Shown here: positions 1-64,000 of the stretch, one piece after another
Numbering within the stretch: the stretch's first letter is position 1
How the letters are laid out: each line of letters begins with the position of its first letter
DNA from: Heptranchias perlo
Taxonomy: Eukaryota
Length of the DNA stretch: 64,000 bases
Direction: 5' to 3'
NCBI RefSeq assembly: GCF_035084215.1
Contig: NC_090370.1
Span: forward strand, 2,976,001 to 3,040,000
The notes under the pieces: generated by a model
Seen by the model: only the letters and a program-made list of their open reading frames with translations
Databases searched by the model: none
What the model was told of the DNA's origin: nothing
Made by a program: the position numbers and the translations under genes

Positions 1-13100: not shown

Positions 13101-16100
13101 GCAGAGAGCAGAGGCTTTCATCCTGTCAGTCCAGGCTAGATTCAAGCTCATTCCCTACAGGTGAGAGGACAGTGAGCTTTCAGTCCCTCCACCCCTCCCC
13201 CATTGGATGACCACTTACCATAAGTTTTTGCTAAGTTGCCCACTCCGTTAAAAAAAACAATAAAACACAATTTTGCAATTAATTTTCAGGTCCGAATTTG
13301 TGGCTGCAGTCTCCCACACAAATCCCTGGATGTTGCTTCAGGGAGGTGCGGAGCAGAGGATAGACCATATAGAAGGGACACCCACACCTGCAGGTTAGCA
13401 ACACTCACTCTTTAACCTCACCTCAACGTTTCCTTCACAACAGCTTTCATGAGGGGCATCTTTGCTACATCAGCGAATGAGGGGATGGGCTTGTCTCCAA
13501 CGGTCTCTTTGATTTCTTGGTATAGGGCTGCTTGAATGTCTGGGTGCCTGGACAACTCGTATAGTGTCCACGACATTGTGCTGGAAATCTACAGGAAAGA
13601 GAGGGGGAACACAGATCAATGTAATACTAGCACTGAAAGGTAAAAGGAAGGACAACCACCTAGTGTAACATCGAGCAATACAGATAAGGTCCCAGGTCAA
13701 CTCTCAGTCTCTGCTGCTAGTTCTCAACTGGGGTGTTACAAATGCTTTAAATATCCCGAGGCTATGGAGAGGGGGGAAGCCAGCTACCGACAACCCTGTG
13801 TGCCCACGTCAGCTGAGAACAGGACTGGACTTGGATGCGATGCCCTCTGTGAAGGAATAACCTGCCAACATTGAGGTCAGGGGAGAATAATATTGGGCGG
13901 GGTGTAAAACGGGCGTTCCACCCGATCCCGTGGGTTTCCCGCCCAGCGAGTTAGGTTAAAATTACCCCGCTGATTATTACAGAATTCTGAAAACCACAAG
14001 AGGCATTCAGAAGAAGAAAAAATGGTGACAAGCACTTACTGTGTCCACACCAGCAAGTAACAATTCTGTGACGTTGCCATAAATGGTTCTCATTGAGAGA
14101 TTCTGACATGACAGGAAGTAGACCAGGTACTTCCCCTCGATAGGCTCGCTGCTCGCTAACTTCTGTTCAATTTCTGCCATCCTTTGGTCTATGTGTCCCT
14201 TAGCTGCCATTTAAAAAAATAATTGCTAAAATAAGTTGAATGATGAGGCCAGATATAACATCACTTTCCTGACCAACATGAACCACAGTGAACCCCTGTT
14301 GGAAGAGCAACCTGGAAGAGCAGAACACATCACTGATCCTGATACAGTCCCCCACCCTCTCCCAATTGTAAAGAGGTCACTGTAGGTTTCACATTGGGGG
14401 TCGCTCCATACCTTTGCTTTCTGGAGGAGGAGGAGTAACCATGAGAGGGCAGGCTGGTCAGGTAGCACCAGAGGCTTGCGGCACCTACCCACCCACACCA
14501 ATACTCACAGGCCGAGGCCCTCCTACTACCAGTTGCCCCGGAGACACTGCTTGCAGAGGCTTCGGTTTACAACGGAAGCGATCACCGAGTTATACCGCAG
14601 GCTGCTGCTCACTTCCAGTGGGCAGCGGGAAGTGGGCATCGAGCAGTGGGCACCGGGCGGTGGCAGCAGGCAGCGCTAGCTCTTCAACTGGAGATGTCTA
14701 CTCTAATCTCGTTTCCCTGCCCTTTCCCCGTATCCTTTTATATCCTCCCTTTTCAAATACTGATCCAATTCCCTTTGAAATGATGTCCCAGTCTCTGCCT
14801 AAATAGCCCCTTGCAGTGAAGCATTTCCTGCTCGAATAGCCCTCTGAGTGAAAACATTTCTCCTCTATCCCTCCCCACTTCCTCAGCCTCGACACCTCGT
14901 ACGGGGCACCACTCCACGTCAACGAGGCATCTCCCTTACCAAAAGCGAACATGTAATCCCAGCAGGCAGTGAACTTCCGCCAGGGTCCCGGGTAGATTTT
15001 GTGCAGAAACTTAGGCATCACCATGGTGATGAGCGTCATTTGAAACATGGTGTTAATCGACTGAATAAAATCTTCCGTTCCTTTGGGAACGTCAGCCTTG
15101 AGGCAGCCTATCCGTGTCTCAAAGAGCACTGAAGAGATACCTGGAAGAATTAGCAGAGGTGGACATAAATTACTCCTTACGGCAATTAAAAACAGCCTCA
15201 GTAATCACACAATATTACTCGGGGCCGAGTGGCTTAGTACGCTACACTGTTATTTCCAGGACCTGAATTTAGCCTCAACTGACAGAAGGCCCTTTGATTT
15301 TGTTCCAGTTTCAGGAGTGTGACCTCCATGAGCTGCTCTCTCCCGCTTAGTCCATTGGTTCTCGGTCTCCACAGGTCTACTCTACAATACAGAGACCTGA
15401 CTCTAGGTCGCAGATACTTGTGAGGCATCGACTCCCCACAATTAGTCCGAAACACTGGATCCAGTGGCGGATTTGTAGGCCTGGCCGCCCCTTCCCTGTG
15501 GGCCCAGCTGTTAGCCCTGCGCACTCCTCTAATGTGAAAGTCCCTGTCTGCTGGGCAGTAGGAGTCATGAATGAAATGAGGTCCTGGCTGGAACAGCTTC
15601 ACACCAAAAAGCTGCCATGAATTCTGTACACAGTCGGAGAGATAAAAAGAAACCACAACAAATCTGAACTTAAACAGAATACACTGGAGACACCAGTTGT
15701 AATATTAACTTACCTTTCTAAACATTAATGCATCGTCCTCCTTCAGATGCTGAGGGGTCTCCTATACTTTTCCAAAGACCACAAACTAGCAGAAAGTTGT
15801 TTGCATCGGTGCCTTTATTTTTGAAGACACCCACACTCCATCACTGATGACGCAAAAAGTTGATTTTTGCACTTAAAAAAAAATTGCACTGATCCAATCG
15901 TTTGAATTAAGCAACTTTGATTGAAGAGGAGTAGACTGCAGGCGGTTGGTATGGCAATGAGAAAGGTCCTCCGACAGCAGTAGGGGCATGTTCCTTACTT
16001 CAATGCTCTGAGGAGGACATTACTGGGCAGAGAGTAAGAAAGTACTTTTGAAGTGTAGTCACTGTGGTAATGTAGGAAACGTGGCCGCCAATTTATGCAA

Positions 16101-19100
16101 AGCAAGATCCCACAAATAGCAATGAGATAAATGACCAGATAATCCGCTTTTATGTGTTGGTTGATGGATAAATATTGGCCAGGACACCAGGGAGTACTCG
16201 CCTCCTCTTCTTCCAAATAGTGGGATCTTTTGCGTTCACCTGAGAGGACAGACGGAGCCTCGGTTTAACATCTCATTCAAAAGACGGCACCTCCCTCGGT
16301 ACTGCACTGGGAGTATCAGCCTGGATTTGTGCTCAAGTCTCAGGAGTGGGACTTGAACCCAAAACCTTCTGATTCAGAGGCGAGCGTGCTGCCACTGAGC
16401 CACGGCTGATACCTAAAGTCAGCCAGGGTTCCCACTCCCAGTCGTTACCCAGTAACCTCTTTTAAAAGTGCATGTGTGCAGATGTCTAGTGAAAACAGGA
16501 TCAGGCTCGGCTGTGATGCCCTCACCGTCTAGACTCCCACAAGATGACTGAGCAGTCGAGTGAGGTACTGGAGGGGGCTTGTGGAGCAGAATCTTAGCAA
16601 GAGTCAGTGCTTTCAGCAGAAGAGGGGAGAAAAATTTAGGAAGGAAACAAATCATATTAAGAAAAGGAAACCCCTGGACACCTCGCTGAGTTAGAAGTAA
16701 CAATGGGTCAGTCCCTAGGGACCATCTGCCAATGTACACGTTCGGGAGTCAGACATTTAAACTCACTAAACTCTTCAGAGTGAATGACGTCAGATGGAGC
16801 CTCTTATTCTGCCTGGATCCAATCAGCACAAAATGCAGCGGAGTTCCAATTAAAAGGGGCCCGTGTTACTGCAGGCAGATGGGCCCAGTATAAAAACAAG
16901 CAAATCAGTATTGCAAAGCTCATTGTCAACTACAAACTCGTGGCTGCGGACACTTAAATGAACCCTCATCCCCGACAGAATAACTCTTTGAAAACCAAAG
17001 CCTAGAAATGACAGTGAGTGACATTAGCAGATACATTTGTATAAAATGACTTTACTATTTTAACAGAGATTATTTTAATTGGCTGCGTTTGCTGATCACG
17101 ATGTTACAACTAGTGAAGACGTGTAGTGACAACGCTGAGAAGTGGGAGGTGTAATTGGACAGCACTCACCGATTTTAATTTCTAAGCTCAAGTCACAAGA
17201 AGTGGGCCATTGACTGGGACACCTGCTTAGTATCAGGGTGAGCAGCTTTATCTATGGGGACAATTTTAACCTAACTCGCCCGTCGGGAAATAGACAGAAT
17301 CGGGTGCAATGCTGGTTTTACGCTGAAGTCAGTGGACAGCAATATTGGTCGGGGTGCAAACCCAGAGTTCCACCTGATCCTGTGGGCTTCCCGCCCAGCG
17401 AGCTAGGTTAAAATTACCTCCAGTGTGTGTCAGGTTGGATAGGAAATCAACTCAAGGAAATAAGGATCTGTTGGGGGACTTCCTTCCTTTGCCCCTCTTC
17501 CCATTTGCAGCCACTCACCTTCTAATCCAAACTTGTAGAACTCCCCCGCCAGGTCCTTCACCAGGACATGATCATTCTTGCTCCGTTGGTGCCGAAGCCT
17601 GTGGATCAGGTCAGTGACGACCTCGTTGAGGACATCGCTGTACGCCTCCACTTCCTTTGGCTTCAGCAGGTGTTTGCTGAGCATGCTGCGGAGGGTCTGC
17701 CACTCCTCCCCCTCCCTGCAAGAAAGAAATACTGTTAACACACAACTACTTGAATCTATATAGTGCCTTTAACGTAGTAAATCGTCCCACAGCTGAAGTA
17801 ACAGCAGTGGTCAACAGCTCGCTGGTCACAAAGCCACGAGCCTTTATATGTATTAAGCATCATTATCTTTTGCAAGTACAGACGGGTCAACAGGAGAGGC
17901 GCCATTCGGTCCATCACACCTGTGCTGGTGCGAGCTCTTCAAGTGGACCTGTCTACTCTAATTCCATTTTCTTGCTCATTCACTGTATTCTTTTATATTC
18001 TTCCTTTTCAAATACCTATCTAATTCCCTTTAAAGTGATGTTATGAGGGTAAATAAATAAAGAAAGAACTTGCATTTATCCAGTGCCTTTCACGACCTCA
18101 GGACGGCCTAAAGCGCTTCACAGCTAATGAAGTACTTTTGAAGCATAATCATTGTTGTAATGTAGGAAACGCAGCAGGCAATTTGCGCACAGCAAGATCC
18201 CACAAACAGCAATGAGATGATGACCAAATAATCTTTTGTTTAGTGATGTTGGTTGAGTGATAAATATTGGCCCCAGGACACGGGGGAGAACTCCCCTGCT
18301 CTTCTTCAAAATAGTGCCACAGGATCTTTTCTGTTTACCTGAGAGGGCAGACAGGGCCTTGGTTTAAGGTCTCATCCAAAAGACAAATTCACTGATGCTG
18401 GGCTCCCAGCGGGGAGCTACACTCGAAGGGAGCAGGCATCGGAGATAGGACTACAACATGGTGGCGTCAATTATCTGACCTCCTCCCGCTTTGAGCACAA
18501 CTCCCTGTTGGGAGCGTGAAATTGGCCAATTTACCCTGTAGTCTTTGCCTCAATAGCTCCTTGTGGTAAAGCACTGCATGTTCTAATAACATCCTCTGTG
18601 TGGAAAAATGTCGTCTATCTTCCCCATTCATTCTTCTGGCGATAGGATCGGTGAAGCATTTGGTCAGTTTCAGCTCAAGATCCCGATGTGAAACTGACAT
18701 TAAAAAGGTTATGGTCCTAAACCTGAGAGAAGGGAAGTGCTTGTAGATTAAAGGCACCCTACTGCTAATTCTATGGCTCAAAGTATTAATGACGGGCGTG
18801 CACACCTAATATTTACTGTGGGATATTAACCCCTGTTTATTAAGTACAGACTCATTAACAGCCAGAAAGCTGTACACCAGCAATCTCTCTTGCTTCTGTG
18901 GGCCTTCCTCTTGTAAGAACGTACCTAATTTAGGCTTCATTATGGAGCTCCTCCTTCTGACAATGAAAAAGAAATGGTTGACGCAGGACAACTACAGGGA
19001 AACTTTTCTTTTTGAAAATAGGATTGCAAATTGGGCTTGATAACGTCACATATCCAAGTAAAAAATGCTGTTCATAACACAGACTCTTATACTGTTTTCC

Positions 19101-22100
19101 TGAAATGAAATGACAATGTTAGAGGAACAGCTAAAGTGGAGTGTTTTGAAATTCAGCAGCGTTGAGGTGTAATTCACACCCAAGTTATCAGACTGGTTAC
19201 TTGGGTGCTGACACACGAGCCTCCTCCCTCCCTACTTCATCTCACCCTATCAGCATATCCTTCTATTCCTTTCTCCCTCATGTGTTTATCTAGTTTCCCC
19301 TTAAATCCATCTCCACTATTCGCCTCAACCACTCCATGTGGGAGTGAGTTCCACATTCTCACCACTCTCTGGGTAAAGAAGTTTCTCCTGAATTCCCGAT
19401 TGGATTTATTGGTGACTCTCTTATATTTATGGCCGCTAGTTTTGGACTCCCCCACAAGTGGTAGTTTATTTTCTAACTGTCTGGCAGGTAATTCTTTTCT
19501 GAAGTAAATCGGTCGCTCGTTTCCTCTTGGGAGCTGAGTTCTCACCTTGGAGCTATCCTTTAAGTGTGAGGCTTGCTTCAGAAGTCTTAATTCCTCAGCC
19601 CTTCAACTTACTGACTGAGAGGCAGACTCAGCAGACTTGCTTAGACATTTTTTTTTTGCCTACAGCTGCTGAATGAGGGAATTGGGACAAATCCCTTCAG
19701 TTTTACAGTAAAAACCAAAACGCTTGGTAAAAGACCAGAAGAAACATGTGAGTCAGTCGTGACTAAATAGGAAAATCAACAGCTGCCTCTGGGTCATGCA
19801 GCTGACAACAGATCTATGGAAATTTTGGCTGAATTACAGATCTGAGACAGTCCAGAGTTAAATGAGCCTGTACTGCAATGGTCAGGAATCAGCAGTAGGA
19901 GCAGGGGGACCCTGTTTTTGATTGATTGTGAGCGATATCTGCCCATCTTCATCCGCCACAGTTTTTGACTAATTGTGAAAGGTATTCCTTTCTCCCAGTT
20001 CAAACTTCAAAGCAAAGAGGTCTGGCATCAAGGTTCTATGGTGAATCTCTCCTTGGCCGAGTGGTTGAGGAGCTGGAGTTAGTGAAGCATACACAAGCTT
20101 TTTCTCACAGGTCTGTGAGAGTCACGGAGGTTTTGAGGCGTTTATTATTTTGAAACGGTTTTGGAGGACAAGTGAAAAAATCAAGTATTTTTTTTAAAAA
20201 TTGTAATCTAGTAAAATCTGCTGTGCTTGCTCTTATTTCTGTTTAGTTTGACTTACTAAACCTGTGCAGCCCAAGGTGTACAGTCAGTGTTATTTATCCG
20301 TCATAGAGATCAGAGGGTAGAAATTCGAGTCGGGCAGTAGTGTAAAACAGAAGGTATCGAATCAGCCGTCCGTTACAGTCCTCACCTGATATACAGTTCC
20401 ATTGACTTCAATAGAATGAATATCAAGTGGGGTATAGAACAGGTGGCCCACGCCATACTGCCTGTTTAGTGGTACCTCCCAAGTCGAATTTCTACCCCCA
20501 GGAGTCTCAGGTGATGATCTGCAGTACATCCAGTAAGTTCATTGTTCACCCTGCAGCCCACTATTATAACGTCTCGTCTCCACTCATAGGACGTGTGGAA
20601 CCGCCTTCTATGAGGACACGAGAAAAAGCACCTGCAGTGTGCACAAATCATAAGAAAGCAAAGCGAATCTGTCTTTTCTCTTTCAGACGCTGACTGACCT
20701 GCTGTTGCATTTCCAGCGTTTTCTGTTTTTTTTTACTTCAATAGGCTGGCAAAGTTCAGCGCTAATGAAGTGAAGGCCGTGGAGTATTGCTGGGATTTCC
20801 TCTCCACTCACACCTCCCCTTCTCCCAGATCATTGCAGTGGCATTTGTGAGTGCTGCCCAGCAAAAAATGACAATCAGTGCAGCTATTGTATGAGGTCAC
20901 TGAAAGAAAGGCTTGTTTTTATTTAGCACCTTGTTCTGTCCCTCCGAAATGTCTCAGAACGCTTCACGTACAAGGAATTACTTTGAACTATAGTGACCGT
21001 CATGTAGGCCAATGCAGCAGCCATTTTGCGCACAGCAAGAGCCCACAAACGGACACCACCAATAATCCATCTCATTGCTGTTGGCCAGGATACCAGGAGA
21101 ACTTCCTGCTCTTCTTCAAATAGTGCCGAGGGGAATGTTTAACATCCACCTGACCCAATGGGACAGGCAGGCAGGGCTTCATTTTAACATCTCACCCAAA
21201 CAGGCCAAAAACTACAATCTCCAGTTATCAGTAGCATTAGGCGGCCGTTTCAAATAAAAACACCCTCACAGTTCCTTTTAAGTCAGCTGTAACCTCAAGA
21301 GTTGATTTGGTTTTACTTACGCAGTGAGGAGCCCGTAAGCATGTCCTCGGTATTGCCTGTAATCTTTCCATGATGATAAATCAGAACGAATTGGATGTTT
21401 CCCTTCCTGTCGTAAGACTTGTTCAATTAATGCTGGATCTGCAATGTGTACGGTCAGGATAGGCCCGAAACGTGCCTTCCACACAGGGCCATACTTTGCC
21501 TTTCCCTCTAGCTAATAAACAAGAAAATAAAACGACTGAAGACATTTGCAGTACAATCTTCTAACCCTTTAATTGCCTGTTCAAAGAAAGTTGGAGAATC
21601 TTGAAGAAGGAGTCATTTAAAAAGGGGGCACAAAACAAATTGACTTCAACAGCACAGCAGTGTTCATTTAATTAGAAACCGCTCCCAGCCCCACAGGCCA
21701 GTGGCCGTGTGAGACAGAGTCCCAGAGTAAGCAGCCAATTTGAGATCAATTGACGTCTTAAAAAAGAAACTGGATTGACATCTGCTGAGAAATGGGGTTG
21801 AGAGGTAGAGAGACATTAACAGCACTTGTGGATTTTTTTTTACTAGAAAGATAGGGGAAGGAACTTAGTGTTGCTTAAAATAGGGTAGTTTGGTAGGGAG
21901 TCCGTGACAAAATAATTAGAGGATTGATGGGCTGAATGGCCTTTCCTCACTTTATATAGGGTGCATTTTCCAACTGACACTGTTCCCATACAAATGCAAA
22001 ACGTGCTGATACTAGATCCTTCCATGTATTTTTTTGACGCAGGCATTCGAAGAGGAATTTAACACAAGTGGGTTAAACGTTCATACAGAAACAACACCAG

Positions 22101-23431
22101 CTCAAAAATAGACCCCCTATGTTCTCACCGATTGGAAGGAATTCTAATTATCCATCCTATAAAGACAAGCAATTATAGAGATTCCAAGACCTCAGTTATA
22201 CTGCATTACGGCTCTGAGGCTGACAGCTATAGAATGTGAAGCATAGTCGGCAACACTGGATTTATATTGCAGGTTACACACCTGCACAGAGCTCTGTTTC
22301 CTCAGCAGAGGTGGCAGGGCCCATTTATCCATCGTGTTAAATAGGCTTATTGGGTCATCAAAAACATCTCAAAGCACTTCACACAATGAATTAACTCCAT
22401 CATTTCAAAATGATGAGGGGTTTTCATAGAGTAGATGGGGAGAAACTGTTTCCATTGGCAGGAGGGTCGGTAACCAGAGGACACAGATTTCAGATAAGTG
22501 GCAAAAAAGCCATAGGGGAGATGAGGAGAATTTTTTTTTATGCAGCGAGTTGTTATGATCTGGAATGCACTGCTTGAGAGGGTGGTTGAAGCAGATACAA
22601 TAGTAATTTTCAAATGGGAATTGGATAAATACTTGAATGGGACTAATTGGATAGCTCTTTCAAAGAGCCGGCATAGGCACGATGGGCCAAATGGCCTCCT
22701 GCGCTGTATGATTCTATGAATGCAGTGACTTGTGCACGCTGAGATGACTACTATTAGGGAATAGACTACCTTGCATTATGTAACACTGGGATCTGGTATC
22801 TCAGCCAAGACTGTGATGGCGTGTAGGCAGACAGTGGAGTTATACACACAAAGGCACTTCCCTTTTAAAGTCAGTCACTTAGGGACTTTTTTTTTAAGTC
22901 AATAATAGCAAAGTATAATGATAGATAGTCAAAGGTTTTACCATTATTAAAATAAGTAAAGACATTAATGAAGAAAAATATCAATTTTTAAAATGCACTA
23001 TAAAGATTACTAAAACTAAGATTACAGCCATTGATTGACTCAAATTTCTGCCTCTAATAAAGTTTTAAAAAGAGGGGCTGGAGTCACCTACAGCATTTTT
23101 TCACCCTTTATATCTCTCCCCATCCAATTCCAGTATTCACAGTTACTGTCAAGTCCTGGATCTACAATCAGATTCCAGATTTTAAAATGTCTCACATGAG
23201 AGTTTCACACGTTGTCTTTACCTGCATCTCGTGTAACCTGGCCAGCCCTTTATTACAGAACAGATCGTACGCAAACCGTACAGCGCTAGGACCCGGCATC
23301 TCAGCCACAGTTCGCAAGCTGTTTTTCTTCTGCTTTCTGGACAGGGCGGATTTCACCACCATCTCTGCAACGTACCTGCAATACACAGGGAATCGGTTGA
23401 CTAGCTTTAAGGCTAAAGACATTGCAACCAT
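9997..23431 (-). CDS. CYP27B1: CYP27B1, 25-hydroxyvitamin D 1-alpha-hydroxylase (mitochondrial P450). Whole gene, 9 coding exons: 23222-23431, 21321-21511, 17519-17715, 14940-15140, 14040-14203, 13422-13588, 12008-12089, 10461-10658, 9997-10110; 1524 nt, 507 aa
   Basis: All introns are GT-AG and the exon phases join into one open frame. Motifs: MPGPS after a basic targeting peptide, I-helix [10 protein letters not shown]-helix ETLR, heme motif [11 protein letters not shown]-terminal PMTRTLLVP. Adjacency to METTL1 favours B1 over CYP27A1/C1. Confidence 0.93.
10215..10423 (+). mobile_element. CR1-type LINE fragment in CYP27B1 intron 8
   Basis: [15 protein letters not shown]...RRLRG..LIEVFK. 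Confidence 0.8.
10461..10658 (-). CDS. CYP27B1: CYP27B1 exon 8 ([13 protein letters not shown]...[25 protein letters not shown])
   Basis: Acceptor tatccag, donor GTAAGT, 198 nt, heme-binding Cys motif. Confidence 0.95.
10920..11056. other. Assembly gap (137 N) in CYP27B1 intron 7, followed by a TA/TG-rich low-complexity tract to ~11170
   Basis: Read directly from the sequence. Confidence 0.99.
11415..11905 (+). pseudogene. PIF/Harbinger relic with a decayed Myb/SANT (MADF-like) ORF in CYP27B1 intron 7
   Basis: LEVLLQ...VVLF...WEAV...TWLQLRK fragments across frameshifts. Confidence 0.45.
12008..12089 (-). CDS. CYP27B1: CYP27B1 exon 7 ([27 protein letters not shown])
   Basis: Acceptor tttccag, donor AAA|GTAAGG, 82 nt. 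Confidence 0.92.
12330..12850 (+). mobile_element. CR1/HER1 LINE 3' end
   Basis: [24 protein letters not shown]...[16 protein letters not shown] followed by tail ...gtacattctatgtaa. Confidence 0.88.
13422..13588 (-). CDS. CYP27B1: CYP27B1 exon 6 ([19 protein letters not shown]...[13 protein letters not shown])
   Basis: Acceptor cctgtag, donor AG|GTGAGG, ExxR motif. Confidence 0.92.
14040..14203 (-). CDS. CYP27B1: CYP27B1 exon 5 (KGHIDQR...[14 protein letters not shown])
   Basis: Acceptor atggcag, donor ACA|GTAAGT, I-helix motif. Confidence 0.92.
14470..14615 (+). pseudogene. PIF/Harbinger (HARBI1-like) transposase N-terminal relic in CYP27B1 intron 4
   Basis: [33 protein letters not shown] resembles the Harbinger N-terminal motif YRxRxSYLxLSxxxCxxRLRFxKxxxxELC. 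Confidence 0.6.
14940..15140 (-). CDS. CYP27B1: CYP27B1 exon 4 ([13 protein letters not shown]...WDYMFAF)
   Basis: Acceptor cttccag, donor G|GTAAGG, 201 nt. Confidence 0.93.
16040..16409 (-). mobile_element. SacSINE1-like SINE
   Basis: Same head and core as the other copies. Confidence 0.8.
17256..17421. mobile_element. Palindromic MITE (PIF/Harbinger-like); half copies at 13881-13968 and 55617-55713
   Basis: ggggacaattttaacctaactcgc ... gcgagctaggttaaaattacctcc. Confidence 0.7.
17519..17715 (-). CDS. CYP27B1: CYP27B1 exon 3 ([20 protein letters not shown]...EFYKFGLE)
   Basis: Acceptor cttgcag, donor G|GTGAGT, WxxxR C-helix motif. Confidence 0.93.
18061..18384 (-). mobile_element. SacSINE1-like SINE, 3' part
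   Basis: Same core and tail. Confidence 0.8.
19207..19465 (-). mobile_element. CR1/HER1 LINE 3' fragment
   Basis: GHKYK...[16 protein letters not shown]...FKGKLDKHM. Confidence 0.85.
20314..20498. mobile_element. Palindromic MITE
   Basis: gggtagaaattcga ... tcgaatttctaccc with a central ccattgacttcaatag hairpin. Confidence 0.7.
21321..21511 (-). CDS. CYP27B1: CYP27B1 exon 2 ([17 protein letters not shown]...GHAYGLLTA)
   Basis: Acceptor ttattag, donor GC|GTAAGT, 191 nt; translated by hand, not in the ORF track. Confidence 0.93.
22405..22720 (+). mobile_element. CR1 LINE 3' end
   Basis: accagaggacacagatt...atctggaatgcactg...gggccaaatggcctcct...tatgattctatga. Confidence 0.8.
23222..23431 (-). 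CDS. CYP27B1: CYP27B1 exon 1 (MVAMSLALK...[26 protein letters not shown])
   Basis: ATG at 23431 (alternative 23422), donor CAG|GTAAAG, 210 nt, phase 0. Confidence 0.88.
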
Positions 23432-23476
23432 CCTGAACAAAAAGCAATTCAATCATCCTCACCTTCATTCTGCAGG

Positions 23477-23594
23477 TTTTATATTGAGATAACGCTGAGG
23501 AAAGGCTCTTTGACTGACAGCATGCTTGGCCAATCAGGAGCCGAGTCGCGGCTGTCACCTTTTCATTATGAATATTAATGACCCCCGAGCCAAT
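23477..23594 (-). promoter_or_regulatory. CYP27B1 proximal promoter: TATA box and two CCAAT (NF-Y type) boxes
   Basis: TATAAAA on the minus strand at 23477-23483, about 46 nt upstream of the ATG; GCCAATCAG twice on the plus strand (CCAAT at 23530-23534 and 23590-23594). Confidence 0.6.
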
Positions 23595-25486
23595 CAGTAG
23601 TGTCAACCGAACCACTGGCCAGATATTTAAAGGGACACCCCAGGAATCTCGGCAAGGAGCTGGGGCTCAAGTGGTGAGCTGTGTGAATGGTAGATGGGGG
23701 GGGGGGGTCAATGAAATATATTTTGGAAATAAAATCACAGAGAAAAGAAAATCTGAAATTGTCTGCATTTTCAGTTTTTTAAATTTAAGGTTAAAAGATT
23801 GGTCAACTTGCAAAACAAATAGCATCCAACAAAAAATTTGCACCAGTTTTTTTTTTGGGGGGGGGGGGTTAGGGAGAAGAAAAGACTTTCAGGTCAAAAT
23901 GAAAGTGGTTTGTGAACTCCCAAAATATTGTTATTTTCCAAAAATGACACAAAGCAACAGGCAGAACTCCCAAAATGTAAGAAAATGTTGGGCCAGCTGC
24001 CCAAGAGCATGACCCCCCTGGACACCTTGGGTCTAGGAGTAACAGTTGGATTTCTGGTAGATTTAATAAATAGTTTCTTCACATATATTTAAACTGATAG
24101 CCCTTCTACCTTAATCATAGTTACATGTACAGTTTCCCATTTCACCCAGACTTGGTCATTATTCGCATTTTGTAAGAAATCTTCTCACTTTTAAAAGTTC
24201 AGAAACTGTTGATCATTTCCCCCCAGTAACGTGATTGGGAAATGGCAGCATTAAATGGGGGATCCCTCCAACACTGTTTAACACAGTGAGAAGATACTTG
24301 GCCAGTTGGTCATTAGTTTGTGATGCAGTCAGAACATGGCATTTCCCCGCTTTAAATTACAGGAGGTAAATTTAAAGGGGAGTCATATTCATACTGATGA
24401 CTTTCTTAAAAGGTAAAGGCAGAAACATTGGATTGGTCAAATTTCAAGAGTGGAATTACAGCTTCAATTCAGAAATCGATCAGGAGGACAGAGGGGCAGT
24501 AAAACGATAACTGGAAAGATGTGAGCCGGATGAATAGGGAAAGATCGAGGTCTAAAGGATGTTTAGAGACCTCGAAATAAAGCTCTTACTAACGAGCGTA
24601 TATCCTACTAACCCTCTGATCTATCAGTAATTCAGCCTTTCTCATCCTGCAGTGATTCACTACTCCTGACGGTCGTGTTCAGCTGGACAGAGAACACAGA
24701 AGCAATAACAGCGATGGGGCAACACTACAAATGGAAAACTACAAGAATGCATTCGATTGCACAGTGTCTTGCAACACAGTGGGATAATGTCCCATGCGAG
24801 TAGTACACATATTACAACAGAATCCTCTTTATTGACATCCTGTGCCTGATTTCCAAATCAGCACGTGAAGACGTTTATGTTTTTTGTAAAAACTGATCCC
24901 TCATGCATCTTGAAAGGTTCCAGTGCAAAGTTCAAATTTCACCACAGGTCTTCCATTTTTGAGAGGAGGGGGAGGGGCACACTTCTGTCACCTTCCACAG
25001 TAAGGATGGACCAGGTGCTGAGAAAGACAAGTAGCTTTCTGGAGCAAAGGCGGGAAAATGGAGTTGAGGTGCAGATCAGCCATGATCTAATTGAATGGCG
25101 GAGCAGGCCCGAGGGGCTGAATGGCCTCCTCCTGTTCCTAGCACAGCTAGGGCTGCAAGAGAGGATACTTTCTGCCCAATACCATCTGCAAAAAAGCTGA
25201 ATTTCTCAATATTTTTCTACTCCAGGATACTTAACAGATCTAGAGGAATGAAGAGGGTAGTGGGACATCTTCAGGACTGAAAATGTAATATATGGAAATA
25301 TAAAAGAAAGGCCACTCCTTTGCTCATCTTGTAACACACAGTTTGGAAAGCGGTAAGCCATGGAAGAGTTCAGATGAGAGGACGAACCATGGGAGAGGGT
25401 GCGGAGGAGGAAGAATTGCCCTGGTCACTAGGTGGTTAATGTATCCGTCAAACATTCCTTTGCTCAATACTTCCAGCAAAATTTGA

Positions 25487-25944
25487 AGAAAGACTTGCAT
25501 TTATATAGCACCTTTAATGACCTCGGGACGTCCCAAAGTGGTTTACAACCAATGAAGTACTTTTGAAGTGTAGTCACTGTTGTAATATAGGAAATGCAGC
25601 AGCCAATTTGCACACAGCAGGGTCCCACAAACAGCAATGTGATAATGACCAGATAATCTGTTCTTAGGTGTTGGTTGAGGGATAAATATTGGCCAGGACA
25701 CTGAGGAGAACTGCCCTGCTCTTCTCCAAAATAGTGCCACGGGATCTTTTACGCACCTGAGAGGGCAGATAGGACCTTAGTTTAACATCTCATCTGAAAG
25801 ATGGCACCTCCAACAGTGCAGCACTCCCTCAGTACTGCACTGAAACATCTGCCAGGATTATGGAGTTCAAGTCGCTGGAGCAGGACTTGAACCCACAACC
25901 ATCTGACTCAGAGGCAAGAGTGCTACCACTGAGCCATGGTTGAC
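25487..25944 (-). mobile_element. SacSINE1-like SINE, full length
   Basis: Same head, core and tail. Confidence 0.85.
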
Positions 25945-27859
25945 ACTGTAAAACAATAGGTTTCAGTTTCTAATGTTACTTTTTTTTAAAAACGTCAGTC
26001 ATCCCATCAGTTCTTCTCTTACTTCAGCAGCAGTCGGAGGCTGGTGGATGGAGCTGTGTTTGTACCGTGAAGGACTGCGAGGTATGAATGGGATAACTTA
26101 GTGCTGCTTTCTTACACCACTGTGTAATTTCAATAGATGTGCAGCTGATTTAAAATTCTTTGTTGTTGGTTTGAGCTGTAAGTTTAGCCACATTTGTATA
26201 TTTAAATCTGCTACCCTTTAACCTTTTTAACTCAACTGTTGCTAAATGGAATGTGCAGTTCAGTAACATTAATGACAACACATTGGAGTGGGTTTTGTCA
26301 TCCATTCTCAATCAGCTTGTGTGCGACTAGTCGATTTTTTAAAAACCGATTCCCTATCCCAGTTATTTGCCCTAAATACACAGAAGTGAATTAAAAGAAA
26401 CCTTGCATTTCGTGACAAGATTTTTCACACAGCGTATTTTAAAGTTACAAATGTACCTCTGTACAGATTTAGTCCTTCCAGACAAGTTTAATTGTTCCGA
26501 CCTGGGCAGATTGCCAGGGCAAAGCTTTCCATGTGTTTTGTTTTATATACAAACACAACCCATCAAAATCAATAGATGTCAATCCTACACCTGTAATCAC
26601 GGTGATCAAACAGGTCAAACTCCTGAATATGCTAAAATCCCCAAAAAAGGACAATTGTTTTCCAATAATTTCACTAATCTATAGAAATATTTCCAAATAC
26701 TCTTGAAAAAGCCTGCATGAGGCTTTATATAATCTGATTGATTAAAACTAAAAGAAAAACAGTAAAAATAGGGGCAAAATTGGAAACGGAGTATCAGCCA
26801 CACACACAAGTACAGCCTGGGGGAGCAACATTAACAGGAGGGCTGTGCAAAGGTGAAGTGGAGTGGGAAGCTTAAATTCTGTTTGAGTTGAGTACTTGAT
26901 TTGGAACAACTCAATACTAATACTGGGTTCCATAAGTGCAGGTGATTCATTCTCCCAGCACCAACAGCCTGACATTGATGAGCACAATATTCACTGAAAA
27001 TGTCTTATCTATATAATGCACAATGTATGTTACACTCGTTCCTGATTGATTCAGATACAGTCTTGTCCGAGTTAAACATGCTGATTCACTCAACTATAGG
27101 TCGGGTCGTCTATCACTTGTGCACCACCAACCCAAGCAAAACCAATCAAAATCACTCAATTCAAAACTACCAATAAGGAACCAACAATTGTAGCAAAATG
27201 AACCAATTGAATTGCTCATCCTCCCCCCCCCCCCCCCCACCTCTAATTTTTTTGGCAGCTGTTTCCTCAGCCAGCTACCTATATATATTACAAAATCTTG
27301 CAACGTGTGCACATTTCCTGTTCACAAACCGTACTTTCTGTTGTCACTATATTTGGTCGTGCTTTTGTGTCAACATTTCCCATTCAACTTTGCCATGTCA
27401 ACTGTCACAATGTAATTGCAGGTTCTGGCCACTAAATGGCTCTGTGGAGTGAGTTTCTGAAGTCTTCCAACTCCCAACACTATCTTGCATGTCAATTCAT
27501 CATAAGCAATTTACTGGTATATAGGTAAAATTACAATTTCTAAACCTTACGTAAAAGTGTAAGTAATTTCCAAAAAATATTTAAACTTGCCCAAATTCTG
27601 TCACATCTATTCAATACATTTTGTCCCAGCTGAACATCCTTGGCTGCTTCAAGGTTTTATTAGTGGCACCCAAAACAGCTAAAAGGATGAAGTTTTTAAT
27701 ATCTACACTTAATTGTGTGGCATATACACTACTATAAATCAAAGGAGAAAGAGACACTAAAGTACCTTTAGTAAAAACACTCCCTCAGATACTGAAAAAT
27801 TGAAGGTGTGTCAGGGAGGAGGCACCTTCATTTTAGTTATTTCCCATTATGCAGTACCT

Positions 27860-28230
27860 TCTTAAATGCTTTTTGAAAATCTACAGAAATATCCTGTGTT
27901 TCCTTTTTCAATACATCATTATTTCTTCAAATAACTTGATTTAAGTTTGTCAGGCCTTTTACAAATCCATCCTGGCTGTCCTTAATTAACCCATGTCTTT
28001 TTAAGTATTCACTTTATCCCAATATTATGGTCTCTAGAAGCTTACCCACTACTGACATTAGGCTGACTGGTCTCTAGTTACCTGGTTTATCCTGTTAATC
28101 CTTTTTGAATAGAAGTGTTACATTGTTAACCCTCCAGTTCCCTGCAAAACTTTCAAGAATGTTTGGAAGCTTGTGATCAGAGCCTCTGCTATTTGCTCTC
28201 TGACTTCAGCATTCTAGGATGCAGCCATCA
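27860..28230 (-). mobile_element. Decayed CR1 RT fragment
   Basis: Reverse strand reads RPVSLMSVVGKLLE-like and HGF-like motifs, as in 60500-60800. Confidence 0.65.
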
Positions 28231-30209
28231 GAGCCCAGCCACTGAAGTGTATGTGTATGCTCCTTTAAGGCTAACTCATGTTAAGTAAATACTGGGAGTG
28301 TTAATTCATAGCTTAATTGCTAAACAGGCTGGAGATTCAAACCTTTTGTTTGTGGCAAAGTGAATTGAAGACCTGCAGACATTGTTGTTCTGGTATAATG
28401 TGCTCCTGCAGTGTTTTTCTATACACTGAAAATGACTGCCTTTATTTAGGCTATTTTTTGGAAAAAAAGTGAGAAATTTGCATTAAAGGTACAAATTTGC
28501 ACATGTTCAAAGATTTTAATATACTAGCAGATCTCCTATGCCTTTGCTCACATTGAGTCAGATTATATGCTGTTTTAGAAAGGTCGCGAAGTGTTATACC
28601 ATGTGATACAGAATGTATTATTGTGCTAGCTAGCAAGGTGCAGCTGTATCCCTTTAAGGCCAGTATAATTGTTAAGTAAACAGATCCTCATGTCATTCAG
28701 AGTTTAATTGTTGTTAGGTCAAAGAACTCTGCAAGTTGGAATATGCTTGTCAGTTCAGGCTCCAGCCCAGAAGGACACAGCATTTTAAGACCATTTGTAA
28801 TGTATTATAGAAATGTTCTACACTTATTCATAGTAGAGGGGAAAGGATGGTTTTAAGAGCATGTTGCAAATTTGAATCAATTTTAAAAGCACAATTTTGA
28901 AAGATTACTGTGAAGGCAACTTCAGCTTATGTGGGCATAGAAACGTGTCTGGAAAAACATCCACTACAATACACAGTAATACACAAGCATGGTTCTCAAT
29001 GGCCTCATACACAAGGCATCATTTTATTGCATCAAAAGCAGCTGTATTTTCAGAGTGGTCACAATGAAAATCATTTACAGAATACACACTGAACACAAAC
29101 CTGCAGTTTCTAAATTTTGAAAGAATGAAATAAGGACACATTTATAAAATGCAAAGTGGCAGTCATTTCCCAACTCAAGAGTATGTTGGCAAGAATGAAC
29201 AAAAAATGGGGCAAATAGTTTCTGCTAAACCAGGGCAGAGTCCAGGGATTCATTTTTAAACACAGTCTTTCTAATTTATAAGGAAGCATATGATTAGCCT
29301 GCAAAATTCCCCCACCCAGAAAAAAAAACATATCTCATCAATTCCAACACATTTCAGGTCAAAAGTTTCAAATGCTTTATATGTATTTGGCTCTTTTCAA
29401 CCCTAACTCACATGATACTCTTTCAGTTAATTATTGCCCTTCTTTTACAGGCCCTGCGCTGTAATTACTGACCTTCTCACCTGAAAGCAGCAGCTTTGAT
29501 GCAAATAGCCAAAGATTCTGTGTCTAAAGACAGAAAAACACAATTAACTTATACTTTGACATCAGTTACAGTCCATGTGATCTGGCTCAATCCAATACAT
29601 TATCAAAGTCTACTAGAAACAATGTGGGACTGTAAACCTTCTGATCAGGTTGGCAACGGTGTTAAATTGAACCTGGGACCTGTTGTGGAGCAGCTCCAAT
29701 ACTCGTACAGGCAATGAACCAGTCTGGTGTTAATACTCACTGGCACTCTGTTTGCGGAAAACCTGGCAATACTCTACAAAGTTCCAATCAATGGCAAATC
29801 AGAACAAACTTGGATTTTGCTCATTTTCATTCAAAACACATAATTTGTCATGTCCCGGGAATGGGAGAATTAAAAATATTTGGGAGAATGTTTGTGAAAA
29901 GGAAATGTGTGTTTCAGAAAGTTTACAATGCTGTGCTGCATGGATCATTTCTAGCAGCCCAGCATTTTTTTTAAAATGTCTTCTCATAAGACAGTTAGAT
30001 AGGAATAATAAATATATACCTCTTAAAAAGAAAAGGATCAATATAGTCTGTTTTCATTGAGACACTTGGTCAATAAATATGATAAGTGAGGCTAATTTTA
30101 ATTTAGTATGTAGTTGTCTCCAAGTGACCACAGTCAGATAGCCAACTTGAATATCATTTTTGGCTATTGGATAAAACTAAAAGGAAAAATAACAAAAGAA
30201 CAAACATGA

Positions 30210-30793
30210 ATTTATTTACAGCGCCTCATTATATCCTCAAGATGTCCCAAAGTGCTACACATTCAAAGAATTACTTTTGAAATGGAGTCACTTTTATTTA
30301 GGCATATGCAGCAGCCAACCTATGCACAAAAAAATCCCAAAACAGCAAAAGAAATGAATGACCAATTAATCCATTTTTGATGATGATTGTCAAGGGAGGA
30401 ACGTTGGTCAGGACACAGGAAGAATTCTTTGAATGGTGCCGGGTGTTTTTTTATTTAAGGGGGTTATCCGCAAGAGGGAACCTCCGACAGTGCAGCACTC
30501 CCTCAAGTGTCAGTCTAGATTATGAGCTCAAGTCCTGGAGTGGGATTTGAACCCACAACATTCTGACTCAGAGCTGAGTGCCACCAATTGAGGTAAGACG
30601 ACACTCAAGGTTTAAATAAGCAAACGTTATTTAGGTTAGTAACATAGCATTGAGCCTGCTTGATAAATCTTCATTGGTGTAAAGAAAGAAAGACGTACAT
30701 TACTACAGTGCCTTTCATGACCTCAGGACGTCCCAAAGCGCTTTACAGCCGATTAAGTACTTTTTGAAGTGAAGTCACTGTGGCAATGTAGGT
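30210..30793 (-). mobile_element. Decayed SacSINE1-like SINE plus a second tail fragment; further decayed copies at ~9500-9650, 20905-21200, 45455-45830 and 49777-49850
   Basis: Recognisable head, core and tail blocks. Confidence 0.7.
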
Positions 30794-31277
30794 AGCAGTT
30801 TTAGAAACAATGGATATAAGCAAGTGTCTCAAAACTGACACGTCATATCACATCACAGCAATAATATGAAGTCACAGTGAAAACTTGCGATGTGCAAATT
30901 GTTCAGTAGGATTTCCTATATTGGGTAACAGTTTGCAATGCTATATCCCTTATTTCTTGCTCTAGTTAATCTTAAAAAAGACACATCTATAAAATGCCAC
31001 TAGGAAACAAATTTTCAAATCCTCTGCTTTTGCTGCTGACACCAAAATACTTACCCACCATGCAAGAGTGTATAGTTATTAACACTTGCCATGTATTTGA
31101 AGGCTGCAGTTGGGGTTATTTTCTGGTTATATTTGTTTTTAAAGATGTGGGACACTCTTCAATGCAGTCTCTCCAGTTGCTGCAGCCATAAGAGAGTGTG
31201 TCCAGTATGTCCCAATAGAGCCATGTTCCTTCCAATGGTCACTTTCCTCTGTAAAGTCAAAGCAAGAAGTGCTCCTC

Positions 31278-38237
<6,960 letters not shown>

Positions 38238-39217
38238 AATCGCGGATTTTCTGAGGGAGGGGAAGGGGGGAAAAGCAAACCCCAAACCAATTTAAATTAA
38301 AATGAAGACTCGATGCCAGCGCGCGCAGCACACACTACACACATCGCCCGGGCGCATGTTAGTGATCGTCGCATTCAAAACACGTCATCACCAAGCGCTC
38401 TGCACGCTGGTGACACAGGGCAAGACACGTGAGCTTCTTTTTCCTGTCATTTAATAATTACAGATTGTTTCTTCAGAGATTTGCCAAAACAAAAGAAAAG
38501 TGTTCCCTCTAATTTATTGTTATTCAAGAGCAGCCATGAATGAAATTGTTTTTAGGAAAAAGTGAAAGAATGTGGTAAAAATTGTGACACAATGACTTGC
38601 ATTTATATAGCGCCTTTAACTCAGCCCCAGGCCCACATCCAGAGTGGAAATTGTTCAATTCACACTCATCATTAAATCAACTTCATCAACACCAGATATT
38701 TAAAAAATAATGAATGAAACGCACAGTTCAGCAATATACACTTAGTGGATCTGCGACGTGTGAAATGAGGAAATTAACTTGACCTCATTACATGCTTGGC
38801 AGCGATTCCCTGTCAAAAGAGCCATTAGGATTTTGCTGACTCTGCACTAATTCTCAACCAGAGTGACACTTTGTCATCACGTTGTGACCCTGAGTTCCAA
38901 GCTGGCAGTGAAATGTGCCGGCACAATGGCATATGTTTTCACATATAGGCTGTAACATCTTAAAAGAAAAACAGATCATTTTGACGTCTGCCACAAGTTA
39001 TTCTTTAATCTCAGCAGTCAGGCACAAGTCTGAAAAGGCCAAGTTTCTCTAGTTTTCCTTTCTAACTCAAGTCACTCTGAGGCTATGGATTAACATGATG
39101 GCTCTTCTCTGCACCACCTCCAGAGTTTGGCTATTGCCCTTGTGTCTCGCTGACCAGGACTGGAGCACTGATTGTGGATTTATGGAATTGCTACGCAGTC
39201 TGAAAAAGCTAAGCACG

Positions 39218-39507
39218 TAGAATCATACAACACAGAAGGAGGTCATTCAGCCCATCGTGCCTGTGCTGGCTCTTTGAAAGAGCTGTCCAACTAGCTGCCC
39301 TTTCCCCATATCCCTGCAATTTTTTCCTTTTCAAGTATTTATCCGATTCCCTTTTGAAAGTTATTATTGAATCTGCTTCCACCGCCCTTTCAGGCAGTGC
39401 ATTCGAGATCATAACAACTCGCTGCGTTAAAAAAAAATTCTCCTCATCTCCTCCTCTGGTTCTTTTGCCAATTATCTTAAATCTATGTCCTCTGGTTACC
39501 GACCCAC
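39218..39507 (-). mobile_element. CR1 LINE 3' end; a similar tail lies at 45500-45670
   Basis: tagaatcatacaacacagaagga...aagtatttatccgattccc...tcttaaatctatgtcctctggtt. Confidence 0.8.
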
Positions 39508-40274
39508 CTTGTCTTCACTTTTGTCTGCTATTTTTGTATATTTGTCTAACTCGGTTGCAATTTTTCTCCTCACCTGTCACACTCATTGTTATTCATTACA
39601 AAACTATCTACTCCTCTGTCAAGGCACTTGTCTAAGACTTTAATTTTAAAAAAGAGCTCAGTAACTGGATGGCACAGTGGCTTAGACACTCTGCCACCTA
39701 GAATCAAATGCAGACCAGACTGATGGCATGAAAATCCCATGTGAAACGAGTTCAGGCAGTTTCAATCCAGCACCGCACAAAACTCAGAAAGATCACAGCT
39801 TGGCTGGTTTTATACTGGTGCAGTAGGGGAGCTCTTCTGAGGCACATTCTGGGGCAGAGTAGAGGGTTGCTTCACTCTGCAACTGGCCGTGCTATACCTG
39901 ACCTTTGGAGTGCTTGAGGCTGAATTGGGAAGTTTCTATTCCCCAGCACTAACATCCCTCACCTTGATGAACACAAAATAATTCTTTTAAAAAAATAGCC
40001 AGTTCTGGTGCTGGAGTACTGGATTCCAGTATTGGACAAGTGGAACATAGTGTAGGACAGAAAACATAGAGAAACTCCATCATGAGTAGAACTCCCTTCA
40101 TGATTAGATTTAGGCAATGTATCTGTGGCCTTGCACTTCTTTTGGTGGTGTGTATTATTACACCCGCAGCTCCCTGGCACCTGATTATTCTTCGTGTACG
40201 ATTGTAGCCAATCTACTCAAACGTTGGGGGAATCATTTATGTTGTCACCCACTGTCCATGTATGCAGAATTTTC

Positions 40275-40476
40275 GACAAATGTAAGGAATCTTACAACAC
40301 CAGGTTATAGTCCAACAGTTTTATTTGAAAATCACAAGCTTTCAGAGGCTTTCTCCTTCGTCAGGTGAGTGTCTCCGAAAGCTTGTGATTTTCAAATAAA
40401 ACTGTTGGACTATAACCTGATGTTGTAAGATACCTTACATTTGTCCACCCCAGTCCATCACCGGCATCTCCACATC
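40275..40476. mobile_element. Short palindromic Penelope insertion A (inverted pair of pLTR ends), 13-bp TSD
   Basis: TSD atgcagaattttc at 40262-40274 and 40477-40489; the arms are reverse complements of each other and match the 3' end of the 43.1-45.0 kb element. Confidence 0.88.
40332..40368 (-). ncRNA. Minimal type I hammerhead ribozyme motif (PLE pLTR), slightly decayed
   Basis: UCAC-CUGACGA-A-GGAGAAAGCCUCU-GAAA-GC-UU-GUGA. Confidence 0.6.
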
Positions 40477-41309
40477 ATGCAGAATTTTCAGCTGTGTTCA
40501 CTGGATAACAATCAGGAAAGAGAATGCTGGCTGATTTCCCCCCCCCCCCGCAACCCGATCCCTCTCCCTTAGAGGAAATGAGGCCAACTATAGCACCCCA
40601 AGTGTTGCCCTGGCTGAGATTGGCTAACTCAGCACAGACTAGACTGAGTACCTTCAACCTTCTTGGTTGATATGCCTTAGTGCCACACCAGGGGTTCCAT
40701 GCATTGATTATTCCAGTACATTCTGAACTTTACTGCTCTTAATTAGAACCATGTTACGAAAGGTTATGTTAAATGCTTTAATTACAATGTTAAAAAGACC
40801 ATCTACTTTCGTCTTGAAAACCAACAGCTCTGAATCAATCTGAACAACTCCGATTCCAAAGATCACCGATCAATTCTGTGGTGATCACAACATTCCTGCT
40901 TCCTGCCTGTGACCAGGAGAGTGATTTCAACTGGCAGAAAGGCTCAGTAAACAGCCTTTCATTTGTTGTTCCATTATATCTGATGGGAAGCTTCTTAAAG
41001 AGATAGGTCCCGAAATTACTCGGAACGCAATACTGATGCTTACACCAGGACCGTGCCCATCAATTCCCTCTAAAGTTGGCAGGGTCAGTGGGTAGGGGCA
41101 CCTTATTTGTGTGGCACTTGTGTCCTCCTGCTGCATTTCAGGCCCACTTCTGGCATCCACCTGCCCCATGCCCACAGAAATTGCGGTGTTGCTCTGCGTG
41201 TGAGAAGAGAAGGGGGTTACCCAGCCCCCCCCCCCCACTTGTGACCTAAGGGACTAATGTGACAAAGCTATTTTAACAACAAAATTTAAAGCTTTGGGGG
41301 TCCAGGCTG

Positions 41310-41482
41310 CTTTTCTCTCCTTTAAGATGCTCCTTAAAACCTATCTCTTTGACCTGAGCTGTTGGTCACCTGTTCTAATATCTCCTTATGTGGCTCAGTG
41401 TCAAATTTTGTTTGATAATCGCTCCTGTGAAGCACCTTGGGACGTTTTACTACATTAAAGGCGCTATATAAATGCAAGTTGA
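41310..41482 (+). mobile_element. L2 LINE 3' tail; others at 42705-42826 (+) and 55770-56020 (-)
   Basis: ctccttaaaacctatctctttgacc...ctcctgtgaagcaccttgggacg...aaaggcgctatataaatgcaagtt. Confidence 0.8.
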
Positions 41483-42499
41483 TGTAATTGTTGTAATGTT
41501 ACTAATGAACACGTTAATGGGTTAGTTTTAATTTCCTCTGTTTGCTGTTTTGACAAAAACCCATTTATTTGGAAACCTGCTCATTTGCCAATATTGTACA
41601 ATACGATTGCAACCCCCAGAGAGATTTAGCTCTCCGAAAGGTGCGGTTCCTCTTCCAAACATAGTTCTGATGAAATCTCACGGTTGGATAGTTCCCGAGA
41701 AGTGACAGGGGTTGGCAACAGTGGAGTCCAGACCAGGCTAGGCACCACAGCCAAAAACACAAAGTACAGCGTGCAAGGACATGGAACTTGAGTCATTGAC
41801 CTGTTTAATTCAAAAGGTTGGTTTTATTAGTAAATCTAATCACAGCGCTATCAGTGGTGTTGTTTATTTTGAATAAGGACAAAATAATAAAAACTATAAA
41901 GTTGATAGATTGTATTAGACAAGTTTAAGTGAATTCAATAGTCTTTCTTCCAATGCAGTTATTTAGTTTGATGTAAGTTCCTACTAGTATGTAAAAGGAT
42001 TGGTATGTTTTGGGGCCTTTTCTGCCCTTCTTCCTCTAGACAGTTTAGCTTGCGTGTTTGAGACTAATAATGTAGCTGAGTTTTAGTTCCTTGCGGCCTT
42101 GTGAGCGGCGATGGTGGGGGGAGGGGGAGGGGGCGGGGAGAGCGGTGAATGTGAGGGATAGCGACAATTGGCAGCGTCTTGTGTTCTTTTAATTGGGGTC
42201 GGGAGGAGCATTCCCGCTCCACCCGGCTCCACATTCGGGTAAGTATATTTTTTAAAACTTACCTTGTTTGTTGCGGCCTACCAGGCGGTCCCCATGTAGG
42301 CCTGGCTTTCCTGAGTGCAGCCAGCACCAGCTGCCTCGGGCCAAACCAGTCCAGCAGTGGGGGGCCTCAAACAACCAATAGACCCTTATTTGCATATGCA
42401 AAGGACCTAACCTGTTTCAGGTGTGGGCACAGCACGGCGATTTTTTTGGCCAATATGCCAAGTGGCGCACTTCCAGCTCACAATGAACATGCGTAAAAA

Positions 42500-42700
42500 A
42501 CATCGAATAATAATCATGGGAGATTTCAACTACCCCCAAATAAACCAGCAGGAAGAGGTAGGCGAAGGGGAAAAGGGAATGGAGCTTTTACAGTGTGTTC
42601 AGGACTCTTTCTTACCCAGTATGTAAGCATCCCAGCAAGAGGAATCACTGCTGGATCTAGTAATGGGAAATGAACCAGAGCAGATAAGAGAAGTAAGAGT
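42500..42700 (+). mobile_element. CR1 APE endonuclease fragment
   Basis: IIIMGDFNYPQIN...LQCVQDSFL...LLDLVMGNEP. Confidence 0.75.
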
Positions 42701-43107
42701 ATTGGTCACTTGTCCTAATGTCTCCTTCTTTGGCTCGGGGTCAATTTTTGTCTGATTACGCTCCTGTGAAGAGACTTGGGACATTTTACTATGTTAAAGG
42801 CACTATTTAAATGCAAGGTGTTGTTGACTGATGTATCGGTCAGTATAGGCAGCAGTTTCATCTCCTTTCCCGTTGACTATCATGACCCAGCTGCCCAATG
42901 TCACTGCCCTAATGCATTTCCCAACGTACAGAAGAACACTGATGGCTACTTGGGTGTTAGTAAGTGACCATGTTAGTGTTAAATGGTTTGATGTGTGAAG
43001 TCCTTGGCAGATTGTAAGTTGCAGCTTGATTCTGTGCCCTGCTGAAATACAGGAATGATTCAGATGCAAAGGAAGAGCTGTAAGATAGTGTGAAGGCTTA
43101 TAATGGG

Positions 43108-45002
43108 CAATTGTAAACAATTTTACAACACCAAGTTATAGTCCAGCAATTTTATTTTAAATTCATAAGCTTTCGGAGGCTTCCTCCTTCCTCAGGTGAA
43201 CGATGTCGAAATGAAATCCTCGAAATGAAATCGCATTTATAATTCACAGAACAATGCTTGGTGATTACAGACAGTTTTTTCAACTGCCCATTGCCAAGGC
43301 AATCAGTGTGCAGACAGACAGGTGTTACCTGCAAGGTCTCAGAATATACAAATCACCAAAAAAAACAACAAACAAAAAAAAACAGAGATAGAGAGGTAGA
43401 AACATAGAAAAGACAGCAACTGACCCGTTATATTAAAAACAGATAACATTTGTTCGCTGGTGGGGTAACGTGTAGCGTGACATGAACCCAAGATCCCGGT
43501 TGAGGCCGTCCTCATGGGTGCGGAACTTGGCTATCAATTTCTGCTCGACGATTTTGCGTTGTCGTGTGTCTCGAAGGCCGCCTTGGAGTACGCTTACCCG
43601 AAGGTCGGTGGATGAATGTCCATGACTGCTGAAGTGTTCCCCGACTGGGAGGGAACCCTCCTGTTTGGCGATTGTTGCGCGGTGTCCGTTCATCCGTTGT
43701 CGCAGCGTCTGCATGGTCTCGCCAATGTACCATGCTCTGGGGCATCCTTTCCTGCAACGTATGAGGTAGACAACGTTGGCCGAGTCACAGGAGTATGAAC
43801 CATGCACCTGGTGGGTGGTGTCCTCTTGTGTGATGGTGGTATCTGTGTCGATGATCTGGCATGTCTTGCAGAGGTTACCGTGGCAGGGTTGTGTGGTGTC
43901 GTGGACGCTGTTCTCTTGAAAGCTAGGTAATTTGCTGCGAACGATGGTCTGTTTGAGGTTGGGTGGCTGTTTAAAGGCGAGTAGTGGAGGTGTGGGGATG
44001 GCCATAGCGAGGTGTTCGTCGTCATTGATGACATGTTGAAGGCTGCGGAGAACATGGCGTAGTTTCTCCGCTCCGAGGAAGTACTGGACGACAAAGGGTA
44101 CTCTGTTGGTTGCGTCCCGCGTTAGTCTCCTGAGGAGGTCTATGCGATTTTTTGCTGTGGCCCGTCGGAACTGTCGATCGATGAGTCGAGCGTCATATCC
44201 CGTTCTTACTAGGGCGTCTTTCAGCGTCTGTAGGTGTCCATCGCGTTCCTCCTCGTCTGAGCAGACCCTGTGTATTCGCAGGGCCTGTCCATAGGGGATG
44301 GCCTCTTTGACGTGGTTAGGGTGGAAGCTGGAAAAGTGGAGCATCGTGAGGTTGTCTGTGGGCTTGCGGTAGAGTGAGGTGCTGAGGTGCCCGTCTTTGA
44401 TGGAGATTCGTGTGTCCAAGAAAGAAACTGATTCTGAGGAGTAGTCCATGGTGAGCTTGATGGTGGGATGGAACTTGTTGATGTTGTCGTGTAGTCTCTT
44501 TAGTGATTCCTTGCCGTGGGTCCATAGAAAGAAAATGTCGTCGATGTATCTGGTGTATAGTGTTGGTTGGAGGTCTTGTGCAGTGAAGAAGTCCTGCTCG
44601 AACTTGTGCATGAAAATGTTGGCGTATTGGGGTGCGAATTTGGTCCCCATGGCTGTTCCGTGTGTTTGGGTAAAGAACTGGTTATCGAAGGTGAAGACAT
44701 TGTGATCCAGGATGAAGCGGATGAGTTGTAGGATGGCGTCCGGAGATTGGCTGTTGTTGGTGTTGAGTATTGATGCTGTCGCAGCGATGCCGTCATCGTG
44801 GGGGATACTGGTGTATAGTGCCGAGACGTCCATCGTGGTGAGAAGTGTTCCTGGTTCAACTGGTCCGTGGGTGCTGAGTTTTTGTAGGAAGTCTGTAGTG
44901 TCGCGACAGAAGCTGGGGGTTCCCTGTACGATGGGTTTCAGGATGCCCTCGATGTATCCAGAGAGGTTCTCACACAGGGTTCCGTTGCCTGATACGATAG
45001 GG
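43108..45002 (-). mobile_element. Penelope-like retroelement (probably Neptune group), 5'-truncated, with an uninterrupted RT plus GIY-YIG frame and 3' pLTR
   Basis: ORF 43433-45076 contains PIVSG, DVSALYTSIPH, GTAMG, RYIDDIF, FLD, YRKPT, Cys linker CHGNLCKTC and GIY-YIG NVVYLIRCRKGC...WYIGET...RMNGHR; the first ~25 aa of the ORF are host flank. Confidence 0.93.
43161..43200 (-). ncRNA. Minimal type I hammerhead ribozyme motif
   Basis: UUCAC-CUGAGGA-A-GGAGG(AAG)CCUCC-GAAA-GC-UU-AUGAA, with one stem I mismatch. Confidence 0.65.
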
Positions 45003-47267
45003 CAGGCAGTAAATGTGGAACAGGTTGATGGAGAACACTTTGTAACGTGGAATCCTGGGCCACCTATCTGGTACATGATACTGTTTTGTAATCTTACCTT
45101 GGCAGGTTCCTTGCAGTGTTCCTTCTTCTCAATATCACATCCAATTTGACAGCCAACATTAGGCTGTTATGAATATCATGATGTTAAGAAACAGAAATAA
45201 AGATGGGCATGTAATAAACTGAAAACAGAGATGCAGCCTGAGGCAGTGATGCGGCGAGAATGACAAGCGTTATCAATCCCACAAATAGGTGTGGAGGAAT
45301 GAGATGATTAAGTCAATTATTCAGGCTATTTACTTGCTAATGCATACCTGTATTGAGAAGTTAATTACACAACAAATCACAGACAGTTTAGTGGTTTTGA
45401 TATGAAATTCAAATGATCTTTCTCCTTTACTGTACTAGCTTATGTAAGCTGACACCCAGCACAGTACCGAGAGCTGCATTGTCAGGGGTACTGTCCTTTG
45501 AATCATAGAATAGAATAGAATCACAGAATCATACAGCGCATGAGGACATTCGGCCCATCGTACCTATGCTGGCTCTTTGAAAGAGCTATCCAATTAGCCC
45601 CACTCTCCCCCCCCCCCCCCCCCCCGCTCTTTCCCCATAGCCCTGCAAATTTTTCCTTTTCAAGTATTTTTTTTAAGATGAGATGTTAAGCCAAAGTCCT
45701 ATCTGCCTGTTCTGATGGTTTGAGTGGACATTAAAGAAGAGCAGCGGAGTTCTCCCCGGTGTCCTGGCCACCATTTATCCCTCAACCAACATCATCAAAA
45801 CAGGTTAACTCGTCATTCATCTCATTTGCAAGACTAGAAGTGCTAAGTGACACAACACACCCATCGATTTAGCAGAAAATACCATCCTGACATTCAAGAG
45901 TTCAGGACAAGCCAGTACAAAGTCCACTGACCACAGGAACAGCAGAGCGGACAAAAGCTTGCAGCTCTGTGCATGAAAAAGAGAGCCAAGCAAGGGATGT
46001 AATAAAAAGAATTGATCTTCATTGCTGGGGTTTTGTCAGGGTGGACAGCTCTCTCGCATTTGGCAGGAGACTCCTATCCTCCCACCTCAGGGTCACAACA
46101 TCCCACATGGATGCACTGCACTGATAGTTCTCAGCACCTCTCATGACTTCTATTGCTGGGGAATGAGAACAAGAGAATTCAATAGAGTTAGGGCCATCCC
46201 AGTATTCAATGCACTAGTGAAGTCCCTCTTAAAACTAGAGGCTCGAATTGATTGTTGGTGATAGTAGGAGACAATCACTCAATAGGACCGATTTTCACCT
46301 TGGGTGGACATCAGCCGGGTGCTGGGCAGTGCGAGCTTGCCTTCCGCCCAATGTCCTCAGTGGCGTCCTCCATTTTGACGGCCAGGTCGTATCTGCATAA
46401 TGTCGGCGACCTGCATTGGTGTTCCTCCTGGCCCCACAAAAATCTTAGATTTACTTGTTTCCAGAGCAGCCTGCAGCAGTCCTTTAAGGACCACTGGTTA
46501 GACTGCTCAATCCCTAGTACCAGTGGGCAGAGCGTGCGCAGTGCATGTCCTGCTCATTGCGAGCTCAAAATTGTATCGGGGACGTACAACTGGTGGAGGA
46601 CCCTGATTTGCATATTATGAGTCGGCTCCCACCAGAAACAGGCAGATGCCTGGGCCACCCTTGTGAAGGCTCCAACAAAAATTCCAGTGTGTAGCTGGAA
46701 CAAGGATGTGTTCAACCCCATGATTTTCGGAGTGCTACCACCCCATTCCAGCCCGGAAATGGGGACAAAAATCACCCCTCAATGTGTTCATCTGACATTC
46801 CTCTGCTATTTGAGGCTTTAACCTAAACAACAGGCTAATTATTCCGTTAAAACAATGGATAGAAGAATGTCATGAGAATGTGTTAGGCATTTGTCTGCTA
46901 ATATACACAAGTCATTTCTGGACTAATAAGTCCTTTGTTCTGCCTGATGTGCTCTGTTCCAGGGATAGTACAGGCAAAGCTCATTATTACTATTCAGTTA
47001 CACTTTCTGCTGTCGCTATCCTATCAGTAAATTCAGAATTTGTTTCCAGTGGGGACATTGGATTGGCCAGAAACTCTATTGCATCAACGATGTGGGTGAT
47101 TGGCTGATAATTGGCCTATCTTGTAAGGGATCTTAGTGGAGCCTGACTGGCCACAAGCCAATAATAACACAGTATTTATAATGTGGAGATGCCGGTGATG
47201 GACTGGGGTTGACAATTGTAAACAATTTTACAACACCAAGTTATAGTCCAACAAATTTATTTTAAAT

Positions 47268-47306
47268 TCCACAAGCTTTCGGAGGCTTCCTCCTTCGTCA
47301 GGTGAA
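47268..47306 (-). ncRNA. Minimal type I hammerhead ribozyme motif
   Basis: UUCAC-CUGACGA-A-GGAGG(AAG)CCUCC-GAAA-GC-UU-GUGGA. Confidence 0.7.
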
Positions 47307-47454
47307 CGGTGTGGAAATGAAATTTTCGAATCCTTCGCATTTGAAAAACACAGAACAATGCCTGGTGACCACAGAACAATGCCGGGCAGTAATCACCAGG
47401 CATTGTTCTGTGTTTTTCAAATGCGAAGGATTCGAAAATTTCATTTCCACACCG

Positions 47455-47493
47455 TTCACCTGACGAAGGAGGAAGCCTCCGAAAGCTTGTGGA
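47455..47493 (+). ncRNA. Minimal type I hammerhead ribozyme motif
   Basis: ttcac ctgacga a ggagg aag cctcc gaaa gc tt gtgga. Confidence 0.7.
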
Positions 47494-48859
47494 ATTTAAA
47501 ATAAATTTGTTGGACTATAACTTGGTGTTGTAAAATTGTTTACAACAGTATTTATAAACATGGCAATGGCTTGCTATTTAAAGGGGCAGGCGTGGTTTAT
47601 GAAGAAGTGCTTTGCACAGTGCAGTTATGAAAATCGTGTTGAAACATGATACTTGTGCACTTGTGACAAAAATGGTGCCTGGCTCTCCTTCCTCAAAGAT
47701 AAAAGGTTTGGCAAACATGTTTTCATACCAATTTTCAAGAAGTCTCTCCAGAATCACATGAACATCTGAGGGAGATGCTGTCAGGCTCAAGAAAATCCTG
47801 GACACTCCCCAGCACTTGGCAGCATATTATAGACATGGCCTTCGGCTCTGATCATTTATTGGTGTATCAGTCTTTGGGAATGTAAGAGACACTCAGTAAA
47901 CTGCCCTTTGTTTTTCATAAACCCATCTAATGAATCATTTCCCACACACATCGAAACTCAGTTAAAAAACAGCAGCTAACAAGGAAAATATGAGGACACA
48001 GATTATCTGATTTGTTTAACTAATGAGACATGGAAAGCCATTGGCATGGAACTGAGCAACAGTTTGCTATCTCCTTGGGGAAAAGGATGCATGTTGCACA
48101 CTAATCATTGCAATCTGCCCTCAATATGATGCAACACTTCCCCAGTGCGATGAATATTCAGCTTGTCAGAAGGTCCTTGAATGACTGAAGGCTAGTGCTC
48201 TGGTTTAAGTCAGCTCTGTGTTTATACTTTCCTTCTTTTGATGCTCCTCATTCTTTCCCTTCATGCTTCAATGTTGACAGGCAAGACTGGAAGGCCTTGG
48301 TCGTTCCTTGGTGCCATATTCCAATCAGCCCACTCCGCCAGCCAGAACTCACAGCCGGCCAAAATGAAGGCCATCGATCATGTCCCAAGTCGCAGGGACA
48401 GGGTCATTAGCATTGCTGAGGTGGACATATCAGTGCCACCAGCCCCAATTGAGGCCTGGAAATTCGGTGGGGCTCCACGGCTCCAACGCAGCAGCTGCAG
48501 CCTAGGAAGGGCCTCATAGGAACAGAACGGCCCCAGCTCTACAGCTCCCAAAGGAGCTATTGAGCTATTCATTCAAGATAATCAGTCCCCTCCAGAATAG
48601 GTTACCTGCTTTCTTCGGCATTCTGGGACCTTTACTCGGCCCATAAGGCATACTGGGTAGAATTTCCTGGGGAAGTCCGGGAGCTATGCCAGCTGTACAC
48701 CCATGTATTAAGGCGGGGGAGGTAAATCTGTCCCCGTCTTCCTCTCCGTGGGATGGAATCAAGTTGCACCCCATTTTCTGCTACCCCTCACCCACCCCTT
48801 CGTCAACATTGCCTGAGATGTGCCCATCGCAAGGACAGAATTTTGGCCCCTTGACTAGT

Positions 48860-49130
48860 TCATCTGTTTTAGTGGTGTTTGCTGAAGGATAAATATTGGC
48901 CTGGACTCCTCCCTCCTCTTCAAATAGCACCATGGGATCTTTTACATCTACATGAACAGGCAGTTTAACATCTCATTGGAAAGACGGCACCTTTGACAGT
49001 ACAGCACTCCCTCAGGTACCGCACTGGGAGCGTCAGCCTAGATTTTATGCTACCAGTCTCAGGAGTGGGACTTGAACCCACAACCTTCTGACTCAGAAGC
49101 GAAAGTGCTACCCACTGAGCCACGACTGAC
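48860..49130 (-). mobile_element. SacSINE1-like SINE, 5' part
   Basis: gacttgaacccacaaccttctgactcaga...ctacccactgagccac. Confidence 0.8.
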
Positions 49131-50138
49131 ACCTAATTACATAGGAACAGGAGTCAAAATGACACGGCTCTAAAATAAAAATAAAACAGTCGAAAGTCAA
49201 TGACTCCGACCGAGAGAATCCAACATAAAAATCAGAAAGGTGGCTCCTATCTGAGGGGGGCTGTGCGCAAGGATTAAAGCCCACTGATCGTGGGTGCTGC
49301 TTAACTTGGGCCCCCTCCAAGCAGAGACCCAGGAAATTGAGACAGGAAGCATGGTGATGCCACACCCACCTCATTTGCATGGCTATTGAATATTAATGCC
49401 AGCTCCAGGTACAAACACTACGCCCATCCTTGATTTGGGGTGGGAGGTGGGGGGGTCCCCTGGAGGTATGGAGGTAACACAAAGGGCAGAGACCTGGTGT
49501 AATGGCTCTTTGCCCCCTTTCCTTTGTTTGGAAAATCAGCCCAAAAGTGTTGTGTTGACAGTGGTATCACCAATTATGCCCCTAAAATAAATACACAATT
49601 ACCTTATGTGCAAATTGCATTGCAAAACAGAACCTAGCTACTGTAACTCATAATCTGCAACCAGTAAGGACCACACAGATTACTTTTAACCAACAGATGT
49701 TGGTACTAGCTGCATCTCTACTGCAACCTGCATCATTACTGCAACCTGTGTAACTGATTGTTTAGAGCACTGTAGAAGAAAGACTTGCATTTGTCCAGCG
49801 CCTTTCACAACCTCAGGACGTCCCAAAGCGCATCGTAGCCAATGAAGTAGAAGTGAAGAGAATTAAACAAAGACAAACTTGGAGACCAAGCAATCCAATG
49901 GATAAGTAGCCCCATCATTGACAGCAATTCATTTATTACATAGAATGTACAGCACAGAAACAGGCCATTCAGCCCAACAGGTCCATGCCGGTATTTATGC
50001 TCCACACAGTATTGGACTCTTACAGCTGCTGGAGAGGAGACTTTAATCCCAATATGTGGAGATGCCGGTGATGGACTGAGGTTGACAAATGTAAACAATC
50101 TTACAACACCAGGTTATAGTCCAACAATTTTATTTGAA

Positions 50139-50179
50139 ATTCACAAGCTTTCGGAGGCTTCCTCCTTCGTCAGGTGAAT
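50139..50179 (-). ncRNA. Minimal type I hammerhead ribozyme motif
   Basis: AUUCAC-CUGACGA-A-GGAGG(AAG)CCUCC-GAAA-GC-UU-GUGAAU, with a 6-bp stem I. Confidence 0.72.
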
Positions 50180-51495
50180 GTCAGGAAATCCTTGAACGTT
50201 TCGCATTTATATTCAGAGAACAATACCTGGTGATTACAGATAATCTTTCCAACTGCCCGTTGTCAAGGCAATCAAAGTGTTCAGACAGAGAGGTGTTACC
50301 TACAGGACCACCGAATATACAAACGGCCAGAACACAAAACAGAGAGAGAGAGGGAGAAACATCCAAAAGGAAGAGAAAGACAGAAAATGACCCGTTGAAT
50401 TAAAAACAGATAACTTTTATTCGCTGGTGGGGTTACGTGTAGCGTGACATGAACCCAAGATCCCGGTTGAGGCCGTCCTCATGGGTGCGGAACTTGGCTA
50501 TCAATTTCTGCTCGACGATTTTGCGTTGTCGTGTGTCTCGAAGGCCGCCTTGGAGTATGCTTACCCGAAGATCGGTGGCTGAATGTCCTTGACTGCTGAA
50601 GTGTTCCCCGACTGGGAGGGAACCCTCCTGTTTGGCGATTGTTGCGCGGTGTCCGTTCATCCGTTGTCGCAGTGTCTACATGGTCTCGCCAATGTACCAT
50701 GCTCCGGGGCATCCTTTCCTGCAACGTATGAGGTAGACAACGTTGGCCGAGTCACAGGAGTATGAACCATGTACCTGGTGGGTGGTGTCCTCTTGTGTGA
50801 TGGTGGTATCTGTGTCGCTGATCTGGCATGTCTTGCAGAGGTTGCCGTGGCAGGGTTGTGTGGTGTCGTGGACGCTGTTCTCCTGAAAGCTGGGTAATTT
50901 GCTGCGAACGATGGTCTGTGACTCAGCCAACGTTGTCTACCTCATACGTTGCAGGAAAGGATGCCCCGGAGCATGGTACATTGGCGAGACCATGCAGACA
51001 CTGCGACAACGGATGAACGGACACCGCGCAACAATCGCCAGACAGGAGGGTTCCCTCCCAGTCGGGGAACACTTCAGCAGTCAAGGACATTCAGCCATCG
51101 ATCTTCGGGTAAGCATACTCCAAGGCGGCCTTCGAGACACACGACAACGCAAAATCGTCGAGCAGAAATTGATAGCCAAGTTCCGCACCCGTGAGGACGG
51201 CCTCAACCGGGATCTTGGGTTCATGTCACGCTACACGTAACCCCACCAGCGAATAAAAGTTATCTGTTTTTAATTCAACGGGTCATTTTCTGTCTTTCTC
51301 TTCCTTTTGGATGTTTCTCCCTCTCTCTCTCTCTGTTTTGTGTTCTGGCCGTTTGTATATTCGGTGGTCCTGTAGGTAACACCTCTCTGTCTGAACACTT
51401 TGATTGCCTTGACAACGGGCAGTTGGAAAGATTATCTGTAATCACCAGGTATTGTTCTCTGAATATAAATGCGAAACGTTCAAGGATTTCCTGAC

Positions 51496-51535
51496 ATTCA
51501 CCTGACGAAGGAGGAAGCCTCCGAAAGCTTGTGAT
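51496..51535 (+). ncRNA. Minimal type I hammerhead ribozyme motif
   Basis: attcac ctgacga a ggagg aag cctcc gaaa gc tt gtgat. Confidence 0.7.
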
Positions 51536-51863
51536 TTTCAAATAAAATTGTTGGACTATAACCTGGTGTTGTAAGATTGTTTACATTTGTCAACCTCAGT
51601 CCATCACCGGCATCTCCACATATTGGGATTAAAGTCTCCTCTCCAGCAGCTGTAAGAGTCCAATACTGTGTGGAGCATAAATACCGGCATGGACCTGTTG
51701 GGCTGAATGGCCTGTTTCTGTGCTGTACATTCTATGTAATAAATGTAATCCCAATAGTCTGGCCTTTTTTCAAATTTAGATTCTATTGGTGAACAGATAG
51801 CATGCCAACCCACTGTGCCACCTGGTACCCCCCCCATATTATATTTTTATAAGTGCCATTTGT

Positions 51864-52212
51864 TTTTTTATTTCAAAATATACTTTATTTCATAAAATTT
51901 AAAGATACCACAAATCCAAGGCGATACAATTCAAAACAATACAACACGGATCGTACACAATACTATCCAATATTACAATTTAAACATAGTACATATCTTA
52001 TAATACATGGTGTGCAATACAGGGTGGAGTGGCCTTACACGATGGCCTTTCCCCATCGCGCCTTTGCGTAGGTCGCACCTCGCTTCAGTGCGTCCCGCAG
52101 CATGTACTCCTGGACCTTGGAGTGTGTCAGTCGGCAATACTTGGTCGTGGACAGCTCCTTGGACCAAAGGGCCTCCTTCACTGGGTTGAGGGTCTTCCAG
52201 CCGCAGTTGATA
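51864..52212 (-). mobile_element. Tx1/L1-clade LINE 3' end
   Basis: Reverse strand reads INCGWKTLNPVKEALWS..KELSTTKYCRLTHSKVQEYMLRDALKRGATYAKARWGKAIV*, then an AT-rich 3' UTR with AATAAA and an A tail. Confidence 0.75.
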
Positions 52213-52817
52213 TCTATCTCAGAAGTGGCATTTGTGGTGGATTAAGGATTTGCCTTGTTTCAAATCATAAAAAGGCTCTTTGTGGGATGTTTGGTAGTCA
52301 GTCAGCTGGTGATCACTTTAAATTGGTTCCTGCTTCCTGGGGTCAGTTTGCATATGAATTGCACGCGTAATTATATGAATCCATGTCACTGGCTGGTTTG
52401 CAGATTGCTATTTCAAAGGGGATGAGTCATCTCCGTCTAGGTGGACTGGTTAATGAGTGTTTGATGCAAAGGTCACCCAGGTGGTAGAACCAAATGATAT
52501 TATTACCGCAAAAAGGAGACAGAGATAATCGTTTTTGAGATTGCTATTCAGCCGACTAGAGGGAAAGCTGTCACTCCTTGTATGAGAGTTGCTTTGTTCC
52601 ACAGGTATCAACATTTTATCAGGAAAATCTATCAGACAGATTGTGTGCCTTGAAACCATTTTTCGTTGACAAGTGAATTTAATTGTGAAAGAGAGCTCTT
52701 GATATTCCATTGTCTTAGTTCGAACTTCAAGATGTGGAGATGCCGGTGATGGACTGGGGTTGACAATTGTAAACAATTTTACAACACCAAGTTATAGTCC
52801 AGCAATTTTATTTTAAA

Positions 52818-52856
52818 TTCACAAGCTTTCGGAGGCTACCTCCTTCCTCAGGTGAA
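52818..52856 (-). ncRNA. Minimal type I hammerhead ribozyme motif
   Basis: UUCAC-CUGAGGA-A-GGAGG(UAG)CCUCC-GAAA-GC-UU-GUGAA. Confidence 0.72.
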
Positions 52857-52878
52857 CGATGCGGAAATTTCCGCATCG

Positions 52879-52917
52879 TTCACCTGAGGAAGGAGGTAGC
52901 CTCCGAAAGCTTGTGAA
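52879..52917 (+). ncRNA. Minimal type I hammerhead ribozyme motif
   Basis: ttcac ctgagga a ggagg tag cctcc gaaa gc tt gtgaa. Confidence 0.72.
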
Positions 52918-53259
52918 TTTAAAATAAAATTGCTGGACTATAACTTGGTGTTGTAAAATTGTTTACAATTCGAACTTCAAAGCAGAGAGCGAGCATAACT
53001 GTTGCCCTTTATCGAGGCTCCAGAATGAATCAACAAGCAGTTAAACAAGGTGGGTCTAGACGGACCATTCCATGAATATCCAAATTCATGTAGATGCTCT
53101 TCCTCACAGGCATTTATTCTAAATTACAAGGATGATTGATGTTTCAAGTTTATTATTTTGAAACGGGTCTGAAGTACGGGTGAGAAATCAAATATTCTTT
53201 TACTGTAATCTATCTGCTATGTTTGATTTTGCTTCGGTTTAGTTTTACTCTTAGTCTTT

Positions 53260-53570
53260 TGGATGAGACGCTAAACCGAGGCCCCGTCTGCCCTCTCAGG
53301 TGGATGTAAAAGATCCTATGACACTATTTCAAAGAAGGACAAGGGGGTTCTCCCGGTGACCTGGGGCCAATATTTATCCCTCAACCAACATCACTAAAAC
53401 AGATGATCTGGTCATTATTACATTGCTGTTTGTGGGATCTTGCTGTGCGCAAATTGGCTGCCACGTTTCCTATATTATAACAGTGACTACACTTCAAAAG
53501 TACTTCATTGGTTGTAAACCACTTTGGGATGTCCTGAGGCCGTGAAAGGCGCTATATAAATGCAAGTTCT
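53260..53570 (+). mobile_element. SacSINE1-like SINE, 3' part
   Basis: ggatgagacgctaaaccgaggccccgtctg...aaggcgctatataaatgcaagt. Confidence 0.85.

Positions 53571-64000: not shown

Follow-up and report, generated by a model that had tools for sequence, protein, structure and literature searches.

How can a truncated Penelope-like insertion acquire a mirror-image second arm that runs through its own tail into an inverted copy of the adjacent host DNA? This question is raised by a locus of Heptranchias perlo, which we analyzed within a stretch of 64,000 nt, here called the window (NC_090370.1, positions 2,976,001-3,040,000, forward strand). Self-BLAST of the window gave one inverted match of 830 columns (99.0%) between 49930-50757 and 51745-50916, in agreement with a first-pass annotation that had described a palindrome with these arms around a 158-nt loop. 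Between the arms there are 6 substitutions and one 2-nt GA indel, which corresponds to the count given there, and every one of these differences lies inside the element part. Outside the element, 49930-50054 is the exact reverse complement of 51621-51745 (125 bp, zero differences); the last part of the insert is an inverted copy of the host DNA to its left. The 11-bp target site duplication (TSD) that had been annotated was also recovered: it is intact, at 50044-50054 and 51746-51756, and TAATCCCAATA is found in the window in forward direction at 50044 and 51746 only and in reverse direction at 51621 only. Its last base may be a 1-nt match to the element, as matches of the family start one base earlier. 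The locus deviates from the canonical inverted layout of Penelope-like elements (PLEs), in which a tail-less arm abuts the TSD: here the tail is present on both arms and 125 bp of flank lie between the second arm and the TSD. The features are as follows.

49930-50054, plus strand: host flank that served as probable template, delimited by self-BLAST and alignment, holding the 3' end of a LINE-like repeat and the left TSD
49935-50007, minus strand: 3' end of the LINE-like repeat, presumably CR1, as we take it from a protein motif; contig loose ends at 51739-51741
50044-50054, plus strand: left TSD, TAATCCCAATA, whose 3' end would be the primer
50055-50919, minus strand: first arm, an 865-nt 5'-truncated Penelope-like copy (ORF end, 3' region and tail), the putative first cDNA
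50055-50087, minus strand: tail of about 33 nt, normally found on a single arm
50149-50173, minus strand: minimal hammerhead-like core of the left arm (motif scan)
50754-50757, plus strand: ACAG, the pairing partner at the turn
50758-50915, minus strand: 158-nt loop that continues the first arm (alignment)
50914-51237, plus strand: GIY-YIG endonuclease fragment in an open frame (Pfam PF01541, E 0.0003, 21.4 bits; cut-off 22.6)
50916-50919, plus strand: CTGT, the 4-nt turn match common to both arms; contig loose ends at 50916 and 50919
50916-51620, plus strand: second arm, a sense copy of the first arm including the tail (self-BLAST and alignment)
51502-51526, plus strand: minimal hammerhead-like core of the right arm (motif scan)
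51621-51745, minus strand: exact inverted copy of host 49930-50054 (alignment)
51746-51756, plus strand: right TSD, joined without microhomology and followed by single-copy host DNA

The first arm is a truncated copy of an abundant Penelope-like family, whose 16-nt tail motif has 56,120 matches in the genome. The family copy L116 contains a 902-aa ORF with an RVT_1 match (E 3.3e-10), and the GIY-YIG fragment of the window, which scores just below the Pfam curated cut-off, represents the C-terminal part of an ORF of this type; the full 902-aa ORF of L116 gave no GIY-YIG row in the same Pfam search. The predicted organization is that of an endonuclease-bearing PLE, a single ORF with the reverse transcriptase (RT) followed by GIY-YIG. 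A motif scan detected the minimal hammerhead-like core in all five window copies, and an Rfam search at E 1 returned no match for it; this class of minimal hammerhead motifs has been described (PMC4209133). In tandem copies the tail stops immediately ahead of the ORF start, and partial tandems are present in L115-L117. By resemblance of this layout to PAc (PMC11167929), the family may be called Poseidon-like.

The family shows several further peculiarities. Head-to-head palindromes that are very young, about 6.3 kb in size and built of full-length arms 98-99.8% alike are located at L115, L116 and L117 (also L091, L097 and L182), and L116 contains two identical 902-aa frames. Most short copies (47177-47545, 52728-52970 and 40275-40482 in the window and many loci elsewhere) stop 113-128 nt from the tail end. 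This point is the 5' side of the hammerhead-like core, and one exact turn there occurs 218 times, which reflects either a hot spot or a propagated hairpin. Before the tail, the junctions of L003-L040 mostly show ATGA or TGA, the sequence with which the element itself continues into its start codon, which suggests that a few bases of primer-template pairing may take place; the full 5-nt match is carried by 16,199 tails. Copies inserted in tandem arrays of the 42-bp type were found in L115 (45-1743 and 8025-9036) and L114, and the window contains tandem arrays at 8112-8583 and 62462-62733, with 31-bp and 34-bp units.

To judge the second arm, the ordinary inverted copies of the family have to be considered. 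An adjacent inverted arm is present at 42 of 63 tail ends, a set in which 9 rows belong to loci that had been selected through a single turn motif and in which 5 of the 42 arms are ambiguous. Most of these arms (37 of 42) end 20-42 nt short of the tail end and mostly right at the TSD, so that the family has the one-sided tail of about 33 nt and the inverted terminal structure of PLEs. One-sided tails are known for Penelope elements (PMC3846280; PMC8557442) and have a length of 30-40 bp in endonuclease-bearing Penelope/Poseidon elements (PMC3846280; PMC8557442; PMC11167929). TSDs are short, 11-14 nt in 37 of the 39 that could be called, and the 11 nt of the present locus fall into this range. 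In 8 of 37 ordinary copies the tail-less arm exceeds the tailed arm by more than 10 nt, and in L124, L126 and L127 by about 300-650 nt. As the tail-less arm can be longer than the tailed one, it is not a copy of the latter but probably a separately primed cDNA. Its most plausible interpretation is a second cDNA whose priming took place at the other nick, from an inner start site, which agrees with the two start sites and the two-strand extension shown for PAc (PMC11167929). At L124, L126, L127 and L120 a tail-less arm 100-650 nt longer than the tailed one abuts a TSD of 12-14 nt; these four loci would lend genomic support to priming at both nicks from two start sites.

The turn of the present palindrome could be located precisely. 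The left arm together with the loop is colinear with the window copy at 43108-43953 in an alignment that is unbroken up to 50919, which assigns the loop to the left arm. Both arms accommodate CTGT at 50916-50919, which pairs with ACAG at 50754-50757, 162 nt inside the first arm. The earlier reading, a loop that continues the left arm and a turn on a 4-nt microhomology, is borne out by this alignment. The second segment is complementary to the putative first cDNA and starts inside it, which is the layout of an R2-type snap-back. The far junction at the TSD (51745/51746) is without microhomology, a combination in keeping with a turn that was primed and a TSD end that was ligated. Ordinary joins of two cDNAs also have overlaps of 2-7 nt, so the 4-nt match by itself does not single out self-priming. 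When up to 1 mismatch is allowed, the genome contains 1 match to the turn sequence, which is thus unique. With no second copy of the junction in the genome, we rejected the idea that this turn stems from a hairpin source RNA from which other copies also derive. The turn of L069 occurs 218 times; recurrent turns thus exist and the uniqueness test does not generalise to other loci.

Two questions concern the 125 bp behind the second tail: do they belong to the element, and were they brought from elsewhere? Among 41 other matches listed, with the best 40 of 3232 candidates scored, none covers more than 12 nt of the 125 bp, and the flanks of the tails differ in all loci printed in the comparison of tail junctions (L003-L040). 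We therefore rejected the possibility that the 125 bp are part of the element consensus, which the first-pass annotation had named as a finding that would overturn its model. A 3' transduction from a distant source was discarded as well, because the 125 bp are local flank and absent from the other listed matches (40 of 3232 scored). The right flank is single-copy, and a genome search with it yielded one candidate, the present locus, and no empty allele. The tail variant GAGG, which had been put forward as a mark shared by the arms, is indeed absent from the three window copies compared (near 40474, 47182 and 52733). It is found at 146 exact places in the genome, which makes it a subfamily variant and therefore weak evidence of copying by itself. 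Decisive here is that 125 bp of local flank are attached in register to the tail, next to a single-copy right flank and together with a unique turn.

A comparison of the arms with 32 young copies of the family points in the same direction, if weakly. Each arm has 3 private changes, and one change, present in 1 of the 32 young copies, is common to both. The distance between the arms is 6 and the nearest other copy is 7 changes away; older copies carry matching alleles at 3 of the 6 sites where the arms differ. Both arms are 4 changes away from the family majority, with values of 3-15 for other young copies. The absence of changes in the 125-bp copy is not significantly lower than the number of changes in the arms (P = 0.34). 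The data would fit one template and equal ageing, and the case for monophyly of the arms is weak (6 versus 7). Taken with the junctions, the second arm of the present locus was likely copied from the first, through the junction.

If such read-through is a property of the insertion process, the same anatomy should be present elsewhere, and a genome scan for PLE palindromes that extend into the inverted flank and end at a TSD had been proposed. In five pattern searches we looked for pairs of exactly matching tails that face outward at a distance of 143-297 nt; the size class of the present locus lies outside this gap class. The searches gave 99 matches (13, 11, 41, 18 and 16), of which 98 were examined. 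At 12 of the 98 the inverted repeat runs at least 12 nt into sequence other than the start of the element's ORF. L055 (an older palindrome with a younger one inside), L161 and L162 (one tandemly duplicated complex) and L170 (a satellite array) were removed from this count, and 8 of the 98 are short double-tailed palindromes that run into host flank, 6 of them with a TSD. L043 has the anatomy of the present locus, with 30 nt of read-through, 20 nt of filler and a 12-nt TSD. In L051, L063, L064, L069 and L075, 14-151 nt of inverted flank are followed by a third, tail-less arm, which ends at -32 to -35, and then by a TSD of 12-13 nt; in L051 and L069 the tail-less arm begins with a repeat of the turn sequence. 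L058 has a tail-less arm too, and its second arm begins 7-10 nt 5' of the point where the first one ends; no TSD was found at this locus. L065 contains 372 nt of inverted flank, and no TSD was found within about 4 kb. Of three widely spaced tail pairs (L112-L114), L112 and L113 show no read-through and L114 is located within a tandem array. Near-identical arms are more frequent at read-through loci than at other double-tailed loci (8 of 9 versus 18 of 38, P = 0.03, with L055 included).

As a substitute for the empty allele, we looked for other copies of the interrupted host repeat. At the fetched loci this repeat is contiguous across the TSD in 9 other copies for L063 and in 15 for L075; no such copies were found for the other five loci tested, the present one included. 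The TSDs of the sister loci and the contiguous host repeats argue that read-through is a recurrent by-product coupled to insertion, so that the proposed scan has found its anatomy again at six TSD-bearing loci. With 9 clean cases against 56,120 tail motifs, which is a lower bound, its frequency would amount to roughly 1 per several thousand tail ends.

Two of the excluded or complex loci deserve a description of their own. In L055, a younger double-tailed palindrome sits in the center of an older palindromic copy that has its own TSD. At L170 and in L187 (5587-9951) and L188 (1-8064), a double-tailed palindrome is located at the axis of a multi-kb inverted segment in a 207-bp satellite array, and near-identical short copies are found at the other turning points. 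This looks like an inverted triplication centered on the hairpin of the element, or like an assembly problem.

Taking all starting routes together, we consider it likely that the second arm arose by copy-back during insertion. As its trigger we lean towards self-priming of the cDNA end at the 4-nt match CTGT/ACAG, which is the simplest start because a remnant of a second cDNA is lacking here and the turn is the sole microhomology. The endonuclease would have cut both strands about 11 nt apart, the distance given by the observed TSD. Of the two start sites of the family, the outer one would then have been used for reverse transcription primed by the 3' end at 50054, with the tailed cDNA of 865 nt as product; its structure is seen at the locus, and the priming step is modeled on the biochemistry of PAc (PMC11167929). 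The free end CTGT may have paired with ACAG 162 nt back and been extended by 703 nt on the cDNA itself, across the 11-nt overhang and a further 114 nt into host DNA opened by resection or displacement. Finally, the strand would have been end-joined to the other cut end, at the junction without microhomology that is now observed, with the TSD kept. For the extension step we slightly favor a host repair polymerase over the RT of the element, by analogy with yeast (PMC11724301). The product is a dead, truncated copy. Arguments for the self-priming route are the identity of arms and flank, the loop continuing the first arm, the TSD, the unique turn and the sister loci. The core of the earlier proposal, a snap-back followed by read-through into the flank, is thus retained with some reservation, on the basis of a 125-bp segment that is not consensus, a unique turn, an intact TSD and the recurrence of the structure.

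It is possible, if on balance doubtful, that the RT itself, as a dimer on both nicks, folds back the cDNA and continues across its own junction by displacing host DNA. In that case the three-part insertions (tailed arm, its copy with the inverted flank, tail-less arm and TSD) would be trapped intermediates, revealing the standard inverted end as a second cDNA from the inner start site, and PLEs would be a recurrent source of hairpins of host DNA.

Among the alternatives, a two-ended start of copy-back fares best, but we rate it as unlikely for this locus. Here both nicks would prime a cDNA, the 3' ends would anneal at CTGT/ACAG, and the sense strand would slip onto the first cDNA, run through tail and flank and join the TSD, while the second cDNA is lost. 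This is in line with the independent origin of the tail-less arms in ordinary copies, where they can be the longer ones, with L051, L063, L064, L069, L075 and L058, which keep a tail-less arm after the inverted flank, and with PAc, for which cleavage and extension of both strands and two start sites have been shown (PMC11167929). The tail-less arm is retained by five of the six sisters with a TSD, and the duplicated turn of L051 and L069 would fit a switch between two cDNAs better than plain self-priming; the second-arm start of L058, 5' of the first arm's end, also speaks against the latter. At the present locus, however, no remnant of a tail-less arm exists, and about 670 nt would have to be removed exactly to the TSD. 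Judged by its letters, the final sequence here would be the same for priming by the cDNA's own 3' end and by a second cDNA.

Could the second arm have been added later? A plain truncated insertion followed by a template switch during replication or repair, adding the second arm and the flank, appears improbable to us. Inverted segments centered on hairpins without a nearby TSD do exist, namely L065 with its 372 nt and L170 with its multi-kb segment in a 207-bp satellite. However, both new junctions would have to hit the 5' end of the element and the first base of the TSD exactly, the arms share one derived change only and are no further from the majority than young copies are, and six sister loci tie read-through to the TSD. 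Still less probable is an RNA route, in which a read-through transcript ending at the tail of the neighboring LINE was reverse transcribed into the same site. The end of the host-flank repeat comprises 73 bp of the LINE-like repeat, and the copy ends 5-6 nt past its natural 3' end, but re-insertion at the exact unresolved junction with one TSD only would be needed, the sister read-throughs of L063 and L075 end mid-repeat, and no other copy of the flank is among the listed matches (40 of 3232 candidates scored). The LINE tail as cause of the end point was demoted to a minor rival.

Least probable of all is a fold-back chimera or another assembly or read artefact: no listed contig crosses the turn or the whole stretch, and the 174-nt contig of runs X1 and X3 at 51717-51890 has 29 nt on the short side of the junction between flank copy and TSD, under a bridging rule of 31 nt, and comes from one sample, possibly the assembly's own source, but it shows 0 differences in both runs of the best-holding organism, the 7 differences between the arms include private changes in symmetric number, and an intact TSD and similar structures at other loci also speak against an artefact. 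A contig of run X16, from another organism, matches 51748-51863 with 12 differences and is preceded by 9 unmatched letters; it fits an empty site, and with these letters unread it was not counted as evidence; 17 small-share runs were likewise given no weight.

Several known systems resemble the present locus. PLE and Poseidon copies with an inverted 5' copy (PMC3846280; PMC8557442; PMC11167929) share with the present family the predicted ORF of RT and C-terminal GIY-YIG in full copies, a candidate hammerhead-like motif, head-to-head arms, a short TSD and a tail of about 33 nt, whereas the present locus has the tail on both arms and a second arm that runs on, ahead of the TSD, into host flank in reverse complement. 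Self-priming has been proposed for Penelope palindromes (PMC3846280), and junctions formed by a cDNA end that snapped back before 5' joining make up an established class among R2 insertions (PRINT; PMC11371274). There, too, the cDNA 3' end primes on the cDNA itself or on nearby target DNA before the upstream end is joined, but R2 PRINT is an engineered system in human cells and the present locus is a natural germline insertion by a different enzyme class. Moreover, copying probably proceeded here through the 3' junction into the downstream flank, for which we found no report in the available text on R2 PRINT (PMC11371274).

Inverted duplications of 52-220 bp have been described beside L1 insertions (3-4 cases, 0.3-0.4%; PMC10191854), together with inverted duplications that keep a TSD feature and fold-backs of the primed end (10.1101/2024.12.14.628481, Figures 4-5) and 22 local templated insertions (10.1101/2024.08.27.596794). 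These resemble the present locus in the short inverted host copy beside a retro-insertion, the TSD feature and the fold-back of the cDNA-bearing end. However, the inverted duplications of L1 sit on the unprimed end and its primed-end fold-backs are chromosome-scale and unhealed, whereas here the primed end would have folded back, duplicated the whole insert and the flank and healed at its own TSD. Double-strand breaks in yeast lead to foldback templated inversions by a route of foldback plus end-joining (PMC11724301), likewise with microhomology-primed synthesis at one end and end-joining at the other, but these are mostly 5-34 bp long and involve no retroelement, in contrast to the 828 nt of the present locus. 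In the main texts covered we found no account of a second Penelope arm that passes through the tail and the host flank as far as a TSD; comparable cases may be present in the supplements of the two L1 preprints. With R2 snap-backs and L1 inverted duplications described and clean cases this rare, the novelty and weight given to the structure in the first-pass annotation were overstated.

The present locus is real, recurrent and rare, and a variant of known snap-back and fold-back outcomes. As a force in the genome, read-through is minor, since the clean cases are few among the tail motifs and mostly 14-151 bp of host DNA are duplicated. The formation of the tandem and inverted ends of PLEs has been stated to be open (PMC8557442), and the loci described here separate two look-alike processes: one gives a tail-less arm by independent priming, the other an arm made by copy-back and extending across the junction. 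They yield sequence-level predictions for the existing in vitro PAc system and give clues to how Penelope elements build their mirror-image ends.
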